DNA from: Escherichia phage AV111
Direction: 5' to 3' (one strand)
Length of the DNA stretch: 64,000 nucleotides
Sequence record: OR352941.1
Positions within the stretch are counted from its first letter, which is position 1, and each line of letters opens with the position of its first letter. The notes beneath the pieces are model-generated. The model worked only from the letters and a program-made list of their open reading frames with translations, made no database searches and was not told where the DNA came from. Made by a program: the position numbers and the translations under genes. Of this stretch, positions 1 through 64,000 are shown in pieces.

Positions 1-274
1 GATGTGGAACTTCATAAACCTTAGGGTTAGGACATTCAATAAAATGCTCATCTAAATCGGTCGAGAATATTAAAGTAAAACAATTACTGAATTTACCAAC
101 ACCGGCCTGATAAATTTTACCTTCAGAAGTTCTAATTTCACAAACTGAGCCGGCATCAGTAACTTCTAAAACTTCAAAAGGCTCAATAAGGTCATATGAG
201 AACATGTTTTTAAGGCGTGGAGTAATATCCCCATTTTTAAAATTCATTTTATAAAAAGTATTAACTTTAAACAT
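1..274 (-). CDS. hypothetical protein; N-terminus in window (ATG at 274), remainder runs off the window start
   Basis: Open minus-strand frame from ATG 272-274 preceded by GAGGAAATT; translation begins MFKVNTFYKMNFKNGDITPRLK and has no stop before position 1. Confidence 0.4.
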   Translation of the reverse strand, partial: MFKVNTFYKMNFKNGDITPRLKNMFSYDLIEPFEVLEVTDAGSVCEIRTSEGKIYQAGVGKFSNCFTLIFSTDLDEHFIECPNPKVYEVPH

Positions 275-279
275 AATTT

Positions 280-298
280 CCTCAGTGGGGGCCGAAGC
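280..298 (-). terminator. imperfect GC stem-loop with CCGAAG core (UUCG-type loop on minus transcript)
   Basis: gtgggggccgaagctccca; one mismatch in stem; lies between the stop of 310..675 and the start at 274. Confidence 0.25.
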
Positions 299-309
299 TC
301 CCAATTAAT

Positions 310-675
310 TTAGATATCAAATTCGTTAAGAACTACATCAAAGATTGCTTCGAGATGTTCAGGTTTAGCTCGGTTACTCAGGATATGACGAATCCAAGTT
401 TTAACCAGAAGTTTACGATTAACACCATTCCAGCAAGGATGAGTACCTAAATCACGCTGACGGAAATCATCATCTAATGCAATTTTAAAATTTGAACCTT
501 CCATCGTGATTGAAACCGTGATACCATTTTCAAATCGCATATAAACGTAATTAGGAGTCATGCACTGTTCGATTTCACAAACTGTACCGTTTTCGTGTTT
601 CCATAAGCAAATAACTTCAGAAGAACCAGCAATACCGTTAGAAACATATTTACGTTCGAAGTTGGTGTAGTTCAT
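310..675 (-). CDS. hypothetical early protein, 121 aa
   Basis: ORF track; shares a CMTP-containing core with the next ORF (paralogue). Confidence 0.55.
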   Translation of the reverse strand: MNYTNFERKYVSNGIAGSSEVICLWKHENGTVCEIEQCMTPNYVYMRFENGITVSITMEGSNFKIALDDDFRQRDLGTHPCWNGVNRKLLVKTWIRHILSNRAKPEHLEAIFDVVLNEFDI

Positions 676-710
676 TTTATTCTCCAGATGTTTAAGTTGT
701 TTGTTGGTAC

Positions 711-745
711 AGGTCTATAATAACATAACCTGTACCAAAGTAAAC
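711..745 (-). promoter_or_regulatory. T4-type early promoter (GTTTAC -35, about 17 nt spacer, TAnnAT -10 on minus strand)
   Basis: plus-strand gtaaac at 740-745 and tctataataac at 713-723; -10 flanked by inverted repeat ttggtacagg / cctgtaccaa. Confidence 0.45.
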
Positions 746-749
746 TGTT

Positions 750-1118
750 TTATGCAACTTTAATCCAATTGTCTAAATTTAAAACACCTTTGGCTTTCAT
801 TTTTTCTATCAGGTTATCTGCTGTAATGCGTCCATTTTGATACCATGTAACATCTTCAGAGTAACCAGTTTCTTCGTCAACATATGTTTCTGAGCGAATT
901 TTACCGGTAATAATAGTTTTTAATTCGTATGTGTCACCCGTGAAAAAGTTTGCTAACACAATTTTCCAAGAGAAATCATCAGAAGGACCTTCAGGGGTCA
1001 TACAACTTACGATCTCAAATTGCTCTTTGTATAACATCCACTGGAATTCTTTAATTTCGATAGCTTTATAACCATCGTGGTCTTTACATTTGATGTATGA
1101 GTTCAGATTGATTTTCAT
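750..1118 (-). CDS. hypothetical early protein, 122 aa (paralogue of 310..675)
   Basis: ORF track; shared VSCMTP / EQCMTP motif. Confidence 0.55.
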   Translation of the reverse strand: MKINLNSYIKCKDHDGYKAIEIKEFQWMLYKEQFEIVSCMTPEGPSDDFSWKIVLANFFTGDTYELKTIITGKIRSETYVDEETGYSEDVTWYQNGRITADNLIEKMKAKGVLNLDNWIKVA

Positions 1119-1154
1119 TTTGTTCTCCAGGTTGTTTTATTGATTAGATGGTAC

Positions 1155-1189
1155 AAGTCTATAGTAACACATCCTACAGGAGAGTAAAC
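1155..1189 (-). promoter_or_regulatory. T4-type early promoter
   Basis: plus-strand gtaaac 1184-1189, agtctatagtaac 1155-1167. Confidence 0.45.
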
Positions 1190-1221
1190 ATCTTTTTAAA
1201 CTTTTTCTGCCCTAAACGCAC

Positions 1222-1246
1222 AAAAGGGAGACCGAAGTCTCCCTAA
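1222..1246 (-). terminator. intrinsic terminator-like hairpin GGGAGAC-UUCG-GUCUCCC followed by U-rich tract
   Basis: gggagaccgaagtctccc at 1226-1243 immediately 3' of the stop of the 1249..1425 ORF. Confidence 0.5.
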
Positions 1247-1248
1247 AA

Positions 1249-1425
1249 TTATGCAACAACCTTTCCAAAACGAGAAGCATCATCTCGAAGAACTGCACGT
1301 GCTCTGCGCATGATCTTCTCAACAGTTTGATTGATACGAGAGTTCGACCCACGCTTGTAGCCAGCGCGTTTAGAATCACCAACTTTCTTTTCAACTGCTT
1401 TCTTTGCTTTAACTTGTTTTGCCAT
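1249..1425 (-). CDS. small basic protein, 58 aa (MAKQVKAKKAVEKKVGDSKRAGYKRGSNSRINQTVEKIMRRARAVLRDDASRFGKVVA)
   Basis: Hand-translated; ATG at 1423-1425 with AAAGAG upstream; Lys/Arg-rich; followed directly by the terminator hairpin; preferred over the overlapping track ORF 1212..1394 in another frame. Confidence 0.4.
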   Translation of the reverse strand: MAKQVKAKKAVEKKVGDSKRAGYKRGSNSRINQTVEKIMRRARAVLRDDASRFGKVVA

Positions 1426-1722
1426 TATAAATTCTCTTTAAATTAAAATGCAGGACTTATTGACATTGCCTGCGCAAGCCCTCAAGGGGAACATAGGTTT
1501 TTGGATATTTAACGACCAGGATAACCATAAACCCGTCATCATACCAACCACGACTTAGACAGATAACCTTTTTCTGACGCGTGATAGTACAAAATACATT
1601 CAAGAGGTACACCGTAAAACTGCCGTGGTCTTAAAACTATAATGATTCGCAAATCATTAATCAGACAGTTCGACGGCTCCTCGATTTTCTAGCCGCACTT
1701 AAGGTAGCGAATCACCTAAAAC

Positions 1723-1971
1723 TTATTTAAGGGTAATAACAAAATGACGTACTGCTTTACGAGCTGCAGAAGCCAAAGGCTTAGCATATTTCAGTTCATC
1801 TTTTGCTTCCAGTTCAGAGGCCAAAGCTGCCTGTACCGGGTTCAGATGTTTGAAATAATGCAGGATTTCCAGTGCTTCGGCTTCAACATCAATAGATGCG
1901 CCATAGTTTTCATGACCATTATTCCATGCGTTTCGTTGCAGTTCAAGAGCGTGTTGTAATTGTTTAATCAT
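1723..1971 (-). CDS. rIII: rIII lysis-inhibition accessory protein, 82 aa
   Basis: Length and sequence recognised as T4 rIII-like; position next to gene 31. Confidence 0.8.
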   Translation of the reverse strand: MIKQLQHALELQRNAWNNGHENYGASIDVEAEALEILHYFKHLNPVQAALASELEAKDELKYAKPLASAARKAVRHFVITLK

Positions 1972-2087
1972 TTTAAATTCTCAATTCGAGATAATATTTA
2001 GTAGCCACGTTCGTCTGAATTTCACCTTCTTTCGACAAGTCTCTCAGTTGTAGGCTACCGCTTAGAAGAGTGTTCTCTTCATATAGT

Positions 2088-2095
2088 TATTTATA
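2088..2095 (-). promoter_or_regulatory. possible late promoter TATAAATA (minus strand) upstream of rIII
   Basis: plus-strand tatttata at 2088-2095 in the 31-rIII gap. Confidence 0.3.
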
Positions 2096-2428
2096 TCACT
2101 TATAAAGACACGGAATAGCTTTATAGTGGCATGTTACGAATTTCTGTTTAATTTCTTTAGGTTGTTTAAGTCCCAAAGCCACAAATGGATGTGGAACATT
2201 TCGAATTTGTCCAACTGGTAGTGGAGTCAAATCACCGACTTCAACAAAACCTTCAGGAACATCAGGACCTACAGAATGAACTACACATAGTTCAGGAACT
2301 TCACCTTGAACACGTTTACCAATCACAAGTCCTGATTCGGTAACTTCTTCATCACCCGCTTGAGCGGGTTCAGAAACCAGAATGACATATTCACCAACAG
2401 CACGAATTGGGAGTTGTACTTCAGACAT
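2096..2428 (-). CDS. 31: gp31 co-chaperonin (GroES-like), 110 aa
   Basis: [34 protein letters not shown]... recognised as T4 gp31. Confidence 0.9.
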
Positions 2429-2485
2429 CTTATTTCCTTGTTGTTTGACGATAGATTAATAATACCATACTATTCGTAAAGCATA

Positions 2486-2794
2486 TTACATAAGAAGCAA
2501 ACGTTCTACCGGAGTACCATCAACCGAAATTACTTTATCAAGGCGGAAAGAACGCCACTGGCCTAACTTGGTATCGAATGCTCGAACTGATTCACGAGGT
2601 TCATAACGAACTTCTGTTGCCGGATTGTTATTTTCATATTTGACTTCAAGTTCATCGCGGGAGGCAAACATCGTACGAACATCACCGTTAGCCTTTTCAA
2701 ATACAACACAATGAACGCCTACAGACAGAATAGTTTTAATACGTTCACGAAGAACCATAGTTTCTTGTTCAGTTAAAATCATATTATTCACCAC
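2486..2794 (-). CDS. hypothetical protein, 102 aa (31.1 position)
   Basis: ORF track; synteny. Confidence 0.55.
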   Translation of the reverse strand: MVNNMILTEQETMVLRERIKTILSVGVHCVVFEKANGDVRTMFASRDELEVKYENNNPATEVRYEPRESVRAFDTKLGQWRSFRLDKVISVDGTPVERLLLM

Positions 2795-3365
2795 AAAAGT
2801 TTCGGATTTGTTCCCAATTCAGAGAACGAAGATTATTACGAGAGTACTGAATTACTTCAATACCGGCTTGTTTTAGAATGTCTGCCCAATTTTCAGGAGA
2901 TCTGTCATATAATTCTGCGTATACAACCTTTTTAATACCTGACTGTGTAATAGCTTTAGTGCAATCAGGACATGGAGAAAGCGTCGTATACAACGTAGCA
3001 CCTTCAATAGAATTACCTTTACGAGCTGCAAACAAAATTGCATTCAGTTCCGCATGGATTTCATTATTAGCAGACCATGCACTATGAGCGGCCCGATGTT
3101 CTTTAGCCAAAACAAAATTATCTGCCCGTCCAAATGCTGTAGTGCCTTCTTTATGCCCAGCAACGATGACCGGGCTTGGTTTATTCTTCAACCAACCGTT
3201 TTCGGATGCATGTTCACAACAGTTAACACCACCGGCCGGGCTACCGTTATACCCAGTAGAAATAATGCGCCCATCTTTTTCAATGACTGCGCCAACTTTC
3301 CATGAACAACATTTTGATTCTTGAGAAATCAGATATGCAATCTGAAGGTATGTGCTAGCTTTCAT
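2784..3365 (-). CDS. cd: dCMP deaminase, 193 aa
   Basis: Zinc-binding deaminase motifs CEHASE (HAE) and SPCPDC (PCxxC); length matches T4 Cd. Confidence 0.9.
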   Translation of the reverse strand: MKASTYLQIAYLISQESKCCSWKVGAVIEKDGRIISTGYNGSPAGGVNCCEHASENGWLKNKPSPVIVAGHKEGTTAFGRADNFVLAKEHRAAHSAWSANNEIHAELNAILFAARKGNSIEGATLYTTLSPCPDCTKAITQSGIKKVVYAELYDRSPENWADILKQAGIEVIQYSRNNLRSLNWEQIRNFCGE

Positions 3366-4357
3366 TATTGAACCTTATTAATATAAGTTAACAGCTCTTT
3401 AGTTTGTTCCCAACTGATGCACGCATCGGTAACGGAAACGCCATAGGACATATTATCAGAAATTTTTTGATTTCCTTCATGTAGGAATGATTCTATCATA
3501 ATTCCTTTGACCAAATCATTAGCTGCTAAATTTTTACCAATACCAATTTGATTGCTATAATGCCCAGCAGCGTTTGCATGGCTACAGTCAACCATTACAT
3601 AATGATTCAGACCTACTGCACTTGCTTTGTTAGAAGCTTCTTGAATATCAGAAGAATGATAGTTCGGGCCGTTGGTCCCGCCACGCAATACGATATGCGT
3701 ATTCTGATTACCTTCAGCTTCAACAATGCCTACAGTACCATCGACGTCCATACCCATATACCGATGTGGCCAGGCGGCACTATACATCGCGTCTGTAGCT
3801 ACTTTAATAGAACCATTGGTTGCGTTCTTAAAGCCTACGCACATCGGTAGACCTGAAGCAATTTCACGATGTGTCTGACTTTCAGTCGTACGGGCTCCAA
3901 TAGCAACCCATGAGAAAATACCAGAAAGATACTTAATCGTGAATGGGTCTAATACTTCAGTTGCTAATGGAAGTCCCATACGTAGAAGTTTACGACACAA
4001 TGTTCGTGCAACTATAAGACCGTGGTTCATATCAAAACTTCCGTCAAGATATGGATCATTTACAAGACCTTTCCAACCTACGGTAGTTCGAGGCTTTTCA
4101 AAATAAACGCGCATCACTAACAGAACATTAGGAAGACGAGTTTGAAGTTCAGCCAGACGTTTGCCGTATTCAACAGCAGCAATAGGGTCATGAATTGAAC
4201 AAGGACCTACAACAATAAGTTTGCGTGGGTCTTCACCGTTCATAATCGAATTAACTTGTTCGCGATGAGAAGCCACTTGTGATGCGTAAGCTTCCGACAA
4301 AGGAATAATCTCAGCCAGTTCTTTTGGAGAAATAAGTTTTCTGACGACAGGTAACAT
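3365..4357 (-). CDS. 3-deoxy-D-arabino-heptulosonate-7-phosphate (DAHP) synthase, class I (AroG/F/H-like), 330 aa
   Basis: Hallmark motifs LIVVGPCSIHDP and RVYFEKPRTTVGWKGL; not part of the T4 reference gene set as I recall it. Confidence 0.8.
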   Translation of the reverse strand: MLPVVRKLISPKELAEIIPLSEAYASQVASHREQVNSIMNGEDPRKLIVVGPCSIHDPIAAVEYGKRLAELQTRLPNVLLVMRVYFEKPRTTVGWKGLVNDPYLDGSFDMNHGLIVARTLCRKLLRMGLPLATEVLDPFTIKYLSGIFSWVAIGARTTESQTHREIASGLPMCVGFKNATNGSIKVATDAMYSAAWPHRYMGMDVDGTVGIVEAEGNQNTHIVLRGGTNGPNYHSSDIQEASNKASAVGLNHYVMVDCSHANAAGHYSNQIGIGKNLAANDLVKGIMIESFLHEGNQKISDNMSYGVSVTDACISWEQTKELLTYINKVQ

Positions 4358-4477
4358 AACAATCCTTAGGAGATATAAACAGATTCTGATTCAACAATAC
4401 CTTTAACCGGATTAGACAGGCTAAGTTGGTAGTGCTCAGATTTATGACCATTCTCGATAGTAATGAGATAGCTCTCA

Positions 4478-4714
4478 TTATAGTGTTCCATATACTCGAG
4501 TTGCTTCAACAAGACCATCACTGCCTAATTTAAGATTAGTAATTTGGTCACCATCTTTAGGATTAACGATTATGAGAAAAGAACGTGGAGATTCTTGAAT
4601 AACTCGTAATGTTGCATCTTGGAAACGTTCAGACACTTTATTGATGAGTGCTTGAGCAAATTCTTTTACTTTAATCTGAAATTCGTGTACTGTAATTGGG
4701 TTTTCACTTAACAT
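4478..4714 (-). CDS. hypothetical protein, 78 aa
   Basis: ORF track; early promoter upstream. Confidence 0.5.
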   Translation of the reverse strand: MLSENPITVHEFQIKVKEFAQALINKVSERFQDATLRVIQESPRSFLIIVNPKDGDQITNLKLGSDGLVEATRVYGTL

Positions 4715-4737
4715 TCTGTTTTCCTCATTTTGGTAGA

Positions 4738-4770
4738 GTTATAGTATCACAACTCCACCGCGTTGTAAAC
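4738..4770 (-). promoter_or_regulatory. T4-type early promoter
   Basis: plus-strand gtaaac 4765-4770; ttatagtatcac 4739-4750. Confidence 0.45.
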
Positions 4771-4772
4771 CA

Positions 4773-5048
4773 TTAAATTGCTTTGCATTCAATTTTTTGT
4801 GTACCGAAATTGATATCACATTGGATAACTAAATCGCCGTCAAGATCAAATACCACGATGGCGTGTGCAGACCCAGGGAGAAGAGTAATAGCAATAGAAT
4901 CTACTTGGTCTGGGAGCAAAGCATTGAGTACATGAGTTAGTTGAGCATGAACTCTGAGTTCGGCCGCATTATCAAGCACTTCAAACATATTATTAGCAAT
5001 AATCTGACTGAAGACTACCTTTACAATTTCAGAATAAGTTGGGAACAT
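4773..5048 (-). CDS. hypothetical protein, 91 aa
   Basis: ORF track. Confidence 0.5.
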   Translation of the reverse strand: MFPTYSEIVKVVFSQIIANNMFEVLDNAAELRVHAQLTHVLNALLPDQVDSIAITLLPGSAHAIVVFDLDGDLVIQCDINFGTQKIECKAI

Positions 5049-5055
5049 AATTACC

Positions 5056-5280
5056 TCAGTGCACAGTATTTACTTTAACTCGAACAACAAATCGCTCGGT
5101 TGGTTCACCTACAGGAACAAACTCTACATGATATTCACCTTTGTAACGAGTATTCAGATCATTACGAATTCCTGCGAGTTTGTTGATTAATGTAGGACTC
5201 ATATTAAGTCCCACTAGTTCACGAAGCATTTTGTATGCTTCATCTTCGATTTCATGATGTTTATCGTACATAGTTTTCAT
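5056..5280 (-). CDS. hypothetical protein, 74 aa
   Basis: ORF track. Confidence 0.5.
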   Translation of the reverse strand: MKTMYDKHHEIEDEAYKMLRELVGLNMSPTLINKLAGIRNDLNTRYKGEYHVEFVPVGEPTERFVVRVKVNTVH

Positions 5281-5451
5281 TTAACCATTCAATTGCCTGG
5301 TCGACGTTATCAAATATACCGCCGACCAAACGTTCTTCATGCTCATAGTCCAGCACATCAATACCGAACTGTCCATTTACTAAAGGCCAGGCTACAAACA
5401 AATATTCTTTATGCTGTTCGATGGCCTCAATCACTTCATATAATCGTTTCA

Positions 5452-5452
<1 letters not shown>
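5261..5452 (-). CDS. hypothetical protein, 63 aa
   Basis: ORF track; tight packing against pseT. Confidence 0.45.
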
Positions 5453-6538
<1,086 letters not shown>

Positions 6539-6539
<1 letters not shown>

Positions 6540-6838
6540 TATTTGATTCCTAAGAAAGCTTCAAGAATACGAATGTTGAGTTCGCGCCGGTCTTTATTAA
6601 TTTCAGCAACGTTTTTATTAATTGACGTACTTCTAACGTTTGAAGAAATAAATTTAATCATATGACTTTTGAGTTGTTGCAAATCCAACCCTTTTTCTTT
6701 AGCAGCTTTACGAAGAGCTTTACCTGCTTCATCTAGTGCCTTTGCTGCATCTTTGTCATAATTGCCAGGTGACATTCCACGACAGATATCAACATACTCA
6801 TCAGACCGTTTGATGTAATTCTCTAGTAATGTTTTCAT
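6539..6838 (-). CDS. hypothetical protein, 99 aa
   Basis: ORF track; GAGGAA SD; early promoter upstream. Confidence 0.5.
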
Positions 6839-6866
6839 TTAGATTTCCTCAATTATCCATAGGAGC

Positions 6867-6896
6867 ATTATACTCTGCTCCTGAGAGTTTGTAAAC
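6867..6896 (-). promoter_or_regulatory. T4-type early promoter, -10 TATAAT flanked by inverted repeat AGGAGCA / TGCTCCT
   Basis: plus-strand attata 6867-6872, gtaaac 6891-6896; inverted repeat arms 6861-6867 and 6876-6882. Confidence 0.5.
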
Positions 6897-7120
6897 TATT
6901 TTACTAAAGATTCAATATACTCGTGAAGAGTTTTAGTCGCTACTGCCCACTTATTCTGATATTCATTTTTCAGATTAGCACGAGACTGAACTAACAATCG
7001 GTCATTAGTCGGAGGCAAAGATTCTAATCGTTGAATCTGGCGCCCATAAATCATAGCCGCCATTTCAGATTCATAGATAAGCCCTTTAATGTATTCATGC
7101 TGTTCTTTAGTCATTGGCAT
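6896..7120 (-). CDS. hypothetical protein, 74 aa
   Basis: ORF track. Confidence 0.45.
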   Translation of the reverse strand: MPMTKEQHEYIKGLIYESEMAAMIYGRQIQRLESLPPTNDRLLVQSRANLKNEYQNKWAVATKTLHEYIESLVK

Positions 7121-7401
7121 TTTTCCTCTTTTAAACCACTACGATAATAACATAACATAGTCTTCTGGTCATGTATATATCTTTTTACGTCGTTTAACCA
7201 GATACGAAATTCTTGAGAGTCTTCAAATGGCATTCCAACCCACGGATTACCATCAATAACCTTTACTTGCCATTTCTGGTTATATTCGGAAATAGGCGTA
7301 GGCCATGAAGGATGTAAAGTTTCTTTAGGGCTTACTGGCACATCCTGAGTACATCCAACTAGGAGACCAATAGATAATACAGCCACAGTTAATTTAATCA
7401 T
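7111..7401 (-). CDS. putative lipoprotein, 96 aa
   Basis: N-terminal signal peptide with lipobox-like LLVGC. Confidence 0.5.
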   Translation of the reverse strand: MIKLTVAVLSIGLLVGCTQDVPVSPKETLHPSWPTPISEYNQKWQVKVIDGNPWVGMPFEDSQEFRIWLNDVKRYIHDQKTMLCYYRSGLKEEKCQ

Positions 7402-7754
7402 TCTGAGAGCTTCCTGAGGTCTTCTGCAAAGGAATCGAAGGACCTGTTGATTTGTTTTTCGACCAATCCTGGCTTACTTGCCACCACGTTCTTCTTCTTC
7501 GAATCCTTACGGAGCTTTTCATTTTCAGCCTTAAGTTGGTCAACTAAAACACGGTTCTTATAAGTCATTTCTTCGATTGACTGATATTGAATCTTGAAGT
7601 CGTCTAATACTTTAGCATTGTTTTTAGCAGTCTCTTTAACAGAAGCCAATTCAGTATTCAGCGAATCAACTTTGTTGTTTAAGACAACTATTGTTATAGT
7701 AGAAACTAGAGCAAAAGCTGTTACTATAGCATAAATCGGATTTACTTTAAGCAT
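7398..7754 (-). CDS. putative membrane-anchored coiled-coil protein, 118 aa
   Basis: Hydrophobic N-terminal segment AIVTAFALVSTITIVVL followed by a charged helical region. Confidence 0.5.
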   Translation of the reverse strand: MLKVNPIYAIVTAFALVSTITIVVLNNKVDSLNTELASVKETAKNNAKVLDDFKIQYQSIEEMTYKNRVLVDQLKAENEKLRKDSKKKNVVASKPGLVEKQINRSFDSFAEDLRKLSE

Positions 7755-8242
7755 GTTTTAATAATCTCAATGATTTCATCTCGGGATAATCCATTGATAA
7801 GAACGGTTTTCAAACCATCACACTGGATTTTGTATGATTCAAACAATACACACAACTCTTCTGCTGTATGATATGGACTTGAAATTCCGAGGCGGTTGAA
7901 TTTGTCGGTAAGAGGGTCGCAAATAATATAGAATTTGATACCTGCGATATGTACGTTTGGTTGACTAATATTAATGAACACATTAGCGTCATATTTAGTC
8001 AAATTGTTTTGAAGAAATTCTACCATAGCATTAACTGCTTCTGGCATCGCTTCGCGTTTCTCTTCAGCGTATCGGGTTGAATACTCTTTTTGTTTTACTT
8101 TCTTTTTAAGATTTTTGGCCAGTGTAACACGTAGGTCAGTAAGATAACCAACTGGACGTCCTTTCTTAAAGACCCGGATTCCGTCAGTTGTGTCTCCAAA
8201 AGCGTTTACGACCATATCGTTAGTAATCAATTGCATATTCAT
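7742..8242 (-). CDS. alc: probable Alc (host transcription unfolding/termination protein), about 166 aa
   Basis: Position between pseT cluster and rnlA; start moved to ATG 8240-8242 (MNMQLI...) which has GAGGAGA 6 nt upstream; the longer track ORF start lies inside the promoter. Confidence 0.5.
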   Translation of the reverse strand: MNMQLITNDMVVNAFGDTTDGIRVFKKGRPVGYLTDLRVTLAKNLKKKVKQKEYSTRYAEEKREAMPEAVNAMVEFLQNNLTKYDANVFINISQPNVHIAGIKFYIICDPLTDKFNRLGISSPYHTAEELCVLFESYKIQCDGLKTVLINGLSRDEIIEIIKTCLK

Positions 8243-8270
8243 AATTTTCTCCTCGTGTTGTTGATAAACC

Positions 8271-8301
8271 CATAGTATCACCATCCTTGGTGTTTGTAAA
8301 C
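8271..8301 (-). promoter_or_regulatory. T4-type early promoter with CCAAGGATGG spacer motif
   Basis: plus-strand gtaaac 8296-8301; catagtatca 8271-8280; spacer contains ccatccttgg. Confidence 0.45.
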
Positions 8302-8303
8302 CG

Positions 8304-9437
<1,134 letters not shown>

Positions 9438-9451
9438 TCAGTTAGTTTTTT

Positions 9452-9484
9452 TAAATTGTACCACAATCCTTGTGGTATGTAAAC
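9452..9484 (-). promoter_or_regulatory. T4-type early promoter
   Basis: plus-strand gtaaac 9479-9484; spacer inverted repeat taccacaa / ttgtggta. Confidence 0.4.
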
Positions 9485-9894
9485 TACTTTTTCTTATGTT
9501 GGATATTCCAAGGCGGGTTGAACTTTTTGATAAAAAGTGGTTCTTCAAGGTCCATTGTTGCGATGGTCATTGAACCAAGTTCGTTGGTGACTGAAAGGTC
9601 AAAACATTGGCGGGCCCAGAATTCAACCTTTTTGCCTTGCATTAAGGCATCCAAAATCATAAGTGATTTTCTTGAATCTGAAGTCTGGTCTTTTCGATTT
9701 ATGGCTGTTCGATAATAGTTAATGCGTTTCTTTAAATTCTTGGTTTTACCAATATACACGAGTTCGTCATCTATAGCAATAGCATATATGACATTTTTCT
9801 TATTAGGGACATCAACTGTTTTAATTGTTGCATCTTCTAATAGCTCCAATTCTGTATATTTAATAAAGGAATATTCGGCGGCGATATCTTTCAT
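9484..9894 (-). CDS. denA: endonuclease II (GIY-YIG family), 136 aa
   Basis: GIY-YIG-like VYIGKT ... RINYY; length matches T4 DenA; position between rnlA and nrdB. Confidence 0.8.
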   Translation of the reverse strand: MKDIAAEYSFIKYTELELLEDATIKTVDVPNKKNVIYAIAIDDELVYIGKTKNLKKRINYYRTAINRKDQTSDSRKSLMILDALMQGKKVEFWARQCFDLSVTNELGSMTIATMDLEEPLFIKKFNPPWNIQHKKK

Positions 9895-9898
9895 AATA

Positions 9899-9917
9899 AA
9901 GTGGGACCGAAGTCCCG
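9899..9917 (-). other. stem-loop GGGAC-UUCG-GUCCC between nrdB and denA
   Basis: gggaccgaagtccc at 9902-9915. Confidence 0.35.
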
Positions 9918-9920
9918 TCC

Positions 9921-10423
9921 TTAGAAATATTTTTTGTATGAATTGATTACATTTTGGTCTACATCATTATCAATTTGTGCGACAAGATAAGAACTGATTT
10001 CAACTTCTTGTGGGGCTGCTTGAACCAAATCAGAGTTCAAATACTCACGAATCCATGGAATAGGATGACGAGTTGATACGTCTTTAAGAGGACATGGCAG
10101 ACCACAACTACGCATACGAGACACGGTAAGATAATCCACAAATTCACTTAGGATTTTAACATTTAGACCTGGAAGAGCACCATCTTTAAACAAGTGTTCA
10201 GCCCATTCTTTTTCTTGAGCGTTAACTTCCATGAAAATATCAACTGCTTCTTGTTCACACTCTTGAGCAATTTTGACCCATTCATCACCGTCTTCGCCAT
10301 CTTGTAAAGCACGAATAATATATTGAGTGCCCTTGAGGTGAAGCTGTTCATCACGAGCAATGAACTTCATAATCTTGGCATTACCTTCCATGATTTCCAT
10401 GTTCTTATGGAAGTTAAAGGTAC
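9921..10423 (-). CDS. nrdB: ribonucleotide reductase small subunit NrdB, exon 2
   Basis: Frame continues CTFNFHKNMEIMEGNAKIMKFIARDEQLH... when joined to exon 1 at the GCG-T / GT-ACC junction; ends ...SYKKYF. Confidence 0.8.
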
Positions 10424-11514
10424 CGTTATGTTCGATTGAGCTCGCTAATTCTCAACCCGTTCTCTTATGAACTGCTACATATTACTATGCAGACCAGACT
10501 ATATCACAATCCCGGAGGGATTCTCCCCATTTCGAGTCGCTTGACCCTACGTCCGAAGACTAGTCGTTGAACCTTGCTTTGCAATTGTCGCCGTGCCATC
10601 GTTTATATGTTGATGGTGATAAATCTTTCTTATCACAATATGGACAATTCAATTGAATTCTATTTGGATTTAATTTACATCTGTCATTATGTTTTAGATA
10701 AAATCCAGGACCTTTACCAATGTGACCACAGAAATCACATGTGATTTCTTTTTGTGCAGGATGGGTCCCGTTCTTAACCATTTCTAATGTTTTTGCTGAT
10801 GTTCTTTTCTTATGGTCTTCTGATAAGAAATGATGTGAACCGTCATTTACCCGTTTTGATTGAGTTTCTGACTGCATTTTACCACCGCAAAATACATGAG
10901 TACCTTCTTTTATAGCTGCAATATTACGTTCTTTGACTTTTGCAACATGCTCAGCTTGTTGAAAATTATGTATACCTAATGCAACTCTATTTAAATTAGA
11001 TTTACGTTGTATTTCACCACCTAAAAGATGAAATGTACCATTTTCTATCTTAGATTTAATAGAGGCAATATTTTTAGCTCGTACTTCAGGGATATTAAAA
11101 ATCTGGATTTCTCTAGATTTTGCGGCTTTAGAAGCTAATTCAGAAATTTCTTCAGGAGAATATTTCATTCTAAGCTTTATAGCATGACAAGCCTGGTAAT
11201 CTTTTTGAGCTAAATGTATATCATAATGTTCCTGTATAGAAAGGCACATCAAATTATCTAAATCATTATTTTCACGGTTACCGTCTTTATGATGGATTTC
11301 GTATGTTCTTCCATCAGAATCTTTAGGTATAGGTCCGTTAGCATCTATCCAAATTTTTCTATAGTTCAATTGTGCATCCTCTTAAAAGTATAATCATATT
11401 TATATTATACTAATTAAAGGTGCAAGCAAAACCTTGGCTGCTAGTTTTCCTATAAAGGACTTTCCAGCAATTAAAGGAGTTTTCGATAAACGTTACCGTT
11501 TAAAGGCGCATTTT
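10424..11514 (-). mobile_element. group I intron in nrdB (about 1.09 kb) carrying an I-TevIII-like homing endonuclease ORF
   Basis: Exon 1 ends with U (…UUU GCG U), intron ends with G (…CAUAACG); splicing restores codon UGU and the NrdB reading frame. Confidence 0.7.
10560..11369 (-). CDS. intron-encoded HNH homing endonuclease, I-TevIII-like, 269 aa
   Basis: HNH motif region (YEIHHKDGNRENNDLDNLMCLSIQEHYDIH) plus C-terminal Cys-rich zinc finger (CDFCGH ... CPYCDKK); inside the nrdB intron. Confidence 0.8.
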   Translation of the reverse strand: MNYRKIWIDANGPIPKDSDGRTYEIHHKDGNRENNDLDNLMCLSIQEHYDIHLAQKDYQACHAIKLRMKYSPEEISELASKAAKSREIQIFNIPEVRAKNIASIKSKIENGTFHLLGGEIQRKSNLNRVALGIHNFQQAEHVAKVKERNIAAIKEGTHVFCGGKMQSETQSKRVNDGSHHFLSEDHKKRTSAKTLEMVKNGTHPAQKEITCDFCGHIGKGPGFYLKHNDRCKLNPNRIQLNCPYCDKKDLSPSTYKRWHGDNCKARFND

Positions 11515-12190
11515 ACGCAAAAGATACATAAAAACGAATTGCTTCTAAGGCATTAATAACGTGCAAACAGAGGTAAAGAGATTTCATTAGCTCACGCTTC
11601 CAATATGTCTCATGCTCAATAGCATCTTCAATAACGTCTTCGTCTGCATTAATTTCTTTTTGGTATTCGATATCAGCTTTAGCGTTTTCCCAATAACGAG
11701 CTTTAACCAGAACATCATCATAATATCGTCCGATAGATTCGGCACGCTTCATAATAGCTTCATCTAATACAATCTCATCAAACACCTTCGATGGATCTGT
11801 ATAAAGATTTCGCATAATATGAGTATATGAACGAGAGTGAATAGTTTCACTGAAAGTCCATGTAGCAACCCATGTATCTAATGAAGGGTCTGAAAGCAAT
11901 GACATAAGTACCGCAGATGGTGCTCTACCTTGGATAGAATCTAATAATGATTGATACTTAAGGTTGTTGGTAAAGATGTCCTGTTGGAACTGTGGAAGCT
12001 TATTAAACTGGGCCGAATCCAACATCAAGTTTACTTCCTCGGGACGCCAAAAGAACGAGAGCTGCTTTTCGATAAGCTCTTCAAAAACTTTATGACGCTG
12101 AATATCATACCGTGCGAGGCCAAGACCAGAACCAAAGAACATCGGTTCATTCAAAACATCGACTTGTTGTGTGTTAAAAACTGTACTCAT
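11515..12190 (-). CDS. nrdB: ribonucleotide reductase small subunit NrdB, exon 1
   Basis: Class Ia R2 sequence ... ALEAIRFYVSFA; the in-frame stop immediately after is intronic. Confidence 0.8.
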
Positions 12191-12245
12191 TATATTTTCT
12201 CACCTAGTTATTAACTCATCCATGAGTAAATTATAATAAAAAGTC

Positions 12246-13235
12246 TTAAAGCTTACAAGCAGAACAATCTTCTGCTTTAGGTGTTTCTAATTCATAGTCG
12301 TCTGTACCAGACCCATCACGAGTGTTATGATAGTAGAGGTTTTTTCCGCCAAAGTACCAGAAGTAAAGCAGATCGTCAAGCATTACTGACATTGGCACTT
12401 TACCTTTCTCAAATACTGCAGGGTCATAGTAAGTATTAGCAGAAGCAGATTGGCACACCCATTTCAACATGATAGCAACTTGGGTCAAATAAGGTTTATT
12501 ACCTTTCTTAGCAAGTTTCCACGCGTAGTCGTAAAGACTCATGTTATGTTCTATATTAGGAACAACCTGACGGAAGTTGCCTTCTTTAGATTCTTTAATA
12601 CTTACTGGACCACGTGGTGGCTCAATCCCGTTTGTAGAGTTTGATACTTGACTGCTTGACTCACAAGGCATGAGTGCAGACAACGTTGAGTTACGAATTC
12701 CATGTTCTTTGAGTTCAGCTCGAAGTTCTTCCCAGTCACAGACGTAGTTCGGGGCTGCGATTTGGTCAATCTTTTTATTGTACCAGTCGATAGGTAATTC
12801 GCCTCTAGACCATTTAGTGTCTGAATAATACTCGCAACATCCTTTTTCTTTGGCGAGTTTGATTGATGCTTTGATAAGGCCATATTGCAATCTCTCAAAC
12901 AATTCATGAGTCAAATCGTTAGCGTCTTCATATGAAGCAAAGTTAGAAGCTAACCATGCGGCATAGTTCGTCACACCAACACCGAGGTTTCGACGCTTTT
13001 TAGCTTTTAAAGCTTCTGGAACCGGATAATCTTGATAGTCTAACAGGTTATCAAGTGCACGTACTTGTACTTCAGCAAGTTCATTAATTTTATCTTGGTC
13101 TTGCCAATCAAATTTATCTAATACAAAAGCAGATAATGTGCAAAGGCCCACTTCACCTTTGTTTTCAATAACTTGTATTGTTGTATACTCATCATCTTCG
13201 TAAAATTCATCTACAAATTCATAATCAATATTCAT
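12246..13235 (-). CDS. nrdA: ribonucleotide reductase large subunit, C-terminal piece (nrdA-b), 329 aa with about 26 aa novel N-terminal leader
   Basis: From GEVGLCTLSAF onward aligns to the C-terminal third of class Ia NrdA (…NSTLSALMPCESSSQVSNSTNGIEPP…, C-terminal CSACKL). Confidence 0.8.
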   Translation of the reverse strand: MNIDYEFVDEFYEDDEYTTIQVIENKGEVGLCTLSAFVLDKFDWQDQDKINELAEVQVRALDNLLDYQDYPVPEALKAKKRRNLGVGVTNYAAWLASNFASYEDANDLTHELFERLQYGLIKASIKLAKEKGCCEYYSDTKWSRGELPIDWYNKKIDQIAAPNYVCDWEELRAELKEHGIRNSTLSALMPCESSSQVSNSTNGIEPPRGPVSIKESKEGNFRQVVPNIEHNMSLYDYAWKLAKKGNKPYLTQVAIMLKWVCQSASANTYYDPAVFEKGKVPMSVMLDDLLYFWYFGGKNLYYHNTRDGSGTDDYELETPKAEDCSACKL

Positions 13236-13935
13236 TTAATTCTTCTACCTTTTTTCGAGATATTCCTAGAGCTTTAGATGCTCGATGTATTGATTGATAT
13301 TCTATACCGTTTATTTTTACAGCAATTAAGTTATGGGGTTTTAATCCCTTTGGATGAGGTTTACTGACGTATTCTTGATTATCGTTTTCAGAGATATTAT
13401 CAAGCTTTCGACACTTAAAGCCTTTATGTTGAGACCTTTTGCCTTTGCATACGGCCGACATTGCCGAAGCATTGAGTGAATGTAGTTCGCAAAATTCTCT
13501 TAGGCCTTTATGGATTTCTTCATGACCGTCCGGGAAAGTAAATACCCAAGTTGTTTGAAGTTTTTCTCTATGCTCGTCAGTTACCGGAATACCTTTGTTC
13601 CAAGCTGGTTTGCCTTTATTATTTTCAGATACAGAAATAGCCAATTTTCTTCTAAGCCACCCATGGCGTTTATTGGTGTTCTTTCGTTCAATATTATCTT
13701 CAGAATAAACACACATCATATTAGCGGCAAATACCAATTTATGATTATCTGGATATATCTTTACTAATAATTGATGAGCTATGTAATGCTCTTCGGGTGT
13801 CAAATCTACCAGGTTTTCCTTTGTATCAGAACCACCAATACACAGAGGTATAATATGGTGTGATTCGGTATAGCAATCTAATTTTCTGTTCTTAGCTTTA
13901 GAAATAAGGTTATTGTAAATTTTAGAATAATCCAT
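13225..13935 (-). CDS. HNH homing endonuclease (Mob-like), 236 aa, inserted inside nrdA
   Basis: N-terminal Mob-family signature MDYSKIYNNLISKAKNRKL...HHIIPLCIGGSDTKENLVDLTPEEHYIAHQLL; own start, overlaps the nrdA-b start by 11 nt. Confidence 0.8.
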   Translation of the reverse strand: MDYSKIYNNLISKAKNRKLDCYTESHHIIPLCIGGSDTKENLVDLTPEEHYIAHQLLVKIYPDNHKLVFAANMMCVYSEDNIERKNTNKRHGWLRRKLAISVSENNKGKPAWNKGIPVTDEHREKLQTTWVFTFPDGHEEIHKGLREFCELHSLNASAMSAVCKGKRSQHKGFKCRKLDNISENDNQEYVSKPHPKGLKPHNLIAVKINGIEYQSIHRASKALGISRKKVEELNEY

Positions 13936-13980
13936 AACTTTTCCTCTTGTTATGGATTATTTATTAACGGCCTGTGTACT

Positions 13981-15405
13981 TTATTTGCTTTGAATTATAC
14001 CGCCAGGATTAGCTTCATAAAACTTAGCTACATCCGACTTCTTAATTTTGATTAAACGGGTTTGTTGGCTATTCACATCATTAGTTGGAATAGCGATTTC
14101 ACAACATAAGTTACTTTGACGAATTGGAGCTTTTTCACGAATAAATGGAGTGTAGTTATTCGTGTTATCAACAAACTGCGGATAAATTCGAGCAGTGCCA
14201 GAACGTTCAGTCATGAACAATTCAAAGAGTTCTAGTGCTTTGATTCTTTTCTTTCTGATTGTTGGGTCTTTTTCAGCTTTCTCATAAAGCTCATGGAATT
14301 TATCTTGATCTTCAAAGAACGAGTAGTATAGTTCGCCTGACATTTCGTGAGGGCTAAATAAAGTAATATAATCATTTTTACCAAGGCGTTCCATCATAAG
14401 GTCATTAATCTGAATTCCGTAGTCCATATGTCGAATACGGTTTTCATCTACGCCTTTGTTATTTTTCAGAACTAATAGGTTCTCTACTTCTAAGTGCCAC
14501 ATTGGATAATACGCTGTAGCAGCACCACCACGAATACCACCTTGAGAACAAGATTTTACTGCAGTTTGGAAATGTTTCCAGAATGGAATAACACCCGTAT
14601 GTCGAACTTCACCCATACCGATCTTAGAACCTTCTGCACGAAGCATACCAACGTTGATACCGATACCAGCTCGTTTAGAAATATATTCAATAATTGATGC
14701 TGAAGTTTTGTTAATAGATTTTAACGAATCACCGGCTTCAATAACTACACAACTAGAGAACTGGCGAGTCGGAGTACGAGCACCTGCCATAATTGGAGTA
14801 GGCAATGAAACTTGATGAGTAGAAACGGCATCATAAAAACGAATAATATGTTTCAAACGGTTATGAGTTTCGTCTTGGTGTAAGGCCATACCAATAGCCA
14901 TGATAGCAAACTGGGGAGTTTCATAAATCTTCCCAGTTGTTTTATCTTTAACTAGATATTTTTCTTTAAGCTGCATAGCACCAGCATAAGTCAGGTCAAA
15001 GTCTCGGTCATGTTTAATCTGTGAATCGAGATAAATGATTTCTTCTGCTGAATATTGAGACAACAGCTCAGGGTCATATTTGCCTTCATTAACACAGTAA
15101 GAAATATGGTCGATAAAAGCAGGCGGTTCAAACTGCCCGTATACATCTTTACGAAGTGCAAACATTAGCCCTTTGGCGGCGACATACTGATAATCAGGTT
15201 CTTCGACAGAAATCAAGTTAGCTGCAACTTTAATACAAATCTTCTGAATATCTTTGGTGCTCATCCCATCGACAAGATGGGTCTTAATTTCTTCGTACAA
15301 TTCATATGGGTCAATTTGTGTTCCTTCACATTGCCAAGTTAAGACTTTAATAATTTTCTGTGCATCAAAATTTTGGGATACACCACTGCTCTTATTTACT
15401 TGCAT
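13981..15405 (-). CDS. nrdA: ribonucleotide reductase large subunit, N-terminal piece (nrdA-a), 474 aa with about 29 aa novel C-terminal tail
   Basis: ATP-cone/R1 N-terminus through the active-site strand NLCCEIAIPTNDVN, then diverges and stops. Confidence 0.8.
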   Translation of the reverse strand: MQVNKSSGVSQNFDAQKIIKVLTWQCEGTQIDPYELYEEIKTHLVDGMSTKDIQKICIKVAANLISVEEPDYQYVAAKGLMFALRKDVYGQFEPPAFIDHISYCVNEGKYDPELLSQYSAEEIIYLDSQIKHDRDFDLTYAGAMQLKEKYLVKDKTTGKIYETPQFAIMAIGMALHQDETHNRLKHIIRFYDAVSTHQVSLPTPIMAGARTPTRQFSSCVVIEAGDSLKSINKTSASIIEYISKRAGIGINVGMLRAEGSKIGMGEVRHTGVIPFWKHFQTAVKSCSQGGIRGGAATAYYPMWHLEVENLLVLKNNKGVDENRIRHMDYGIQINDLMMERLGKNDYITLFSPHEMSGELYYSFFEDQDKFHELYEKAEKDPTIRKKRIKALELFELFMTERSGTARIYPQFVDNTNNYTPFIREKAPIRQSNLCCEIAIPTNDVNSQQTRLIKIKKSDVAKFYEANPGGIIQSK

Positions 15406-15492
15406 ATATTCCTCAGTATAGGTTGATAGACATTACTCCAAACGGGATAGTATTTATCCCGTTAATTTATTATACACTTTTAAACTGAAGCG

Positions 15493-15747
15493 TTAATTAT
15501 CCTCAGCAATAATTTCTTCGTATTCTTTAGGTGTCAAGACTGTGATATCGAAATAAACCAACGGTTCTTTTTCCATACCGTAACCACCACAGAATTCACG
15601 ATATTCATAAATTCGTTCATGTGAATAACAAATGAATCGTTCACCTTTAACTGTGATTTCACTATTCGGTGAAGGGATATCCAGTTCGGTAGGATTTTTC
15701 ATTTCAAAAATTGTGGTGCCATATGAATTAATAAAACGTAAAATCAT
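15493..15747 (-). CDS. hypothetical protein, 84 aa (nrdA.1 position)
   Basis: ORF track. Confidence 0.5.
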   Translation of the reverse strand: MILRFINSYGTTIFEMKNPTELDIPSPNSEITVKGERFICYSHERIYEYREFCGGYGMEKEPLVYFDITVLTPKEYEEIIAEDN

Positions 15748-15748
15748 T

Positions 15749-16609
15749 TTATACCGCCATTTTAGCTTTGATAGCTGGATGAGATTCGTAATTTTTAAGA
15801 ACGAAATCAGAATGTGTCATCGTTCCAGTAACCCAGTCCATTTGGATTTTTGTAGGCCAATTCTCAAAATTACTAGGCCAATTAATTTCAAGAGAACATA
15901 ACTCTTTAGGTTCACGACGAAGAACTTCTTTGCATTGTTCTACATGATTGCTGTAGATATGCGTGTTGCCGCCTGAGAACACTAAATCACCTGGAATAAG
16001 GTTACACATCTTCGCTACAATATGCGTTAAGGCAGCGTACGAGGCGATGTTGAACGGCAGGCCCAAGAAAACATCTACACTGCGTTGATACCATTGTAAA
16101 TCAAGATGTCCATTACGCACATTAAATTGATAGAACATATGACAAGGAGGAAGAGCCATTTGGTCAATTTCGGCTGGGTTCCATGCAGAAACTATTTGAC
16201 GACGATCATTAGGAAGAGCTTTAATACGGTCGATAGTTTTGACCAATTGGTCTACACCACCAAAATCACGCCATTGCTTACCATAAATAGGACCAAGTTC
16301 GCCGCTATGATATCCAAGGTCTTTTGCCTGATTTTCATAGTTGTCGTCCCAAATAGTTTTACCTTCAATTAGACTGCCATGAGTACGAATACGCAAATCA
16401 TTAACATTGGTAGAACCAGACATGAACCACAGTAACTCGGCAATACAAGCTTTCCATGCTAATTTCTTAGTTGTTACTGCAGGGAATCCTTTAGTCAGAT
16501 CCCATCGTAATTTAGTTCCGAACAGAGCAATAGTGCCGGTACCTGTACGGTCGTCTGTTTCGTAGCCATTTTCTAAGATATCTTTAATCAGGTATTGGTA
16601 TTGTTTCAT
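15749..16609 (-). CDS. td: thymidylate synthase, 286 aa, uninterrupted
   Basis: Canonical TS sequence as one continuous ORF. Confidence 0.9.
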   Translation of the reverse strand: MKQYQYLIKDILENGYETDDRTGTGTIALFGTKLRWDLTKGFPAVTTKKLAWKACIAELLWFMSGSTNVNDLRIRTHGSLIEGKTIWDDNYENQAKDLGYHSGELGPIYGKQWRDFGGVDQLVKTIDRIKALPNDRRQIVSAWNPAEIDQMALPPCHMFYQFNVRNGHLDLQWYQRSVDVFLGLPFNIASYAALTHIVAKMCNLIPGDLVFSGGNTHIYSNHVEQCKEVLRREPKELCSLEINWPSNFENWPTKIQMDWVTGTMTHSDFVLKNYESHPAIKAKMAV

Positions 16610-17193
16610 TTATAAACGCTCTCAGTAATTTCGGTGAGTTCATCGATTCTGTAGTAATGAGATTCTACCATAGAACGTTGAAGCATAATATCTTGGACGA
16701 AATCTTTATCAAGTTGAACATCAGAATTAACACGACATTTCTTAATGATTTTAGTCATCACGATTTCATCGGCATAAGGCAGTGCTTGTTTTAATAGAGC
16801 AGGGCCACCAATAACAGATACATCAACATGTTCAGTAGAAAGTTTAAACGGTACGTCAGTTGCAGGGCTAAACAGGTTAATTTCACCACCCATTACCAAG
16901 GTAATAAATTCAGATTGGGCGATATAGAACCGTGCAAGTTCGTTGGTTTTGGTCCTAGGCAGTTTTCTGGCCATATCAGTGACAACCACATGAGTACGAT
17001 CTGGGAGTAGACGAGGTAATGATGCAAAAGTCTTAGCACCCATAACCATTACAGTGTTTTTAGTGCGAGCAACAAAGTTACTCATATCTTGTTTGATATG
17101 CTTCCATGGAAGTCCATCACCTAATCCAAAAGCATATTCCAGTTTATCATCAACTGTTTTAGTCGGAGCACATGCGAATACTAATTTAAGCAT
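16606..17193 (-). CDS. frd: dihydrofolate reductase, 195 aa
   Basis: DHFR motifs (GLGDGLPW, VIGGPALL, C-terminal ESVYK) matching T4 Frd. Confidence 0.85.
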   Translation of the reverse strand: MLKLVFACAPTKTVDDKLEYAFGLGDGLPWKHIKQDMSNFVARTKNTVMVMGAKTFASLPRLLPDRTHVVVTDMARKLPRTKTNELARFYIAQSEFITLVMGGEINLFSPATDVPFKLSTEHVDVSVIGGPALLKQALPYADEIVMTKIIKKCRVNSDVQLDKDFVQDIMLQRSMVESHYYRIDELTEITESVYK

Positions 17194-17195
17194 TT

Positions 17196-17459
17196 TTATT
17201 TCCTCAGATTTTTCTTAACAACTTTCCAATCAGCTTTAAACGATTCAACATCAGAGTGGTGAATCCAGAATCCTGCACTTTCACCATCTTCGTAGAGTGG
17301 ACATCCATCACATTCTTCGTTCCAACCCATTTCACGTAAAGCTTCTTCAGCTTGTTCAAGGAGTTCAGCGTCTTTACCAACGATGTTGAAGTACCATTTA
17401 CCTCTAACTTCAGAATCTTTGATGCTCTGGCGTTGCAATCTCATTTTATTCTCCTTCAC
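17196..17459 (-). CDS. hypothetical protein, 87 aa (frd.1 position)
   Basis: ORF track. Confidence 0.5.
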   Translation of the reverse strand: MKENKMRLQRQSIKDSEVRGKWYFNIVGKDAELLEQAEEALREMGWNEECDGCPLYEDGESAGFWIHHSDVESFKADWKVVKKNLRK

Positions 17460-17473
17460 TTTTATTTGATAGG

Positions 17474-17505
17474 GCTACTATAACATAACCCTATCTGATT
17501 GTACA
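17474..17505 (-). promoter_or_regulatory. T4-type early promoter (variant -35 TGTACA), -10 flanked by GATAGGG / CCCTATC inverted repeat
   Basis: plus-strand ctactataac 17474-17483, tgtaca 17500-17505. Confidence 0.4.
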
Positions 17506-17898
17506 CTACTTTTTAAAGGTTTTTTGCAAAAGTTCGATGATTTCGTCGACGTTGGTTTCATCTACGATACAATGGATTTTTGTTACACCTAAAGCTATAC
17601 CTTCGTTAGTAGGTTGAGGCTTTACTAAATCTACCTCAGTAAAGTATTTGAACTCGTCAGGATAAATCTCAAAATAAGTTTCAATTCCACCAGAGTCAGA
17701 ACATACAGTACCATCTTCCATAGTTACACTTACTACGTTTGGCGTATCGCTATCATAATCAGGTTCCATTCTGTTTACAACAAAACTAGGCCCGTGGAGT
17801 TCAATCAATTTTAACATCTTAGCATTATTGTGTGGTGCTTCTTGAACAAAGTCGTCTTTAAATAAAGGGTTAATGATATAAGATTTTCCGATTTCCAT
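17506..17898 (-). CDS. hypothetical protein, 130 aa
   Basis: ORF track. Confidence 0.5.
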   Translation of the reverse strand: MEIGKSYIINPLFKDDFVQEAPHNNAKMLKLIELHGPSFVVNRMEPDYDSDTPNVVSVTMEDGTVCSDSGGIETYFEIYPDEFKYFTEVDLVKPQPTNEGIALGVTKIHCIVDETNVDEIIELLQKTFKK

Positions 17899-17928
17899 TT
17901 TGATTTCCTCATGTTGTTGATAGGTCTA

Positions 17929-17966
17929 TACTAACACATCCAGGGAAGAAGTAAACAACCTTTTCA
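17929..17966 (-). promoter_or_regulatory. T4-type early promoter
   Basis: plus-strand gtaaac 17961-17966; taggtctatactaacac 17930-17946. Confidence 0.45.
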
Positions 17967-17985
17967 GTAATTTACAGATACTCAA

Positions 17986-18008
17986 AAGGGAGACCGAAGT
18001 CTCCCGAT
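17986..18008 (-). terminator. intrinsic terminator 3' of gene 32 (GGGAGAC-UUCG-GUCUCCC + U-rich)
   Basis: gggagaccgaagtctccc at 17988-18005, directly after the gene 32 stop. Confidence 0.55.
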
Positions 18009-18011
18009 TTA

Positions 18012-18914
18012 TTATAGACCGGCTAACAGATCATCGAGGTCGCCATCATCAGAGGATGAGGTAGAGCTCATGAAGTCATCTTCAGTTTTTGCAGAACTAA
18101 AGGCTTCCATGTCTTTATCAAAATCGTCGAGGTCAGAAGCAACTTTATCTGCAACAGAAGCTGCGGCAGCTGCTGCACCACCAAGAGCGGCAGTACCAAG
18201 AACCTTAGCGAAAGATTCATTTAATTTTTCAAAGGATTTGAACTGGTCTTTAGCTGTCAAAGTAGTAAGGTCTACCATCTGGTCATATAGTTCTTTCTGG
18301 AATGCTTCGTCATTAATACGAGGAATTTCAGATTGACCCAAGAATTTAGATTCGTCATAGTTGCTAAAACCAGAAACCTGCTTAGCTTTCAGAACGAAGT
18401 TAGCACCTTCAAACGGACAAGTAACATCAACTGGAGTTTCACCCATTTCGGTATCAACTGCAATCATTGCATTGATTTTGTCCCAAATCTTTTTACCGAA
18501 ACGATATTTAAATACTTTACCTTCGTTATCTGGAGCTTGAGGGTCTTTAACAACCAGAATATTAGCCCAATAAGAAGTTTTACGTTTCAGTTGAGAATAT
18601 TCATTTTTGTTGGTATTGTACAGGTCATTTTTACTAATGTACTGACATACAGGACAAGAGTCGTAATCACCGTGTGTAGAAGAGCAATTTTCAATATACC
18701 ATTTACCATTTTTCTTGAAACCGTGGTTAACAAGAATTGCAAATGGAAGTGCGTCATCTGTTTTTGCCGGCAGGAAACGAATTACCGCTTGACCATTACC
18801 GGATGCATCGAGTTTCAGCTTCCATTCACCTTTCTCTTCTGAAGAGAAACCTTTGTTACCATTCAGTTTAGCCATTTGAGCAGCGAGGTCAGCAGTAGAT
18901 TTACGTTTAAACAT
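18012..18914 (-). CDS. 32: single-stranded DNA-binding protein gp32, 300 aa
   Basis: [26 protein letters not shown]... near-identical to T4 gp32 as recalled; acidic C-terminus. Confidence 0.95.
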
Positions 18915-18993
18915 TATATTTACCTTTATTTAGATTATTTAATTTATTTACAGTTGGTTGCTACGACACTTATACCTCGTAGCTGGTATGTTT

Positions 18994-19001
18994 TATTTAT
19001 A
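18994..19001 (-). promoter_or_regulatory. possible late promoter TATAAATA (minus strand) upstream of gene 32
   Basis: plus-strand tatttata at 18994-19001 in the 59-32 intergenic gap. Confidence 0.3.
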
Positions 19002-19030
19002 AAGTAATTTTAACACACAAGAAATAAAGC

Positions 19031-19684
19031 TTAATACTTACATGATTTGATTGTTTCTATGAACAATTTCTTAGCAGCATTTCCATCGATTTGAAGTATT
19101 TTTCGATATGCCTTTAATTTGGTAGAATAATTTTGCCAGACTAAATTGTCGGTAAGTTCGTCATGCTTATCTATAATATTCAAGAATGAATCTAACAACA
19201 AAAAGGTTTCAAATGAAATTATATTGCTTTGTAGCAATTTAAATATGTAGCTCGACTGAACTTTATTATTATAATCAAATATCTCTTGAAGCGCACTAAC
19301 TTCCACTTTCTTACTGAAATAGTAGATGTTACGTACGTCTTCAGCAAACGTCTCCTTGGCTTGTTTGAGACGTCCAATATATTCCCTATAGAAAACTAAT
19401 GCATCAGCGTCTGATATCTCACCAATCCATGCGTCTTGGTTAGCAACTAAGTTGCTTATGAATATCAAGGTGAGTTCCTTCAATTTATATTTCTCTGCTA
19501 GTTTTTCAAAGAAATATTTATCTCGGCGTTTTTGATACGCGTTATCCGAAACACGCATGCACCAGTTATATTTGATTACGTCATACCGACCACCAAAATG
19601 GTTTTTGCACATCAAGTATAGTTTATATACCGATTTTCCATTAATATAACGTTCTCCATCAGGAGGCATGCGTATTTTAATCAT
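19031..19684 (-). CDS. 59: helicase loader gp59, 217 aa
   Basis: Length and position (between 33 and 32) as in T4. Confidence 0.8.
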   Translation of the reverse strand: MIKIRMPPDGERYINGKSVYKLYLMCKNHFGGRYDVIKYNWCMRVSDNAYQKRRDKYFFEKLAEKYKLKELTLIFISNLVANQDAWIGEISDADALVFYREYIGRLKQAKETFAEDVRNIYYFSKKVEVSALQEIFDYNNKVQSSYIFKLLQSNIISFETFLLLDSFLNIIDKHDELTDNLVWQNYSTKLKAYRKILQIDGNAAKKLFIETIKSCKY

Positions 19685-20019
19685 AATAAGAAATCTAACG
19701 TATTAGTTTTTTCGCCACGAGCAACTGATGGGCGAAGCATGTTTTCGTCAATTGCTTCGCTTGTAATTTTTTCAACAATTCCTGTAGGAATAAATTTAGC
19801 AAATTGTGTTTCTGGAATAGAATTTTCTTCCAAGAAAGCAGTTGTTGCTTCTAAATAAGACATACCAAATTGTTCAACCATGGATTCGATAATGAATCCG
19901 TTTTCTTGTCGGTCAAGCAATTTAGCGATATCATCTTTATCGTGTTTTACTGCTAATTCTTGTTCAGATAAACCGGCCTCATCAACCGGTTTAATATCAC
20001 TTAGTGAAAACTGTGTCAT
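19681..20019 (-). CDS. 33: late transcription co-activator gp33, 112 aa
   Basis: Length and position as in T4. Confidence 0.75.
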   Translation of the reverse strand: MTQFSLSDIKPVDEAGLSEQELAVKHDKDDIAKLLDRQENGFIIESMVEQFGMSYLEATTAFLEENSIPETQFAKFIPTGIVEKITSEAIDENMLRPSVARGEKTNTLDFLL

Positions 20020-20266
20020 AAAGCTCGACTACCTCTTCGTTTTCAGCTTCAAATTGGTCACGAGCGTCTTTATGATAAAGAGCTAACAAACGATTAAACA
20101 TTTTTCCATCGACGCCAAGCTCTTCTTTAGCACGAGTACGAATGTCTTTAATCAGTTCATTATAACCAGAAATTTTAAGTTTGTTATCAGAAGCTTCCTT
20201 GACTAGTTTAGCCAGTTCTTCACCATGCACATCTTGATTAAATTCAACTGCTTCTTTCTTAGCCAT
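19997..20266 (-). CDS. dsbA: dsDNA-binding late transcription protein DsbA, about 89 aa
   Basis: Start placed at MAKKEAVEF...; track start 20284 would overlap rnh. Confidence 0.7.
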   Translation of the reverse strand: MAKKEAVEFNQDVHGEELAKLVKEASDNKLKISGYNELIKDIRTRAKEELGVDGKMFNRLLALYHKDARDQFEAENEEVVELYDTVFTK

Positions 20267-20273
20267 GTTTACC

Positions 20274-21191
20274 TCAGAATTCATTAATTACACTTGTTAA
20301 TTTAGAAAGACCAGATTTTACAAAGTATGAATAAATCTTGCCTTTAGGTTGTTGTTTATATGAGTTATAATACTCTATAATGGTTGAAGCAATATTATCA
20401 GGGATATAATCAAAATCAATGAGAACCAAATTTTCTTGATACCGTTTATATTCTTCTGCACTTAATAATACTTCAGCTTGAGAACGGTCATTGGCAATTG
20501 CTTCAATAATCGATGTTTTCATACTCGGAGTTCGTTCACCATCAACTCTGGTAAACCAGAAGTCGCCACGAACTCGAACAGATGCAACACCATCCTTACG
20601 GTCACCTTTAAGAATTTTAGTCATGCAATCAATTTCAGCAGAACCATTCTTAATTTTAACCCATTTTTTCTGTGGTGGCGACCACTGTTTAACGTTAGGA
20701 TATTTGTGTAATTGTGTAAAGTCACCATCTGATGCAACAATACATACTTTATGTCCAGCTAATGACAAATATTTAGTTAATACACCGATATGGTCATCCG
20801 CTTCATACTTGTCAATATCCATTACAACGTATGGCATGTATTTCTTAATCTCATCAACAACTTGATGGAGTGCAGTAAAATATCCTTCCCAATCCCACTT
20901 TGAAGCTTCACGATCGGTTTTACGATTTTTCTTGTAATAGTAAGCAAAATCACGTCGCCAATAACCTGAAGTAGCATTATCCATACACAATACAAATTTT
21001 GTATAGCCTTGCTTACGGAACATCACTACGTTTTTACGAATTGAATTCAAGATTACATGGCGAACCATCGGAACAGTAATTTTATCGCCGTCTTCAAAGT
21101 TGTTTAATGCGGCTGCCAACGCAATGTTACTAAAGTCGGCAAGTGCAATACCTTCTTTGTAATCTTCATCCAACATCATTTCTAAATCCAT
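20274..21191 (-). CDS. rnh: RNase H (5'-3' exonuclease / flap endonuclease), 305 aa
   Basis: MDLEMMLDEDYKEGIALADFSNIALA... matches T4 Rnh; same length. Confidence 0.9.
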   Translation of the reverse strand: MDLEMMLDEDYKEGIALADFSNIALAAALNNFEDGDKITVPMVRHVILNSIRKNVVMFRKQGYTKFVLCMDNATSGYWRRDFAYYYKKNRKTDREASKWDWEGYFTALHQVVDEIKKYMPYVVMDIDKYEADDHIGVLTKYLSLAGHKVCIVASDGDFTQLHKYPNVKQWSPPQKKWVKIKNGSAEIDCMTKILKGDRKDGVASVRVRGDFWFTRVDGERTPSMKTSIIEAIANDRSQAEVLLSAEEYKRYQENLVLIDFDYIPDNIASTIIEYYNSYKQQPKGKIYSYFVKSGLSKLTSVINEF

Positions 21192-21220
21192 ATGAACCTC
21201 TTGTTCAGTTAGTCAACTTG

Positions 21221-21253
21221 TCTATAGTAACACACTCATTTGAAAGCGTAAAC
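21221..21253 (-). promoter_or_regulatory. T4-type early promoter for rnh
   Basis: plus-strand gtaaac 21248-21253; tctatagtaac 21221-21231. Confidence 0.45.
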
Positions 21254-21256
21254 TGG

Positions 21257-21264
21257 TATAAATA
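21257..21264 (+). promoter_or_regulatory. late promoter TATAAATA for gene 34
   Basis: Exact TATAAATA 31 nt upstream of the gene 34 ATG. Confidence 0.65.
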
Positions 21265-21294
21265 AGTATTATTGAAACAATAAAGGAAAAACGA

Positions 21295-24200
21295 ATGGCC
21301 GACATCAAACGTAAGTTCAGAGCCGAAGACGGTCTGGACGCCGGTGGCGACAAGATTGTTAACGTAGCATTAGCCGACCGTACAGTAGGTACTGATGGCG
21401 TAAACGTTGACTTCCTGGTACAAGAAAACACCGTTCAAGTATATGATTCTACGCGTGGATATAACAAAGGATTTGTTGTTCTTTATGACAACCTTTTATA
21501 TCAAGCAATAAATGATATCGTGTCTCCTTCCGGGGCATTTAACCTTTTACAATGGCGTGCAGTTCGTACTGATGCACAATGGATAACTGTCGCTTCTGGG
21601 ACTTATCAACTTTCTTCAGGTGAATCGATTTCGGTTAACACTGGGGCCGGCAATGATATGGTTTTCACGTTGCCGAATACGCCGGTTGATGGCGATACTG
21701 TTGTTTTGGCTGATATTGGCGGAAGAACCGGGACAGTTAAAGTACAGATTAACGCGTCTGTGCAGAGTATTTTAAACTTTAGAGGTGAACAAGTTCGTAC
21801 AGTTTTAATGACGCGCCCACGTTCACAACTATTGTTTGTGTTTAGTAATCGTTTGTGGCAGATGTATATTACCGATTATGGTAAAGAATCAATCACTGTT
21901 ACACCAGCGTCACCATATCAAGCACAAGCAAATGATTTTATCGTTCGTCGTTTTACTAGTGCAGCACCAATCAACATTACACTTCCACGTAATGCTAACA
22001 ATGGTGATATAATCAGCCTAGTCGATTTAGATAAATTAAACCCACTGTATCATACAATTGTTAAAACATTTGATGATACAACGTCTATTGGTGAAGTCGG
22101 GACTCATATTGCCGAAGGCAGAAATGACTCTGACGCGTTTTTTGTTTTTGATGCTGCAAGTAGTTTATGGCGTATATGGGAAGGCGACCAGAAATCGCGT
22201 CTTCGTATTATCCGTGCGGATTCAAATATTCGTCCAAATGAAGAAGTTCTTATTTTTGGCACAAATAACGCTACAGCCGGAACTATTAATCTTACACTGC
22301 CTACCGGAATTTTGAGTGGTGACACTGTTAAAATTTCAATGAACTACATGCGTAAAGGCCAAACAGTAAAAATTAAAGCTGCCGAAGGTGATACAATTGC
22401 TTCTTCTGTTGCATTGCTTCAGTTCCCTAAACGTTCTGAATATCCACCTGATGCTCAATGGGTCTCTGTTACTGAACTAGAATTCAATGGCACTACTTCA
22501 TATGTTCCTGTATTAGAATTAGCGTATATCGAAGACACCGTTGCTGGTACAAGTTATTGGGTTGTTCAACAAAACGTCCCAACTGTAGAACGTGTCGATG
22601 CATCGAGCAATACAACTCGAGCTCGTTTAGGTGTTATTGCTCTTGCTTCTCAAGCGCAAGCAAATGTTGATTTAGAGAATACTCCAGCTAAAGAAGTGGC
22701 TATTACTCCTGAAACGTTGGCAAATCGTACAGCAACTGAATCTCGACGTGGTATCGCTAAAATTGCTACAACAGCACAAGTTAACCAGAATTCCACAGCA
22801 TCATTTGTGGACGATACTATTGTTACGCCTAAAAAACTAAATGAGCGTACAGCAACTGAAACTCGTCGCGGTCTTGCTGAAATTGCTACTCAGGCCGAAA
22901 CCGATGCTGGTCTTGATGACACAACGATTATTACACCTAAGAAATTGCAGGCACGTCAGGGCTCTGAAACACTATCTGGTATAGTTAAATATGTATCAAC
23001 TACTTCTGCTACTCCTGCTGAAACTCGTGGGGCCGCAGGCACTAACGTTTATAATAAAACCGTAAATAATTTAACTATTTCTCCTAAAGCCCTTGACCAA
23101 TATAAAGCAACTTATGCTCAACAAGGTGCAGTAATTTTAGCTGTTGATAGTGAAGTAATTGCTGGTCAATCCCAAGCAGGTTATTCTCACGCTGTAGTAA
23201 CTCCTGAAACACTACATAAGAAAACTTCTACTGATGGACGTATTGGTTTAATTGAAATTGCTACGCAAGCAGAAACTAATGCTGGGACTGATTATACACG
23301 TGCAGTAACGCCTAAGACGTTAAATGATAGGAAAGCTACGGAAGGATTATCCGGCATAGCCGAACTTGCTACGCAAGTTGAATTTGATACTGGAACTGAT
23401 GATACTCGTATCTCGACTCCACTGAAAATTAAAACTCATTTTGATTCTTCTGACCGTACCAGTGTTAATTCTGATTCCGGACTTATTGAAGAAGGAACCT
23501 TGTGGAACCATTATACTCTTGATATTTCTAAAGCAAATGAAACACAACGCGGTACACTTCGCGTAGCGACCCAGGCAGAATCTAATGCAGGAACTTTAGA
23601 TGATGTTCTTATTACTCCTAAAAAGCTTTTAGGGACTAAGTCCACTGAAACGTCTGAAGGTGTAATTAAGGTTGCTACTCAAGATGAAACTGTAACGGGA
23701 ACTTCCACTAATACTGCTGTATCTCCTAAGAATTTAAAATGGATTGTCCAGTCTGAACCAACATGGGCTGCTACTACAGCAATTCGCGGATTCGTTAAAA
23801 CTTCATCCGGTTCTATTACATTTGTTGGTAATGATACAGTTGGTTCAACACAACCTTTAGAATCATATGAAAAAAATAGCTATGCTATATCTCCATATGA
23901 ATTAAACCGTGTACTTGCTAACTATTTGCCATTAAAAGCAAAAGCTGCTGATAGTAATTTGTTAGATGGTCTAGATTCTCTTCAGTTCATCCGTAGAGAC
24001 ATCGACCAGACGGTTAATGGTTCTTTAAGTCTTACTAAACAGACCAACCTGAGTGCTCCTTTAGTATCTACAAGCACTGCTTCTTTTGGTTCCGAAGCAT
24101 CTGTTACTCGTAGATTAACTCTTAATGACTCTAGCGGTTCCGAAATAATTTTCACTAAAGGAACCCAATCTCTTAGTAATAAAGAGAATTTCGTTGTTAG

Positions 24201-25128
24201 AGCATGGGGTAATAGCGCTACAGATGGTGCCCGTGATACAGTATTTGAAGCGGGTGACGAAACCGGATACCATTTCTATTCTCAGCGCGCTGCTGATAAT
24301 AAAGTATCATTTAATATTAATGGAACACTTTATTCAACAGGTATTGTTTCTACAAATGGATTAAATGTTACGGGTGTTTCTACCTTTACCGGGCCTATTA
24401 GTGCTACAGGCGAAATTGTTTCTAGTTCTCCTATTGCATTCAGAGCTATTAACGGTAACTATGGTGTTATGCTTTATAACGCTGGTAACAGTTCTTATAT
24501 TGCATTAACTAACTCAGGTGACCAGACCGGGACGTTTAATAACTTACGCCCGATCACGATTAACAACGCCACAGGCTTAGTTCGTCTTGACAATGGTGTT
24601 CAAATCACAAGTGGTGCAACAATAACTACCGGCGGGTTAACTGTAAATAACAGAATTATTTCTAACGGCGTTAAAACTGCCACGGTTTATACCGATAAAC
24701 CAACAGCTTCTACTGTAGGTTTTTGGTCTATTGACATTAACGATTCTGCTGTATATAGCCAATTCCCTGGATACTGGACGCGTGATAACAAAGGTAACCG
24801 TGACCAAGAAATTAAATATCCTGGTACTTTGACTCAATTCGGCAATAGCTTAGATTCGCTTTATCAGGATTGGATTTGTTATCCTACGGGTGCAAATGGT
24901 GGTAGTATTCGTTATACTCGTACCTGGCAGAAAAATAAAGATGCTTGGACTTCATTTGCAATGGTATTTGATAGTGGCAACCCACCTTCACCTAGCGATG
25001 TCGGTGCTATCCCATCTGATAATGCTGTTATTGGAAACCTTACTATTCGAGACTTCTTACAATTAGGAAATGTGAGAATTGTTCCGGACCCGGTTAACAA
25101 AACAGTTAAATTTATATGGGTTGAATAA
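21295..25128 (+). CDS. 34: long tail fibre proximal subunit gp34, 1277 aa
   Basis: Size, position after rnh, repetitive tail-fibre-type sequence. Confidence 0.9.
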   Translation: MADIKRKFRAEDGLDAGGDKIVNVALADRTVGTDGVNVDFLVQENTVQVYDSTRGYNKGFVVLYDNLLYQAINDIVSPSGAFNLLQWRAVRTDAQWITVASGTYQLSSGESISVNTGAGNDMVFTLPNTPVDGDTVVLADIGGRTGTVKVQINASVQSILNFRGEQVRTVLMTRPRSQLLFVFSNRLWQMYITDYGKESITVTPASPYQAQANDFIVRRFTSAAPINITLPRNANNGDIISLVDLDKLNPLYHTIVKTFDDTTSIGEVGTHIAEGRNDSDAFFVFDAASSLWRIWEGDQKSRLRIIRADSNIRPNEEVLIFGTNNATAGTINLTLPTGILSGDTVKISMNYMRKGQTVKIKAAEGDTIASSVALLQFPKRSEYPPDAQWVSVTELEFNGTTSYVPVLELAYIEDTVAGTSYWVVQQNVPTVERVDASSNTTRARLGVIALASQAQANVDLENTPAKEVAITPETLANRTATESRRGIAKIATTAQVNQNSTASFVDDTIVTPKKLNERTATETRRGLAEIATQAETDAGLDDTTIITPKKLQARQGSETLSGIVKYVSTTSATPAETRGAAGTNVYNKTVNNLTISPKALDQYKATYAQQGAVILAVDSEVIAGQSQAGYSHAVVTPETLHKKTSTDGRIGLIEIATQAETNAGTDYTRAVTPKTLNDRKATEGLSGIAELATQVEFDTGTDDTRISTPLKIKTHFDSSDRTSVNSDSGLIEEGTLWNHYTLDISKANETQRGTLRVATQAESNAGTLDDVLITPKKLLGTKSTETSEGVIKVATQDETVTGTSTNTAVSPKNLKWIVQSEPTWAATTAIRGFVKTSSGSITFVGNDTVGSTQPLESYEKNSYAISPYELNRVLANYLPLKAKAADSNLLDGLDSLQFIRRDIDQTVNGSLSLTKQTNLSAPLVSTSTASFGSEASVTRRLTLNDSSGSEIIFTKGTQSLSNKENFVVRAWGNSATDGARDTVFEAGDETGYHFYSQRAADNKVSFNINGTLYSTGIVSTNGLNVTGVSTFTGPISATGEIVSSSPIAFRAINGNYGVMLYNAGNSSYIALTNSGDQTGTFNNLRPITINNATGLVRLDNGVQITSGATITTGGLTVNNRIISNGVKTATVYTDKPTASTVGFWSIDINDSAVYSQFPGYWTRDNKGNRDQEIKYPGTLTQFGNSLDSLYQDWICYPTGANGGSIRYTRTWQKNKDAWTSFAMVFDSGNPPSPSDVGAIPSDNAVIGNLTIRDFLQLGNVRIVPDPVNKTVKFIWVE

Positions 25129-25136
25129 GAGGTTAT

Positions 25137-26261
25137 ATGGAAAAATTTATGGCAAGGTTTGGACAGGGATACGTCCAAACGCCGTTTTTATCGGAAAGCA
25201 ATTCAGTTAGATTTAAGCTAAGTATAGCGGGTTCATGCCCGCTTTCAACAACTAATCCGTATATTTTGTTCCAAAACGAGCCTTTAGGGTTGCAGTCTTT
25301 TGGTATTGGACTAAATGTTAGGGTGATAAATCCGGAAAATGGAACTATAGTTGATAGTAAATTATACAATTTTGCGCCTACAAATAATGCAACTTCGGCC
25401 GCGTTTATTTCGTTTGTTAATACATACGCGGATAATTTCATTTTCGCATTTATTTCTAATAACAAATTTAATTTGCCGCCAGAAATAATTGAATGGTTTA
25501 AAGCTGCTGGGAGTTCAGTTATACCGTCAATTGAAGTTGCTAGTCTTGTTGATATTTCATATTCAGCGTTTTATGTTTCAGGTAAAAATACTATTGCATT
25601 AGAACACATAAAATACAGTAATAAGAAAACAATTTCTGATTACGCAACTCCATTAGATATTGTATATGACTCTATTGCTGATATAGGTGCTACCGGCTAT
25701 CCTAGACGTACATATGAAGCTCTAGAAACGTTTTTATCTCCTGTTGAAGGAACTAACAATGAAATAAAAAGGATGCCTACATCATCCCTTGTTACTCCTA
25801 TCGCAAACTATGGATTAAAGCCTACAGATTTTCTTTATTTGAAATTTCAATTAATGGCTGATGAAGAATTATTAGAGGAAGGAACCACAAGACTTTCAAT
25901 TCGTTTCTTTAAGTCTCCATCTAGCTCTCCTATATCATCTAAAGATATAAACTTTGATGGAACTGCCGGGGAGTGGAAGCTATATGAAGAATACGTTGAA
26001 ATACCAGCTGAAGCTGATGGCTTTACAGTATATTGTTACCGTACGGCCCCAGTCGGTCAAGGTGGACTAAGAAATGTTATTTTCACTGAAGTATCATGTA
26101 ACGGAAGTATAGCAAAACCAGCCGAGTTTGGTATAAACGGTATTCGTGCTAATTACATCGATGAATCATTAACCGGTAATGATATAATGGACTTGCCTAC
26201 TCAGTTATCTAACGACACAGGTAAGGTATTTGGGCAGGAATTTAAAGAGTACACAGAATAA
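25137..26261 (+). CDS. 35: long tail fibre hinge connector gp35, 374 aa
   Basis: Size and synteny. Confidence 0.8.
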   Translation: MEKFMARFGQGYVQTPFLSESNSVRFKLSIAGSCPLSTTNPYILFQNEPLGLQSFGIGLNVRVINPENGTIVDSKLYNFAPTNNATSAAFISFVNTYADNFIFAFISNNKFNLPPEIIEWFKAAGSSVIPSIEVASLVDISYSAFYVSGKNTIALEHIKYSNKKTISDYATPLDIVYDSIADIGATGYPRRTYEALETFLSPVEGTNNEIKRMPTSSLVTPIANYGLKPTDFLYLKFQLMADEELLEEGTTRLSIRFFKSPSSSPISSKDINFDGTAGEWKLYEEYVEIPAEADGFTVYCYRTAPVGQGGLRNVIFTEVSCNGSIAKPAEFGINGIRANYIDESLTGNDIMDLPTQLSNDTGKVFGQEFKEYTE

Positions 26262-26263
26262 AG

Positions 26264-26286
26264 GAGACTTCGGTCTCCTTTTCGCG
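26264..26286 (+). terminator. hairpin GGAGAC-UUCG-GUCUCC + UUUUCG 3' of gene 35
   Basis: aggagacttcggtctccttttcg immediately after the gene 35 stop. Confidence 0.5.
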
Positions 26287-26294
26287 TATAAATA
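26287..26294 (+). promoter_or_regulatory. late promoter TATAAATA for gene 36
   Basis: Exact TATAAATA 26 nt upstream of the gene 36 ATG. Confidence 0.6.
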
Positions 26295-26320
26295 CTTTAA
26301 TATTAATAAGGAGACACGAA

Positions 26321-26977
26321 ATGGCCGATTTAAAAGCCGGAAGTACAGTTGGTGGTTCCGTCATATGGCATCAAGGCAATTTTCCTTTAATGCCAGCTGG
26401 CGATGACATCCTATATAAAACATTTAAATTATACACCGAATATAACAAGCCAAAAGCGGCTGATAACGATTTCGTATCTAAAGCAAATGGTGGGACATAT
26501 CTCAAAAAGGTAATCTTTAACGAAGGTGTTGCAGTCAAAACAGCAGATGACCAAACGAATGGTATTTTTTCTGGTGGTGGTGACGCCGCGACATTTGACC
26601 AAACAAACATGGATATTGTTTCATGGTATGGTATTGGGTTTAAATCATCTCAAGGTACAGGTGAAAGAACTGTTGTAATTGATACTCGCACCGGTAATAT
26701 AAGTTCTAAAGGCGTTATTGAAGCATCTCAATTCAGAGCCACAACGTTAGCACCTTTAAATAATTACGACCTTACTCGCAAAGATTATGTTGATAGTCAA
26801 ATAAATACAGTTAATGCTAATGCAAACAGTCGTGTACTCCGTTCAGGAGATACGATGACCGGCGCGCTAACCGCCCCAAACTTTTTCTCACAGAATCCTG
26901 CATCTCAACCCTCGCATGTTCCACGATTTGACCAAATTGTTATTAAGGATTCTGTTCAAGATTTCGGCTATTATTAA
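26321..26977 (+). CDS. 36: long tail fibre distal connector gp36, 218 aa
   Basis: Size and synteny. Confidence 0.8.
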   Translation: MADLKAGSTVGGSVIWHQGNFPLMPAGDDILYKTFKLYTEYNKPKAADNDFVSKANGGTYLKKVIFNEGVAVKTADDQTNGIFSGGGDAATFDQTNMDIVSWYGIGFKSSQGTGERTVVIDTRTGNISSKGVIEASQFRATTLAPLNNYDLTRKDYVDSQINTVNANANSRVLRSGDTMTGALTAPNFFSQNPASQPSHVPRFDQIVIKDSVQDFGYY

Positions 26978-26985
26978 GAGGACTT

Positions 26986-29900
26986 ATGGCTACTTTAAAA
27001 CAAATACAATTTAAAAGAAGCAAAACTGCAGGAGCACGTCCTGCCGCTTCAGTATTAGCCGAAGGTGAATTGGCTATAAACTTAAAAGACCGTGTACTTT
27101 TTACTAAAGATGACCAAGGAAATATTATTGATCTGAGTTTTGCTAAAGGCGGTAGTATTGACGGGAATGTTATTCATACAGGTAATTATAACCAAACCGG
27201 CGATTATACTTTAAATGGCACCTTCACTCAGACAGGTAATTTTAATTTAACTGGTATTGCTCGAGTAACTCGTGATATTATTGCCGCTGGGCAGATTATG
27301 ACTGAAGGCGGTGAACTTATTACAAAAAGTTCAGGTACAGCACATGTTCGTTTTCATGATTCAGCTGACCGTGAACGTGGAATCATTTTTTCTCCTGCTA
27401 ATGACGGATTAACTACACAAGTTCTTAATATTAGAGTTCAAGATTACAAAGCCGGTTCAGAAAGCACTTTCGCTTTTAATGGAAATGGTTTGTTTTCTTC
27501 ACCAGAAGTTTTTGGGTGGAAATCTGTATCAACTCCGGTAATTTATACCAATAAAGTTATTACTAATAAAAAGGTTAAAGGTGATTATGACATCTATTCG
27601 TTGGCTGACAACACTCCTTTAACCGAAAGCGAAACAGCAATTAATCATCTTCGTGTCATGCGTAATGCAGTTGGTTCGGGTATTTTCCATGAAGTTAAAG
27701 ATAATGACGGTATCTCATGGTACGCTGGTGATGGGCTTGACGCATATCTTTGGTCGTTTACCTGGTCCGGTGGATTGAAAGCAGGCCATTCTATTTCTGT
27801 TGGTACTCCTGGTGGCAATAAAGGATACTCTGAATTAGGGACTGCTTCAATTTCTCTTGGTGATAATGATACTGGATTTAAATGGCATCAGGATGGATAT
27901 TTCCATACAGTAAACAACGGAACAAGAACTTTCATTTACGGTCCTGCGGAAACACAAAGCCTTAGAAAAATGGTTATGGGTTATTCTCCGGATGGTGTTC
28001 TTATGACAACGCCACCGACAGAAAACTATGCCCTGGCAACTGTAGTTACTTACCACGATAATAACGCGGTTGGAGATGGTCAAACTCTTTTAGGATATTA
28101 TCAAGGTGGAGCATACCACCACTATTTTCGTGGTAAAGGCACTACAAACATTAACACCGCGGGTGGTTTGTTAGTTACTCCAGCCAATATCGACGTGATT
28201 GGCGGTTTAATTAATATCGACGGTCGCAGTAATGCTTCAACCTTACTGTTTAGTAGCTATACGTCCGGTCAAAGCTCTGTCGATAATATGAATATACGCG
28301 TTTGGGGCGATACTTTTACTACTGTAGGTGGTACTCGCAAAAACGTAATGGAAATATCTGATGCCACTAGCTGGATGCAATATATTCAACGAACAACTGC
28401 AGGTAAAGTCGAATCGGTTCTAAACGGCACCCAGATTGTTAATGAAAACTTGACCGTAGTAAAAAATGCTACATTTGATGGTACAATCAGCGCAGCAGGT
28501 GAAATCGCAACAAATGCAGTAAATGGTCTTCGTATTTGGAACAACGATTACGCCGCTATTTTCCGTCGTTCAGAAGGAAGTCTTCATATTATTCCAACTG
28601 CCTTTGGCGAAGGCAAAAATGGTGATATCGGCCCACTTCGTCCATTTAGTTTGGCTTTAGATACTGGTAAAGTTACTATTCCAGATTTACAATCAAGTTA
28701 CAATACGTTCGCAGCAAACGGATATATTAAATTTACCGGTCACGGCGCTGGTGCAGGTGGTTATGCTATTCAGTATTCGCAAGCAGCTCCTATTTTCCAG
28801 GAAATTGATGATGACGCAGTAAGTAAATATTATCCTATTGTTAAACAAAAATTCTTACAAGGAAAGGCTGTTTGGTCTTTAGGTACTGAAATTAATTCTG
28901 GTACTTTTGTTTTGCATCATTTAAAAGAAGATGGAACTCAAGCTCATACCTCAAGATTTAATGCCGATGGTACAGTTAACTTCCCGGATAACGTCCAAGT
29001 TGGTGGTGGTGAAGCTACTATTGCTAAAAATGGCAATATTTTCTCTGATATTTGGAAAACATTTACTTCAGCTGGCGATGTAACTAATATTCGAGACGCT
29101 ATTGCTACCCGTGTTGCCAAAGAAGGTGATACGATGACCGGCCGCTTAACCCTTAAAACCAACTCAGATGCTGTTGTTATCGATTATCCGGCAGATGAAG
29201 CGGGTTATGTTAAGGGTAAAAAAGGTGGTGTTGATAACTGGTATGTAGGTAATGGTGGTGCTGATAACGGTTTAGCTTTCTGGAGCTTCCAATCCCAAGG
29301 TGGTATTAATATCAACCCGAACGGTGAAGTTATTCTGGCGCCGCAAGGTGTTGCAATAGTCAATATAAACCGCGACCGTATTCATATGAATGGTTCCAAC
29401 TGGATTGCACATAAATCTGGTGCATGGGGTGACCAATGGGGCTTAGAAGCACCTTATTTCCTTGATTTTGGTAGCGTTGGTGAAGATAGTTATTATCCTA
29501 TTATTAAAGGCCGTTCTGTAATTACCGGTCAAGGATATACTACTTCTGTTGACCTTGGTATTAGACGTACACCCCAACAATGGGGACAAGCTATAATTCG
29601 AGTAGGTAATGCTGAACGAGCTGACGGCCCTGTAGGTATTTTTGAATTCCATTCGTCTGGACTATTCTATAGCCCTACTATGGTTCAAACTCCGGCAATT
29701 GGTGTTGGTACTGTTAACGGATTAGGTGCTCCGAGTATTGCAATCGGTGATAATGACACTGGCTTATCACATGGCGGTGATGGTCGAGTTAATATGGTTG
29801 CTAACGGGATGCATATTGCATCTTGGTCTAGCTCTTACCATATCCATGAAGGTCTTTGGGATACCACTGGTGCTTTGTGGACCGAAACAGGAAGAGCTAT

Positions 29901-30306
29901 TATTTCTTTTGGTCATTTAGTCCAACAGAGTGATGCCTATTCCACATTTGTTCGAGATGTTTATGTCCGTTCTGATATTCGTGTTAAAAAAGACCTTGTT
30001 AAATTTGAAAATGCTTCTGAGAAGCTTTCTAAAATTAACGGTTACACTTATATGCAGAAACGTGGAACTGACGAAGAAGGTAATCAGAAATGGGAACCTA
30101 ACGCTGGTTTGATAGCTCAAGAAGTTCAAGCTATTTTACCGGAATTAGTTGAAGGCGACCCTGATGGTGAAGCTTTACTTCGTTTGAACTATAACGGTGT
30201 AATTGGTTTAAATACAGCTGCAATCAATGAACATACTGCAGAAATTGCAGAACTTAAGTCAGAGATTGAAGAGCTTAAAAAATTAGTTAAATCATTGTTA
30301 AAATAA
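26986..30306 (+). CDS. 37: long tail fibre distal subunit gp37, 1106 aa, with C-terminal S74-type intramolecular chaperone domain
   Basis: Synteny; C-terminal about 110 aa beginning SDIRVKKDL...[15 protein letters not shown]... resembles auto-cleaving chaperone domains. Confidence 0.85.
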
Positions 30307-30310
30307 TAAG

Positions 30311-30326
30311 AGGGGCTTAGGCCCCT
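30311..30326 (+). other. stem-loop GGGGC-UUAG-GCCCC between genes 37 and 38
   Basis: aggggcttaggcccct followed by the gene 38 SD GGAGG. Confidence 0.4.
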
Positions 30327-30337
30327 TGGAGGTTTAT

Positions 30338-31132
30338 ATGGCAGTTGAAGGACCGTGGGTTGGATGGTCTGCGAGGGTACAAACTGGAGATCCTTGGATG
30401 GGTGGTGCTGCGCAGAGATTGAGAATGGGAATTCCGTTTTGGATGAGTAATATGATAGGTCGATCTGTTGAAATAATTCACACGCTTGGAGCAGACCATA
30501 ACTTCAATGGTCAATGGTTCCGAGATAGATGTTTTGAGGCAGGTAGTGCGCCTATAGTGTTTAATATTACAGGTGATTTAGTGTCTTATAACAGGGACGT
30601 CCCGTTATTCTTTATGAATGGAGATACGCCTAATGAATACGTTACTTTGAATATTCACGGCGGAGTTCACATGTGGGGCCGCGGTGGCCAAGGTGGTTGG
30701 ACACACTCAGGCGGTGACGGTAACGGGCAATGGGGCGGTGATTGTATTGTTAACCATATAGGCACCCGTTTACGTATATGGAACTACGGTGTTATCTGTG
30801 GCGGCGGTGGCGGCGGCGGTGGTATCGCTTATCGTCCTCACTCTGGTGCTAACTGGCAGGATATTGGCGGTGGCGGCGGAAGACCATTTGGCCCAGGAGG
30901 TGGAGGTGGCTATTCTGGTGGTGGAGCTTCTTATGAAGGCCCGGGTGGTGGATATAACTACGGTAACGCTCACTCTGGGCATGGTGGCGATGCAGGCGGC
31001 GCAGGTCAAAACGCCTGGCAAGATGGCGGGAAAGCGCTTAAAGTAGGAGCAGGTGGCGGTTCTGGTGCAGCTGTTGCAGTGTCATCCCCGATGTGGGGAG
31101 CAACAGGTACTATCTATGGCCCATGGCTATAA
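30338..31132 (+). CDS. 38: T2-type tail fibre adhesin gp38 with glycine-rich motifs, about 264 aa
   Basis: Conserved N-terminus (…[39 protein letters not shown]…) and poly-Gly segments (GGGGGGGG, GGGGG); ATG at 30338 with GGAGG 5 nt upstream. Confidence 0.8.
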
Positions 31133-31148
31133 TACGAAAGTATTAAAT

Positions 31149-31156
31149 TATAAATA
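31149..31156 (+). promoter_or_regulatory. late promoter TATAAATA for holin gene t
   Basis: Exact TATAAATA 19 nt upstream of the t ATG. Confidence 0.6.
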
Positions 31157-31174
31157 TCTTTAAAGGAGAAAAGT

Positions 31175-31828
31175 ATGGAACCAAAAGTAGGATTTTCATT
31201 AACAGACCTACTTTTTGGACTTCTTGATAGAATTTTTAAAGATACTACTTCCGGGAAAGTAGTTTTTTCCCGGGTCCTAGTCGTAATATTATTGTTCTTT
31301 ATGACATTGATTTGGTATAAAGGCGAGTATATTCTAAACTTTTATAAAGAGACTACTTATGCCTCTTATACTGAAATGATTAGACAAGACCAGGACAATA
31401 GATTTAAAATTGCGGCTATCGAGCAGCTCCGAATAGTGCATTCTTCTTCAGGCGCAGACTTCACAGCGGTATATTCTTTTAGACCTACCAACATGAATTA
31501 TTTTGTGGATATGGTGGCTTATGAGGGTAAATTACCGGAAACGGTAGACGCAAAAAATACGGGAGGGTTTCCGATTGACAAAACGTCAGTAGAGTATATG
31601 GCAGGTGTTAACGGGAACTATTTTGAATCCACTACAGAAACTGTGTTCCTTCCTACAAAGAAGAAAACACAATTCACGTATATGTTTTCATGCCCGTTTT
31701 TTAATTTGGATAACGTCTACGCCGGCTCGATATCATTATACTGGTATGATATCAAACCGGATTTAGGATTTCCTAGACTTTCGTCTATGTGTGGTCAGGC
31801 CGGGAGGACATTAGGTCGAACTCGTTAA
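31175..31828 (+). CDS. t: holin T, 217 aa
   Basis: N-terminal TM segment then large periplasmic domain; …FVDMVAYEGKLPE… and …SCPFFNLDNVYAGSISLYWY… match T4 T as recalled. Confidence 0.9.
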   Translation: MEPKVGFSLTDLLFGLLDRIFKDTTSGKVVFSRVLVVILLFFMTLIWYKGEYILNFYKETTYASYTEMIRQDQDNRFKIAAIEQLRIVHSSSGADFTAVYSFRPTNMNYFVDMVAYEGKLPETVDAKNTGGFPIDKTSVEYMAGVNGNYFESTTETVFLPTKKKTQFTYMFSCPFFNLDNVYAGSISLYWYDIKPDLGFPRLSSMCGQAGRTLGRTR

Positions 31829-32100
31829 AAATTGGAGGTATACATCATTAAGTAACGGTGTATATCTTCATACCCTTCATTAAATTGCTCAATAAGAGTA
31901 TCACGTTCATCTTCAGTTAAAGACTTAAAGAGTTTATTAAAAGATAGACCATTAAGTTCCTTTCCATGTTCATTACGAATACCTAGCTCGTTCAAAAAGG
32001 CAATAAACTCATCACGACGTTGCATGATGTCTTCACAATCCGTTTTAATTAAAATAGAAACAATAGTGGCAATTTCAGAAACGATTTCAATTTTAGTCAT
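31825..32100 (-). CDS. asiA: anti-sigma-70 factor AsiA, 91 aa
   Basis: …ATIVSILIK…FIAFLNELG… and …LIEQFNEGYEDIHRYLMMYT… match T4 AsiA as recalled. Confidence 0.85.
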   Translation of the reverse strand: MTKIEIVSEIATIVSILIKTDCEDIMQRRDEFIAFLNELGIRNEHGKELNGLSFNKLFKSLTEDERDTLIEQFNEGYEDIHRYLMMYTSNF

Positions 32101-32411
32101 TTTAATTTACTCAAGTATTCAATAGGACGTTCATTATTCAATAAGAATATTGTAACACTATTCTTCTAGGTTGTACATATGATTTTTCATCCGTACAACA
32201 TATTCCTGATATATCTCTTCTACTGGTTCCTGGAACTTAAAATCAGCTCCCAGGAATTCCTCAAAGCACTCCTGCTCACGTGTACGCATACCTGATATAG
32301 TATTCTCTAAGTTATGACTAATAGCCTTTACCCTTATGTTTCTGTTTACGCTTAGACTCTTTAAAGTTTTTCTTCTTGTCCTTATGGACAGACGCCTTAT
32401 TGAAATCGTGC

Positions 32412-32693
32412 TTAGCTACCAGATTGTTCATGCAATCTCCTTAATTGATATTCGAGAGAACTAATAATTTCTTTATTAGTTGCGATATACATATCACGCA
32501 GGAAAGGCTTCAATCCTACCATGCTTTCATAAAATGTCTTAGAACTAATATCCTTTATATATTCATGGTCTAAAGCGTCCCATGCCGGTTGGTTAACATA
32601 AGTACCCCAGTTATCTTCCATCATAGCATTCAGGCGTTTGATATGATTAATGTGGGCTTCGATTGCGTCAATTTGGAGTTGTTTAAGATTCAT
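32412..32693 (-). CDS. hypothetical protein, 93 aa (arn position)
   Basis: ORF track; sits where T4 has arn but sequence identity not confirmed. Confidence 0.45.
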   Translation of the reverse strand: MNLKQLQIDAIEAHINHIKRLNAMMEDNWGTYVNQPAWDALDHEYIKDISSKTFYESMVGLKPFLRDMYIATNKEIISSLEYQLRRLHEQSGS

Positions 32694-33154
32694 TAGTAAA
32701 GGTCCTCAGAGTAAAGTTCTTTTTCACTACCACCACGTTCAATACGAACTTGATTAGCATATGTTGCAATAATCATTGCTTCTTCACGCGTCCAGTAATT
32801 AGAGTATTGGTCAATAAAACCTTGGTCGTCACCACAAACTTGTTGCGAGACTAATTGAGGACCAACTATATCAAGTACTTCAGCCATATCTTTAGAGTAA
32901 TGACGAACTCCAGGAATAATCAGAGTTCCGCCGCTCTTCAATTTAAACCTATTAGCTGCACATACTATAACACGTTGAACTTTTTGGTCATTGTTCCAAT
33001 AGCACGTTTGCCAACAGATTTCAGGAACTTCATTCATTATATCATCAGCAGAATAATTATAACCGTAGGACTGGAATTTTTCTGCTAGACTTTCAGGAGT
33101 CTCACGAGACAAGGCCAAATCTAATAGCTCTAAACGTTCTTTAAATGATTTCAT
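32693..33154 (-). CDS. hypothetical protein, 153 aa
   Basis: ORF track. Confidence 0.5.
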
Positions 33155-33480
33155 TTAAACCATTCCTTAATACGTTGCCAAATAGATTTTTGTGCTTGTT
33201 TATTTACACCAATCGAACGAATAACCGGTTGTGACTGCTGATATTCTTTATAATCTTCTTTATAGATTTCGTAAGCCGCATCAACAAATGAACTGATCGC
33301 TGCCATGTAGTTTTTACGAAGGCCAAATGGCGCATCATTATTTTCACGAATAACCATATATTGGCCTGCTTTAATCTTTACAATTGTCCCTAAATAAGCC
33401 CCGTGGTACCAAATATCCCATCCTTCCTGAGTAGGTTCTGCACATTTACGAAGTTCGTTAATAATATTCAGCTTATTCAT
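33151..33480 (-). CDS. hypothetical protein, 109 aa
   Basis: ORF track. Confidence 0.5.
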
Positions 33481-33490
33481 TATGTATTCC

Positions 33491-34123
33491 TCACAGTACG
33501 TTAGTTACAAGGGTAATGATTTCTTTGGACACATTAGGGAAGTCAATGTAAGTATATTTACCACCGATCTTAATCTTAACATCATTTTCAAGAGAAGTAA
33601 ACAGCTTTGATTCAGTTTCTGACATGTTGTATGCAAAGATTCTAAGAGCACCATCTCGACGAATTTCGATCTGACGAATACCTAGAACTCGTTTTGCAAA
33701 TCGAACTTCTAAGTTACTACGGTTTTCACCAATTTCTTTAACTTCAACTTTATCTTTAATATTTTCAAAAACAAAGTTTGCTAATTCATGCATTTCAGGA
33801 GTAACTCCACGTGCTTTTCTGGTGTTACGTTTCTGAAGAAGTTCTGGAGCATTTTCTTGGGCAAATAGGTCTGCAGCTTTTTGGATAATATCCATTGCTT
33901 CGCCTGTTGCTATAAGTCCATCACCAGATTTTTCGACTAAACCTTTCTTAATCAATACACCAATGTTAGAGTTAACAACTGATGCATTGTATTCTGCTTC
34001 CAGAGCTTCACGGACATTGGCAGCAGTGGTGAAGTTGTTCTTAATGATATAAACCATTATTGCAGCAGTTTTTTCATTCAGAACGTTTTCAGAAGCTTTG
34101 ATGATGTAAGTAACTTTAGACAT
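33491..34123 (-). CDS. motA: middle-promoter transcription activator MotA, 210 aa
   Basis: MSKVTYIIKAS...NSNIGVLIKKGLVEKSGDGLI... matches T4 MotA. Confidence 0.85.
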   Translation of the reverse strand: MSKVTYIIKASENVLNEKTAAIMVYIIKNNFTTAANVREALEAEYNASVVNSNIGVLIKKGLVEKSGDGLIATGEAMDIIQKAADLFAQENAPELLQKRNTRKARGVTPEMHELANFVFENIKDKVEVKEIGENRSNLEVRFAKRVLGIRQIEIRRDGALRIFAYNMSETESKLFTSLENDVKIKIGGKYTYIDFPNVSKEIITLVTNVL

Positions 34124-34153
34124 TTTATTTCTCCAATTTGGTTGTTTTGTTTT

Positions 34154-34191
34154 GATAGGTCTATAATATCATGTTTGAAGCACATGTAAAC
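34154..34191 (-). promoter_or_regulatory. T4-type early promoter for motA
   Basis: plus-strand gtaaac 34186-34191; ataggtctataatatcat 34154-34171. Confidence 0.45.
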
Positions 34192-34214
34192 TGTTTTGTG
34201 AGGAAAAAAATGCA

Positions 34215-34236
34215 CAAAAGGGAGCCGAAGCTCCCT
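34215..34236 (-). terminator. hairpin GGGAGC-UUCG-GCUCCC 3' of gene 52
   Basis: gggagccgaagctccc at 34218-34233. Confidence 0.45.
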
Positions 34237-34311
34237 AATCATGCATGTCCAACCAATACAGCCAAATCACTAGTGCAGCTATTGCACCGAGAAATCCTAA
34301 GGCTAGGGCAC

Positions 34312-35637
34312 TCAAAGTGCCTCCAAGTCTTTAGTGTACTCTGTCACAACATCAGTAGACTTCCAATACTCATTTTCTTCTTTCTTAGCTTTAGCTTCTT
34401 CTGCTAGTTTACGTGCTTCATCGGAAGTGATATGGAAGATGTTAAGACCTACCAGTTTATCGACATGTTCTTTATACATTTCGATTTGTGCTAGCTCTTC
34501 AGTCAAAGCTTTACGAGTCTTGCCCTGAATCACAATTTCGCCGCTGATAACTTTTTTGATGAAGTGTGCCTTAGCAAAAGCAAGTTTAAATGCTTTTTCA
34601 GATTCAATGATTTTGTTATCAATACGTTTCTGAACGTAAGTCTTACGGACTTCAACAAAATCTTTGATTAAGTCCACTACGTTATCATAGACCGCTAATT
34701 TACCCTTTTCATTAATCACTGTGATGTTTTGTGAACGACGTTCTATGAGACTAAAATCTTTCATGATTTTTTCATGACGTAGCTCTTCATCATCAGGAAG
34801 CGAGTACTCTTTACGGAACTTCACCTTAAACCCAAAGCCGTGTTCACCGCAATCATCTTCCCATGAGATTAGACCTTTGTCTTCCAACGGGTCAAGAACC
34901 TTACTCACATACGTTTCACGGTCGAATTTATATGGGATTTCAGTTATCTGCATTTGAGTGCGAGATGTGAACTTATATGTTCCGTGAATCTCATAACGCC
35001 CATCAACTTCATGTACTTCACCACGGAATTCCGGGAATTCAACTTTTGGCTTAGTGACATTTTTACCTTGAAGAGCTTGTAATACAGCCTTTTTTACCGA
35101 TTTAAAACTATGAGGCAGAATATTTGTTGCGTAACCGGTTGCAATACCAGAGACGCCATTCAAAAGAACTGTCGGAATAATAGGAAGATAGAATTTTGGT
35201 GGAATGTGTTCTTTATCTTCATGAGCTGGAGCATATTCAGTATCTTTATATACGTTATAGAAATTTTTACTTACACGAGCAAAAATATAACGAGATGCTG
35301 CAGCTTTTTGGACTGTTCGAGAACCAAAGTTGCCTTGGCCATCTAACAGTGGATAGTTGTTGTTCCATGTGTTAGCCATCAATGCACCTGCATCTTGTGC
35401 AGAAGATTCACCATGGTGATAACCTAAATCTGCAACACCGCCTGCAATTGACGCAAGTTTATGAAATTTTTCTTTATTGCCACGAGCCAAATCTAACGCA
35501 CGATGAACCACAAAACGTTGAACCGGCTTAAATCCATCAATCATGTTTGGGATTGCACGGTTTTCAACGGTGTACATCGCATATGCTAAGGCTTCGTTAT
35601 CAATAATACTTTTTAGATTACGAGAATTCAATTGCAT
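34312..35637 (-). CDS. 52: DNA topoisomerase II medium subunit gp52 (GyrA-like cleavage-religation subunit), 441 aa
   Basis: …AIPNMIDGFKPVQRFV… GyrA-type active-site region; size and position as in T4. Confidence 0.9.
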   Translation of the reverse strand: MQLNSRNLKSIIDNEALAYAMYTVENRAIPNMIDGFKPVQRFVVHRALDLARGNKEKFHKLASIAGGVADLGYHHGESSAQDAGALMANTWNNNYPLLDGQGNFGSRTVQKAAASRYIFARVSKNFYNVYKDTEYAPAHEDKEHIPPKFYLPIIPTVLLNGVSGIATGYATNILPHSFKSVKKAVLQALQGKNVTKPKVEFPEFRGEVHEVDGRYEIHGTYKFTSRTQMQITEIPYKFDRETYVSKVLDPLEDKGLISWEDDCGEHGFGFKVKFRKEYSLPDDEELRHEKIMKDFSLIERRSQNITVINEKGKLAVYDNVVDLIKDFVEVRKTYVQKRIDNKIIESEKAFKLAFAKAHFIKKVISGEIVIQGKTRKALTEELAQIEMYKEHVDKLVGLNIFHITSDEARKLAEEAKAKKEENEYWKSTDVVTEYTKDLEAL

Positions 35638-35641
35638 ATTT

Positions 35642-35782
35642 TCACCATATTAATGAACGAATAACCATTATAACATCCGAAATGAAAAGCACTACTTGGA
35701 TTAGTCCAAACATCACACCGTAGTACAGAACCGTAAGCAACAACAAGAGCCCGAAGGCTCCTGCTAAGATTTTCTTAATCAT
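35642..35782 (-). CDS. small hydrophobic protein, 46 aa
   Basis: Hand-translated MIKKILAGAFGLLLLLTVLYYGVMFGLIQVVLFISDVIMVIRSLIW; ATG overlaps upstream stop (TAATG). Confidence 0.35.
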   Translation of the reverse strand: MIKKILAGAFGLLLLLTVLYYGVMFGLIQVVLFISDVIMVIRSLIW

Positions 35783-35928
35783 TACTCGCCTTTTAACACG
35801 TTAAAAAGAGCTAAGACCGCTAAGGTGCCTTGTGATACGGCCTGTTGAAATACCGTTGTTTCGCCTGTAACTAAAGTGTTAACGAATAAAAACGACCAAC
35901 ACAACAATGCAATAATCCATGATACCAT
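35782..35928 (-). CDS. small hydrophobic protein, 48 aa
   Basis: Hand-translated MVSWIIALLCWSFLFVNTLVTGETTVFQQAVSQGTLAVLALFNVLKGE; GAGGTAATTAAAATG start context. Confidence 0.35.
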   Translation of the reverse strand: MVSWIIALLCWSFLFVNTLVTGETTVFQQAVSQGTLAVLALFNVLKGE

Positions 35929-35980
35929 TTTAATTACCTCAAAAATAAATTAAAGGCCCAACTTAATAGGCCTGTATAAA

Positions 35981-36427
35981 TTAGTAACTCTGCAGAATGA
36001 ATTTGAAATTATCTGCCAGAAGACGGTTCATTTCAGTGAGTGTTTGATATTCTGATGTATGGTTGCGAGTGAATGCCAGAGCCAATTGACCTTTACCATA
36101 ACCAGTGGTCAGTGGTTTCATGTTCTTAGCTGCAACAAAGATTACATCATATTCAATATTGTTAGTGCCCATGGTACGGGCTAGTTGTGAACGGCCTTGA
36201 CGAATGTGAGAAAGAATTGCATCCAACCCTTGTTTAGAACGTTGACGTCCTACAAAGAATCGTGCTGCTACTTGTCGCCAATCAGATGAACCTTTAACAA
36301 AGAAGTAAAAACCTTCACGAGAACGAAACTCTTTAGAAACTTCAGAACCGTATTCGCCATTACGAACTACTGCAACAACTTCACCACCAACTGCCAGAAG
36401 GTCTTTACGAGTTAAATATTTGGACAT
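35981..36427 (-). CDS. ndd: nucleoid disruption protein Ndd, 148 aa
   Basis: …[28 protein letters not shown]… and …[40 protein letters not shown]… match T4 Ndd as recalled. Confidence 0.85.
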
Positions 36428-36472
36428 GCTAATTTCCTCAATTGATTAATGTTTTTGTAATCCATGAGAGCA

Positions 36473-36500
36473 TTATACTCTGCTCTCAAGAGTTTGTACA
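36473..36500 (-). promoter_or_regulatory. T4-type early promoter for ndd; -10 TATAAT flanked by GAGAGCA / TGCTCTC inverted repeat
   Basis: plus-strand attata 36473-36478, tttgtaca 36493-36500; arms covary with the 6867 promoter. Confidence 0.5.
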
Positions 36501-36503
36501 ATT

Positions 36504-36704
36504 TTATTCGGCTATATCAGAACGTTCAAAAAGCTCTTCAACAGTTAAACATTCAGTGTCATCTTCAATAAAGAATCGAGTCCAACACGTTGGGGCGATA
36601 CAGTTATGAGTTTGTCCGGCTATAGAAGCTACACGAATAAGCTGCTGGCCATTATTCAGGACAAATTTTTCACCAATTTCAACATCTTTAAAAAGCTTAG
36701 CCAT
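36504..36704 (-). CDS. hypothetical protein, 66 aa
   Basis: ORF track. Confidence 0.45.
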   Translation of the reverse strand: MAKLFKDVEIGEKFVLNNGQQLIRVASIAGQTHNCIAPTCWTRFFIEDDTECLTVEELFERSDIAE

Positions 36705-36730
36705 TTTGTTTTCCTCTTGATTTGATGTGA

Positions 36731-36762
36731 TTACTATACCATAATCCTATCGTGATGTAAAC
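36731..36762 (-). promoter_or_regulatory. T4-type early promoter
   Basis: plus-strand gtaaac 36757-36762; ttactatacc 36731-36740. Confidence 0.4.
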
Positions 36763-36954
36763 AATTAAATTACATTAAAATATGTTAAAGCCAACCATGT
36801 TCCAGTGAACGAACATGCAATGTAAAAACCAGTATCACAAATTGTTCTTAGTACAATAAGAAGTGCATTTTTCATAAGTACCTCAATGCAATTGAAAATA
36901 TTATACAAATCATAGGGATACTAAGCAACCATATTCCAATCCACATTTTAGAGC

Positions 36955-37218
36955 TCATATCTCAACTTCCGCGAGTTCCATATATCCTTTGTTGATAACC
37001 TCTTTAAGGTCTTTAGAAAGAATGACATTAAAATGGTCGTTCATATGTCCATTAACTAAACGAGTTATTTCGGCTTCAGATGACATATAAGGCACGTCCG
37101 AGTCCCAATGAGATAGACCCAAATGGGTATAAATCATCCCTTCGTCGTCTGCAGTGTTGTACATTGAAACAAATTCGCCTGTTACTTTATGTTTTGCGTA
37201 GAAAAATTTAAATTTCAT
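36955..37218 (-). CDS. hypothetical protein, 87 aa
   Basis: ORF track. Confidence 0.5.
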   Translation of the reverse strand: MKFKFFYAKHKVTGEFVSMYNTADDEGMIYTHLGLSHWDSDVPYMSSEAEITRLVNGHMNDHFNVILSKDLKEVINKGYMELAEVEI

Positions 37219-37242
37219 GATGTTATCCTCTTTTAGATAGGA

Positions 37243-37274
37243 CTACTATATCATAGTCCTACTTAGTTGTAAAC
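37243..37274 (-). promoter_or_regulatory. T4-type early promoter, -10 flanked by TAGGACT / AGTCCTA inverted repeat
   Basis: plus-strand gtaaac 37269-37274; actactatatcat 37243-37255. Confidence 0.4.
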
Positions 37275-37286
37275 ACTTTTATGAAA

Positions 37287-37844
37287 TTAAAGATGAAGAT
37301 ACCACCCGTTGTAGTTGCTCTTGCGGACGATTTTCTTTAGGTCTTCATGGTCTCCCACGAACTTTATAGAATAGGAGAAGACGTCAGGTGAGGTTTCTTT
37401 GACATCTAATATAATAATGCAATCTGCGACTCGATGGTTCAAGAAGGGCCCTATATTGATTCCATTACCACCAGGATAATCACCACTGTATCCTGTGGTA
37501 ACCGAAATCCATTTAGAATCTATCTGGTGCGTCTTGACTTCGACACGCAACCCGCAATATTTAGGATGAGCTAACACGTCCCATGCATACGTGTACGGGT
37601 CTTCTACGTCTTCAATACCTTTATTAACATATCCATCTAGCCAATTTGCTACTACATACTCTGCAAAGACCGCAACCTTACAACGTCGAACAACGTCTTC
37701 TTTTATTTGACCTGGATCTTGTTTCAACGAGTACCGAGCAGTATCAGCGATCTTAACCTTCATTTCGCTAGTCAAAAACTCATTCGACAGGATAAATGTC
37801 GGAAGACTCTTCAGCCTCAACAGCCCCAAGTTCGTCTTTACCAT
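37287..37844 (-). CDS. denB: probable endonuclease IV (DenB), about 185 aa
   Basis: Position immediately downstream of rIIB as in T4; start chosen at MVKTNLG... to give the T4 DenB length; no motif confirmed. Confidence 0.45.
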   Translation of the reverse strand: MVKTNLGLLRLKSLPTFILSNEFLTSEMKVKIADTARYSLKQDPGQIKEDVVRRCKVAVFAEYVVANWLDGYVNKGIEDVEDPYTYAWDVLAHPKYCGLRVEVKTHQIDSKWISVTTGYSGDYPGGNGINIGPFLNHRVADCIIILDVKETSPDVFSYSIKFVGDHEDLKKIVRKSNYNGWYLHL

Positions 37845-38067
37845 AGATACCTCTGATGTGTAGTTCGCCAAAATAAATGCGGTCACCTTCTTCAAGATAT
37901 TCTGCATCTACAGGCGGAATTTCAATAACAACTTCGTCGCATTCTAACCAGCCGTAGTGTGCATCACCAGGATGTTTTACCAATTTAGCGCAATAAACTG
38001 ATTTACACTTATGATGACCACGAAGATTAGCAATTTTGGATTCTGATACGTCAAATGGATGAATCAT
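37780..38067 (-). CDS. hypothetical protein, 95 aa
   Basis: ORF track; overlaps the 5' end of the denB-like ORF. Confidence 0.4.
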   Translation of the reverse strand: MIHPFDVSESKIANLRGHHKCKSVYCAKLVKHPGDAHYGWLECDEVVIEIPPVDAEYLEEGDRIYFGELHIRGIYGKDELGAVEAEESSDIYPVE

Positions 38068-38077
38068 AATTACCCCT

Positions 38078-38103
38078 AAAGAAAAAAGGGGACCGAAGTC
38101 CCC
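38078..38103 (-). terminator. intrinsic terminator 3' of rIIB (GGGGAC-UUCG-GUCCCC + U6)
   Basis: ggggaccgaagtcccc at 38087-38102 preceded on plus strand by aaaaaa. Confidence 0.55.
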
Positions 38104-38108
38104 AATTA

Positions 38109-39044
38109 TTATTCTGCAAATAATTCAGTAACGTCTGAAATTACTTCATAACGACAAGTACGCATCTTAGCATCACCATAGTCAACTGGGATAGATACAA
38201 CATCACGTGGATGAACTTTAACCTTAACAACTTTATCTGAGCTAGAACCAAAGTAACGAATATATGATTTAGCACAAACATGTAGACCACGGGAGCAGGT
38301 TTGAGTATCATCATCGTTAACACGAGTACGAGGCATTGAAACAACTTTACCAGGCGAGTTATCAAATGTGCCGCTATAGCAATCTAAATAGTCTTTACGA
38401 ACTACTTTCCACGCATAGAAATGCCCATCTTCAGTGATTTCAATATCGTTTGCAACCAAGAAGTCGAATAAACGTTGTACAGCTTTTTCGCTTGGGTTTT
38501 CTAACAGGTTTTCAAGGAACGGCAGATAGAATTTAAAGTCTTCGCCTTTTTCCATGGAATCAATAATACGATTAACCAGTCCTGAACGAATCTCTATACC
38601 TTGATAAAATAAACTACCACCTTCAATAGTAACATTACCATCAACAAACTTAGTAATAGCTTTCTTGATGTTAATAAGTTCGACAGCTTTACTAAGGTTT
38701 CCTGCGACCAGATTAGCTTTAATTTCTTCAAAATTTGCATGACTTGATGGGGTCGCATTGTATGCTACGCGTCCTTCAATAATTGAAATAAATTTAGATG
38801 ACGCGTTCCATACGATTTCAGGACGATGTCCGCCGATAATAGGTTCATCATTTTCTGGGACCTGTTCTTCGTCTTCAAATTCAGCTGCTTTCTCTTCAGC
38901 TTTAAAATTCTTAACAATCTTACGAAGAGTATCTGTTGAAATGTCAAAGTAATCGGCAATTTCTTTACGGGTCCATTTGCCTGATTTAACCAGGCCATAA
39001 GCTTCTAACTGTTCTTCTTGGGACAAGCATTTGATATTGTACAT
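38109..39044 (-). CDS. rIIB: rIIB membrane-associated protein, 311 aa
   Basis: MYNIKCL... and long C-terminal identity blocks with T4 rIIB (…EGGSLFYQ…, …RLFDFLVANDIEITEDG…FYAWKVVR…). Confidence 0.9.
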   Translation of the reverse strand: MYNIKCLSQEEQLEAYGLVKSGKWTRKEIADYFDISTDTLRKIVKNFKAEEKAAEFEDEEQVPENDEPIIGGHRPEIVWNASSKFISIIEGRVAYNATPSSHANFEEIKANLVAGNLSKAVELINIKKAITKFVDGNVTIEGGSLFYQGIEIRSGLVNRIIDSMEKGEDFKFYLPFLENLLENPSEKAVQRLFDFLVANDIEITEDGHFYAWKVVRKDYLDCYSGTFDNSPGKVVSMPRTRVNDDDTQTCSRGLHVCAKSYIRYFGSSSDKVVKVKVHPRDVVSIPVDYGDAKMRTCRYEVISDVTELFAE

Positions 39045-39053
39045 AATGTTTCC

Positions 39054-41267
39054 TTATTTGGCCGCTTCCACGGCCTTCATGAATTTAACGATTTGAGCGA
39101 CCTGTTCTTTGGAAAGAGTACCACGTCGTCCCATGTATTCTGACACAATATGATAATTGGTTTCGAATTCAATAACCATTTTATCATCATTATCGTAAGC
39201 ATTATCTTTAAGCTTATCGAAAATTTTAGCACACAATTCTAACTTCCTGTTCAGGTCTCTGTTATCAGCGCCTGCGAATCGATTCCATCCCCAGCGATTA
39301 TTTACTGTTGAGAGTTTTGCAAAGTCTTTACTGATTTCTTTGTTCTTAGAGCTAAAATACTTACTAAGGAAGTTAAGCTCTTCATTACGAGTAATATGAT
39401 TCAAATAAGGCTGTGCTCTACGACTTGGTGATACATACTCATCATAATCTACTTTATCGATTAGCATAATATAGTCATTAATTGATTTTTCAAACAAGCA
39501 TTCTACTTCACCAAGTTTACGAACTTTCTTAGCAATCTGTGGGCGAACTACAGTGAACTCTTTAATACCTGACAAATCGGCAATACGAGTCAAGAAACTA
39601 GAATCATAGTTCAACCAACCTTTATCTGCGTCAAGACATTCGGCGTTAGAACGATTACGAATTACAACATAACCTTGAATCTCATCAGCTTTACCGGCCG
39701 GAATAAAGAGATCTTCTGATACCCAAACATCGTTTTCATTCTTAAAGAACCGATGAGCACTTGGGGATTTAGGACGAGGTTGCGATGAACGTTCTTTAAC
39801 TTCAATCCACGGTTTAACTAATGCAAGAATTTCAGAGGTCTTATAAAATTTAAGGCTATCACCAGCGAAAATAACCTTTAATCGTTCCAGAAGTTTCATT
39901 GCAACTTCATCTTCCGGGTTAATGAATAATACGCTACTACCCCGTCCGGAAGGAACCTTATCAACGAGTGTTGATGCATCTGTGGAAGTCAAAGCATCGT
40001 TCAGAGCACGCATCATGGGTACGCGGCCTTTCACATCGTCAATAACAATATCAATATGCTTACGACTAATACCTAGCAGGCTATTAATTGAAATAGTTGC
40101 AGACGAGCTTCCGCTTTCACGAATACGACGAAGTCGTGGGTCTGAAACGATATCGTATACAACACCAAGGTTGCACCATTCAGGTCCCATTTTAAAACGT
40201 TTGTACAACTCGGAATAAGTTAGTTGTTCTTTAGAGTATTTCAGTGATTCAATATTAGACCCGGCTTTTTCCATGTATTTACGAGCAGAGTAACCAAGAG
40301 AATCGATTTCACGGAATACATGACGTGGATATTCACAATCAATCCATTTCTTAGAATCTTCAGCAAATAATTTTGCATCGATTTCTGCAACGCGTTTATG
40401 GATATTTGCTACTGTACGTTTATCAAATGACAATGCTTCACGAGACGGGGCTACATCTAGTTCACCCATAGGGAATTTAATATAAGCTGTAGTGCATCGC
40501 GTCATCATCCATGTTTGTTCTTTAATAACACTTCCAATTGGATATACAATACCACCGTAAACAGCCATGATATTACCACGTTCACCCCATGGAGCTTCCT
40601 TGGCCAAATATACATCGTCAAATTCAGGGAAGTATTTAATATCTTTAACACCACGAACTTCTGCAATATCACCTAGAGGACGCATAACATATGCAATTTC
40701 GGATGCGAACTTTTCAAAATCTTCTGGGTTAACAGGCACAACTACTTCAACGCCGGTCCGGTCATCAGGACCCATCTTATCTACAAAGGTCGGCTTAATT
40801 TGTGGACCCGTGTCATCTTGGTAGATTACGTAACCACGAACTTCGCCGTTGTGATAAGACGTAAGGTTAAACGTATCGGTATATGCTAGCGGAGCTTTAG
40901 AGCCGAGTCCGAATCCACCAATGAAATCGTTACTCGATGTTTTAGTTGAAGCAAAATATGAGTTATAGATTCCTGGCTCTTCGTCATTACCTCGAATGGT
41001 GAAATCACTCATACCAGGACCAAAGTCTCGAACTACAAAACGTGGGTCTAAACGACCTGGAGCCTGAACAATAAACTTATCAGTGCAACCATTAAGAATT
41101 TGTCCATCAATACAGTTTGTGATTAATTCACGTACACAAGCCAATTCTTTGTTTGTATAAAGGTCGTTAGACAAAATCTTATAAACTTTGCTATTGCCTT
41201 GAATAGTGAATGCTGTGCTCTTACCGCCTGAACCAATAATCGTTTCTTTAGCCGTTTCAATAATCAT
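39054..41267 (-). CDS. rIIA: rIIA protein (GHKL ATPase-like), 737 aa
   Basis: Size, position adjacent to rIIB, N-terminal ATPase-like region. Confidence 0.9.
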   Translation of the reverse strand: MIIETAKETIIGSGGKSTAFTIQGNSKVYKILSNDLYTNKELACVRELITNCIDGQILNGCTDKFIVQAPGRLDPRFVVRDFGPGMSDFTIRGNDEEPGIYNSYFASTKTSSNDFIGGFGLGSKAPLAYTDTFNLTSYHNGEVRGYVIYQDDTGPQIKPTFVDKMGPDDRTGVEVVVPVNPEDFEKFASEIAYVMRPLGDIAEVRGVKDIKYFPEFDDVYLAKEAPWGERGNIMAVYGGIVYPIGSVIKEQTWMMTRCTTAYIKFPMGELDVAPSREALSFDKRTVANIHKRVAEIDAKLFAEDSKKWIDCEYPRHVFREIDSLGYSARKYMEKAGSNIESLKYSKEQLTYSELYKRFKMGPEWCNLGVVYDIVSDPRLRRIRESGSSSATISINSLLGISRKHIDIVIDDVKGRVPMMRALNDALTSTDASTLVDKVPSGRGSSVLFINPEDEVAMKLLERLKVIFAGDSLKFYKTSEILALVKPWIEVKERSSQPRPKSPSAHRFFKNENDVWVSEDLFIPAGKADEIQGYVVIRNRSNAECLDADKGWLNYDSSFLTRIADLSGIKEFTVVRPQIAKKVRKLGEVECLFEKSINDYIMLIDKVDYDEYVSPSRRAQPYLNHITRNEELNFLSKYFSSKNKEISKDFAKLSTVNNRWGWNRFAGADNRDLNRKLELCAKIFDKLKDNAYDNDDKMVIEFETNYHIVSEYMGRRGTLSKEQVAQIVKFMKAVEAAK

Positions 41268-41279
41268 ATTTTTCTCTCA

Positions 41280-41480
41280 TCACAAGTTACGTTTAAAAAT
41301 TTCTGCTACTTCAAGAAGTTCTTCTTTAGTAGCTGTATCGGTTTGTATTTTATATCGAATTTCCTTAAAGCGTTCTTTAAAGGCTTCAGCTGATTCGATA
41401 TCAAAAAATCTTTGGATAAGCCGGAATTCCCGGAGCACTGCTTTATCAAAAAGTTCCAAGTCCACGTTATACGTTCTCAT
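41280..41480 (-). CDS. hypothetical protein, 66 aa (rIIA.1 position)
   Basis: ORF track. Confidence 0.5.
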   Translation of the reverse strand: MRTYNVDLELFDKAVLREFRLIQRFFDIESAEAFKERFKEIRYKIQTDTATKEELLEVAEIFKRNL

Positions 41481-41504
41481 AATATTCTCTTCAGTAGATT
41501 CCTA

Positions 41505-41557
41505 GGGCACTATTACTAAAGACCATATAATTTATCATCTTATGTGTAATAGTGCCT
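41505..41557 (-). other. 12-bp inverted repeat (GGGCACTATTAC / GTAATAGTGCCT) around a 29-nt AT-rich loop containing a TATAAT-like hexamer
   Basis: arms at 41505-41516 and 41546-41557, 11 of 12 complementary. Confidence 0.4.
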
Positions 41558-41572
41558 CAGGCGATTCAGGAT

Positions 41573-42673
41573 TTACGCTGTGAAGATTTTATCCCACATC
41601 GCAACAACTGCATCTCGATTATACTTCTTCCATACTGCTTCAGCACGTTTAACTCGAGCTTCGTATGTGTCAGTGAATTCTAATACAGCTTTTGTGTAAA
41701 GCGCAACTACTTCTTTCTTAGGAGTAGAGGAATCAATTTCTACACGCACAGTATCTGGGTCGTATTCGAATGTCGCATGAGGATAATCCTTAAAAACTAA
41801 CTGGATTACAGGGACACCTTTAGAAATGGCTTCAATAGAACTATTCTCTACCGTACCTGTGTCAGGACACGTATTAATAAGTGCTTTAGCTGTTTTAAGA
41901 CGTTCCATGATTTCACTGTGTGGAGCATCAATAATAACAGGATATTTAGCTGGTGGTGCCCATTTGCTTGGACAATAACCAATACCATTTTCGCCTAGTG
42001 CTTTAATTGCTTCAAGAGCAACATCAGTGCGACGCATCTTAGTGTCATAACGTTGAGCACTAATAATCAAATCAGTTGCCGGGAGAACTTCTGGCTTTTC
42101 AGACAAACAAATAACCGGGTAGTCATCAGGTTCAAATAATGGATTTTCGCGCCAGTAGTCATAATCAATTTTGTCAGTCAGACCTGAAGTCATATAACAA
42201 TATTTGCGTTCAAATTCACGGAAGGCTTTAGTAGGAGCATAGCTCTTCCCGCCGTTCTTGTGAATCTGGATAGTCTGATCCCAAATTTGAACAATACCAC
42301 GAGACACCGGTTCAAACGGCGTAGCCATAAAATTCTTATGAACTTTAGAGAGTCCAGCATCTTTAATTGCCTGAACGGTTAGTTTAGTCGGTTCCATAGT
42401 AACAACAAAATCGTATTCATGGATGCCGGCTAGTTCAACAATCTTACGAGCCATAGTATAACTCATACCTAGACTGAATTTAGTCAGATGACCAACAGGA
42501 TGATGATTAACCTTCCAATCACCAAACGTGTCATTATCAAAGCCGATATAATCAATATCAGCACCGATGGACACAAGATATTTCAACACATTTAAATGTA
42601 CTGCTTCAAGACCACCTTGTACACGGTCAGGATTAAATGGGACTGCACGAGATGGGATAAACATAACTTTCAT
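41573..42673 (-). CDS. putative glycosyltransferase (GT-B fold, GT4-like C-terminal motif), 366 aa
   Basis: C-terminal ETGTVENSSIEAISKGVPVI resembles the E-x7-E / EAxxxGxPVI sugar-donor motif of retaining GT4 enzymes; no counterpart in the T4 rIIA-39 interval as I recall it. Confidence 0.45.
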   Translation of the reverse strand: MKVMFIPSRAVPFNPDRVQGGLEAVHLNVLKYLVSIGADIDYIGFDNDTFGDWKVNHHPVGHLTKFSLGMSYTMARKIVELAGIHEYDFVVTMEPTKLTVQAIKDAGLSKVHKNFMATPFEPVSRGIVQIWDQTIQIHKNGGKSYAPTKAFREFERKYCYMTSGLTDKIDYDYWRENPLFEPDDYPVICLSEKPEVLPATDLIISAQRYDTKMRRTDVALEAIKALGENGIGYCPSKWAPPAKYPVIIDAPHSEIMERLKTAKALINTCPDTGTVENSSIEAISKGVPVIQLVFKDYPHATFEYDPDTVRVEIDSSTPKKEVVALYTKAVLEFTDTYEARVKRAEAVWKKYNRDAVVAMWDKIFTA

Positions 42674-42698
42674 AATTAAGCCTTATTAAAATTAAAAT

Positions 42699-42718
42699 GA
42701 AGCTCCCGAAGGAGCTTA
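42699..42718 (-). terminator. hairpin AAGCUCC-UUCG-GGAGCUU 3' of the HNH gene
   Basis: aagctcccgaaggagctt at 42700-42717. Confidence 0.4.
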
Positions 42719-43528
42719 GGACATCCAACACATTTTATAACCTTTGCAGGTTCTGTTAGGATTATTTAATGCTTTCAATATATTAGAAGACCCTATATCT
42801 AAATACTCTCTTAATTCATAAAGATAGTTAAAATCAATAGTTTCACCTGTTTTTACACTTGTGATTCTTATAGGCCTTCTTTCATATTTAGATTTATACA
42901 ACTCTCTAGTCTTAGCTTTAGTTTCTTCTGACCTAGGAGTGTATGGTTTAAATCCTTTTGTTTTAAATGTTTCCATTCTTGATTTAGTTATTTTATCCCG
43001 GTGTTCTTTTGTTTTTACAGGTGCTTTTCGCCCATTCTCCCGAGATAACTTGTTGGCCTGTATTATTTTATCTATTGCTTCTTGCGTATGAGTTTTACCA
43101 TAAAATGGATTTAATTCGCCTATACGTTGTGAAGCAATATGTGACATTAATTCTCTTGTTGCTTTAGTATGTTTTTTACCTTTAAATGGGTTGCCATTTT
43201 TAGCAATCCATTCTTTCATAAATCTAGAGTGCTCTTTAGAGAATTCTTGTTTAAGCCAATCATAATCTCTAGAATTTCTAGCTCCCATGTAAAAAGCTCT
43301 AATAGCCATAAGCATAGAACGGTTCTTATGAATTTTATAAAGCAATAAATGGGCGATAAAATGCTCTCTAGGGGTCATTTTAACTAGATTTGATTTAGCA
43401 TTACTCCCGCCCATAGATTTAGGCAAAATATGGTGAGTTTCAGTATAATTAGGAATAGTGCTGCGGTTTTTAGCCGCAGCGATAAGTTTATCATAAATTT
43501 TACGATAATTCATTATCCTAGCATCCAA
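42716..43528 (-). CDS. HNH homing endonuclease (MobA-like), 270 aa
   Basis: Mob-family N-terminus MNYRKIYDKLIAAAKNR...HHILPKSMGGSNAKSNLVKMTPREHFIAHLLL plus NUMOD-like repeats (NPFKGKKHT, NPFYGKTHT). Confidence 0.8.
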   Translation of the reverse strand: MDARIMNYRKIYDKLIAAAKNRSTIPNYTETHHILPKSMGGSNAKSNLVKMTPREHFIAHLLLYKIHKNRSMLMAIRAFYMGARNSRDYDWLKQEFSKEHSRFMKEWIAKNGNPFKGKKHTKATRELMSHIASQRIGELNPFYGKTHTQEAIDKIIQANKLSRENGRKAPVKTKEHRDKITKSRMETFKTKGFKPYTPRSEETKAKTRELYKSKYERRPIRITSVKTGETIDFNYLYELREYLDIGSSNILKALNNPNRTCKGYKMCWMS

Positions 43529-45333
43529 TCTTTACGGAGTTCAGGGTCGTTACCCATGAGCATTTCAAATAGTTCTTTCCAATTTTCAGGAAGTTTAACT
43601 ACGTCGTACACAGGGTTTTGAATCATTTCTTTATATTCATCTCGCTGAAGTGAGCCCAATCCCTTGATGTATCGAATACTATGCTTAGGCAGTGTATCTT
43701 TAACTTCTTCATACTCAGCTACAGTATAAAACCATTTTTGAGTTTTGCCAATTTGTGCAATAATTACAGGCGTTTTAACAAAGCGAATACGTCCTTGTTC
43801 AAACAATTCAGGCCAATTACTAAAGAAAGCAAGCAAAGCCGGATAAATGCTTCCAAGACCGTCATGATCGGCATCGGTCATAATTGCAATATTACGATAG
43901 TTCGTATTCTCTGCCTTTTCACCAAGAATAAGACCTGTGATAGCACAGATATCAAAGAGCTCTTTGTTCTTCATCATATCAGCATATGACATACCCCAGC
44001 TATTCATCACCTTACCACGTAATGGGAATCCGCCGTGTAGTTCACGGTCACGAACATCAATGAGATAACCAATTGCCGAATCACCTTCTGTTAAGAACAA
44101 TGTTGTATCTGCATCTTTACCACATTGGTTAGCTTTAATATGCTTATGAACCTTAGCTTTAGTTGCCTTTTTAGCTGCTTTAGTTTCTGCAGCCTTTTCT
44201 GCTGCCAATTTACGAGCTAATGCTGCTTCAACAATAGGCATAATCAAGGCTTCGTTTTTAAGAAGTGCCTGAGCAATTTTCTTAGCATCTAATTGGATAT
44301 GATTACGAATATCACCATACGTTGACGTTAAACGTTCTTTAGTCTGAGAATCAAAACGCATGTTGCTCATGTCTCTAATAAACATCAACATTGTGAGACA
44401 TTCTTTAACACGAGCTTTAGTGACTTCAATACCCTTATATTTCTTTTTAATACCTGGCAAAAGATGTTCGCAGATATCATCCATTACGCATTCAACATGA
44501 TGACCGCCGTTTTTAGTATGGATGTTATTCACATAAGTTAAATGACGGAAGCCATCTGGTGATGTTGTGAATGCTATAGAGACTTTATCATTTTCTTGAA
44601 TGATGTTATCTTCACCAAATTGTTTAGCAAATCGTTTAAAATTACCATCAACCTTTTTACCATTAAATGTGAACTTGATATCAGGATAAACGACTGCCAA
44701 TGTTTGAAGTCGATCTAAAGTAATATCTAAATAAATTTGAGATAAATTATGCTCTTCAAATGAAGAGAAATCAGGAGTGAAGATTACTTTAGTGCCTTTA
44801 CATTTAGATTTCTTAGAAGACCATGATTTGTTTTCCATTCCGTTTGAACAGTTAACAGTGATTTCATTTTCGCCATCTGACGTGATGCCTGTAAACAACG
44901 TAGAGAAGATATTAGTTAAACTACTCCCGACGCCGTTCATACCACCAGTCTTGCGTTCAGAATCATCACCAAAGTTACCACCAGCCTTTGGAATAGTCCA
45001 GGCTGCTACAGGCCCAGGAATTTGTTCACCTGTTTGGTCGGTAACTAAACCTTGAGGAATACCACGTCCGTTATCTTCCACCGAAACTTGATTATTTTTA
45101 ATTTGCACGTCAATTTTATTTGCAAACTTAAATGATGTACGAATAGCTTCATCAACCGAGTTGTCAATAATCTCATCGATTAATTTAACCAGACCAGGAA
45201 CATATTCAACTTGTTGATATTTACCAAACAAAAAACGCTCGTGGGCTTCTTTGGCCGAAGAACCAATATACATGCCACTACGTTTCTTAATATGTTCTAC
45301 ATCTGACAGTACCTTAATTTCATTTTTAATCAT
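43513..45333 (-). CDS. 39: DNA topoisomerase II large subunit gp39 (GyrB-like ATPase), 606 aa, single uninterrupted ORF
   Basis: GHKL ATPase N-terminus and TOPRIM region; corresponds to T4 39 plus 60 combined. Confidence 0.9.
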   Translation of the reverse strand: MIKNEIKVLSDVEHIKKRSGMYIGSSAKEAHERFLFGKYQQVEYVPGLVKLIDEIIDNSVDEAIRTSFKFANKIDVQIKNNQVSVEDNGRGIPQGLVTDQTGEQIPGPVAAWTIPKAGGNFGDDSERKTGGMNGVGSSLTNIFSTLFTGITSDGENEITVNCSNGMENKSWSSKKSKCKGTKVIFTPDFSSFEEHNLSQIYLDITLDRLQTLAVVYPDIKFTFNGKKVDGNFKRFAKQFGEDNIIQENDKVSIAFTTSPDGFRHLTYVNNIHTKNGGHHVECVMDDICEHLLPGIKKKYKGIEVTKARVKECLTMLMFIRDMSNMRFDSQTKERLTSTYGDIRNHIQLDAKKIAQALLKNEALIMPIVEAALARKLAAEKAAETKAAKKATKAKVHKHIKANQCGKDADTTLFLTEGDSAIGYLIDVRDRELHGGFPLRGKVMNSWGMSYADMMKNKELFDICAITGLILGEKAENTNYRNIAIMTDADHDGLGSIYPALLAFFSNWPELFEQGRIRFVKTPVIIAQIGKTQKWFYTVAEYEEVKDTLPKHSIRYIKGLGSLQRDEYKEMIQNPVYDVVKLPENWKELFEMLMGNDPELRKDWMLG

Positions 45334-45396
45334 GTTGTCTCCTCGTTATGAAGGTATTCTATCATCCGAAATCTAAAGCAAAAAGGGCCGAAGCCA

Positions 45397-45822
45397 TTAT
45401 TTAAATTTAATTTTCTGAAGTGCATCAATTGCAGCCAGGCGCCCTTGTTCACTTTTAACTGTAATGACCACATCGCCTGATACGATCACCGAACCATCAA
45501 CAAATTCTATAGAGCCTTTTTTGAAATCGACAGCTGTATCTGGTTCCTGAACTTCTTCAAAGAATTTAAATTCTGCACCATAAAGCATAATATCACCTTG
45601 CATACTATGAATAGTTCGGCCATAATCGCCTACGGCTTCTACAGCAATAACCGAAACACCGTAACCAATCATCTCTTCCACAATAAAATCTTTGGACAAT
45701 AAAGTAGTATGCAGATTAGTATTAAGACGTTTACCAGTTGTATTAAGAATTCTCAAGAAATTATCTTCCTGCCCTTTGATAATACGATATTTCTTACCAA
45801 CTTCAAAACCTTTAAAAGCCAT
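45397..45822 (-). CDS. hypothetical protein, 141 aa
   Basis: ORF track. Confidence 0.5.
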   Translation of the reverse strand: MAFKGFEVGKKYRIIKGQEDNFLRILNTTGKRLNTNLHTTLLSKDFIVEEMIGYGVSVIAVEAVGDYGRTIHSMQGDIMLYGAEFKFFEEVQEPDTAVDFKKGSIEFVDGSVIVSGDVVITVKSEQGRLAAIDALQKIKFK

Positions 45823-45824
45823 AA

Positions 45825-46004
45825 TTAACCCTTCTTAAGTAAGTCGTAAAAACCACCGTTCACATGTTTAGGAGCAGAAACCCGACGAGTAGACAGACGA
45901 TGACATTCAGGGCAAACATCGTTTTCTCGTTCAGAAATCCTTTTAATTTTTTCATATTCATGTCCGCAATCTTCAGATTGGCATTTATAGTCGTATAACG
46001 GCAT
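45825..46004 (-). CDS. FmdB-like zinc-ribbon protein, 59 aa
   Basis: Hand-translated [37 protein letters not shown]...; CxxC...CPEC spacing typical of FmdB-family zinc ribbons; ATG overlaps upstream stop. Confidence 0.45.
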   Translation of the reverse strand: MPLYDYKCQSEDCGHEYEKIKRISERENDVCPECHRLSTRRVSAPKHVNGGFYDLLKKG

Positions 46005-46435
46005 TATTGTTCCTTAAAGTGAGCTTTCAACATTTGATACAAAGACCATGCCTGGTCGCTATTTTCGATAGTAATCGACATCACAGGAAATTCAGACAAT
46101 TCATCAAGTTCTCCAGAGTCTTGCTCTTCAGACGCTTGATATGGATTTCCTACTTCATCGAAGAACTCAGCTTCGCATGTAGAAAGCCAGATAAAGTTTT
46201 CATCAAGGATATCACCACCTGTAGCGTATCCGACCATGCCAGTAGATGTCACAATTTTAGTAGGACGTCCAAGATGGTCAACATCTAATACTTTAAACGG
46301 TTCCATGCCAAGACGTCGTGCATAAATCCCATTATCAGTGTGGTCTTTAATAAACTCTTCTTGGGCACGTTTATCTATAAATTGATACCATGAGTTAACG
46401 CGGAATTTATTAGCCATTAGTAAGTTTCCTTCCAA
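46004..46435 (-). CDS. hypothetical protein, 143 aa
   Basis: ORF track. Confidence 0.5.
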
Positions 46436-46644
46436 TAAGTTGTACCGTTTTCAGTGATTTCACGGAAGATACCATAGATAGGCATTTCATCGCCGAGTTT
46501 TTCGTAAACGTAAACCACTTCTGTGTAGCATAAAAATTCGGTCCAGTTTTTCTGTACAACAACTAAATCAGGATTAAACAGAACATCTTCAAACTCATCG
46601 ATGTTTGAATCAGTAGTTACGTTTTTAATGATTTGACGTTTCAT
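46417..46644 (-). CDS. hypothetical protein, about 75 aa
   Basis: Start moved to ATG 46642-46644 (MKRQII...) with GAGGAG SD; track start lies inside the promoter. Confidence 0.45.
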
Positions 46645-46666
46645 AATATTCTCCTCTTGTTTTGAT

Positions 46667-46700
46667 AGGTCTATAGTATCATAGACCATAGTTGTTGTAC
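46667..46700 (-). promoter_or_regulatory. T4-type early promoter (variant -35), -10 flanked by GGTCTAT / ATAGACC inverted repeat
   Basis: plus-strand ataggtctatagtatcat 46665-46682; tgtaca 46695-46700. Confidence 0.4.
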
Positions 46701-46701
46701 A

Positions 46702-47226
46702 TCATTTTAGCAAAATAAAATCAACTTGTTCTGCCAATGAACGTCTAAACATTAATTGACATCTTCCGAGGATGAAATCAGGTGCTTCATAGACCGCTAT
46801 GTAGTATCCTTTGGCTTTCAGGAGTTCAACATCCACCTGGTCATCAAACCATGCATAAACCGCGACAACACTTTCAAATCCAAAATAGAACTCTTGAGCC
46901 CAATCTTCGTTCAATTCAAATGTGTGCTCAACTCTATAGTATCTTAAGATATTTTGTTCAAGGAGTTTGTCTTCATTTACTGTAGGACGATTAGGGACAT
47001 TATAGTTGTCGCCGTGATGGTAGAAGTTACCTGAGAGTATTCCATGCTTATCAAGGAACTCCCATGTTTCTTCAGAGTTGTCGGTGCCTGACCAACCGTA
47101 CGGCGAGCGAGGTTCTTTATTCCAAGAGGTTTCCCAAATTCTGACGGCTTTACCATCTTCGATAGCAATTCCTGGTAATGATTCACGTTGAGTACAAAAA
47201 CTACGTTCTACGCGGTAAACTAACAT
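46702..47226 (-). CDS. hypothetical protein, 174 aa
   Basis: ORF track; ATG with GAGGAG SD. Confidence 0.5.
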   Translation of the reverse strand: MLVYRVERSFCTQRESLPGIAIEDGKAVRIWETSWNKEPRSPYGWSGTDNSEETWEFLDKHGILSGNFYHHGDNYNVPNRPTVNEDKLLEQNILRYYRVEHTFELNEDWAQEFYFGFESVVAVYAWFDDQVDVELLKAKGYYIAVYEAPDFILGRCQLMFRRSLAEQVDFILLK

Positions 47227-47232
47227 ATTATT

Positions 47233-47281
47233 CTCCTCTGGTTGATGTGGTTATAATATCAAAACCAGAGGAGAAGTAAAC
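47233..47281 (-). promoter_or_regulatory. T4-type early promoter with 11-bp perfect inverted repeat flanking the -10; downstream arm overlaps the SD of the 46702..47226 gene
   Basis: arms ctcctctggtt 47233-47243 and aaccagaggag 47263-47273; ggttataatatc 47249-47260; gtaaac 47276-47281. Confidence 0.5.
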
Positions 47282-47285
47282 AACT

Positions 47286-47705
47286 TTATGCAAAAGATGC
47301 TGGACAATATTTTTTGATTTGGAACTCAGGAACTACCATGAACTGTCCAGCGAAAACGATGTTATAAAGCTTAACACCATCTTCTACCCATTGGTCCGAA
47401 ATAAAACCAGCAACTTGATTCGTTGTCCACGGTGTTCCATCTGTTGCCGCAGCAATGGTGAACTCGTGGTCTTTTACAACTAAAACCGATCTGCACAGTT
47501 TCCATTTGAACGCGCGTTCTTCTGGCTCGATGAATTGGCTTTTAACGTAACCAATGTTACCATCAGCGTCACGAACTTTAACTTCGTTACGTCCAAAAAC
47601 CGGATCACTCACAGAAAGAACTTCGACCAACTTACCAGCAACTTTAGAGCGAGAAGCATCTGATACGTGTACATAATCACCAATAGAGAGATTTGCAATA
47701 TTCAT
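47286..47705 (-). CDS. hypothetical protein, 139 aa; member of a tandem paralogue triplet
   Basis: C-terminal motif GFISDQWVEDGVKLYNIVFAGQF shared with the next two ORFs. Confidence 0.55.
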   Translation of the reverse strand: MNIANLSIGDYVHVSDASRSKVAGKLVEVLSVSDPVFGRNEVKVRDADGNIGYVKSQFIEPEERAFKWKLCRSVLVVKDHEFTIAAATDGTPWTTNQVAGFISDQWVEDGVKLYNIVFAGQFMVVPEFQIKKYCPASFA

Positions 47706-47714
47706 AATAATTCC

Positions 47715-48210
47715 TTAAGCTTTACGAGGAGACACATAGCGAGTGATTTCAGATTCTTCAACAACTCGGAAGTCACCTAAGAATACAATATTGTATAACT
47801 TTTTACCATCTTCAACCCATTGGTCACTAATGAAGCCGCACATAGTATCAGTTTTGCTTGGATAACCGTATTCGTCGATGTAATCAAATTCTTTATCGGT
47901 TATAAATTCAACGCCTTTGCAAAGGGCCCATTTGAACTGTGTAGTAGGCTCAACGATATCGTTTGAAGCAAAGTGTGCAGGTGCAACTTCTTCGCTTGAA
48001 GCAAATTGGACTCGTATATGTTTTTCCAGGAATTTAGGACTTACGTAAGCATACTGGGCATCTTGTCCGCCAAAACTCGGGATGATTCGAACTTTAACTT
48101 CTTTAACACGTCCCATGCCATTAGTACGAAGCCCTGCTACTTCAACCAGACGACCTGCAGCTTTAGAACGAGAAGCAGGAGATACACGAAGGATTTCACC
48201 AATAGTAATC
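47715..48210 (-). CDS. hypothetical protein, about 165 aa; paralogue
   Basis: Start moved to ATG 48208-48210 (MITIGEI...); C-terminal GFISDQWVEDGKKLYNIVFLGDF. Confidence 0.5.
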
Positions 48211-48241
48211 ATAATTTCTCTCTCTTTGTTTAAATTGAATT

Positions 48242-48283
48242 CACTATACTCCATCCATCCTTGGATGTACAACATTAATTAAG
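48242..48283 (-). promoter_or_regulatory. T4-type early promoter (variant -35 GTTGTAC) with CCAAGGATGG spacer motif
   Basis: plus-strand cactatact 48242-48250; ccatccatccttggatg spacer; gtacaac 48277-48283. Confidence 0.4.
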
Positions 48284-48769
48284 GATATTAACCACAGCAC
48301 TACGTGGAACTACACTAAAATCACCTGCATGAACAACGTTCAGAAGTTCAACGCCGTCTTCAATCCATTGGTCAGTTACCCATCCACTCACTGGTCCTGC
48401 GAACGGACGTCGAATTGAAACAGCTTTACACAACAAATCAGTAGGCTCAATAGGCTTAATCAGAGTACCGTACATACAAGCGATATCCATATCAAAGTGG
48501 AGACCATCTTTAACAGGTGCTTCTTCAATCAACAGTTCAAAGTCTGTGCTTGGAAGGGCGGTAGTAGAAATTGTACCGTATGAATTTTTAATTTCTAAGA
48601 ATAACCAAGGGCCTTCCGTTTGTTTGATGAAGTTAACAATAGTGAAACTATTACCTTGAGTGGCACCTAAAATTTCACAAAACTTTTCATAAGCTCGCAC
48701 TGAAGCACCATACCAGTTAATTTGTTTTTCGTCTTTCAGGATGTAAGTAGCCGTAGTATTGATATTCAT
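48275..48769 (-). CDS. hypothetical protein, 164 aa; paralogue
   Basis: C-terminal GWVTDQWIEDGVELLNVVHAGDF. Confidence 0.55.
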   Translation of the reverse strand: MNINTTATYILKDEKQINWYGASVRAYEKFCEILGATQGNSFTIVNFIKQTEGPWLFLEIKNSYGTISTTALPSTDFELLIEEAPVKDGLHFDMDIACMYGTLIKPIEPTDLLCKAVSIRRPFAGPVSGWVTDQWIEDGVELLNVVHAGDFSVVPRSAVVNILN

Positions 48770-48800
48770 AATGTTTTTCCTGTTTAGTTAAGATAAAAAG

Positions 48801-48830
48801 ATTATACTACAACCAAGGATGGTTGTAAAC
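48801..48830 (-). promoter_or_regulatory. T4-type early promoter with CCATCCTTGG spacer motif (opposite orientation to the 8271 copy)
   Basis: plus-strand attatact 48801-48808; caaccaaggatggttg spacer; gtaaac 48825-48830. Confidence 0.45.
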
Positions 48831-48835
48831 TGGTT

Positions 48836-49513
48836 TTATCGCTGTTTTACACTTAACGGGTCAGGATTCTCAGGGACATCTTCAAGGCCAAGCGCATAAC
48901 GCTGAGCATATTTTAACATCAAAATATCTTTAGCACAATCATGAATACTATCATGGGCAACGAATCCTTTTAGCGTACCCATCGGTAATGGACACATACT
49001 TAATCCTCGTGTCAACGAGTAAGCTTCGATTGCCGTACGAATATCACGTTGAGCCCAGAATTTAACCGGTTCTAATTTATCAGTATCAATATCTGGTTCA
49101 AGAACACCTTCATCACGATAGAGGTCACGAATCAAATCGACCAAGATCGGGAAGTCAAAGCTCATACCACGGCACCACATCTGTGATTTCCATTGGTCAA
49201 CTTTATTAGCTCGACAATAATCTAAAAAGATTTTAATGCCTTCAAGCGTAGTGACATCGTCTTCAGACGGGGCCAAGTTTTTACGTGCTTCTGCTGATTG
49301 TTCTTTCCACCATTTCATAGTGGATTTAGCGAAAACTCGCTTCCCTTTCTGAGAAGCTAAATTAAATTTAATTCGCTTACCTCGTTGAACAAGTTCTTCA
49401 AATGATTCAACAACTTCAGGGTCGGAATTATATGCAATAACCGCAAGGTCAATAACAGCCGCTTTTGATGTATTGCCGAATGTTTCAAAATCTATAATAA
49501 CATCAGTGCTCAT
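48836..49513 (-). CDS. dexA: exonuclease A (DEDDh 3'-5' exonuclease), 225 aa
   Basis: DFETFG exo I motif at the N-terminus; HD motif near the C-terminus; position next to dda. Confidence 0.8.
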   Translation of the reverse strand: MSTDVIIDFETFGNTSKAAVIDLAVIAYNSDPEVVESFEELVQRGKRIKFNLASQKGKRVFAKSTMKWWKEQSAEARKNLAPSEDDVTTLEGIKIFLDYCRANKVDQWKSQMWCRGMSFDFPILVDLIRDLYRDEGVLEPDIDTDKLEPVKFWAQRDIRTAIEAYSLTRGLSMCPLPMGTLKGFVAHDSIHDCAKDILMLKYAQRYALGLEDVPENPDPLSVKQR

Positions 49514-49522
49514 AATTTTCTC

Positions 49523-50836
49523 TCAAATAAAATGGACGTCAAAACGACCACGAGTCGTGCCGACATATAGTAATTGTTTGGCTAATTCTGAATCGGCATA
49601 ATGGATACACGGTGTATAAACAAAGGCCGTGTCAACAGATATACCCTGGGCCTTATGGAAGGTTGATACAGGTAGTGCCTTCACCTTAGTGAACATGCGT
49701 TTAGCATCCCAGAATTCGCTCCATGGAGCTTTACCGCCTTTATTCCAGAATTTGTATGTTTCTGCGGTCTTAGCCAAAAACAAATTGAATTTATAAAGCT
49801 CTTCTTCAGAAGAAATAACCTTTATATCCTCTCGGACGTATTCCTCATCATCACCATATGTTTCTACTGTAAGATTCCAGTATCGTATCATATATTCGCC
49901 TGAAACACCACGTGCTTTAACGAATGTAGACGTTTCTACAGCATCTCGAATACGAACGAATTGCCCATTATTGAAAAGCATTTCGGTCATATTTTTACCG
50001 TCTAGCTTATATGTCTTAGTAAATGGCTCTTGTAGAACAATGACTTCGTCTTTAATAAATGGTTTTTCTGTTTCAAGAAGTTTTCGGCGAATAATTGAAT
50101 TTAACTTGTCCACCGACTTATTTGTGAATGCCATCATTCGATTTTCGAAAAGGTCTTCAGGAGTTTTAACGACGTTAAAATAGTTCATCATATACGATTT
50201 AAGGTCTGTATATCCATGAACGCCGTGCCCATCAACTACTTTATCGTAAATCCATTTGCCATTACGAATATCAGTCGCAACATCAATAATTGGTGCATTG
50301 CTACGTTTAACTTCTGTAAGGTTGCATTGCACGAAGTCTTTGTGAGTGAAGAAAGGACTTAGATACGCAGTTGATTCGCCTGGGTCTACCGGACGAATCT
50401 GGCATCGGTCGCCGATTCCAATTACTGTACACCATTTAGGGATACTAGCTAACATTATTTTAAACAGAGAACGGTCGCACATTGACGCTTCATCAAATAA
50501 CAGTACACGACACAAGGCTAAGTCGGGAACCTTTTTCTGTTCAAACAATACGTTTTCTTCGTATGTAGTTGGGTTGATTTTAAGAATGCTATGAATAGTC
50601 GATGCTTCTTGACCCGCAAGTTTGCTTAGAACCTTTTTAGCGGCATGTGTAGGGGCTGCTAAAATAATACCTGATTCTCCTGAAGAAATAAGAGCTTCAA
50701 CAATAAATCTAGTAAGGGTTGTTTTACCTGTACCAGCCGGTCCATTAATAGTTACATGATGTTTCTTTTCTTTAATAGCTTCCATAACAACGTTGAAGGC
50801 GTTTTTCTGGCCTTCAGTCAAATCATCAAATGTCAT
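49523..50836 (-). CDS. dda: Dda DNA helicase (SF1B), 437 aa
   Basis: MTFDDLTEGQKNAFN...INGPAGTGKTTLT... matches T4 Dda; Walker A present. Confidence 0.9.
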   Translation of the reverse strand: MTFDDLTEGQKNAFNVVMEAIKEKKHHVTINGPAGTGKTTLTRFIVEALISSGESGIILAAPTHAAKKVLSKLAGQEASTIHSILKINPTTYEENVLFEQKKVPDLALCRVLLFDEASMCDRSLFKIMLASIPKWCTVIGIGDRCQIRPVDPGESTAYLSPFFTHKDFVQCNLTEVKRSNAPIIDVATDIRNGKWIYDKVVDGHGVHGYTDLKSYMMNYFNVVKTPEDLFENRMMAFTNKSVDKLNSIIRRKLLETEKPFIKDEVIVLQEPFTKTYKLDGKNMTEMLFNNGQFVRIRDAVETSTFVKARGVSGEYMIRYWNLTVETYGDDEEYVREDIKVISSEEELYKFNLFLAKTAETYKFWNKGGKAPWSEFWDAKRMFTKVKALPVSTFHKAQGISVDTAFVYTPCIHYADSELAKQLLYVGTTRGRFDVHFI

Positions 50837-51144
50837 CGTAAAGTCCCTGCAATTGGAATACTAACAATACGGCCAGTGTCCAGGATTCGTTGATACAATC
50901 TTTGCGTCTCCGCATCTAGTTTAATGTGTTTCATTTCAAGCTTATTAAACCAGAACTTACGCGGAGTTTCGACCATTCTTAGAACTCCCATTTTTAAATC
51001 TGTTTTATACTGTGTTTTCAAAGTATCGAAAACTTTATCTGCAATATCCTTTCTAAAAAATACTGCAGGACGATGCTCATCAAGTGGAACCGGGACAGTA
51101 AATCCTTCCATATCTCGATAAACTATTGCATATACATAAACCAT
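50833..51144 (-). CDS. hypothetical protein, 103 aa (dda.1 position)
   Basis: ORF track. Confidence 0.5.
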   Translation of the reverse strand: MVYVYAIVYRDMEGFTVPVPLDEHRPAVFFRKDIADKVFDTLKTQYKTDLKMGVLRMVETPRKFWFNKLEMKHIKLDAETQRLYQRILDTGRIVSIPIAGTLR

Positions 51145-51146
51145 AA

Positions 51147-51893
51147 TTAACCTTTAATCAGTTGGAATAATGATGCGCTAAGTGGTAAGCCACGTTTCAA
51201 TTTTAATTTACCAATGAAACCAATCTTTTCAAAACGTTGCAGACCTTGGATAACTTTATCATATGTATCGAAAAGCGATTCAGCGTCAGTTAATTTAGTT
51301 TTAGTTTTCCAGTCAGAGCCTTTAAGAAGAACGTTGAGTTTAGTAAGTTCATGGCCTTCTGCTTGATGTGAGCCATTAATGCGTGCTTTCAAAGCAACAA
51401 TTCTAAGTTTAGATTCGTTAGATAAAGGTTGATTTTTCATCATGTTCGCCATATGCTTAACACGATTTTCACGTTTTGCTCGGATTTTTAAAATAGTATC
51501 ATAAACCTTTTTAATTTGGGCCCATTTCTTCTCGTCGAGATTAAGTTTCTCTACTTTACGGGCAGAAGGATTAGCAATACGTCTTGCAACAGCGTCACGT
51601 TTCTCAATAAGTTCTTCTAATGTTAAATCAGAACGAGCCGTGTTATATTTTTTCTTAACTGGGATAACATTACCTTTAATGTAGCCGATATCGTTATTAA
51701 AACGTTCTAAGGATAATTTCTCACCTTCAACAGAGTTATTAAAGGATTCGCCTGAGTAAGCGCAGACCTTTTGATCAAGAATGTTTTTAAGGTAATTAAA
51801 GTCTAAGTTAAAATCCTTAGAGCGTCTCTTCGCAGAAGCTCTGGTGTGGTCAAGACGACGATTGATTTTGTTAATTTTATTATTTGATAACAT
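51147..51893 (-). CDS. hypothetical protein, 248 aa (srd position); N-terminal region has an HNH-like ERFNNDIGYIKGNVIPV signature
   Basis: Synteny with T4 srd; motif seen by eye only. Confidence 0.4.
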   Translation of the reverse strand: MLSNNKINKINRRLDHTRASAKRRSKDFNLDFNYLKNILDQKVCAYSGESFNNSVEGEKLSLERFNNDIGYIKGNVIPVKKKYNTARSDLTLEELIEKRDAVARRIANPSARKVEKLNLDEKKWAQIKKVYDTILKIRAKRENRVKHMANMMKNQPLSNESKLRIVALKARINGSHQAEGHELTKLNVLLKGSDWKTKTKLTDAESLFDTYDKVIQGLQRFEKIGFIGKLKLKRGLPLSASLFQLIKG

Positions 51894-51934
51894 AATATTT
51901 TCCTCTGTCTTACGGACGTTAAGGTCATTTAGCT

Positions 51935-51972
51935 GATAAGTCTATAATATCATGCCCTCAGGTAGTGTACAC
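51935..51972 (-). promoter_or_regulatory. T4-type early promoter (variant -35)
   Basis: plus-strand ctgataagtctataatatcat 51931-51951; gtgtacac 51966-51973. Confidence 0.35.
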
Positions 51973-52046
51973 TCTTTTTTCGTAAAATGCTTTAATTTTT
52001 TATGTGTTATAATGGTTCTGAGTTCCATCCGGTTATTCCAATTCAG

Positions 52047-52655
52047 TCAGTAACTGACAATAGACAGATTCCAGATTGTATAACGTCCATCTTGAATAAT
52101 AGAATCTACACGCAGTGTAGTCCCTATAGGGAGCATAAATTCACATTCGTCAGATATAAGTCTAGCATTAGACCGTCTTGTCGCTTCAGGGAAAGCTCCA
52201 TTGAACTCACAAGATGGCGCAGCCAGAATCATGTTAAGCATATGTTCACGGAAGTTGAAAGCAAATGGTGCATCTTTGATGCAGAACATATTAAATGTTC
52301 CGTAAAAATTATACGAAGCAAAGTTACGTGCTACACCGAACACTGGGCTGAAGCTCATTACTCTGTCAAATTTAATAATACTACCAATGCCTTTATCATC
52401 AAGTGTGGCCATAGTTTTCTTAGAGATTCCACGATACATTGTCTCAGGAACAGAAGACGTCCAATTTCTACGAACGATTGAACTTAACTCCTGTTGAATA
52501 CAGTCTGGCTTGTTTTCCATACACTGCCAAAGGATGCTTTGTTCATTATCGTTGAATTGACTATCAATTTCGTACTGCAATACATCTTGATATTCGGGGG
52601 TTTGAGCACGACGAACCATTTCTTCAATTTCACACTCGTTATACGGCATAAACAT
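52047..52655 (-). CDS. modA: ADP-ribosyltransferase (ModA-like), 202 aa
   Basis: ART R-S-E signature: YRGIS, SFSP, ECEFMLP; paralogue of next ORF; modA versus modB assigned by order only. Confidence 0.6.
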   Translation of the reverse strand: MFMPYNECEIEEMVRRAQTPEYQDVLQYEIDSQFNDNEQSILWQCMENKPDCIQQELSSIVRRNWTSSVPETMYRGISKKTMATLDDKGIGSIIKFDRVMSFSPVFGVARNFASYNFYGTFNMFCIKDAPFAFNFREHMLNMILAAPSCEFNGAFPEATRRSNARLISDECEFMLPIGTTLRVDSIIQDGRYTIWNLSIVSY

Positions 52656-52674
52656 TTAGGTTTCTCCTGTGGTT

Positions 52675-52712
52675 GATAGAGGTATAGTATCATCATCGGA
52701 AGAGTTTGTACA
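52675..52712 (-). promoter_or_regulatory. T4-type early promoter (variant -35)
   Basis: plus-strand tgatagaggtatagtatcat 52675-52694; tttgtacac 52707-52715. Confidence 0.35.
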
Positions 52713-53294
52713 CTAAAAATTCAACATTTTCAAATGAATGATTTTGTATAATCGAGATAAAGGGTCATATTCTAAGTCTTCAATTTCCACAATCTCAAAT
52801 CTAGAGATACCTGAGACCATGTACTCTTGTTCAGATTCAATCATATCTAGGACGTCAACACGCTTTTCTTCCATAATATGCTTAGGGTTCTTTCCGGCGA
52901 GTACAATGTTAACCATGTTTTGGTAGTAATCAAAAATGAATGGAGCATTCCTGAGACTAAGAATAGTGTACGTCTGATACTCCCAACTCCCAGAGAATTG
53001 ACGAGCTGTACTGAAATCAGTTGTGAACGATGTTACTCGTCCAGGAGACCAATGACATCCAACAGAAAGAAGTGAAAGACGTTCTACTTCTTCTGGAGTT
53101 ACACCACGGTAGAGTTCTACTGGTACTGTAGAAGTCATATGCTTACGAACAAGATGGTCTAATTCATAGTGGAAATCCGGGTCTTCCTTAGAATCGGTGC
53201 AAGCCCAGAGAATGTTTTGTTCTTGTTTAGTGAATTTGCTATCAATCAGATTTGTTAGGTATTCACGTTCTTGAAGTTCAGATTGACATGTCAT
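52713..53294 (-). CDS. modB: ADP-ribosyltransferase (ModB-like), 193 aa
   Basis: ART signature YRGVT, SFTT, EQEYMVSG. Confidence 0.6.
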   Translation of the reverse strand: MTCQSELQEREYLTNLIDSKFTKQEQNILWACTDSKEDPDFHYELDHLVRKHMTSTVPVELYRGVTPEEVERLSLLSVGCHWSPGRVTSFTTDFSTARQFSGSWEYQTYTILSLRNAPFIFDYYQNMVNIVLAGKNPKHIMEEKRVDVLDMIESEQEYMVSGISRFEIVEIEDLEYDPLSRLYKIIHLKMLNF

Positions 53295-53309
53295 GATAGA
53301 CCTCCATTT

Positions 53310-53349
53310 AAAGATAAGCCTATCATAACACGAGAGGAGGGAATGTAAA
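53310..53349 (-). promoter_or_regulatory. T4-type early promoter
   Basis: plus-strand gtaaac 53344-53349; ataagcctatcataacac 53323-53340. Confidence 0.35.
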
Positions 53350-53510
53350 CTACTTTTTAAGCTTTCCTACTAAAGGTCCATCAGGGCCAGGTTGTTCTAA
53401 CATGAATAACGATGCTTTAAAAAGCAATGTTAACCCTTTCACCATTCGATACCATGTCTCAAAGTCTTTTTCCTTGATTTCTAGTAAAAATTTCTCTTTC
53501 AATTTATCTT

Positions 53511-53699
53511 TCATTTCCAAGGACTCCATGGTGGAGGGTCGTCATAATAAGAGGCAAGGTCTTTCAGGGCTTCAACAGGTAAACTAAAGCCGTGTCGTTG
53601 TATAATACTATCTAGTTCATCAACAAGTTCACTACGATGCACTTTAGGAGCCTCAACTTCAGGCTCGTCAAACATACTCATAAGGTCCATATTATTCAC
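53511..53699 (-). CDS. hypothetical acidic protein, 62 aa
   Basis: ORF track. Confidence 0.4.
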   Translation of the reverse strand: MNNMDLMSMFDEPEVEAPKVHRSELVDELDSIIQRHGFSLPVEALKDLASYYDDPPPWSPWK

Positions 53700-54156
53700 C
53701 TAAATAAAAACTAGGCTGCTCGGAGAATGTTTCTAGCGCTACACCTTTTGTCTTAAAAAATTTCCAAATAGCTCGTTGCAAATGGATTAAATCTGCTAAT
53801 GATGTAATAAAGTATTTTTTGGCAAAATACTTATGGTCTCGATTTTCAAACAAGTCTAAACGCTTTTCAGGATTCACATAAACGGCATTTTCCGTAGATT
53901 CATAACCTAAGTCCTTTATGCCTTCTTCAAGACTAAACGGAGAATTTTTAGAATGAGTAATAGCTCCAACTCGCTCTACACGAATTTTGTAACCTTTAGG
54001 AATCTGCAATTTGCAGAATTCTTCTACGATATATTGCGGATTATTTAGACTTTTGTTAATGAGAATAGCTATTTCTAGTGGAGTCTTATCTTCTACTGGT
54101 ATATGTTTAAATGACTTGGCTTCAAGCAAATACATTTTAAATAACATAGCATCCAT
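53692..54156 (-). CDS. hypothetical protein, 154 aa
   Basis: ORF track; GAGGAAATTATAATG start context. Confidence 0.5.
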   Translation of the reverse strand: MDAMLFKMYLLEAKSFKHIPVEDKTPLEIAILINKSLNNPQYIVEEFCKLQIPKGYKIRVERVGAITHSKNSPFSLEEGIKDLGYESTENAVYVNPEKRLDLFENRDHKYFAKKYFITSLADLIHLQRAIWKFFKTKGVALETFSEQPSFYLGE

Positions 54157-54161
54157 TATAA

Positions 54162-54335
54162 TTTCCTCGATGGTTCACCCATATAAAGTTTTACAATACG
54201 TTCGCCTTCATCTTCGACGAGCTTTTCTTCATGTTTCTGGAATTCTTTAGCCATATTCTCTTCAAGAACATCCAGCCAATCTTCTGGTCCGACACCATCA
54301 TTCCAGCTTTTAAACCATTTTACTATTCTGTTCAT
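54162..54335 (-). CDS. hypothetical protein, 57 aa
   Basis: Hand-translated MNRIVKWFKSWNDGVGPEDWLDVLEENMAKEFQKHEEKLVEDEGERIVKLYMGEPSRKL; GGGAG SD. Confidence 0.35.
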
Positions 54336-54533
54336 TCGCAGCTCCCTGAGTCCGAACTACAATCGGAATAACTTGAACCAGAATCTCCAGACCAGGATGA
54401 TACGTAAGAATGATTATAACTTGAAGAGTTTGAAGCAGACTTAGGACGAATAACTTCTTCCATCATGCCGTCACCAATGTATTCCCAACTTTTTTCATGT
54501 GTATCAGGAATAGGCATCATACCTTCGCCTGGT

Positions 54534-54761
54534 TTAGCAGCAAACAACTTCTTCAGCATCGTAAGCATTAATTGTTCCTCGAACAAAACGAACACCACCA
54601 TCATCCCAACGGATTTCGGCATTAAATTTGACGTCTTCACCATCCATCATGAATGAGTGTACGACTACGTCATCATAATATCCAAGACCGTATTTCAACG
54701 AAACTTCTTGTGCAATCAAAGCGCCTAATGTGTTATTAGGTTTAATCCAACGATTTAACAT
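54534..54761 (-). CDS. hypothetical protein, 75 aa
   Basis: ORF track; early promoter upstream. Confidence 0.45.
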   Translation of the reverse strand: MLNRWIKPNNTLGALIAQEVSLKYGLGYYDDVVVHSFMMDGEDVKFNAEIRWDDGGVRFVRGTINAYDAEEVVCC

Positions 54762-54789
54762 ATTGTTTTCCTCTTGAGTAAGTAAGAAT

Positions 54790-54822
54790 ATCTTAACACA
54801 GTTTTTAGTGGATGTAAACTCT
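54790..54822 (-). promoter_or_regulatory. T4-type early promoter
   Basis: plus-strand gtaaac about 54817-54822; agtaagaatatcttaacac 54781-54799. Confidence 0.35.
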
Positions 54823-54824
54823 AG

Positions 54825-54856
54825 AAACGAAAAAAGGAATCCCGAAGGATTCCTTA
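54825..54856 (-). terminator. terminator 3' of soc (AGGAAUCC-UUCG-GGAUUCCU + U-rich)
   Basis: aggaatcccgaaggattcct at 54835-54854. Confidence 0.5.
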
Positions 54857-54862
54857 AATTAT

Positions 54863-55099
54863 TTAACCACCTACTTCCGTGGGTGTGAACATTGCTTTGT
54901 TCTTAGTACGCCAATCTGCTGCGTCAGTCACCACAGTAGTGTAAGCAGCTTTTTCAGACGGGAAAGTCTGATAATGAGCATCAGCAATTCGGTGCTCATT
55001 TGAGTAAATCTCAAACGGTACAGAAACTTCCATACCTTTAACTTCTTTACCTTCACCAGCAGGATGCGTAAAGGTTTTGATGTTTACATAACCACCCAT
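54863..55099 (-). CDS. soc: small outer capsid protein Soc, 78 aa
   Basis: GYVNIKTF and AHYQTFPSEKAAY match T4 Soc. Confidence 0.85.
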   Translation of the reverse strand: MGGYVNIKTFTHPAGEGKEVKGMEVSVPFEIYSNEHRIADAHYQTFPSEKAAYTTVVTDAADWRTKNKAMFTPTEVGG

Positions 55100-55130
55100 A
55101 ATTAACTCCTTTGTTGTTTAATTACAGGTG

Positions 55131-55138
55131 TATTTATA
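55131..55138 (-). promoter_or_regulatory. late promoter TATAAATA (minus strand) for soc
   Basis: plus-strand tatttata in the 45-nt gap between gene 56 stop and soc start. Confidence 0.6.
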
Positions 55139-55144
55139 ACTTAA

Positions 55145-55666
55145 TTAGTAACCATTATCCTGACGTTCAAAGTTGTGTTGGTTTTTCAAGTAGTAAAGTT
55201 TAAAGATTTCTTCTGCTGTAAGACCAAGACCCTGGAACATATTCAGAACGAAATGAAGAATATCAATCATCTCAAATTTAATTTCAAGCTGGTCTTCAGG
55301 AGACAGTTCATCGATACGACGATTTCGATATTCAGCATGTTGTGCTTTCCATGGCTTCCATACAGAGCTAGCGGCTTTTTCACCATTGCTCATACCGCCA
55401 AGTGAAGTCAGCAGTTCACGGAATTCGTCATCAATATAATCTTTCTGATTACGCAGCCAATCAACAACATCGCCTGCAGTGGCCAATTCATCAGGATGTT
55501 TGTTATGTTCAGGCTTGTCATTTGCCAGACGAACCTGTAAAGATTTCTGCATATCAAGCATTACCTGCAGTGGGTCTTTATCTTCGTGAATCAGAGCATT
55601 AAAATAAGCTTCTTCTGCTTTATCAACGCCTTCGATCAGTTGACTACATTCGTTGAAATGTGGCAT
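55145..55666 (-). CDS. 56: dCTPase / dUTPase gp56 (dCTP pyrophosphatase), about 173 aa
   Basis: MPHFNECSQLIEGVDKAEEAYF...DPLQVMLDMQ...ELATAGDVVDW... near-identical in outline to T4 gp56; own SD AAGGAAA upstream of ATG 55664-55666. Confidence 0.85.
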   Translation of the reverse strand: MPHFNECSQLIEGVDKAEEAYFNALIHEDKDPLQVMLDMQKSLQVRLANDKPEHNKHPDELATAGDVVDWLRNQKDYIDDEFRELLTSLGGMSNGEKAASSVWKPWKAQHAEYRNRRIDELSPEDQLEIKFEMIDILHFVLNMFQGLGLTAEEIFKLYYLKNQHNFERQDNGY

Positions 55667-56317
55667 GTTATTTTCCTTTCTTATGAAGTTTTCTATCATA
55701 TGTCTATAGCAGATATTAGGATAACCTGCCTTGACAGCTATTTTATTAAATTTTGTGCGCTTAGGTCTATTATTATAAACCCATAATTCATAAAGCGCAT
55801 CATAACTATTCCATATTTCTCCTCGCCTAGGATTTGGTAAACCATATCGAGGCGAATTTTTACCGCTAAATCTTCCTTTTCGGGCTTTACTCATATTAGC
55901 CTTGGCTTCATCGGATATAATTTTACCTTTATGAGCTAGACGCATTTTAGCTTTAGTTTCTTCTGGAGTCTTTTTACCTTTAATCCATGACGGCTTGCCA
56001 TATCTAGGATTATTTTCACCCGAGAAAAGAACAGAGTTTTGGATTTTAAGGGTTTCTATTAATCTACTTGTTAATTTAACACCTTTATTATATCGCATTA
56101 AATTTACAGCATAATGCAATCCTCTCACATCTGGATATATTTTAGTTAATAATCTATGAGCTATAAAATGCTCACGCGCAGTTAACTCAACAAGATTGTT
56201 TTTGCCATCTGCTCCTCCCATACATCTAGGAATTATATGATGGCGTTCTTTATATCCGCAAAGCCGCCGGCATTTAGCTTTTGTAATTAAAGCAGAGTAA
56301 ATTTTTTGGTAATTCAC
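55145..56317 (-). CDS. Mob-like HNH endonuclease ORF (N-terminal about 217 aa) reading in frame, with no stop codon, into gene 56
   Basis: ORF track gives one 390-aa frame; N-terminus MNYQKIYSALITKAKCRRL...HHIIPRCMGGADGKNNLVELTAREHFIAHRLL is the same family as the nrdA-internal and 39-adjacent HNH ORFs. Confidence 0.6.
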   Translation of the reverse strand: MNYQKIYSALITKAKCRRLCGYKERHHIIPRCMGGADGKNNLVELTAREHFIAHRLLTKIYPDVRGLHYAVNLMRYNKGVKLTSRLIETLKIQNSVLFSGENNPRYGKPSWIKGKKTPEETKAKMRLAHKGKIISDEAKANMSKARKGRFSGKNSPRYGLPNPRRGEIWNSYDALYELWVYNNRPKRTKFNKIAVKAGYPNICYRHMIENFIRKENNMPHFNECSQLIEGVDKAEEAYFNALIHEDKDPLQVMLDMQKSLQVRLANDKPEHNKHPDELATAGDVVDWLRNQKDYIDDEFRELLTSLGGMSNGEKAASSVWKPWKAQHAEYRNRRIDELSPEDQLEIKFEMIDILHFVLNMFQGLGLTAEEIFKLYYLKNQHNFERQDNGY

Positions 56318-56405
56318 ATATATCCTTTCAATTCAGTATAAAAGAGTTTAATTCTAACATTAATTTTATAAAGCGTAATAAATAATAGGTAACTAAGGAG
56401 ATATT

Positions 56406-56603
56406 ATGTTTAAACTTCCGTCGTTAATCAACGCTATTAAAGGCAATAAAAAGAAAACTGCTATCGCTGCAATAGTTGTAGGTGGCATTATTTCATGGAA
56501 CTTCGGGATTGCACCATTGTTAGTTGCCCATGGTATTATAGTTCCTTCCGTTCCATTGGATACTGTAGTTGATTTGGCCTTTGCTATTATAGGGCTTGTT
56601 TAA
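56406..56603 (+). CDS. small hydrophobic protein, 65 aa, on the strand opposite to the surrounding early genes
   Basis: Strong SD AAGGAGA 7 nt upstream of ATG; two predicted hydrophobic segments; convergent with gene 61. Confidence 0.45.
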   Translation: MFKLPSLINAIKGNKKKTAIAAIVVGGIISWNFGIAPLLVAHGIIVPSVPLDTVVDLAFAIIGLV

Positions 56604-57622
56604 ATCTTCGAATAACGAGATAATCTCATTTTAGCATGCAACCCACTTGAAATATTCTGTTTCATATATTCTAAAATTTCTTGTGGTGTTGCATTTTCTT
56701 TCATTACCATATCATTCACATCCTTTGATCTCCATGGAGCTAGGTCCCAGAACATGACACGTTCGCCTGCATCAACTAATCGCTTCATGCGAGCTATAGT
56801 ATCCGGATGCCTAGGTTCATTATCCATTACCCATACCCGACGTTCTTTAAATGGTACCACATCTAAATCTATTGAGCCGCCTGTAATAGCGATTGCATTG
56901 GGTATGAATAAACTATCAATAGGGCCTTCCATTACCCAGACGTCTCCTTCCTTAACACGTTCAACACCATAAATTTTTGTTGCAGACTCAAACGCTTTAA
57001 TAGTGATATATTTCTGAGGAGCATCTTTGCGAAGTGCACGTCCTTGAAATGACTCGGCCTTCCCATCTTTATTAAAAATAGGAATCACTAAACGTGGTTC
57101 AGGAATCTCTTTCTTATACGTACCCGGTTGAATCTTGTTGACCAATTTGGGCCATTCTAATGTGAACCATAATCTGTTCCATGATTCTTTAGGAATACAC
57201 CGAGACTTAACATATTTCACAATAGGATGCTCTTCAGGCAACTTGTCTAGACGAGAACAAGACGGCAAAGAATTTATAGTCTTTTTCTCTGGCTCCGGTT
57301 TAGCTTCAGGAACCTTTTCAATCTTTGGTTCCATTCTAGCTTTTTCTTTACGAACTTCCATTAGATATTCGCGATAAAGCTCTTCATCATACTCTTTTAA
57401 GTATCCGGAAATTGTATTGTGGTATTGACAGTTATAGCAATGCACATTACCAGGAGTACCGCCATAATACCATCCGCGAGCTTTCATTGCATCTGTCTGG
57501 GAGTCGCCACAAACTGGACATCGAAATGTTAATTTAAATGTGCTTGAATTATTGATTTGTCTAAAACGAGGTAGGTGAGAAAACGCACGATAAGCAAATT
57601 CATTATCTATCCATTCAGCCAT
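56600..57622 (-). CDS. 61: DNA primase gp61, 340 aa
   Basis: N-terminal zinc ribbon (CPVCGDS ... CYNCQYH) and TOPRIM region matching T4 gp61. Confidence 0.9.
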   Translation of the reverse strand: MAEWIDNEFAYRAFSHLPRFRQINNSSTFKLTFRCPVCGDSQTDAMKARGWYYGGTPGNVHCYNCQYHNTISGYLKEYDEELYREYLMEVRKEKARMEPKIEKVPEAKPEPEKKTINSLPSCSRLDKLPEEHPIVKYVKSRCIPKESWNRLWFTLEWPKLVNKIQPGTYKKEIPEPRLVIPIFNKDGKAESFQGRALRKDAPQKYITIKAFESATKIYGVERVKEGDVWVMEGPIDSLFIPNAIAITGGSIDLDVVPFKERRVWVMDNEPRHPDTIARMKRLVDAGERVMFWDLAPWRSKDVNDMVMKENATPQEILEYMKQNISSGLHAKMRLSRYSKI

Positions 57623-57661
57623 AGTATTCTCCAGAGGCCTTAAATTAATAAGGCCATCTTA

Positions 57662-58156
57662 TCACAACTTATTAATATTTACTTTAATTCGCTTTCTTTT
57701 CTTGGAAGGAATTTGTTCGGGACCTTTATTTACGACTGCACCTGTAGTTGTTCCTGATGCAATAGCTTGAGGGCTGCCACCTGAATCGCCAGCAACCATA
57801 TCCTCAAATAAAGGGAGCTCTTTAAATATTTCTTTCTGTTGTTCTTCCGTAATGTTATAGCGTGAAGCTACAGCACTCCAGGCAGACATCATTGAGGCCA
57901 TTCCATTAAGACCTGGAACAGTGCTCATCATTCGCTTCATTGAACGAACTGAAGCATGAAAAGGTGTATACGCCGCTTTTTCTTCGGGAGTAGAAGGACG
58001 TTTAAGAACACTTCCACGTTCATCGATGATTTTGGCTTCGTATGCTTTCCATTCGGTAAAAGGTTTTTGCATTAGTCGAATAAACTTATATGCGTAAACA
58101 GAATCTATTGCAGTGTTAATAATACCCATAGGTACCTCCTGAGTATATTTAATCAA
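57662..58156 (-). CDS. hypothetical protein, 164 aa (61.1 position); basic C-terminal tail
   Basis: ORF track; start codon appears to be TTG or an internal ATG. Confidence 0.45.
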   Translation of the reverse strand: MIKYTQEVPMGIINTAIDSVYAYKFIRLMQKPFTEWKAYEAKIIDERGSVLKRPSTPEEKAAYTPFHASVRSMKRMMSTVPGLNGMASMMSAWSAVASRYNITEEQQKEIFKELPLFEDMVAGDSGGSPQAIASGTTTGAVVNKGPEQIPSKKRKRIKVNINKL

Positions 58157-58346
58157 TTACAAAGATTGCTTTGTCACCATTTATATCTGTGACTTCATAT
58201 GTAGTGCCTTCATACTGTGGAATATTCCAAATTACACCGTCATTAGCTTTTACGCTAATATGGCATTAGTGTTTTGAAACAACTTCATAATCTTCAAAAC
58301 TTGTAAAAACACTAATTTTAGAACCAGTGCAAATTGCAGTAGTCAT
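58149..58346 (-). pseudogene. small ORF interrupted by an in-frame TAA (26 codons, stop, 37 codons)
   Basis: Hand-translated MTTAICTGSKISVFTSFEDYEVVSKH*CHISVKANDGVIWNIPQYEGTTYEVTDINGDKAIFVID*; stop is plus-strand tta at 58266-58268. Confidence 0.3.
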
Positions 58347-58347
58347 T

Positions 58348-59007
58348 TTAACCTCGATTCATAAATGCATTAAATATTTGGTCATCAACAGAAATTTCTA
58401 ATTCAACTTCAATTGCTTCAGCCTTTTCTTCAGGTGGTAATTCGTATCCACACACTACAATTTTTTCATCGATATCAAAATATACAGAAGCAATACGATT
58501 AATGTTACTTTCAGTTAAGTCTAAATCAACATCAACATCTTTTTGACCTACGCTTAAAGGATAACTAATACGAGTTATTTTATTATCTTTAACAAAGAGT
58601 CCACCAACATACTCTGTGCTACGTTTGAAGTTTACACGTTTCCGAATTGAAAGATATGATACATCTTTACCGTGAGCTCGGCTCATAGGACATAATGAAT
58701 AGCTAGAATAAGAGATGTCAAATCCTACACCTTCAATATGAGCCAACGTGTCATGATTAAACCAATTATAATCATATGCCAAATCCATTATATTGTAATA
58801 TGTGAAAGGCACAGGATTAACATCATATGTTGTACCTTTAAAATCTGCCCAGGCAACGATTTCGTTATCTTTAACAATTACAAAAATTACACCAATATGG
58901 TATCCGTTATTATTTTCATTCGGCGTTATATTATAACATTGTGCATTAGGAAATTTACCATATTTAAATGGCGCGTTTTTGTGCATATAATAAATCATAT
59001 TATTCAC
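58348..59007 (-). CDS. hypothetical protein, 219 aa (61.2 position)
   Basis: ORF track. Confidence 0.5.
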   Translation of the reverse strand: MNNMIYYMHKNAPFKYGKFPNAQCYNITPNENNNGYHIGVIFVIVKDNEIVAWADFKGTTYDVNPVPFTYYNIMDLAYDYNWFNHDTLAHIEGVGFDISYSSYSLCPMSRAHGKDVSYLSIRKRVNFKRSTEYVGGLFVKDNKITRISYPLSVGQKDVDVDLDLTESNINRIASVYFDIDEKIVVCGYELPPEEKAEAIEVELEISVDDQIFNAFMNRG

Positions 59008-59293
59008 CTGTGATTTCGGTTACGATATCTTTGTTATCGAAATTAGGGTCACAATACAAAACATAGTTGTACTGCATGATACCGCCAGACTTAAGTTGTT
59101 CAACAACTTTATTAACCATATTAGGACGGTCTCGTTTAGTGATGTTCATGATATCAGAGAAGATTTGTTGTTCAACATCTTCTTGATTTGCAGTCATTGA
59201 CCACTCACAGAGGTCTTTATCATAACCTGCCGTAACTGGAGCCGGTGCACATGATACTGCAAGTAAGATTGCTGCCAATGATAACTTTTTCAT
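59000..59293 (-). CDS. sp: probable Spackle (periplasmic lysozyme inhibitor / superinfection exclusion), 97 aa
   Basis: Cleavable signal peptide MKKLSLAAILLAVSCAPA; length and position match T4 sp (61.3). Confidence 0.55.
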   Translation of the reverse strand: MKKLSLAAILLAVSCAPAPVTAGYDKDLCEWSMTANQEDVEQQIFSDIMNITKRDRPNMVNKVVEQLKSGGIMQYNYVLYCDPNFDNKDIVTEITGE

Positions 59294-59314
59294 TTTAACT
59301 CCTTAGTTGATTTG

Positions 59315-59352
59315 ATAGGACTACTATACCATAGTCCATCTATAATGTAAAC
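59315..59352 (-). promoter_or_regulatory. T4-type early promoter, -10 flanked by GGACTA / TAGTCC inverted repeat
   Basis: plus-strand gtaaac 59347-59352; tgataggactactatacc 59312-59329. Confidence 0.4.
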
Positions 59353-59356
59353 AAGT

Positions 59357-59605
59357 TTATTCTTTTTCGCGAATAATAATTACTTGTTGAGGCTGCTGAG
59401 CAGATTTCTTTTCGGCGACGATAGACCAAATTAAAGTTCCAATCCAACCAATCATCGTCCAGTTAAAGAGTAAAGATACAAAGAAGATTGCTGTTGTGCT
59501 TTTTGTGCCACGAATAAGTGCGATTACCCAAGGCAACATGTAAATGATGATTGAACCAATACCTGCGATTAAAACTGCTACTGAACTAGCTACGAATAAT
59601 TCCAT
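59357..59605 (-). CDS. small two-TM membrane protein, 82 aa; resembles the superinfection-immunity (Imm) family
   Basis: Two hydrophobic helices; FNWTMIGWIGTLIW resembles the N..GW...W signature I associate with Imm-type proteins. Confidence 0.4.
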   Translation of the reverse strand: MELFVASSVAVLIAGIGSIIIYMLPWVIALIRGTKSTTAIFFVSLLFNWTMIGWIGTLIWSIVAEKKSAQQPQQVIIIREKE

Positions 59606-59630
59606 GTTAATTTCCTCTTGATTTGTTATG

Positions 59631-59663
59631 TTTATAGTATCTTGTTTTAACTTTGGTGTAAAC
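59631..59663 (-). promoter_or_regulatory. T4-type early promoter
   Basis: plus-strand gtaaac 59658-59663; tttatagtatc 59631-59641. Confidence 0.4.
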
Positions 59664-59666
59664 CAA

Positions 59667-60035
59667 TTAATTAAATTTGTTTAAACGTTCAATACACTGG
59701 ACGTAGTTATTCGCGATTTGTTTCTGGGTAGGCTCTTTACCAGTTGTTTCAACATAGCGAATGAATGCGATTTCAGTAGCCTGTAGACAATGTTCTTTAA
59801 CGCGTTGTTCTTTTGACAATGCTACGGTATCAGAGTCACGATAACGTTGAGCATGGGCATCAGCTTGAATCATTCGATTACCTACAGTAACCGGGTCTTC
59901 CACTTCAACTTTAGGTTGGTCGTACTGTTTAACATTCGGATTGTAAATCAATTGGCCGACGTTATTAGGGATAAAGCCATGGGCACCACATCCGGTTAAT
60001 CCAAATACCATTGCTAAAGCGATTAATTTTTTCAT
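59667..60035 (-). CDS. putative lipoprotein, 122 aa
   Basis: Signal peptide with lipobox LTGC. Confidence 0.5.
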   Translation of the reverse strand: MKKLIALAMVFGLTGCGAHGFIPNNVGQLIYNPNVKQYDQPKVEVEDPVTVGNRMIQADAHAQRYRDSDTVALSKEQRVKEHCLQATEIAFIRYVETTGKEPTQKQIANNYVQCIERLNKFN

Positions 60036-60062
60036 TTCAATTTCCTCTGTAGTTGATAGAAA

Positions 60063-60093
60063 GATAGTAACACAGTATGTGGTGCTTGTAAAC
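60063..60093 (-). promoter_or_regulatory. T4-type early promoter
   Basis: plus-strand gtaaac 60088-60093; agatagtaacac 60063-60074. Confidence 0.4.
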
Positions 60094-60095
60094 AG

Positions 60096-60347
60096 CTATT
60101 TTAAACTTTTTCGAAATTTGCGTTTTTCTTGACGAATCTGTCGTTTAGTCGGACGTACAGCAAATTTAACGAAGTCTACTTTGCCGTGTGGAAACTTTTC
60201 AGATGCTTCGCAGTCCATCATTAGTTCCCATCCTTCCAGAATAAGAGCTTTCCATTGTGTAGTTGATGCAAATTCGTATGTTGATGGTTTAAACACAGTT
60301 GAATACATATTATCCTCTGAAATCAGCTTCAAAAACTTTCTCGTCAT
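60096..60347 (-). CDS. hypothetical protein, 83 aa (61.4 position)
   Basis: ORF track. Confidence 0.45.
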   Translation of the reverse strand: MTRKFLKLISEDNMYSTVFKPSTYEFASTTQWKALILEGWELMMDCEASEKFPHGKVDFVKFAVRPTKRQIRQEKRKFRKSLK

Positions 60348-60501
60348 TAATAAATGCTTTAACTAATGCATTGTTCACTTCAGCAAGTTGTACCGTAACC
60401 CACTCGATTTCTTCGCGATCACCTGATAACATGATATCTTTAGTGAACATCTCACCGCTTTTAAACCAACCGATAAAAGTAACTTTAGTTAATTTGCTCA
60501 T
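60310..60501 (-). CDS. small protein, about 63 aa; size and position fit the T4 dmd (61.5) antitoxin slot
   Basis: Start at ATG 60499-60501 overlapping the upstream stop (ATGA); identity to Dmd not verified. Confidence 0.4.
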   Translation of the reverse strand: MSKLTKVTFIGWFKSGEMFTKDIMLSGDREEIEWVTVQLAEVNNALVKAFINDEKVFEADFRG

Positions 60502-60815
60502 ATTTCCTCGCAAAAGGCCCATTCAGCGTGATAAACTGTAGCACCTTTAGTATTATTCATTTGAACTACGTCTACCGGAGAAATTACTCGATAGAGACGT
60601 GGTTCACCTCCATAAGAGCGTGCTGCTCGTCCTGCATAAATCTTTGCTAAACCGATATCTTCAGTAAAGAATACACGATCCAAGTTTTTCTTACGTCCAG
60701 TTTCAGACAGAACTCCTGTTTCTTCAGGAGGACAAAGCATGTTTTCGATGTTAGCTGAACTACTTGAACCGTGATAAAAAATCTTAAATTCTGCTTTACA
60801 ATCGATGGTTTTCAT
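60498..60815 (-). CDS. hypothetical protein, 105 aa
   Basis: ORF track. Confidence 0.5.
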   Translation of the reverse strand: MKTIDCKAEFKIFYHGSSSSANIENMLCPPEETGVLSETGRKKNLDRVFFTEDIGLAKIYAGRAARSYGGEPRLYRVISPVDVVQMNNTKGATVYHAEWAFCEEI

Positions 60816-60822
60816 TTTGTTC

Positions 60823-60870
60823 TCCAGTAGTTGATAGGTCTATAATAACACAACTACTGGAGAAGTAAAC
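60823..60870 (-). promoter_or_regulatory. T4-type early promoter with 10-bp perfect inverted repeat (TCTCCAGTAG / CTACTGGAGA) flanking the -10
   Basis: arms 60822-60831 and 60853-60862; ggtctataataac 60838-60850; gtaaac 60865-60870. Confidence 0.5.
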
Positions 60871-61245
60871 TTAAAAACGTAATTTAGATATATCCGCGTT
60901 GATTTCGTTTTGGTTTGCGTCGTATGCAATTAAACGAACCGCTTTAGATGGGTCATTCAATGCATAGAAATGATGGAACATTGCTCGAACGATATCACCA
61001 TTTACGAGTTCTACCTGGATAGGAGAACCTTTTTCGAGTTGGAAATGTTCATAAGCTTTGATGGTTCGTAGATAATCAAGTTTTTGATTTCCAGCTCCAA
61101 CTATTTGTACGATACGTTTGCCTGTGTTTTCCATATGAGATACAATAGTTTTAGGAGCAAGAATAACGTAGGTTGCCAGCGGAGAAACTACTTCAACAGT
61201 TGTGTTTTCGGTGATTGCAGTAAAAATTGCTTGAGACATATTCAT
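60871..61245 (-). CDS. hypothetical protein, 124 aa
   Basis: ORF track. Confidence 0.5.
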   Translation of the reverse strand: MNMSQAIFTAITENTTVEVVSPLATYVILAPKTIVSHMENTGKRIVQIVGAGNQKLDYLRTIKAYEHFQLEKGSPIQVELVNGDIVRAMFHHFYALNDPSKAVRLIAYDANQNEINADISKLRF

Positions 61246-61271
61246 AATGTTTTCCTCTTGGTTTGTGTAAG

Positions 61272-61304
61272 TACATCATATCATGCCTAGAGGAAGATGT
61301 AAAC
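61272..61304 (-). promoter_or_regulatory. T4-type early promoter
   Basis: plus-strand gtaaac 61299-61304; near-inverted repeat cctcttgg / cctagagg flanking the -10. Confidence 0.35.
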
Positions 61305-61305
61305 C

Positions 61306-61330
61306 CCGAAAGGAGACCGAAGTCTCCTTT
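61306..61330 (-). terminator. hairpin GGAGAC-UUCG-GUCUCC 3' of gene 41
   Basis: aggagaccgaagtctcct at 61311-61328 directly after the gene 41 stop. Confidence 0.5.
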
Positions 61331-61333
61331 TTA

Positions 61334-62776
61334 TTAAAATTTTAACTCATTGGCTAAGCTATCTAGGTCAGCACGTGTTGCTTTGGCTTTACCTACGCGT
61401 TCCGTACGATTCACCTCTGCCTGACGCATCTGAGCACCTGCGTTTTCATTTACTGTGTTAGGTGTGTTCATGCCTTCTTGCTCAATCTCAACCCATTTCT
61501 GATTGCCTTTACGTACACCCATCAGGAATTTATTCCACTTATTCTTATCGCCGTATCGTGATTTGATTTGTTTGATAAGTTGTTGTTCAGCTTGTGCAAG
61601 TTCTTCGGTTTCAATTACAGCCAACATGAAATCTGCCGTTGCTGGTAAACCTGCTGATTCTGCGATATCACTCATGTTCATGTCTGAAGCATCCCATGCT
61701 GCACGTCCTACTTGAGCTGCAGTCCATAGAACTGTTTCAGATTCTACTGCTAATGCACGAAGTTCTTCTGCGATAGCTTTAACTAATGTGTAGCTATTTT
61801 CAGTGTAAACTCTGATACGACAAGACCCACAAATACCTAAGTAATCAACCATGATTACAGACGGCACAAAGTTCTTCTTAAGTTTTAACTCATTAAGCAA
61901 TGCACGAAATGTATTAGCATTAGCTCCACCAGTAGGATACTGTTTAACTACTAAACGTCCTAATGTGGATTTTGAACGCCATTTTTCCATCTTGGCTTTA
62001 TATTCAGCATAAGATACGTTACCATCATCGATATCATCGAGTGATACGTCAAGCATGTTTGCATCTATACGCTTAGCACAAACTTCTTCAGCCATTTCCA
62101 TGGAAATATAAAGAACATTATGACCTGTTTGAAGATAATCTGCAGCAAGTGAACAAAGGCCTAAAGATTTACCGACGTTAACACCAGCCATTAAAACGTT
62201 TAGTGTACCTGTTTCAGCACCACCTTTGGTGATTTTATTCAAAATGTTTAATTTGAACGGGACCTTACGTGCTTTATTTAGATAAGAAAGCCAGCGTGCT
62301 TCGTAGTCTTCCATCCAGTCGTGTCCAACATAACTATCGAACGAAATTGAAAGTGCTTGACGCATAATATCAGGAATAGCTCCTACGTCAGGCATTTTCT
62401 TGTTACGTTGTTCTGGAGGTAGTTCAGCATTAGACTGAATCTCAATGATTTTGGATGTAGCATTATACATCGCTTTTTGCTGGACATATTTCTCAGTTTC
62501 TTTAACCAACCATTCGTGGTCTTCAGGAGTATCAGCCAATTTTTCAATTAGGTCTGAAGTTCCTTTATATTCGGCTTCAGTTAAAGAACTGTTATCTAAA
62601 GCCACCTTTAACGCATTGATAGATGGCATTGCATTATATTCGTTAACGTGGCTCTTTATAATTTTAAAGACATTTTTTGCCGGTCCACGCTCAAAATACT
62701 CAGAATCCATATAAGGCCAGACCTTAGAAAAATAAGCCTGGTCATATACGAGATGAGACAAAATAATTTCTACCAC
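61334..62776 (-). CDS. 41: replicative DNA helicase gp41 (DnaB-like), 480 aa
   Basis: Walker A GVNVGKS, DnaB-family C-terminal RecA-like fold; position next to 61. Confidence 0.9.
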   Translation of the reverse strand: MVEIILSHLVYDQAYFSKVWPYMDSEYFERGPAKNVFKIIKSHVNEYNAMPSINALKVALDNSSLTEAEYKGTSDLIEKLADTPEDHEWLVKETEKYVQQKAMYNATSKIIEIQSNAELPPEQRNKKMPDVGAIPDIMRQALSISFDSYVGHDWMEDYEARWLSYLNKARKVPFKLNILNKITKGGAETGTLNVLMAGVNVGKSLGLCSLAADYLQTGHNVLYISMEMAEEVCAKRIDANMLDVSLDDIDDGNVSYAEYKAKMEKWRSKSTLGRLVVKQYPTGGANANTFRALLNELKLKKNFVPSVIMVDYLGICGSCRIRVYTENSYTLVKAIAEELRALAVESETVLWTAAQVGRAAWDASDMNMSDIAESAGLPATADFMLAVIETEELAQAEQQLIKQIKSRYGDKNKWNKFLMGVRKGNQKWVEIEQEGMNTPNTVNENAGAQMRQAEVNRTERVGKAKATRADLDSLANELKF

Positions 62777-62785
62777 GATAACTCC

Positions 62786-63127
62786 TTAAAAGAATTTAAA
62801 TTTTTTCTTGGTTCGTTCATTAAAAGCTTGTTGTACTTGCATTGTAACACATTTTTCAACATGTGGTGCAAGTTCTGCTTTTCTGTCCTGGTCAAGAACT
62901 GCAAAGTCCATTACGATTTTACCACCAACCCAGTCTAGTTTTGTAATATAGACTATATGATGGGAACCGTCTTCAAGTGTAATCAGAATCTCTTGAATGA
63001 CATTTTCCATTGCTGAACGGATAATTTTAAGAGATTCATTAAACACTCGTTCTTTGCGAATGTCCTCCCCTTCCGAAGAAGGGGATTCATCAACGATTTC
63101 TAGATTTAAATCATCGAGATTATTCAT
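62786..63127 (-). CDS. hypothetical protein, about 113 aa (gene 40 position)
   Basis: Start placed at ATG 63125-63127 (MNNLDDL...) just after the uvsX stop; the longer track ORF would overlap uvsX. Confidence 0.45.
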   Translation of the reverse strand: MNNLDDLNLEIVDESPSSEGEDIRKERVFNESLKIIRSAMENVIQEILITLEDGSHHIVYITKLDWVGGKIVMDFAVLDQDRKAELAPHVEKCVTMQVQQAFNERTKKKFKFF

Positions 63128-64000
63128 CGAAATCTTCCATTTCGTCAAGGTCGTTTTCAATATCTGCTGCAGACGGAGCATCAGAAGTTTTAACCGGAAC
63201 TTTAGTTGTTGCTTTGCAATTAATAAGGTCATTAACAGCGTCATCAACTTCTTTAATAGAAGAGATAGCACCTAGTTTATATTTAGTTTCAATTGCATCT
63301 CGGAAAGGCTTATGTTTAAACAACGGCCCCCAGAATTCTACACAATCAGTAGCTTTAGCACGCCATGATTTCTCTTCACGAATCATTTCGCCTGTTTCTT
63401 CGTCAAGGAATTCGCGAGCATACCAACCGGCTTTAGGCTTAACCACAAAACCGATTTCAGTTGCCATTTCTAGCAAGCCGCTGAATGGGTCGATACCACC
63501 ATCAAAATTAACCGTGATCGGGAAAGTAGATTTCTCTTTAACTGTACGAGATTTTTCTGCTTTCAACGTGAAGTCATAACCGGTCAATTCTGTACCTTCT
63601 TTAACCTGACGTTTAGAGATAAAAAATACCGTGTTGGCAGAATAAAGAATACCTGTACCACCACCCATAATCTCTTTAGGATATAGTCCGCCGATTTCCA
63701 TTGCTGTATGGTTGATTGCAACACATGGAATATCTTTAATAGTCAGATAAGGAGTCACAATGCGGAACAGAGATTTAAGTGCCTTAGCACGAGACATATC
63801 ACCTACAACTTTCTCGTTCAACGCATCTTCGGTTTCTTTCTTAGATGCAGTATTACCGATTGAATCGATAAAGATAATAACTTTATCACCGCGTTCAATC
63901 GCGTCAAGCTGATTAGTCATATCAACTTTAAGTTGTTCGACAGATTGAATCGGAGTATGAACTACACGGTCTAAATCAACACCCATTGAACGAAAATAAG
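63120..64000 (-). CDS. uvsX: UvsX recombinase (RecA-like), C-terminal part; N-terminus lies beyond the window end
   Basis: …VVHTPIQSVEQLK… and …VIIFIDSIGN… RecA-core strands, acidic C-terminal tail; frame remains open to position 64000. Confidence 0.85.
   Translation of the reverse strand, partial: YFRSMGVDLDRVVHTPIQSVEQLKVDMTNQLDAIERGDKVIIFIDSIGNTASKKETEDALNEKVVGDMSRAKALKSLFRIVTPYLTIKDIPCVAINHTAMEIGGLYPKEIMGGGTGILYSANTVFFISKRQVKEGTELTGYDFTLKAEKSRTVKEKSTFPITVNFDGGIDPFSGLLEMATEIGFVVKPKAGWYAREFLDEETGEMIREEKSWRAKATDCVEFWGPLFKHKPFRDAIETKYKLGAISSIKEVDDAVNDLINCKATTKVPVKTSDAPSAADIENDLDEMEDFDE

Follow-up and report, generated by a model that had tools for sequence, protein, structure and literature searches.

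Two ADP-ribosyltransferases of bacteriophage T4 are among the closest described systems for the gene pair analysed here: ModA (NP_049635, 200 aa) ADP-ribosylates Arg265 of both RNA polymerase alpha subunits, and ModB (NP_049636, 207 aa) modifies S1, L2, EF-Tu and trigger factor by ADP-ribosylation and by RNAylation. To our knowledge, T4 ModB is the sole case of RNAylation with NAD-capped RNA. ADP-ribosyltransferase activity is abolished in the ModB variant R73A (PMC10468400), and ADP-ribosylation in the ModA variant E165A (PMC11404850). T4 Alt also belongs to the R-S-E superfamily and, like ModA, acts in host takeover via Arg265 of RNA polymerase alpha (PMC3014915). Unlike the Mod proteins, it is a member of the Alt/VIP2 family, is 682 aa long, and is packaged in the head and injected with the DNA.

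A pair of the ModA/ModB type is present in Escherichia phage AV111, of which we analysed a 64-kb stretch (hereafter the window). The interval 52047-53294, singled out in a preliminary description as a paralogous ADP-ribosyltransferase pair, is delimited exactly by the outer ends of two open reading frames, ORF1 and ORF2 (Table 1). Their proteins align with 33% identity over 147 aa (BLASTP, E = 3e-27) and match the same phage protein family, which bears out the description of the two as paralogues on the strength of sequence similarity.

Table 1. Coordinates of the two Mod-family genes of phage AV111, of neighbouring genes and of putative expression signals (positions in the window).
Feature	Coordinates	Strand	Length or position	Description
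ORF1	52047..52655	minus	202 aa	Mod-family ADP-ribosyltransferase, T4 modA slot, adjoins srd
ORF2	52713..53294	minus	193 aa	Upstream Mod-family ADP-ribosyltransferase, T4 modB slot
Shine-Dalgarno of ORF1	52664..52668	minus	8 nt before first ATG of ORF1	AGGAG, read off the sequence
Shine-Dalgarno of ORF2	53301..53305	minus	6 nt before ATG of ORF2	GGAGG, read off the sequence
Promoter-like site, T4 early type	53322..53349	minus	5' of ORF2	(G)TTTACA, 16 nt, TG-TATGAT
Weak promoter-like site	52684..52712	minus	ORF1-ORF2 gap	TGTACA, 17 nt, TACTAT
srd	51147-51893		Downstream of ORF1	Srd anti-sigma factor
Small ORF	53350-53529		Between ORF2 and modA.2-like gene	

The AGGAG sequence located 8 nt 5' of the first ATG of ORF1 favours the 202-aa start. 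In a consensus scan, the promoter-like site 5' of ORF2 showed 10 of 12 matches together with an extended -10 TG, and GTTTAC is the -35 consensus of T4 early promoters (PMC1524935); we infer a promoter function for this site. The weaker site in the gap between the two genes was read off the sequence and lies under the scan threshold (8/12). Its -35 element overlaps the stop codon of ORF2 and is of the same type, GTGTACA, as that of a scan-listed site 5' of srd (51971..51944), and a role as promoter is speculative. Over the whole region the scan observed 12 promoter-like sites against 11.9 expected in shuffled sequence and, given that there is no excess, the sites near ORF1 and ORF2 are to be taken as suggestive only.

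Profile searches matched both proteins to PHROG 832, 'RNA polymerase ADP-ribosylase' (ORF1, E = 1e-37; ORF2, E = 3.8e-38). ORF2 also matched PHROG 26695 (E = 1.7e-41), and homologues of both proteins carry the precomputed Pfam label PF26816. Scans of ORF1 and ORF2 against Pfam-A and NCBIfam returned no family; the scanned libraries are without a PF26816-type model, and this blank result is thus due to a library gap and is not evidence against Mod-family membership. The Arg, Ser-x-Ser/Thr and Glu-x-Glu elements that the preliminary description had reported were every one found, in columns equivalent to those of the T4 proteins. ORF1 carries MYRG (R75), SFSP (S101-F-S103) and DECEF (E170-C-E172), and ORF2 carries LYRG (R63), SFTT (S89-F-T91) and SEQEYM (E155-Q-E157). 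In an alignment with the T4 proteins from NC_000866, the co-linear residues are R72, S96-A-S98 and E163-Q-E165 in ModA, and R73, S99-F-T101 and E171-Q-E173 in ModB, so that the Glu-x-Glu elements, whose lack of equivalence had been named as what would refute the description, align exactly with those of both T4 enzymes.

The Arg-Gly, the first Ser of Ser-x-Ser/Thr and both Glu of Glu-x-Glu are invariant in 15 homologues from at least 10 phage genera, and the catalytic columns are likewise invariant in 18-sequence alignments; the middle position of Glu-x-Glu is variable in the family (Q, C, D, L, T). Short motifs such as these are not significant by themselves, and it is their position in invariant columns that carries weight. 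A chance ORF or a chance motif match was ruled out by the E-values, the conservation and the dN/dS ratios. Taken at the level of sequence, these data place ORF1 and ORF2 in the R-S-ExE Mod family of ADP-ribosyltransferases (cholera-toxin-like, ARTC clade), and catalysis is very likely retained in both.

AlphaFold2 models built on the 18-sequence alignment were confident for ORF1 (pLDDT 94.6, pTM 0.88) and ORF2 (pLDDT 89.6, pTM 0.85). Both show an N-terminal bundle of three to four helices followed by a beta-rich core. In the ORF1 model, R75 lies in strand E72-76, S101 in E100-103 and E172 just before E173-175, and in the ORF2 model R63 lies in strand E60-64, S89 in E88-91 and E157 at E157-160; as predicted, therefore, the placement of the Arg, Ser-x-Ser/Thr and Glu-x-Glu elements is the canonical R-S-E arrangement in both proteins. 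The best 50 Foldseek matches of each model in the PDB were all R-S-E ADP-ribosyltransferases (E = 1e-5 to 1e-6, TM about 0.5), including Vis, C3bot, XopAI, CDTa, iota Ia, HopU1, Tre1 and Certhrax; those of ORF2 included Certhrax, CDTa, Tre1, HopU1, iota Ia and XopAI. Among predicted viral structures, the ORF1 model superposed on a T4-type ModA model in BFVD (TM 0.86) and on the single-copy Mods of Serratia and Pectobacterium phages (TM 0.85-0.86). A sequence search of the PDB found no solved structure of a Mod protein, and phmmer of ORF1 against PDB sequences gave no match. The phmmer matches of ORF2 to nucleophosmin and Cas9 were dismissed as noise at chance level. A Mod-family sequence profile matched XopAI at its ExE strand, marginally (E = 0.029) but in the correct place.

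The order of genes at the locus is dda, dda.1, srd, ORF1, ORF2, a small ORF, a modA.2-like gene and a modA.3-like gene. This agrees with T4 (modB-modA-srd-dda.1-dda) except for the extra small ORF, which occupies the same place in Gaprivervirus and Dhakavirus records. The downstream neighbours encode the Srd anti-sigma factor, Dda.1 (Pfam Phage_Y01A) and the Dda helicase, and the upstream ones are the modA.2-like gene, the modA.3/Mrh-like gene and soc. ORF1 and ORF2 are single-domain proteins of Mod-family size (about 170-230 aa), encoded between modA.2 and srd in a T4-like early region. Two mod copies were found in Tequatrovirus, Mosigvirus, Dhakavirus, Gaprivervirus and a Yersinia phage, and one copy in the same slot in Winklervirus, Gelderlandvirus, Marfavirus, Krischvirus, Jiaodavirus and Roskildevirus. 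A Mod profile run against the six-frame translation of the window recovered no further member beyond ORF1 and ORF2, nor a third, Alt-like ADP-ribosyltransferase, a class that might escape a Mod profile; scanning all 64 kb for tRNAs and Rfam families found nothing.

The 1.5-kb region shares 98-98.7% DNA identity with more than 130 sequenced coliphages, and those labelled to genus are Mosigvirus (APCEc01, OLB35). The genome that carries the pair is therefore that of a Mosigvirus, an RB69-like T-even coliphage. Mosigvirus records already annotate both genes as ADP-ribosylases (protein identity 93-99.5%), and with the pair annotated in more than 100 sequenced phages it is, as had been anticipated, an expected trait of a T4-like phage. 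Comparison with Mosigvirus OLB35 gives dN/dS ratios of 0.16 (ORF1) and 0.07 (ORF2); 11 of the 14 substitutions in ORF1 fall within the N-terminal helices (residues 19-59), and the catalytic residues are unchanged in both proteins. ORF1 and ORF2 are maintained as functional proteins under purifying selection.

The Mod proteins stand out from their surroundings by their divergence. Against T4, Dda of the window is 78% and Srd 68% identical, whereas the Mod proteins reach 31-36%. Between Dhakavirus and Gaprivervirus, the upstream mod copies are 27% identical, compared with 68-71% for the srd-proximal copies. The flanks are mosaic as well: Srd is of Mosigvirus type in VR20 but of Dhakavirus type in Yersinia phage P8, though the two phages are otherwise nearly identical. 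On account of the low Mod identity, the divergence of the upstream copies and the mosaic flanks, the mod locus is a recombining island that evolves fast, in agreement with the description of viral ADP-ribosyltransferases of this kind as fast-evolving conflict genes (PMC9503650). In so mosaic a region, the notion of strict orthology may lose its meaning.

Several alternative readings of the pair were weighed against this background. That ORF1, ORF2 or both have lost catalysis and persist as relics or as binders with no enzymatic role, as the unusual Cys in the middle of the ORF1 Glu-x-Glu (E-C-E) might suggest, is very improbable indeed, since the R-S-ExE residues are all intact and invariant, the middle residue varies across the family anyway, dN/dS is as low as 0.07-0.16, and both ORFs are intact in at least 131 related genomes. 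The correspondence to the individual T4 proteins is less straightforward. The preliminary description had matched the pair to ModA and ModB, with alignment to T4 to tell which is which; the match to the family stands, but a one-to-one correspondence is not established, both ORFs scoring higher against T4 ModB. In pairwise BLAST, ORF1 scored 103 bits against T4 ModB and 73 bits against T4 ModA. T4 ModB matches ORF1 better than it matches ORF2 (90.5 bits), and ORF1 and T4 ModB are reciprocal best matches, which contradicts an assignment by gene position, ORF1 lying directly upstream of srd as modA does in T4. ORF1 and T4 ModA are not reciprocal best matches, although ORF1 is the best match of T4 ModA in such genomes. 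Public records and UniRef label ORF1-type proteins either way, 'modB' included, and the labels could accordingly be reversed, with ORF1 as the functional equivalent of T4 ModB (S1, EF-Tu and trigger-factor modification, RNAylation) and ORF2 as something else. We consider such a reversal improbable. The higher score of ORF1 against ModB reflects the long branch of T4 ModA and the ancestral residues kept in T4 ModB, whose own best matches overall are the single-copy S16 and X20 proteins (135-138 bits). In turn, the best non-Tequatrovirus matches of T4 ModA are all srd-proximal, ORF1-type copies (the top 8 of 33). In a neighbour-joining tree of 33 taxa with 500 bootstraps, the srd-proximal clade including ORF1 was recovered at 84%, and at a moderate 69% with T4 ModA, a long branch, added; a T4-specific modA/modB duplication received 1.4%. 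The grouping of the ORF1 clade with T4 ModA had 56% bootstrap in an 18-taxon neighbour-joining tree. Two sequence motifs, NKPD (with a shortened loop) and FP[DE]xxR, are also common to the srd-proximal clade and T4 ModA. Columns shared exclusively with the srd-proximal clade are nearly tied (five with ModA, four with ModB), and this count was dropped as primary evidence for orthology, as it gave nine for the Gaprivervirus upstream copies and T4 ModA. Isoelectric points did not separate A and B types. On its sequence relationships and motifs, we regard ORF1 as being of the ModA type, with moderate confidence.

For ORF2, a specific relationship to T4 ModB found support in gene position only. ORF2 is the positional equivalent of modB, lying between the modA.2-like gene (upstream) and the modA-type gene (downstream), and of the two T4 proteins it clearly matches ModB better (36% identity over 160 aa, 90.5 bits, versus 42 bits for T4 ModA). 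Outside its own clade, however, its best matches are the single-copy Mods of S16, F48 and X20 (145-164 bits), compared with 90 bits for T4 ModB and 64 bits for the Gaprivervirus upstream copy. ORF2 groups with the Dhakavirus upstream copies at 100% bootstrap in the 33-taxon tree, in which a clade of ORF2 and T4 ModB had no support and the backbone nodes had 20% bootstrap or less. Three 1-aa deletions and a long loop preceding the ARTT region are common to T4 ModB and the upstream copies of Gaprivervirus, but absent from ORF2 and the Dhakavirus upstream copies. Together with the contrast between upstream and srd-proximal copies noted above and the mosaic flanking genes, these data raise the possibility, which we hold tentatively and at somewhat below even chances, that ORF2 represents a third lineage of Mods, akin to the single-copy ones of S16, X20 and F48, brought in by gene replacement or recombination, with targets of its own and maybe without RNAylation. 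Arguing the other way, slot, size and fold are equal to those of ModB, loop indels are prone to homoplasy, and the poorly supported backbone is compatible with vertical orthology followed by fast divergence. A broader proposal, which we regard as slightly less likely still, is that the T-even 'modB slot' is a swap site for non-orthologous Mod lineages across genera, one type being found in T4 and Gaprivervirus and an S16-like type, ORF2 included, in Mosigvirus and Dhakavirus. Were this true, the host-target spectrum of ORF2 would differ from that of T4 ModB, RNAylation would perhaps be absent, and the RNAylation biology of T4 would not extend even to its closest relatives.

Very probably, ORF1 and ORF2 are both mono-ADP-ribosyltransferases of the phage Mod family, single-domain and expressed early, ORF1 being of the ModA type and ORF2 a second paralogue. 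Both enzymes, being of R-S-ExE type, are presumed to be arginine-specific. The N-terminal helical bundle would probably serve substrate recognition, and the ADP-ribosyltransferase core, with the Arg on strand beta-1, the Ser-x-Ser/Thr on the next core strand and the Glu-x-Glu where the ARTT loop ends, would bind NAD+ and, shortly after infection, move ADP-ribose onto arginine residues of host proteins, thereby contributing to host takeover. The most likely target of ORF1 would be Arg265 of the RNA polymerase alpha subunits, the modification of which would block UP-element and activator contacts, and targeting of RNA polymerase by ORF1 is plausible by analogy with ModA. ORF2 would most likely act on other host proteins, for example translation or chaperone factors. 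For enzymatic activity, early timing and targets alike, we infer from the T4 precedent (PMC2988021, PMC3014915, PMC10468400). The statement in the preliminary description that modification of both host RNA polymerase and translation factors is likely retained goes further than this and is not established. With Mod proteins so much less similar to T4 than Dda and Srd are, a transfer of target specificity (alpha-Arg265; S1, EF-Tu and trigger factor; RNAylation) is a matter of extrapolation, and T4 ModB in particular is no guide to the target set of ORF2.

The ModA/ModB-type pair is an already known and annotated part of the T-even host-takeover set, and nothing about its presence in AV111 is new. 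What the comparison brings out is that automated naming as ModA or ModB by best T4 match is unreliable in the RB69-like group, for which public labels conflict. It also suggests that results obtained with T4, namely alpha-Arg265 modification and RNAylation of S1 and L2, should not be carried over to these proteins, and least of all to ORF2, because the Mods are far more diverged from T4 (31-36%) than their neighbours are (68-78%).

Compared with bacterial R-S-E toxins of the C2/C3/VIP2 type, ORF1 and ORF2 agree in fold and in where the R, STS and ExE elements lie, but sequence identity is 9-18% and the N-terminal helical region differs. Sequence searches from ORF1 and ORF2 retrieved no bacterial ADP-ribosyltransferase toxin except for the marginal XopAI profile match. 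Vis, C3bot, iota Ia, CDTa, Certhrax, HopU1, XopAI and Tre1 are secreted toxins or effectors, whereas the Mods are phage early proteins. ORF1 is like ModA in its slot beside srd, its similar size, its R-S-ExE columns, its NKPD and FP[DE]xxR motifs and its predicted structure (TM 0.86), and unlike it in sharing just 31% identity (73 bits). ORF2 is like ModB in its slot and catalytic columns and in having ModB as its better T4 match, but is 14 aa shorter and differs in the deletions and the pre-ARTT loop described above. In T4, modB and modA overlap by 4 bp, whereas ORF2 and ORF1 are set 57 bp apart. Other Mosigvirus, Dhakavirus and Gaprivervirus phages (e.g. APCEc01, JK45, AV115, OLB35, Bp7, VR20) share the organisation of the locus, the srd-proximal copies of Dhakavirus and Gaprivervirus being 53-58% identical to ORF1. 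With respect to the Mods of Mosigvirus there is essentially no difference, AV111 being another isolate of that group.

The mod genes constitute a hyper-divergent island between the window phage and T4, as judged from protein identities across the locus (window 49523-54156). Dda and Srd are 78% and 68% identical, respectively, to their T4 counterparts; identity is 31% between ORF1, the probable ModA-type ADP-ribosyltransferase adjoining srd, and T4 ModA, 36% between ORF2, the second paralogue, and T4 ModB, and 36% for ModA.2.

Exchange at this locus is suggested by Yersinia phage P8 and VR20, whose Dda and Mod proteins are near-identical. Despite this, their Srd proteins (L005 4704-5447 in P8; L006 4705-5451 in VR20) are very different, that of VR20 being 74% identical to Mosigvirus Srd and that of P8 81% identical to Dhakavirus Srd, a pattern indicative of recent recombination with its breakpoint between the mod genes and srd. 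Shigella phage JK45 (NC_054940) is recorded as Tequatrovirus jaykay, and its mod locus is 98.3% identical to those of the window and of Mosigvirus phages. Despite the Tequatrovirus label, this locus is unlike its T4 counterpart, and JK45 is either misclassified or a mosaic genome.

ORF1 and srd are separated by a non-coding gap of 153 bp (window 51894-52046) that contains a promoter-like site. In CLB_P2 and P8 the equivalent gap is occupied by a small annotated ORF, and in Klebsiella phage F48 by a dmd gene. Terminator-like hairpins numbered seven in the scan of window 51000-54500, against 2.2 ± 1.4 expected, the majority of them lying within coding sequence on either strand. Neither tRNA genes nor, at the gathering threshold, Rfam families were detected across the whole window (1-64000).

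The two small ORFs upstream of ORF2 overlap each other. In JK45 and in the Mosigvirus record APCEc01, the annotated CDSs are shorter (165 and 180 nt), with starts that differ from those mechanically listed for the window.

Features of the mod locus and labelled ORFs in related records
Feature	Location	Context	Basis or label
Promoter-like site	51971..51944	ORF1-srd gap	Promoter-like site scan
Terminator-like hairpin	52476..52458	Inside ORF1	Scan
Terminator-like hairpin	52283..52269	Inside ORF1	Scan
Terminator-like hairpin	52120..52106	Inside ORF1	Scan
Small ORF, 59 aa	Window 53350-53699	Upstream of ORF2	PHROG 5790
Small ORF, 62 aa, GTG start, modA.2-like	Window 53350-53699	Upstream of ORF2	PHROG 1647
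Small phage ORF	L003 3133-3321		Molybdenum-binding
Small phage ORF	L004 2903-3091		Molybdenum-binding
Small phage ORF	L005 (P8) 2227-3049		Molybdenum-binding

The label 'molybdenum ABC transporter periplasmic molybdenum-binding protein', given to small modA.2/modA.3/modA.4-like ORFs in several phage records, seems to be a misannotation that arose because the gene name is shared with bacterial ModA.

A partial Mod-like match was also observed in Klebsiella phage vB_Kpn_AM_K4 (268435-268782; hit H85), with 33% identity to ORF1 over 57% of its length (E = 1e-9). This is a jumbo phage of 288,685 bp, and the match lies beyond the usual T4-like context.

Follow-up and report, generated by a model that had tools for sequence, protein, structure and literature searches.

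The reading frame of a Mob-family HNH homing endonuclease in Escherichia phage AV111 (OR352941.1) runs without a stop codon into gene 56, and comparison with orthologous loci identifies the cause as a one-nucleotide deletion in a run of five adenines (A5). We propose, with a probability of roughly 0.85, that this is a standard homing endonuclease gene (HEG) which has lost one base from a homopolymer, that the loss is near-neutral, and that the phage makes a minor fusion polypeptide alongside independently initiated gp56. As homopolymer indels go it is ordinary, though its consequence is unusual; it is a curiosity and not a new kind of system, leaves the current understanding of homing endonucleases unchanged and is a tidy example of known HEG instability. 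The window, i.e. the whole stretch of AV111 DNA that was analysed, comprises 64,000 nt, and the features discussed are collected in Table 1.

Table 1 Features at the HNH/gene 56 locus of phage AV111, in window coordinates.
Feature	Position	Strand	Description
HNH + gp56 dCTPase fused frame	55145..56317	-	390 aa, GTG start, sole stop 55147-55145
Mob-family HNH homing endonuclease	55667..56317	-	codons 1-217; phrog_655, NUMOD3 repeats
Gene 56 (predicted dCTPase/dUTPase, 173 aa)	55145..55666	-	own ATG 55666-55664; dUTPase_2, phrog_173
Junction GAAAGG-AAAA-TAAC	55667..55680	-	replacement Shine-Dalgarno for gene 56; alignments and regex count
A4 run (A5 in orthologues)	55674-55671	-	inside junction
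TAA, now out of frame	55670-55668	-	inside junction
GAAAGGA, native gene 56 Shine-Dalgarno, now for HNH GTG	56323..56329	-	empty-site comparison (G2469, T4)
MotA-type middle-promoter-like element, ACGCTTTA, 12 nt, TAGAAT	56351..56376	-	consensus match only
Donor-type (HEG-linked) patch, gene 56 nt 1-39	55628..55666	-	matches HEG-carrying Tequatrovirus at 12/12 informative sites
Late-promoter consensus TATAAATA	55132..55139	-	between gene 56 and soc; 'predicted late promoter' in the same place in fPS-90
Intrinsic-terminator-like hairpin	54834..54855	-	after soc

Results

The fused frame and the one-base deletion

The ORF list and the sequence agree on a single uninterrupted frame, in which the residues at the junction are ...IRKENN-MPHFNEC... 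and the nucleotides just before the gene 56 ATG are GAAAGGAAAATAAC. The first-pass annotation had described the HNH frame as open into gene 56, and both the 390-aa ORF and the junction residues match that description. The protein is identical to WPK34241.1 of AV111. Its HNH half lacks a stop of its own ahead of the one that ends gene 56; such a stop is present at 14 of the 16 loci that were read. Judged by these sequences, the continuity of the frame is a specific difference from the orthologues and not a chance open frame.

The standard junction, seen in 13 loci from Tequatrovirus and Jiaodavirus, is AAGGAAAAATAACATG, with the HNH gene ending ...RKEK-TAA one base before the gene 56 ATG. Among the 16 HNH-bearing loci read directly, the run is A5 in 13 (fPS-2, 235Ecol030PP and Mexia are aligned examples), A6 in one and A4 in two, the latter being AV111, a Mosigvirus, and Shigella phage SSE1, with the product ...RKENN-MPHF.... 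In the A5 form, gene 56 is in frame +1 relative to the HNH gene, so the loss of one A fuses the two frames; the earlier suspicion that the endonuclease had lost its stop is thereby confirmed, A5 having become A4 relative to the orthologues. The A6 allele, found in Yersinia phage PYPS2T, gives a 227-aa HNH protein, which suggests that the run is prone to indels and that the C-terminal tail of the endonuclease tolerates change.

About 55 phage records bear the HNH gene, and all but SSE1 are annotated with separate HNH and dCTPase CDSs. These other records are 1-2 nt longer across the query, and in ten further loci the HNH gene spans 614-1264 and gene 56 begins at 1266. Three distinct fusion proteins of 390 aa were found, namely those of AV111, SSE1 and EPO1808421.1 from an E. 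coli assembly; the first two genomes were compared at the DNA level and the third as a protein. A4 is found in each of the three Mosigvirus carriers known, and A5 in none of them. The same distribution is also the outcome expected if A4 were selected for in Mosigvirus. As the three proteins differ from one another at several other residues, A4 is an inherited allele, not an artefact of sequencing. An error of sequencing or assembly, behind which the true genome would have A5 and a normal stop, might be suspected from a difference of one base in a homopolymer run, yet we give it almost no credence: the run is just 4-5 nt, AV111 was sequenced by Illumina MiSeq (PMC10844046), the allele recurs in the independently sequenced SSE1 and in the third protein, and A4 occurs only in Mosigvirus carriers and in none of the 14 other loci read. 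Both AV111, which lyses 46 ESBL/AmpC E. coli strains (PMC10844046), and SSE1, a working lytic phage (PMC10204329), are viable.

Exact-pattern scans for the A4 and A5 junctions found none in IMG/VR or JGI metagenomes, a megablast search with the locus gave no match in complete E. coli genomes or PLSDB plasmids, and no protein matching both HNH and gp56 was found in the best 150 of 16,349 matches (1.84 billion representatives). One gp56 homologue, P0278, has an unrelated N-terminal extension of about 100 aa.

Insertion site and flanking sequence

Comparison with the empty sites of G2469 (...TGAATTGAAAGGAAAAAATAATG...) and T4 (...TGAATTGAAAGGAAAACTAATG...) places the HEG insertion point directly 3' of the native Shine-Dalgarno GAAAGGA, and most Mosigvirus matches, which have no insert, cover 65% of the query in two pieces. 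Two phages of the AV111 collection, AV109 and AV114, are listed as closest to G2469 and are candidate HEG-less Mosigvirus. On this alignment, the HEG sits between the native middle promoter and Shine-Dalgarno of gene 56 and its ATG. The promoter-like element is also present in the empty site, and in fPS-2 and fPS-90 the annotation has a 'predicted middle promoter' at the corresponding position; the predicted MotA-type element now upstream of the HNH gene is the native promoter of gene 56. No terminator-like site was found between the HNH gene and gene 56, and gene 56 keeps the position that it has in T4 and relatives, between primase gene 61 (56600-57622) and soc (54863-55099).

The HEG is a presence/absence polymorphism at a fixed site among relatives, with a donor-type flank. 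At the 5' end of gene 56, the donor-type patch extends over nt 1-39 in AV111 and nt 1-36 in SSE1, and downstream of it gene 56 switches to Mosigvirus type. Relative to T4, HEG-positive alleles have 10-13 differences in the first 42 nt and one in the next 75. The patch is probably a co-conversion tract and a cleavage-resistant variant of the target. Between AV111 and SSE1, the cassette of HEG and A4 run has one difference in its last 630 nt and the gene 56 bodies have 19 in 483 nt; the closer similarity of the cassette suggests that, once the deletion had occurred, the cassette passed from one backbone to another.

The endonuclease and gp56 halves

PHROGs assigns residues 1-211 to phrog_655 'homing endonuclease' (5.6e-58), and in the 390-aa protein Pfam recognises NUMOD3 towards the N-terminus and dUTPase_2 towards the C-terminus. 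The HNH motif takes the form HH(26-27)...N41...H50/H54; H26, H27, N41, H50 and H54 are invariant across 60 aligned sequences, the AV111 protein among them, and all invariant and near-invariant columns of the family are kept in AV111. The AV111 HNH gene has 99.1% nucleotide identity to g030c of fPS-2, with extra changes clustered in codons 8-20, and that of SSE1 differs from the fPS-2 gene by 1 nt plus the deletion. Close homologues are all 216-218 aa long, the 216-aa orthologues ending ...IRKEK, ...IRKEN or ...NRK. It had been suggested that gp56 now supplies the natural C-terminus of the endonuclease, but the AV111 HNH aligns end to end with these orthologues, and PHROG profile coverage is equal in the HNH and its paralogues, so the suggestion is wrong. 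By sequence, the endonuclease is complete apart from its stop codon. Deeper HNH comparisons point to purifying selection on the family, with 28 synonymous versus 7 non-synonymous substitutions and 43 versus 20; between AV111 and SSE1 there are 2 synonymous and 4 non-synonymous substitutions, too few for a selection test.

No Rfam family was found at E<=0.1 in 54500-57000, and the context of a group I intron or another RNA family was rejected on that ground. Pfam likewise found no Hint/intein domain in the 390-aa protein, and an intein was rejected because there is no Hint splicing domain and the HNH precedes a complete gp56 without interrupting it. From this context, the endonuclease is of the free-standing type, outside an intron or intein. 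NCBIfam gave no match for either half, no sequence relative was found in the PDB, and Foldseek returned only weak, uninformative HNH-domain matches for the HNH model.

The C-terminal half matches phrog_173 'NTP pyrophosphohydrolase' (1.6e-45) and dUTPase_2 (26.9 bits against a cut-off of 22.9), and is 95% identical to annotated dCTP pyrophosphatases of a family 171-173 aa long. It aligns gap-free over 173 columns in a 48-sequence alignment, its best 120 cluster representatives are all 157-173 aa, and Foldseek gave weak yet consistent DCTPP1/MazG matches for its model. Judged by these alignments, gp56 is complete and colinear with its family over the full length, and is a predicted dCTPase/dUTPase.

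The two structures were modelled as separate parts (AF2 for gp56). In the gp56 model residues 1-7 are unstructured and the first helix begins at residue 8, and the terminal helix of the HNH model spans residues 204-216, which leaves about 9 flexible residues in the fusion. A short flexible connector between the halves is plausible on these models.

One alternative shares its origin with our preferred explanation and differs in the consequence. The deletion would be a loss of function, in which 173 aa, appended nearly linker-free to the C-terminal, probably DNA-binding, helices, disable the nuclease, and the allele would have been kept since the HEG is fixed at an immune site, or since a harmful nuclease is selected against in Mosigvirus. 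Frameshifts and variable stops are the typical way in which HEGs degenerate (PMC10448857), the last HNH helix leaves just those 9 or so flexible residues, A4 is found in all Mosigvirus carriers, and the extra changes in codons 8-20 of AV111 would fit such decay. We nevertheless hold it to be unlikely: the HNH is intact but for its stop, 99% identical to standard copies and in possession of its invariant residues, the cassette of HEG and A4 suggests movement between backbones after the deletion, and the usual route of inactivation is a frameshift early in the ORF.

At the other extreme, the fusion could be an adaptive, bifunctional protein that, for example, ties the HEG to an essential product or brings the nuclease to the dNTP-synthesis/replication complex. 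The presence of A4 in three distinct genomes from different places and in every known Mosigvirus carrier, the apparent spread of the cassette across gene 56 backbones, and a gp56 N-terminus whose modelled lack of structure could accommodate an extension would all be in keeping with this. Neither a two-half protein among the best 150 representatives nor an extended gp56 among the 120 cluster representatives was found, however, and about 54 other carriers retain the stop; the A6 sister allele looks like simple indel noise at the run, and the fusion is one nucleotide from the standard form, without an evolved linker. An adaptive origin is therefore, in our judgement, quite improbable. A further long shot is the idea that the A4 allele encodes a stable, bifunctional, homing-competent HNH-dCTPase whose cassette has been spreading among Mosigvirus backbones ever since the deletion. 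If so, it would represent an early stage of a selfish endonuclease becoming covalently tied to an essential host enzyme, and loss or silencing of the HEG would affect gene 56 expression. An otherwise intact HNH, the similarity of the cassettes and the predicted flexibility of the gp56 N-terminus are compatible with a spreading fusion of this kind.

Translation signals

Gene 56 had been noted to keep its own Shine-Dalgarno and start codon, and this holds: AAGGA is followed after 7 nt by the ATG, and the A4 form has the same spacing as the Mosigvirus site without a HEG. In the centroid fold the start region is unpaired. A crude thermodynamic RBS estimate, from a simplified re-implementation in which the spacing penalty is perhaps overstated, gave -1.4 kcal/mol for the gp56 start with both A4 and A5, and +8 to +11 for the HNH start. 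It is plausible that a fusion polypeptide is made from the HNH start, as nothing in the sequence would halt a ribosome. The tryptic peptide that spans the fusion junction is ENNMPHFNECSQLIEGVDK, and the N-terminal peptide of free gp56 is (M)PHFNECSQLIEGVDK. A weak 7-bp stem involves the HNH Shine-Dalgarno in AV111 (z = -1.37), and its complementary stretch is altered, by eye, in SSE1; regulation by an RBS-sequestering hairpin was rejected on these grounds.

The A-run might alternatively be a programmed recoding site or phase-variable switch, at which regulated slippage sets the ratio of separate to fused products, and in A5 phages the Shine-Dalgarno-like AAGGA with AAA-TAA-C could permit prfB-like +1 frameshifting. 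Three length alleles do occur at this single run, and A5 phages have gene 56 in the +1 frame directly after an in-ORF Shine-Dalgarno and stop. Runs of 4-6 A are, however, too short for known transcriptional slippage, there is neither a slippery heptamer nor a structured stimulator (junction fold z-score +0.4 to +0.55), no Rfam match was obtained, the alleles are fixed per lineage and unmixed, and the frame of AV111 is already continuous and requires no recoding. We consider recoding extremely improbable. A programmed frameshift site at the AV111 junction itself was rejected, given the single continuous frame, a z-score of +0.40 and the lack of an Rfam match.

Discussion

Proposed origin and expression of the fused frame

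We propose that a standard HEG entered Mosigvirus by homing from a Tequatrovirus-like donor and brought with it the patch of 36-39 nt at the 5' end of gene 56, which probably marks the target of the nuclease. The HEG would start at its GTG using the old Shine-Dalgarno of gene 56, and its last codons hold a copy of that signal (GAAAGGA) predicted to serve gene 56; the standard end reads ...GAA AAA TAA, one base, ATG. In one Mosigvirus lineage, comprising AV111, SSE1 and the E. coli-assembly contig, the A5 run has lost one A, which puts the TAA out of frame and lets the HEG frame run through the whole of gene 56. Ribosomes that initiate at the HNH GTG would then produce a 45-kDa HNH-gp56 fusion, probably a minor species because the HNH start, with its GTG and short Shine-Dalgarno spacing, looks weaker than that of gene 56. 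The bulk of gp56 (20 kDa) would come from independent initiation at its own Shine-Dalgarno and ATG, and the termination-reinitiation coupling expected at TAA-C-ATG would be lost. A4 would be a near-neutral homopolymer indel and not a designed fusion.

The allele has consequences for annotation. The SSE1 record has a single 390-aa 'homing endonuclease' CDS at the locus and no annotated gene 56, the AV111 protein is also named 'homing endonuclease', and the exact 173-aa gp56 sequence is absent from the protein collection searched. With the locus labelled in this way, an essential gene is hidden from annotation. Because of the fusion proteins, HNH and gp56 sequences also fall together in a single cluster at 90% identity, and homology searches are distorted as a result. 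A4, A5 and A6 make up a natural allelic series at a HEG/host-gene junction in culturable phages, which could be used to study the dependence of an essential T4-type gene on termination-reinitiation coupling to an upstream HEG, the tolerance of a Mob-type nuclease to a large C-terminal extension, and the cut site of the HEG, for which the 40-nt patch that opens gene 56 is a candidate.

Comparison with known systems

The closest known counterparts are the 216-aa HNH orthologues of Tequatrovirus and Jiaodavirus (e.g. fPS-2 g030c, YP_010076917.1, 'MobE/MobD-like'). They are the same gene, with up to 99.1% nucleotide identity, at the same insertion point, and share the replacement Shine-Dalgarno and the HEG-linked form of the first ~40 nt of gene 56. 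Where the orthologues have A5 and end in a TAA that precedes the gene 56 ATG by one base, AV111 has A4 and a frame of 390 aa with no stop at the junction. T4 SegF is likewise a free-standing HEG adjoining gene 56 whose spread co-converts the gene 56 flank, and a passage of PMC2330249, citing Belle et al. 2002, attributes to it the exclusion of T2 gene 56. However, SegF belongs to the GIY-YIG family, and in the T4 order 61-dam-56-segF-soc it lies on the opposite flank of gene 56, as a separate ORF that runs in a different frame and overlaps the gene's 3' end. The first-pass annotation had proposed a different endonuclease occupying the same hotspot in an unusual way; the HNH gene does adjoin gene 56, but segF is on the 3' side, and this HNH gene upstream of gene 56, normally a separate ORF, is common, with ~55 phage records; what is unusual is the deletion alone.

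MobE and the Mob family of T4 resemble the AV111 endonuclease in belonging to phrog_655 and combining HNH with NUMOD3, but T4 MobE is a separate ORF between nrdA and nrdB. The nrdA gene of AV111, also within the window, is itself split by a Mob HNH. Expression of free-standing HEGs is usually kept low (PMC2330249); no significant RBS-sequestering hairpin was found at the AV111 HNH. HEGs of Vibrio phage ICP1 show frameshifts and variable stop positions among close isolates (PMC10448857). The ICP1 changes split or truncate HEGs, whereas that of AV111 extends a HEG into an essential host gene. Entanglement of a HEG with a host gene is also known from the 'genes in pieces' of Aeh1 MobE. Like inteins and Aeh1 MobE, the AV111 HEG is physically entangled with an essential gene of nucleotide metabolism; unlike them, it has no Hint/splicing domain and lies N-terminal to an intact host protein, not within it.

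T4 genes 49, 17 and 69 have an internal in-frame Shine-Dalgarno and ATG, and their long and short products share a C-terminus. By analogy, the AV111 locus would be expected to act as these genes do, through internal initiation. The nested genes of T4 are long-standing and functional, whereas the AV111 fusion would be a recent accident that joins two unrelated proteins.

Fused reading frame and its origin

A first-pass annotation had described a Mob-family HNH endonuclease frame running without a stop into gene 56 (dCTPase), and this proved accurate: one ORF of 390 aa joins the two through ...IRKENN-MPHFNEC..., and the exact protein is WPK34241.1, named 'homing endonuclease [Escherichia phage AV111]'. 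The gp56 part is 95% identical to annotated dCTP pyrophosphatases. Close homologues of the HNH part all have 216-218 aa, the closest being the standard 216-aa orthologue. Because the HNH part aligns with these homologues end to end, and covers the phrog_655 profile to the same extent as both paralogues in the window, the proposal that gp56 supplies the natural C-terminus of the nuclease is rejected. Another proposal, loss of the endonuclease stop, is upheld, the cause being a 1-nt deletion in the A run at the junction (five A's, A5, to four, A4).

Features of the HNH-gene 56 locus and of the other Mob-family HNH genes (positions in the window unless another record is named)
Feature	Position	Strand	Evidence or remark
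390-aa uninterrupted ORF	56317 (GTG) to stop 55147-55145	minus	sequence and ORF list
Mob-family HNH homing endonuclease	residues 1-217	minus	phrog_655 5.6e-58; Pfam NUMOD3; intact HH...N...H
gp56 dCTPase, complete	residues 218-390	minus	Pfam dUTPase_2 above cut-off; phrog_173
Gene 56 ATG	55666-55664	minus	GAAAGGAAAATAAC directly 5'
Donor-type patch	55628-55666	minus	first 39 nt of gene 56 (AV111); first 36 nt in SSE1
A6 sister allele	714-1397 of L007 (Yersinia phage PYPS2T); also PYps10T/PYps11T records		HNH 227 aa (...RKEKITCHISTNVVN); 31-nt overlap with gene 56
NrdA N-terminal part, 474 aa	13981-15405	minus	phrog_84 positions 63-496
HNH ORF, 236 aa	13225-13935	minus	phrog_655
NrdA C-terminal part, 329 aa	12246-13235	minus	phrog_84 positions 502-795
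Third Mob-family HNH ORF, 270 aa, TTG start	42716-43528	minus	phrog_655

About 55 phage records (Tequatrovirus, Jiaodavirus-type Klebsiella phages and Dhakavirus VR5, whose HNH copy is diverged) have this HNH directly upstream of gene 56, and all but one are annotated with HNH and dCTPase as separate genes. In the junction alignment the standard form is AAGGAAAAATAACATG; the HNH gene ends ...AAG GAA AAA TAA (216 aa, ...RKEK), followed by one base and the gene 56 ATG. In the window and in Shigella phage SSE1 (MK639187, Mosigvirus) the run is one A shorter (A4 rather than A5), giving the frame GAA AAT AAC ATG with TAA out of frame. Among 16 loci whose junctions were read directly, 13 carry A5, two A4 and one (Yersinia phage PYPS2T) A6, a sister allele which indicates that the run is indel-prone in both directions. 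The fused frame is thus the product of one deleted base in a short homopolymer whose length differs between lineages.

Three distinct 390-aa fusion proteins are on record, from AV111, from SSE1 (QBZ71023.1) and from a 170,875-bp contig of an E. coli assembly (EPO1808421.1). Each half shows several residue differences among the three, and the AV111 and SSE1 DNA differs at 6 positions in HNH and 20 in gene 56. Attributing A4 to sequencing error would demand three independent identical errors at the junction, which is not credible; the allele is, moreover, limited to the only Mosigvirus carriers and missing from 14 other loci. AV111 (OR352941) is a 172.6-kb Mosigvirus isolated from wastewater, sequenced by Illumina MiSeq and lytic on 46 ESBL/AmpC E. 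coli strains (PMC10844046). Its nearest relatives in the phage collection searched are ~96% identical. Both AV111 and SSE1 have been propagated as lytic phages, and therefore dCTPase function is evidently adequate in both. From established knowledge of T4, gene 56 should be essential in the hydroxymethylcytosine phages of this group. Its role has been summarised elsewhere (PMC2993671).

The fusion is confined to a small Mosigvirus lineage, since the best 150 hits out of 1.84 billion representatives include no protein that matches both halves, and the best 120 gp56 cluster representatives were all 157-173 aa. A metagenomic protein of 278 aa (P0278) is a distant gp56 homologue (39% identity) with an unrelated N-terminal extension of ~100 aa, which may be a further N-terminal fusion or an artefact of gene calling. 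The fused frame also affects annotation. In SSE1 the 390-aa ORF (L001 1883-3055) is annotated only as 'homing endonuclease' and the record has no gene 56 CDS; the AV111 protein (55145-56317) bears the same name. The protein collection has no entry identical to the window's 173-aa gp56. The fusions also place 216-aa HNH and 173-aa gp56 sequences in a single cluster (90% identity, 162 members), and this concealed the gp56 homologues in a first protein search.

Insertion and expression

The empty site reads ...ACGCTTTA-12 nt-TAGAAT...CTGAATTGAAAGGAAAAAATAATGGCACAC... in G2469, a Mosigvirus without the homing-endonuclease gene (HEG), and ...TGAATTGAAAGGAAAACTAATGGCTCAC... in T4. Native sequence is kept in the window through GAAAGGA. 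Because this motif now precedes HNH as its start signal (GAAAGGA-TATAT-GTG), and a second GAAAGGA at the HEG end serves gene 56, the HEG has been inserted between the promoter and Shine-Dalgarno sequence of gene 56 and its ATG. The native promoter is of MotA type as judged by consensus, the equivalent position being annotated 'predicted middle promoter' in the HEG-carrying relatives fPS-2 and fPS-90. No terminator-like site was found between HNH and gene 56, and no intron or other Rfam family at the locus.

Gene 56, as first annotated, does keep its own Shine-Dalgarno sequence and ATG; the A4 spacing from AAGGA is 7 nt, the same as at the HEG-less Mosigvirus site, and the start region is unpaired in the centroid fold. 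In a crude thermodynamic estimate (a published RBS model in simplified form, trustworthy in direction alone) the gp56 start is equally strong with A4, A5 or A6, and the HNH start, a GTG 5 nt after AAGGA, has a far lower score. Such a weak start agrees with phage HEGs being expressed at low levels in general (PMC2330249). HNH and gene 56 would be co-transcribed on one transcript. Since the gp56 start is unchanged and unpaired and the HNH start is weaker, the main product is expected to be free gp56 of 20 kDa from independent initiation, with a 45-kDa fusion as a minor product of ribosomes initiating at the HNH GTG; the TAA-C-ATG layout that would permit termination-reinitiation coupling is gone in A4. 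Production of the fusion is plausible. In AF2 models, gp56 residues 1-7 are unstructured, with the first helix from residue 8 (mean pLDDT 87), and HNH has a terminal helix at 204-216, with low confidence over residues 160-217. Because of this arrangement, the two parts could fold as separate modules with ~9 flexible residues between them. The finding would gain interest if the fused nuclease were active and still homing.

Homing signature and history of the A4 allele

The donor-type patch at the 5' end of gene 56 is identical to HEG-carrying Tequatrovirus at every informative site, and the sequence beyond is of Mosigvirus type. HEG-carrying Tequatrovirus differ from T4 at 10-13 positions in gene 56 nt 1-42 and at 1 in the next 75. 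The patch looks like a cleavage-resistant target variant brought by co-conversion and, since the dense cluster of changes adjoins the HEG, we infer a candidate nuclease target near the start of HEG-less gene 56, in its first ~40 nt. Transfer of the HEG into Mosigvirus appears recent, because the SSE1 and fPS-2 HNH genes differ by one substitution and the deletion. In the T4 record (L018, 3264) the replication origin oriA, primed by the gene 56 transcript, lies at ~nt 23 of gene 56; in HEG carriers this position falls inside the variant patch, with 651 nt of HEG between oriA and the middle promoter.

Identity between AV111 and SSE1 is 98.3% in gene 61, 98.6% in the intergenic region, 99.1% in HNH (1 difference in the last 630 nt) and 96.1% in gene 56 beyond the patch. 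A sharp mosaic boundary lies just 3' of gene 56, where soc (54863-55099 vs L001) and its flank fall to 84.9%, against 96-99% in the neighbours. The AV111 and SSE1 gene 56 bodies (19 differences) are no closer to each other than to that of G2469 (15 and 17), so the cassette of HEG and A4 goes back to a more recent common ancestor than the gene 56 backbones beside it, and the patch ends at the recombination joint. Movement of this cassette from one Mosigvirus backbone to another, by homing or ordinary recombination, would fit these findings; recurrent deletion following separate HEG acquisitions is less parsimonious but also compatible with the data. AV111 alone has 5 nt differences from all other HNH copies within 35 nt (56260-56294, HNH codons 8-20): S8 synonymous, H18R via two changes, and G20C. 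Elsewhere the gene hardly differs, and the family does not conserve these positions; patch recombination and clustered mutation are possible origins.

Comparison with known systems

The first-pass annotation suggested that a different endonuclease occupies the gene 56 hotspot, next to which T4 has segF. The family does differ, segF being GIY-YIG, but segF lies on the opposite side of gene 56 (T4 order 61-dam-56-segF-soc). An intein was rejected, as Pfam gave no Hint domain, and recoding is not needed to explain the continuous frame. Elsewhere in the window, nrdA is apparently split by a Mob-family HNH gene (12246-15405, minus strand), with no group I intron detected there at E<=0.1; the layout is similar to the 'genes in pieces' nrdA of Aeromonas phage Aeh1. 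The 270-aa HNH ORF lies directly 3' of the 606-aa topoisomerase II large-subunit gene (43513-45333), with a 16-nt overlap.

Instability of HEG reading frames, in the form of frameshifts and variable stops, is documented (PMC10448857). At gene 56, an otherwise standard HNH HEG of the free-standing kind has lost its stop through a homopolymer indel and now reads on into an essential gene. In T4, nested in-frame genes yield a long and a short product with a common C-terminus, and the behaviour expected of the window, a long and a short product ending alike, resembles these.

Follow-up and report, generated by a model that had tools for sequence, protein, structure and literature searches.

A small gene of opposite polarity in an early region

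The DNA analyzed here, referred to below as the window, is a 64-kb stretch of Escherichia phage AV111, a JS09-like Mosigvirus and a relative of T4. At 56406..56603 on the plus strand, the window contains an open reading frame (ORF) that begins with ATG, runs for 65 codons, and ends with TAA, and inspection of the sequence confirmed it. The 2.6 kb around this ORF is 98% identical to the corresponding DNA of Shigella phage SSE1. The encoded 65-amino-acid protein, MFKLPSLINAIKGNKKKTAIAAIVVGGIISWNFGIAPLLVAHGIIVPSVPLDTVVDLAFAIIGLV, is hydrophobic (GRAVY of 1.24), just as the initial annotation had described it. It has five K/R residues, all of them lysines near the N terminus, and two D/E residues, both of them aspartates near the C terminus. 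The ORF is preceded by a strong Shine-Dalgarno sequence, AAGGAGA, at 56395..56401 (+). This sequence had been correctly picked out but was credited with a 7-nt spacing; the ATG is 4 nt from the heptamer and 5 nt from its GGAG, and a spacing of 4 to 5 nt is still functional.

On its right, the ORF is convergent with gene 61 (primase), which occupies 56600..57622 on the minus strand, and the stop codons of the two genes overlap by 4 nt (TTAA, 56600..56603). A 4-nt stop overlap of the TTAA type also was found in T4, CIP9, and Melville and, for the paralogue described below, in TH41. On its left, the ORF is divergent from the HNH-56 ORF (55145..56317, minus strand), with 88 nt between the two starts. 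Both neighbors, therefore, are those named in the initial annotation. That annotation also had drawn attention to the presence of an opposite-strand gene in an early block, and this ORF is indeed the only convincing plus-strand gene in the window outside the late tail-fibre/holin cluster. No paralogue of the ORF was found when the 64-kb window was searched with the family HMM.

The ORF encodes a member of family PHROG 2024 under purifying selection

The predicted protein matched PHROG 2024, a family listed as having "unknown function," with an E value of 1.9e-27 (95.8 bits), and residues 1 to 65 aligned with profile positions 1 to 65 of 65. Distant members of the family and the tandem paralogue also matched PHROG 2024, with E values ranging from 3e-13 to 6e-28. 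The AV111 ORF shares with the family the full-length match, the length, the synteny with gene 61, and a W-N…P…G…P motif, and we found no feature in which it differs. Identical proteins already have been deposited under the name "hypothetical protein" (AFU20422.1 from phage HX01 and QBZ71022.1 from Shigella phage SSE1), copies that are 100% identical are present in other Mosigviruses, and the exact protein occurs on 217 contigs. The product of the ORF is a member of an already-annotated family of hypothetical proteins.

A tblastn search with the protein returned 692 phage records from Mosigvirus, Tequatrovirus, and Gaprivervirus, in 685 of which the match covered at least 80% of the protein. 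About 150 of the 692 were Mosigvirus records with at least 95% identity, and 533 records had less than 60% identity. Hits sampled from this last band belonged to Tequatrovirus (around 54% identity, T4 included) and Gaprivervirus (45 to 49%). Comparisons between these groups revealed that synonymous sites are saturated (pS of 0.7 to 0.8), as against a pN of 0.16 to 0.38, and dN/dS was approximately 0.09 to 0.34 where it could be computed. Differences were most frequent at the third codon position, followed by the first and then the second (40, 31, and 12, respectively, for AV111 versus T4). Saturation of synonymous sites combined with a dN/dS of about 0.1 to 0.3 indicates that the ORF codes for protein. 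In addition, a GGAG or GGAGG Shine-Dalgarno sequence was present 4 to 8 nt before the start at every family locus examined. The ORF is a genuine protein-coding gene under purifying selection.

The gene evolves faster than its neighbors. Identity between AV111 and T4 amounts to 54% for the ORF product but to 74% for gp61 and 72.5% for gp56; the value is close to that for soc (51%). Examination of incomplete matches showed that the shortened match in T4_ev240 results from a single-base frameshift in an A-run and that the two-piece match in ERS-1, the record of which is marked UNVERIFIED, also results from a single-base frameshift. We considered these frameshifts as evidence that the gene is dispensable and rejected them as such, because sequencing error is as likely an explanation as real loss.

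The gene has a fixed position next to the primase gene in T4-like phages

A profile search of 1.84 billion cluster representatives recovered eight clusters, all of which consist of small hypothetical proteins from T4-like phages, and a search with a broadened profile recovered only hypothetical phage proteins of 33 to 74 amino acids with no Pfam domain. Four of the clusters are distant (22 to 32% identity). Each of these lies on a T4-like contig and on the anti-early strand, and their members converge on gene 61, where it is recognizable, or on one ORF before gene 61; in L020 and L021, one extra ORF stands between the family member and gene 61. When distant members were used as tblastn queries, further matches were obtained in at least four more Tevenvirinae genera. 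These included Klebsiella phage JD18 (Jiaodavirus), Enterobacter phage CIP9 (Kanagawavirus), Escherichia phage JS98 (Dhakavirus), and Salmonella phage Melville (Gelderlandvirus), and there also were matches in Citrobacter, Raoultella, Edwardsiella, and Kosakonia phages.

Location on the anti-early strand and convergence on the 3' end of gene 61 were seen at the loci of AV111, SSE1, WFL6982, T4, CJ20, and TH41, on the metagenomic contigs, and in JD18, CIP9, JS98, and Melville. The position of the gene is fixed at every locus examined, and this small membrane-protein gene lies next to primase in about a thousand phages of the T4 type, among them T4 itself. Some phages carry a tandem paralogue, which we designate the B type (PHROG 2024; E value of 6e-28). 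It was found in Gaprivervirus, in ESCO47, and in the metagenomic phage L016, and in JS98 the B type is the sole copy.

The T4 orthologue lies at 17738..17938 (+) of AF158101, in the gap between dam and gene 61, and is unannotated in this canonical T4 record; the exact T4 protein has no NCBI accession. It resembles the AV111 ORF in sequence (54% identity), in strand, in the 4-nt stop overlap, and in its Shine-Dalgarno sequence, which is the same. It also has a putative late-promoter box (GATAAATA) 21 nt from the ATG, the same distance as that of the AV111 box described below. It differs in its left neighbor, which is dam instead of HNH-56. The JS98 record likewise carries no annotation of its copy, and newer automatic annotations do call the T4-type ORF (OZ209057).

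A conserved late-promoter box precedes the gene

A T4 late-promoter (gp55) box of the sequence AATAAATA is located at 56377..56384 (+), 21 nt before the ATG. In T4, late promoters consist of the 8-bp TATAAATA box alone, and A(-13), the substitution present here, is the commonest natural variant, accounting for 9 of the 50 T4 late promoters listed (PMC2988020). The AATAAATA octamer is present at three sites in the 64 kb, compared with an expectation of 9.6. In 13 of 15 transcription units across the family, the first ORF is preceded at a distance of 12 to 41 nt by a box of the form NATAAATA ([ACGT]ATAAATA) within diverged flanking sequence, although it should be noted that the box is a 7- to 8-mer in AT-rich DNA. 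The box is AATAAATA in Mosigvirus, T4_ev240, L011, and JS98; GATAAATA in T4, L018, and L020; CATAAATA in Gaprivervirus, L016, L022, L023, and JD18; and the perfect TATAAATA in CIP9. Imperfect boxes are present in L014 (TATTAATA) and Melville (TATTAAATA). In the first 10 lineages, position -13 was A, C, or G, and the idea that this position is never T was dropped on account of the perfect box of CIP9.

The window itself provided an internal control. It has three plus-strand TATAAATA sites (21257, 26287, and 31149), and all three lie 26 to 38 nt upstream of late genes (starting at 21295, 26321, and 31175), which are tail-fibre genes and the holin gene t. The ORF is on the strand opposite that of all surrounding early genes, and it shares its strand with late genes 34 to 38 and t. 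In T4, early and middle transcripts all have one polarity, and late transcripts alone take either (PMC2988020). Taken with this polarity rule, the conserved late box suggests that the ORF is probably a gp55-dependent late gene, which we consider the likeliest reading, and a gene of that kind would be a poor fit to an early exclusion factor or toxin. Matches to sigma-70-type promoters on the plus strand of 56000..57000 were at chance level only, and no terminators were found in the same interval.

A precedent for a short gene with a late box among early genes is provided nearby by soc (54863..55099, minus strand), which has TATAAATA at 55131..55138. In both soc and the ORF, the late box precedes the ATG by about 20 to 30 nt, and the Shine-Dalgarno sequence is strong. 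They differ in strand, soc being on the early strand and the ORF opposite to it; in the promoter, which is the A(-13) variant for the ORF; and in the product, a capsid decoration protein in the case of soc and a membrane protein in that of the ORF. We found no paper on the ORF in the literature on T4 Ribo-seq, unannotated T4 ORFs, late antisense transcripts, and Tevenvirinae small membrane proteins or in that on CRISPRi-ART and HIDEN-SEQ; the T4 HIDEN-SEQ preprint (bioRxiv 10.1101/2025.11.20.689424) makes no reference to the locus.

A single-pass membrane topology is predicted for the product

Searches of Pfam and NCBIfam with the protein gave no hits. A PDB sequence-profile search gave chance hits only, none of them better than an E value of 1.3, and a BFVD fold search returned only members of the family. 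No homologue with a known function was recovered, so no function can be transferred by homology. The topology of the protein was predicted from hydropathy, the positive-inside charge bias, and an AlphaFold2 monomer model. The model was built from a 17-sequence alignment and has a mean pLDDT of 80, with values of 88 to 90 over residues 21 to 50. It contains helices at residues 3 to 13, 15 to 41, and 51 to 61.

The N-terminal region (codons 3 to 17, 56412..56456 on the plus strand) comprises an amphipathic helix, residues 3 to 13 of the model, together with a basic cluster (KGNKKK), and is predicted to be cytoplasmic. Among close family members, L4, L7, A10, and K12 are invariant and K3, I11, G13, and K16 are nearly invariant. 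The following codons 19 to 41 (56460..56528, plus strand) are predicted from hydropathy and the model to encode a transmembrane helix of about 23 residues, with many Gly, Ala, Ser, and Thr residues in Mosigvirus and in T4. In the remainder (codons 42 to 65, 56529..56600, plus strand), which is predicted to be periplasmic or interfacial, an HG turn leads through a linker that contains Pro to a short amphipathic helix of acidic/hydrophobic character. The hydrophobic stretch in this C-terminal region is broken by P47, P50, D52, and D56 and, in distant members, by E, K, H, Q, or R. Judging from the sequence, the C-terminal segment is unlikely to cross the membrane again, because it has proline and charged residues and is too short. 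Thus, the initial annotation, which had proposed a two-helix membrane protein, appears to be right about the membrane, but the helices amount to one long hydrophobic helix (15 to 41) and two short amphipathic ones (3 to 13 and 51 to 61).

The net charge in eight lineages ranges from +1 to +7 for the N-terminal flank and from -2 to 0 for the C-terminal flank. By the positive-inside rule, a positive N-terminal flank with a neutral or acidic C-terminal flank points to a cytoplasmic N terminus and a single pass, so that the prediction is an inner-membrane microprotein of single-pass, N-in topology. Comparison of 12 divergent sequences revealed that W31 and P37 are invariant and that N32, G43, and P47 are at least 90% conserved. 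A conserved Trp-Asn pair in the middle of a membrane span suggests helix-helix association, and the partner here may be a second copy of the protein, the paralogue, or a different membrane protein.

The gene is independent of the adjacent HNH insertion

The initial annotation had proposed that the ORF may be cargo of the neighboring HNH (Mob-type) homing endonuclease, with a possible function in exclusion or as a toxin-like factor. The AV111 sequence was aligned to that of the HNH-less Mosigvirus WFL6982. The HNH insertion comprises 642 nt (55681..56322), and its flanks, among them the 83 nt that lead from the insertion to the ORF, are 96 to 98% identical to WFL6982. The HNH-less Mosigviruses WFL6982 and a20 have the ORF at the corresponding site, with gene 56 and gene 61 as its immediate neighbors, and the ORF together with the 83-nt upstream region is 98% identical. 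Among 644 records matching the region, only 6 had a query coverage of at least 80%, which is enough to hold the 642-nt insertion, yet 692 records have the ORF. The left neighbor of the family gene is dam in T4 and gene 56 or unrelated small ORFs in other lineages. As the ORF is constant and its left neighbors differ, the interval between genes 56 and 61 is a variable slot in which the small ORF is the constant element at the gene 61 end.

These data refute the proposal that the ORF was brought in with the endonuclease, since phages with an empty site carry it and the insertion ends at 56322. Nor is the family gene tied to an endonuclease: whatever its other flank, it adjoins the 3' end of gene 61 in T4, Gaprivervirus, Dhakavirus, Jiaodavirus, Kanagawavirus, and Gelderlandvirus. 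The ORF is independent of the adjacent HNH insertion and is best explained as a gene that resides in enterobacterial T4-like phages and is inherited vertically.

Alternative explanations

What speaks for a cargo gene with an exclusion or toxin-like function is the divergent arrangement 88 nt from the HNH-56 ORF and the small, hydrophobic nature of the product, which resembles some exclusion and toxin proteins in this respect. The boundary of the insertion, the HNH-less relatives, and the changing left neighbors all count against the cargo part, and the exclusion part finds no match in PADLOC (no hits with the ORF protein), Pfam, or NCBIfam; strand polarity and the promoter box point to late rather than early expression. 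The known T4-type exclusion genes in the window, imm (59357..59605) and sp (59000..59293), are separate and on the early strand. We regard this explanation as barely credible. Only slightly better placed is the notion that the functional product of the locus is RNA, in that a late plus-strand transcript running antisense into gene 61 would shut down primase synthesis late in infection, with the ORF being secondary. The ORF overlaps the gene 61 stop in AV111 and T4, and no terminator-like hairpin follows it, so late transcription would be expected to read through into gene 61 as antisense RNA. However, it is the amino acid sequence of the ORF that is under purifying selection, and in L014, L016, L018, L020, and JD18 a hairpin and T-run lie between the ORF and gene 61. 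The occurrence of such a structure in several lineages means that antisense action cannot be the conserved function, and we consider it highly improbable as an explanation, although antisense read-through could be a side effect in some genera.

The remaining alternatives accept a membrane-directed protein and differ as to its kind. Some database records carry holin labels ("Holin" for UniProt A0A482MZV5 of phage OE5505 and "putative holin" for Klebsiella phage KP1079), and a holin, a pinholin-like protein, or another hole-forming lysis protein would be small, membrane embedded, and probably late, as this product is, with a helix rich in Gly, Ala, Ser, and Thr; one distant member also gave a weak match to a holin PHROG (E value of 0.012). 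Against this, no significant match to a holin family was obtained in Pfam, PHROGs, or NCBIfam. There is no lysis cassette at the locus: genes 56 and 61 flank the ORF, whereas the T-type holin gene (217 amino acids) is at 31175..31828. Only one membrane span is convincingly predicted, and the C terminus is hydrophobic (…AFAIIGLV; net charge of -2) in place of the charged tail that a holin would have in the cytoplasm. Furthermore, the lysis of T4-type phages already is explained by t, e, rI, rIII, and the spanins. More generally, holins and antiholins (T4 T and RI, classes I to III, and pinholins) are like the ORF product in being small and membrane inserted, and the ORF is probably late, but the product has no sequence homology to them, has a predicted single span and a hydrophobic C terminus, and is encoded away from the lysis genes. 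We rejected the holin labels, which have no supporting feature and look like automatic guesses from size and hydrophobicity, and a hole-forming function appears improbable. A less remote alternative is that the N-terminal 41 residues are a long Sec signal peptide cut after A41, which would release a 24-residue peptide, HGIIVPSVPLDTVVDLAFAIIGLV; this hydrophobic, acidic peptide would reach the periplasm or the outer face of the inner membrane. The layout resembles the n, h, and c regions of a signal peptide: the basic cluster precedes the hydrophobic stretch, Pro is invariant at -5, and the residues at -3 and -1 are small. Close members have L/A-x-A as the would-be cleavage motif, most distant members have A-x-[A/T/S], and the near-invariant G43 comes after it. 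Conversely, the hydrophobic stretch of 18 to 23 residues exceeds typical cleaved h-regions and is typical of signal anchors, the family-invariant W31 and near-invariant N32 would be out of place in a signal peptide that is discarded, close members conserve the extreme N terminus, and P0080 has Phe at -1. We rate cleavage below membrane anchoring and consider it unlikely.

Proposed role of the gene

We favor, with somewhat better than even confidence in the explanation as a whole, a resident gene that is expressed late in the gp55-dependent manner and encodes a single-pass, N-in microprotein that acts in the state of the envelope late in infection through packing within the membrane. Transcription would start late from the gp55-type promoter AATAAATA at 56377..56384, and translation would be directed by the strong Shine-Dalgarno sequence. 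The product then would insert into the inner membrane in a single pass, with its basic amphipathic N terminus in the cytoplasm and its short acidic/hydrophobic tail on the periplasmic face. The promoter box, the ribosome-binding site, and the charge distribution argue well for these steps. The protein may then act by helix-helix packing through the Trp-Asn pair in the middle of the helix and the Pro, Gly, and Pro that follow; the partner could be the protein itself, the tandem paralogue where present, or another single-pass membrane protein of phage or host.

As to the process affected, we can offer a guess, namely, the late state of the envelope, as reflected in lysis timing, lysis inhibition, or membrane-associated assembly, and not early exclusion or toxicity. 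This functional part, in which the protein modulates the late envelope by intramembrane binding, we hold to be doubtful; our confidence in the predicted structure and timing is much greater. A link with lysis is weakened by the distance of the ORF from the holin gene t (31175..31828) and by the absence of homology to holin and antiholin families. Some resemblance is seen to bacterial microproteins such as AcrZ, MgrB, MgtS, and CydX, which, like the ORF product, are single-pass proteins of approximately 30 to 70 amino acids with conserved residues in the membrane helix. In regulatory microproteins of this type, conserved residues within the membrane suggest binding of another membrane protein. 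The resemblance is a functional analogy, and no sequence relationship was found; the sole hit was AaeX, which was matched at chance level by one distant family member (E value of 0.013; 15.8 bits against a cutoff of 82).

A more specific version, which we put forward as rather unlikely, is that the ORF encodes an overlooked late envelope-control microprotein of T4-type phages that binds a single transmembrane helix, for example, that of holin T or of a host inner-membrane protein. Such binding would tune lysis timing or inhibition or would block a membrane-acting abortive-infection effector. If this were true, a conserved functional gene would be missing from the canonical T4 annotation (AF158101).

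The analysis removes a false lead, in that the ORF is unconnected with the HNH insertion and is reassigned to a probable late membrane microprotein. It also shows that the AF158101 and JS98 records miss a gene that is conserved, fixed in position, and under purifying selection across at least seven Tevenvirinae genera. The fact that a conserved gene is missing from the canonical annotation of T4 may be of interest to specialists. If a deletion mutant showed a phenotype, the gene would be a new player in the late biology of T4, a system regarded as thoroughly mapped.

Scarcity of a late-promoter variant in the window

Counts of late-promoter boxes on both strands of the whole window were compared with those expected from shuffles. 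For the variant AATAAATA the shuffles predict 9.6 ± 3.4 copies, but the window has 3, at 13958..13965 (-), 26800..26807 (+) and 56377..56384 (+), the last being the box that lies 21 nt before the ATG of the small ORF (56406..56603, +). This scarcity fits a model in which spurious late promoters are selected against. No depletion was seen for the consensus TATAAATA in the window (7 observed, 6.8 expected), and late genes lie downstream of all three of its plus-strand copies.

The HNH insertion and gene 56

The HNH/NUMOD3 homing-endonuclease ORF lacks its own stop codon. Its frame stays open through the junction with gene 56 (dCTPase), and the resulting fused ORF is 390 aa long in total (55145..56317, -). 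The limits of the insertion are 55681..56322, and both junctions align with a single 7-nt stretch of the empty site. In the reading direction of the gene, the inserted DNA begins directly 3' of the original gene 56 Shine-Dalgarno (SD) sequence (…TTGAAAGGA/tatatGTG…, with the slash at the limit), and the terminus of the insertion recreates a similar SD ahead of the gene 56 ATG (…GAAAGGAAAATAACATG). Hence gp56 can probably still be synthesized separately despite the fusion. Query coverage reached at least 80% in only 6 of the 644 records matching the region, and so only these can hold the insertion.

Annotation and integrity of the small ORF

Orthologues of the small ORF are present but unannotated in the reference records of T4, in the dam-61 gap (L003 3239..3439, i.e., AF158101 17738..17938, +), and JS98, in the 56-61 gap (L027 1474..1674; NC_010105). 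The exact T4 protein sequence is without an NCBI accession; the gene is called, though, in a T4 mutant that was annotated automatically (OZ209057). Family labels are inconsistent in some sources. The names given to members in UniProt A0A482MZV5 (OE5505), KP1079 (OM630219), SAKp28, vB_YenM_P8 and SEA1, namely "Holin," "putative holin," "DNA packaging ATPase" and "dCTP pyrophosphatase," are evidently wrong or unsupported.

Single-base frameshifts within the ORF were noted in two records, T4_ev240 (LR597657; A-run change AAGAAACG to AAAAACG within L024 ~1411..1470) and ERS-1 (PP337211, L010), the latter an UNVERIFIED record. These may be either sequencing errors or real gene loss.

Hairpins and tandem paralogues

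In several lineages, the small ORF is separated from gene 61 by a short GC-rich hairpin that sits exactly in the gap, with a T-run after it and, on the other strand, an A-run before it (L014 ~3196..3225, L016 ~3199..3230, L018 ~5205..5230, L020 ~5202..5232 and L025 ~1693..1720). This element resembles a bidirectional terminator. In the window and in T4 the two genes overlap, which leaves no space for it.

The small membrane protein occurs as A and B types, both assigned to PHROG 2024. These paralogues are encoded in tandem, A then B, in Gaprivervirus (L007 2001..2198 and 2207..2407) and, B then A, in a metagenomic T4-like phage (L016 2805..3008 and 3001..3198). ESCO47 carries both types under consecutive gene numbers, and JS98 has the B type only. 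Because one upstream late-promoter box appears to be common to both genes of each pair, the arrangement suggests a two-gene late operon, the products of which possibly form a hetero-oligomer.

Follow-up and report, generated by a model that had tools for sequence, protein, structure and literature searches.

Gene content of the locus

The window, by which we mean the whole 64,000-nt stretch of DNA analysed here, carries three short genes in a row on its minus strand: sp (spackle, gene 61.3; 59000-59293, 97 aa), imm (59357-59605, 82 aa) and imm.1 (59667-60035, 122 aa, DUF5481 family). The three open reading frames coincide exactly with those given in a preliminary description of this DNA, and their identification draws on the list of open reading frames, the RB69 annotation and the profile matches detailed below; the Pfam scores of all three proteins exceed the curated thresholds and lie far beyond chance. 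Directly downstream of sp follows gene 61.2 (58348-59007, minus strand), which encodes the anti-DarT factor A, AdfA (PF23813, E 5.2e-119; 61.2 in RB69). The upstream boundary of the imm.1-imm pair is formed by gene 61.4 (60096-60347, minus strand), a DUF7279 gene (PF23945, E 4.7e-20; 61.4 in RB69). Gene 61 (56600-57622) and gene 41 (61334-62776) flank the trio, as had been described, and both are placed by comparison with the annotated record of RB69, to which the DNA is 98.6% identical. The neighbourhood includes the counter-defence genes dmd and AdfA. Also close to the trio, at 60498-60815, lies RB69ORF040c, for which Pfam, NCBIfam, PADLOC and PDB sequence searches gave no match and whose single-sequence AF2 model (pLDDT 37.5) is unusable.

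Over the 3 kb that hold sp, imm and imm.1, DNA identity is 98.6% with RB69 and 99.1% with several further isolates of Mosigvirus; gene content, order, spacing and promoter sites agree, and strain-level substitutions are all that sets them apart. By these identities, the source phage is an RB69-like (Mosigvirus) T-even phage. At the homologous positions of the RB69 record (GenBank AY303349; proteins AAP75937-AAP75939) the genes have been annotated as sp, imm and imm.1 since 2003, and some 155 phage records in GenBank share this arrangement at an identity of at least 95%. Judged by homology, the trio is the known pair of T-even exclusion genes, sp and imm, together with an uncharacterised lipoprotein neighbour, imm.1. 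Both the trio and its RB69-type arrangement were already known, which makes the initial observation correct but ordinary.

The predicted exclusion proteins Sp and Imm

The product of sp begins with a hydrophobic N-terminal signal peptide, MKKLSLAAILLAVSCAPAPVTA, for which cleavage is predicted between VTA and the G that follows. It matches the T4_Spackle profile PF25676 with 145 bits (cut-off 27; E 1.1e-42; profile positions 1-96 of 96) and also phrog_1586, is 66% identical to T4 Sp, and retrieves the PDB entries 6X6O and 7CN6, 'Protein spackle', at E 1.4e-39. The preliminary description of a spackle-sized secreted protein, and the Spackle profile search that it had proposed, are borne out by these results. 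T4 Spackle (gp61.3; PDB 6X6O, 6XC0, 6XC1, 7CN6, 7CN7) likewise has 97 aa, a signal peptide, the pair Cys29-Cys81 and a position upstream of 61.2, whereas the upstream neighbour of sp is imm here and 61.4 in T4. Both cysteines of the Cys29/Cys81 disulfide pair are invariant in four genera. T4 Spackle forms a complex with the gp5 lysozyme and inhibits the tail lysozyme (PMC7677548), and the 66% identity suggests that Sp of this phage is a periplasmic inhibitor of gp5 tail lysozyme as well. Exported by way of its Sec signal peptide, it would become a small, disulfide-stapled helical protein of the periplasm and bind the gp5 lysozyme domain on the tail tip of the incoming phage, and the cell wall would stay closed.

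The 82-aa protein had been described as a two-helix, Imm-like membrane protein; two hydrophobic stretches (approximately residues 1-34 and 39-63) are indeed present, as is the segment FNWTMIGWIGTLIW that had been singled out. In the profile search suggested for it, it matches Imm_superinfect (PF14373) with 57.2 bits against a cut-off of 27.9 (E 1.5e-15; profile positions 1-42 of 42), and phrog_1039 is matched at E 1e-30; the missing profile match that had been named beforehand as grounds for refutation is therefore not observed. A sequence search of the PDB yielded no chain that matches Imm. T4 Imm (P08986; PF14373) is 65% identical to it from end to end (83 columns), the C-terminal QVIIIREKE tail is kept, and the gene is preceded by imm.1 in both phages. 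Arg32 and Trp49, the equivalents of T4 R33 and W50, are invariant in six genus-level representatives, and the T4 R33A/W50A mutants are weakened in exclusion (preprint 10.64898/2026.03.06.709160). T4 Imm has an alternative 94-aa reading according to the same preprint, whereas a longer upstream reading frame, and with it a longer N-terminal form, is impossible here.

The 2026 preprint proposes that T4 Imm keeps DNA from entering the cell by attaching to gp29, the tape-measure protein (10.64898/2026.03.06.709160; 6 Å map). By homology, the protein encoded here is probably an inner-membrane superinfection immunity protein and the orthologue of T4 Imm, and the T4 mechanism can plausibly be carried over to it on the strength of the 65% identity and of the two conserved mutation-sensitive residues. 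Located in the inner membrane, Imm would bind the helical-bundle domain of the incoming gp29, the DNA channel could then not form, and the superinfecting DNA would be left in the periplasm. HK97 gp15 and the immunity proteins against pore-forming colicins offer an analogy, drawn in the same preprint, in that they too reside in the inner membrane and stop an incoming pore- or channel-forming helical domain; they differ from Imm in being unrelated in sequence and, as far as seen, in having no linked lipoprotein.

That the 82-aa protein might instead be a generic PF14373 membrane protein with another role, for example a holin-like one, and not a working Imm, seems to us very improbable. The family does occur in many unrelated phages and prophages, and a resemblance of Imm to a holin has been stated (PMC6832632). 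The full-length identity to T4 Imm, however, equals that of typical T4/RB69 orthologue pairs, and conservation includes the functionally tested Arg and Trp as well as the C-terminal tail. Moreover, the protein is the only imm-like gene product of the genome, and its gene is still adjoined by imm.1, the neighbour that it has in T4.

The predicted lipoprotein Imm.1

The N-terminus of Imm.1, MKKLIALAMVFGLTGC, contains a canonical LTGC lipobox with Cys16, in agreement with the lipoprotein initially described, and has Gly at position +2. Under the Lol sorting rule of E. coli, a lipoprotein without Asp at +2 is sent to the outer membrane; since Imm.1 has no Asp at this position, it is predicted to be an outer-membrane lipoprotein, lipid-modified at Cys16. 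Only two strict lipobox reading frames are present in the 64-kb window, imm.1 and the o-spanin gene. Imm.1 matches DUF5481 (PF17578), the family built on T4 Imm.1, with 37.3 bits (cut-off 27; E 3.7e-9; profile positions 11-102 of 103), compared with 239 bits for T4 Imm.1 itself, and phrog_1754 at E 5e-29. A candidate identity as a YgdI/YgdR lipoprotein was rejected, as the NCBIfam match (E 0.046) is below the cut-off and covers the signal peptide only.

Identity to T4 Imm.1 amounts to 32% (E 1e-18), as against 57-86% for the neighbouring genes and approximately 65% for Imm and Sp, which suggests that Imm.1 evolves about twice as fast as the genes around it. T4 Imm.1 (NP_049661), likewise encoded directly upstream of imm, shares the lipobox, the size, the C-terminal Cys pair and the motifs YNPNVKxY and AQxYRxSD, but possesses an extra Cys pair (NCSS...KCY) that is absent here. 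Cys83 and Cys114 are invariant, and the lipobox (LTGC here, LAGC in T4) is kept in other genera. Word-indexed searches returned three proteins with Imm.1 of this phage as query and three with T4 Imm.1, and an exhaustive DUF5481 profile search found 6 proteins among 1.84 billion representatives, so that the family appears to be very narrow. One metagenomic member, P0002, has LAGF instead of the lipobox and is, given the missing lipobox Cys, probably soluble.

In an AF2 model built from a four-sequence alignment (pLDDT 59.6), residues 1-49 are disordered and three helices follow, with only the helical hairpin 75-120 reaching a pLDDT of about 85-89. A Foldseek search of the PDB with this low-confidence model reached a best E of only 2.1, and the sequence search of the PDB was empty. 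Imm.1 may be pictured as a flexible tether of approximately 30-45 residues that carries a helical domain stapled by Cys83-Cys114.

Small phage lipoproteins that shield an infected or lysogenic cell from further phage include T5 Llp, Cor and Streptococcus Ltp, and Llp blocks FhuA and hence adsorption (PMC9586334, PMC3952083). Imm.1 resembles none of them in sequence or fold, as judged from searches of Pfam, NCBIfam, PADLOC and the PDB and from Foldseek with the low-confidence model. T-even-infected cells still adsorb secondary phage, which is the trigger for lysis inhibition (reviewed in PMC6832632), and for this reason an Llp-like, receptor-blocking role of Imm.1 is unlikely.

Predicted early promoters and proposed relocation of the imm.1-imm pair

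It had been proposed that each of the three genes has its own early promoter, and a motif scan agrees with this at the level of a sequence match: each of the 61-63 nt spacers 5' of sp, imm and imm.1 contains a GTTTACA-N17-TA(T/C)(A/T)(G/A)T site and, after it, a Shine-Dalgarno sequence, which for sp is AGGAG, 5 nt before the ATG. The early-promoter-like sites lie on the minus strand at 59323-59352 for sp (GTTTACA-N17-TATAGT), at 59634-59663 for imm (GTTTACA-N17-TACTAT) and at 60064-60093 for imm.1 (GTTTACA-N17-TACTAT). Across the window, 20 such sites are found on the minus strand, which is the coding strand, and 0 on the plus strand. The published T4-type PeSL promoter consensus is TTTACW-N17-TAYWAT (PMC4122927); the imm and imm.1 sites, located in spacers on the coding strand, fit it exactly, and the sp site, with TATAGT, deviates by one mismatch and occupies the identical position in RB69 and in phage moha. 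These would be three early genes in a row, each with a predicted sigma-70-type early promoter and a ribosome-binding site, and the consensus matches point to early transcription of all three. In T4, the equivalent single site lies upstream of imm.1, the 11 nt that separate imm.1 from imm hold no further one, and imm is the second gene behind the imm.1 promoter, whereas here it has a predicted promoter of its own.

The position of the genes differs as well. The T4 order is 43>imm.1>imm>42 and 41>dmd>61.4>sp>61.2, and the preliminary description was right in placing T4 imm between 43 and 42 and sp between 61.2 and 61.4; in the present phage imm lies beside sp, with 61.4 and imm.1 on its other side. 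A location between 43 and 42 is typical of T4 imm but does not define the protein family. In Gaprivervirus, Gelderlandvirus, Dhakavirus and an unclassified Klebsiella T4-like phage, imm also stands beside gene 43, and the sp loci of Dhakavirus and Jiaodavirus contain no imm. Of 21 T4-like IMG/VR loci, sp comes within 2.5 kb of imm only in the two from Mosigvirus, which are nearly identical to each other. Just after the GutQ-like gene that follows gene 43, RB69 retains a 115-nt stretch with 71% identity to the spacer between imm and 42 of T4 (ORF054c).

From outgroup comparison and this short relic, rather than from breakpoints, a direction and a mechanism of relocation can be proposed. The ancestor, like T4 and other T4-like genera, would have carried imm and a lipoprotein gene just downstream of gene 43, which encodes DNA polymerase; in the lineage of RB69, the pair would then have left the 43/42 site and settled between 61.4 and sp, with recombination at early-promoter cassettes as the probable route, and its old slot would now be taken by a sugar-metabolism gene. 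The genomes searched for imm have one imm place per record, and so a single imm in each. Of the earlier suggestion that two extra envelope genes were inserted next to sp, the placement of imm.1 and imm beside sp is retained, but the genes are not additional: on this comparative basis they are the single imm of the phage and its partner, moved as a pair, and not extra copies.

One may ask whether the side-by-side position of sp, imm and imm.1 was itself selected, as a compact exclusion cassette that is inherited or exchanged as a unit and tuned to the tail proteins of the lineage. We consider this improbable, because the layout is confined to one lineage, in all other T4-like groups the genes are separated by 5-7 kb and are not known to have lost function, and nothing indicates that the trio has passed as a unit into other genera. 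In addition, promoter-flanked cassettes are shuffled in the early regions of T4-type phages without functional logic (PMC2839356, PMC4122927). What speaks for selection is that the trio is contiguous, with a promoter for each gene, within a counter-defence stretch (dmd, AdfA), that the arrangement is stable across the roughly 155 records, and that a complete, unexplained exclusion of T4 by RB69 has been reported (PMC2993671).

Linkage of imm with lipoprotein genes

The one new point to emerge is the linkage of imm with a lipobox gene. A lipobox reading frame within 150 nt of imm and on the same strand was found in 21 of 21 T4-like IMG/VR loci, as compared with 1 of 59 other imm-bearing contigs and a background of 45 in 3848 reading frames. 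In the present phage and in two IMG/VR Mosigvirus loci, imm.1 immediately precedes imm on the same strand at a distance of 62 nt, and in five T4-type IMG/VR loci the gap is 8 nt if the longest ORFs are taken (the T4 annotation gives 11 nt). Gaprivervirus and Dhakavirus have the lipoprotein gene downstream of imm, not upstream.

Whether these lipoproteins form one family was addressed by comparing DUF5481 with the lipoproteins encoded beside imm in Gelderlandvirus, Dhakavirus, Gaprivervirus and Klebsiella phages. A profile of the mature sequences scored 2-4 bits, and hhalign gave a probability of 0.2%, which is not significant. In an all-against-all phmmer comparison of the mature parts each group was linked internally, and the groups were bridged only by the metagenomic protein P0008 (E 4.5e-5 to 1.6e-3 at Z=100), a bridge that is also seen when its first 45 residues are matched by tblastn. 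Common ancestry of DUF5481 and the other imm-adjacent lipoproteins is likely but unproven. A fast-evolving lipobox gene that stands beside imm at all T4-like loci examined and has moved with it in this lineage suggests a possible functional partnership.

This suggestion has to be weighed against a reading to which we give slightly less than an even chance, namely that Imm.1 is unrelated to exclusion and is an envelope protein with another job that hitchhikes with imm. Such jobs could be, for instance, protection of the outer membrane or peptidoglycan, the countering of a host envelope defence, or receptor modulation, and the position beside imm would then reflect a shared transcription unit and history. 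With T4 imm.1 and imm only 11 nt apart behind one promoter, any cut-and-paste event carries both; the downstream position of the lipoprotein gene in Gaprivervirus and Dhakavirus indicates that the order is not fixed, and such a neighbour is absent beside the PF14373 genes of non-T4-like phages in 58 of 59 cases. In the literature we found neither a functional study of imm.1 nor a phenotype assigned to it, the sole mention being as a marker of the T4 group at a 50% identity threshold. Against mere hitchhiking, the linkage is kept across at least six genus-level groups despite barely detectable homology among the lipoproteins, and predicted lipoproteins are rare, with two strict candidates in 64 kb. 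The linkage also outlasted the proposed relocation, which left imm with a predicted promoter of its own, so that co-transcription would no longer be what holds imm.1 and imm together.

The functional reading of the linkage is that Imm.1-type lipoproteins are a third component of T-even exclusion, in the form of an outer-membrane-tethered periplasmic protein that works with the inner-membrane Imm. We regard this as possible though doubtful; it is compatible with the data because a lipobox gene accompanies imm at all T4-like loci examined and followed its move. Equally tentative are the modes that can be imagined for it, such as intercepting the tail tube tip or the tape-measure protein in the periplasm, or positioning and stabilising Imm. 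Plasmid-expressed T4 Imm alone, in work of Lu and Henning from 1989, is said to exclude T4 already, and on this account Imm.1 would be dispensable for basic Imm activity. Our best guess for Imm.1 itself, which we hold with little confidence, is by inference that it acts from the periplasmic side to support or broaden exclusion of the Imm type.

Implications for T-even exclusion

Altogether, the locus is very probably an RB69-type (Mosigvirus) layout of the T-even exclusion genes, with T4-like functions of Sp and Imm, a predicted lipoprotein Imm.1 and a relocated imm.1-imm pair; the functions of Sp and Imm in the source phage are ones that we transfer from experiments on T4. The trio had been viewed as a superinfection-exclusion or envelope-remodelling module, and a role in exclusion is supported for Sp and Imm, through homology to T4 experiments only, and does not extend to Imm.1.

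As found, the trio matters little, given that the genes and their layout are already present in RB69 and about 155 other genomes; the way in which Sp works is understood, and the 2026 preprint proposes a mechanism for Imm. What is useful is the comparative argument that Imm.1 deserves an experiment. If Imm.1 were a third component of exclusion, its fast divergence (32% identity between T4 and RB69) would represent lineage-specific recognition and could add to the one-sided exclusion among T-even phages. The RB69 layout, with imm and imm.1 on separate promoters, is convenient for single deletions, and with the interaction between Imm and the tape-measure protein just described, a participation of Imm.1 can now be tested simply.

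Identity of the Three Genes

The three minus-strand ORFs of the preliminary description were found exactly where it had placed them: sp (59000-59293, 97 aa), imm (59357-59605, 82 aa) and imm.1 (59667-60035, 122 aa). Their products also carry the features claimed for them, namely a typical Sec signal peptide in Sp (MKKLSLAAILLAVSCAPAPVTA/GYDK), two long hydrophobic stretches together with the Imm-like segment FNWTMIGWIGTLIW in Imm, and a canonical lipobox, Cys16 followed by Gly, at the N-terminus of the Imm.1 lipoprotein (MKKLIALAMVFGLTGC). A Shine-Dalgarno sequence lies 5-7 nt ahead of each ATG (AGGAG for sp, AGAGGA for imm and imm.1). The ORF spacers are short (61-63 nt), and each contains GTTTACA-N17-TATAGT or the same motif ending in -TACTAT. 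A strict scan of the 64-kb window for GTTTAC[AT]-N15-17-TAnnnT returned 20 promoter-like sites, all on the minus strand (20/20; plus strand, 0), five of which fall within 59.3-61.3 kb. The published promoter consensus of T4-type early-promoter cassettes (PeSLs) is TTTACW-N17-TAYWAT (PMC4122927), which the imm and imm.1 sites match in full and the sp site at all positions but one. An early promoter for each gene is therefore borne out as a consensus-like site in each spacer, and we infer promoter activity at the level of the consensus.

The Spackle and Imm_superinfect profile searches proposed earlier both gave matches above the curated thresholds (97-aa ORF to T4_Spackle, PF25676, E 1.1e-42; 82-aa ORF to Imm_superinfect, PF14373, E 1.5e-15), as did the 122-aa ORF with DUF5481 (PF17578, E 3.7e-9), a family built on T4 Imm.1, which itself scores 239 bits. 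PHROGs assignments are concordant (spackle, immunity to superinfection, and an unknown-function family for the 122-aa ORF). The DNA at 58300-61300 is 98.6% identical to RB69, and its identity to several further Mosigvirus isolates reaches 99.1%. Matches at 95% or more number about 155 among GenBank phage records, and the RB69 record of 2003 (AY303349) names sp, imm and imm.1 as well as the flanks 61.2 and 61.4. Each of the three thus belongs to a known family (Spackle, Imm or DUF5481/Imm.1), and their arrangement is likewise known and annotated. The single family-typical feature missing, the T4 map position of Imm, pertains to the genome rather than to the protein. Sp and Imm share 66% and 65% identity with their T4 counterparts and six flanking genes (61, 61.2, 61.4, dmd and 41 among them) 57-86%, against 32% for Imm.1, which makes Imm.1 a clear outlier evolving at about twice the rate of its neighbors.

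T4 imm.1 (RefSeq NC_000866.4, 26636-27013) is annotated as "iduronate sulfatase", also in HP3 and RB18. Its 125-aa product matches DUF5481 only, and the label looks like a propagated annotation error.

Relocation of the imm.1-imm Pair

As the preliminary description had it, T4 carries imm elsewhere, between 42 and 43, and sp between 61.2 and 61.4; the T4 orders are 43 > imm.1 > imm > 42 and, separately, 41 > dmd > 61.4 > sp > 61.2. The AV111 order is 41 > ORF041c > ORF040c > dmd > 61.4 > imm.1 > imm > sp > 61.2, so that the pair keeps its internal order at a new place between 61.4 and sp. No phage record with an imm match has more than one, from which it follows that this imm is the sole one of AV111; rather than two extra envelope genes beside sp, the locus has received a relocated pair. 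The earlier reading of an early envelope or exclusion module is otherwise supported, with the lipoprotein now recognized as T4 imm.1 and a known exclusion role for two of the three genes only.

Several lines indicate the direction of the move. Directly after the DNA polymerase gene 43 is where imm lies in Gaprivervirus, Gelderlandvirus, Dhakavirus and an unclassified Klebsiella T4-like phage, and it is absent from the sp loci of Dhakavirus and Jiaodavirus. Among 80 imm-bearing IMG/VR loci, 21 are T4-like; sp lies within 2.5 kb of imm in two of these, the near-identical Mosigvirus pair, and gene 43, with or without gene 42, adjoins imm in the other 19. Together these placements argue that the 43-side position is ancestral and the RB69 layout derived. 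RB69 moreover retains a relic of 115 nt with 71% identity to the T4 imm-42 spacer, labeled in its record as ORF054c, "similar to T4 42-imm intercistronic region", which supports a move away from the 43 side. A GutQ-like gene stands directly after RB69 gene 43, ahead of this relic, and the former imm.1-imm slot thus now holds a sugar-metabolism gene. The RB69 stretch from 43 to a 42-like gene (AY303349, 24047-30598, outside the window), the counterpart of the T4 interval with imm.1-imm, has about 10 ORFs, GutQ-like and mannose-1-P guanylyltransferase-like ones included, besides the 115-nt relic.

T4 has one promoter-like site before imm.1, with imm following 11 nt on, and AV111 imm has its own site. 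Shuffling of genes by such early-promoter cassettes has been documented for T4-type early regions (PMC2839356; PMC4122927) and would be the most likely route of the move.

Neighboring Genes

The trio is embedded among counter-defense genes. Directly downstream of sp lies 61.2, encoding the anti-DarT factor AdfA (58348-59007, minus strand; PF23813, E 5e-119), and two genes upstream of imm.1 lies dmd, the antitoxin against RnlA/LsoA (60310-60522, minus; PF17587, E 2e-21). Between 41 and dmd, the conserved RB69ORF040c homologue (60498-60815, minus, 105 aa, phrog_2110) is also present in Dhakavirus and absent from T4. Its N-terminal FYHGSSS and later (V/I)(F/Y)FT...Y...G...(L/I)Y.V..P are reminiscent of Arr-type mini ADP-ribosyltransferases; no match came from Pfam, NCBIfam, PADLOC or a PDB sequence search, and its single-sequence AF2 model is unusable (pLDDT 37.5). 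The RB69ORF029w homologue (56406-56603, plus strand), a very hydrophobic 65-aa protein annotated as hypothetical in RB69, abuts the end of gene 61 on the strand opposite to all its neighbors.

Sp and Imm

T4 Spackle is a periplasmic, helical protein of 75 residues with a Cys29-Cys81 disulfide that binds and inhibits the lysozyme domain of the tail spike protein gp5 (PMC7677548). The window Sp matches Spackle PDB chains (E 1.4e-39) and keeps both cysteines, and by homology it would inhibit gp5 lysozyme likewise. Its residues 1-15 (59249-59293), within the signal peptide, end in a Ser14-Cys15 that is invariant in all four genera compared and lipobox-like: AVSC in the window, LASC in T4, VSSC and VASC in the remaining two (Jiaodavirus and Dhakavirus), down to 46% identity. 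Single-residue conservation is unusual in signal peptides. The motif precedes the AxA sequence at residue 22 where cleavage is accepted to occur, mature Sp being residues 23-97 in the literature; some of the Sp made might be a lipoprotein.

According to a 2026 preprint (10.64898/2026.03.06.709160), T4 Imm binds gp29, the tape-measure protein, at its helical-bundle domain and co-purifies with that domain, and exclusion is weaker in the mutants R33A and W50A. In the model put forward there, Imm keeps the DNA conduit through the inner membrane from forming, in the way that pore domains are blocked by colicin immunity proteins. The counterparts of R33 and W50, Arg32 and Trp49, do not vary among six aligned genus-level representatives, and by homology with T4 the window Imm would act in exclusion likewise. 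The window imm frame allows no N-terminal extension, which agrees with the finding that the alternative 94-residue form of T4 Imm adds nothing to the interface (10.64898/2026.03.06.709160).

Imm.1 and Its Linkage to imm

A literature search found no study of Imm.1; a comparative paper names it among the markers of the T4 group, using a threshold of 50% identity, with an exclusion role that "remains to be proven" (PMC5885020). Conserved features are the motifs YNPNVKxY and AQxYRxSD and an invariant cysteine pair (83 and 114). The lipobox has no Asp at +2, for which the E. coli Lol rule predicts outer-membrane sorting. The AF2 model, of low overall confidence (pLDDT 59.6) and confident at residues 75-120 only, has residues 1-49 disordered and then three helices. 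A PDB search returned nothing similar, and a set of 1.84 billion proteins contains just six representatives of this tiny family. P0002, a metagenomic homologue (122 aa, 46% identical to the window protein), has a signal peptide ending in LAGF-SAHA in place of the lipobox Cys, keeps T4's extra Cys pair and is probably a soluble periplasmic variant.

In all 21 T4-like IMG/VR loci, which are kin by descent and not 21 independent trials, imm has a same-strand lipobox ORF no more than 150 nt away. So it does in GenBank representatives of Tequatrovirus, Mosigvirus, Gelderlandvirus, Gaprivervirus, Dhakavirus and a Klebsiella phage, and the side of imm on which this ORF stands, upstream or downstream, differs among them. 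The same holds for one of 59 non-T4-like imm-bearing contigs, against a background of 45 lipobox ORFs in 3848 across all these loci. The window has one other strict lipobox ORF, an Rz-like o-spanin (7111-7401, minus, 96 aa, LVGC; phrog_812, E 1e-44). All imm-adjacent lipoproteins have a lipobox, 120-170 aa and two alignable cysteines. By similarity they form two internally linked groups joined solely through one metagenomic member (E 4.5e-5), and profile-profile comparison of the two groups was not significant; statistical evidence for one family is weak.

Functional coupling of the Imm.1-type lipoprotein with Imm is a tentative idea, suggested by a pairing that outlasts extreme divergence, a change of order and a relocation after which imm has its own promoter. 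Lu and Henning reportedly found in 1989 that plasmid-borne T4 Imm alone is enough for exclusion, so any role of Imm.1 would be auxiliary or in specificity. With the trio and its arrangement already known, the lipoprotein that travels with imm is the one new point, and its main value is a testable lead on Imm.1.
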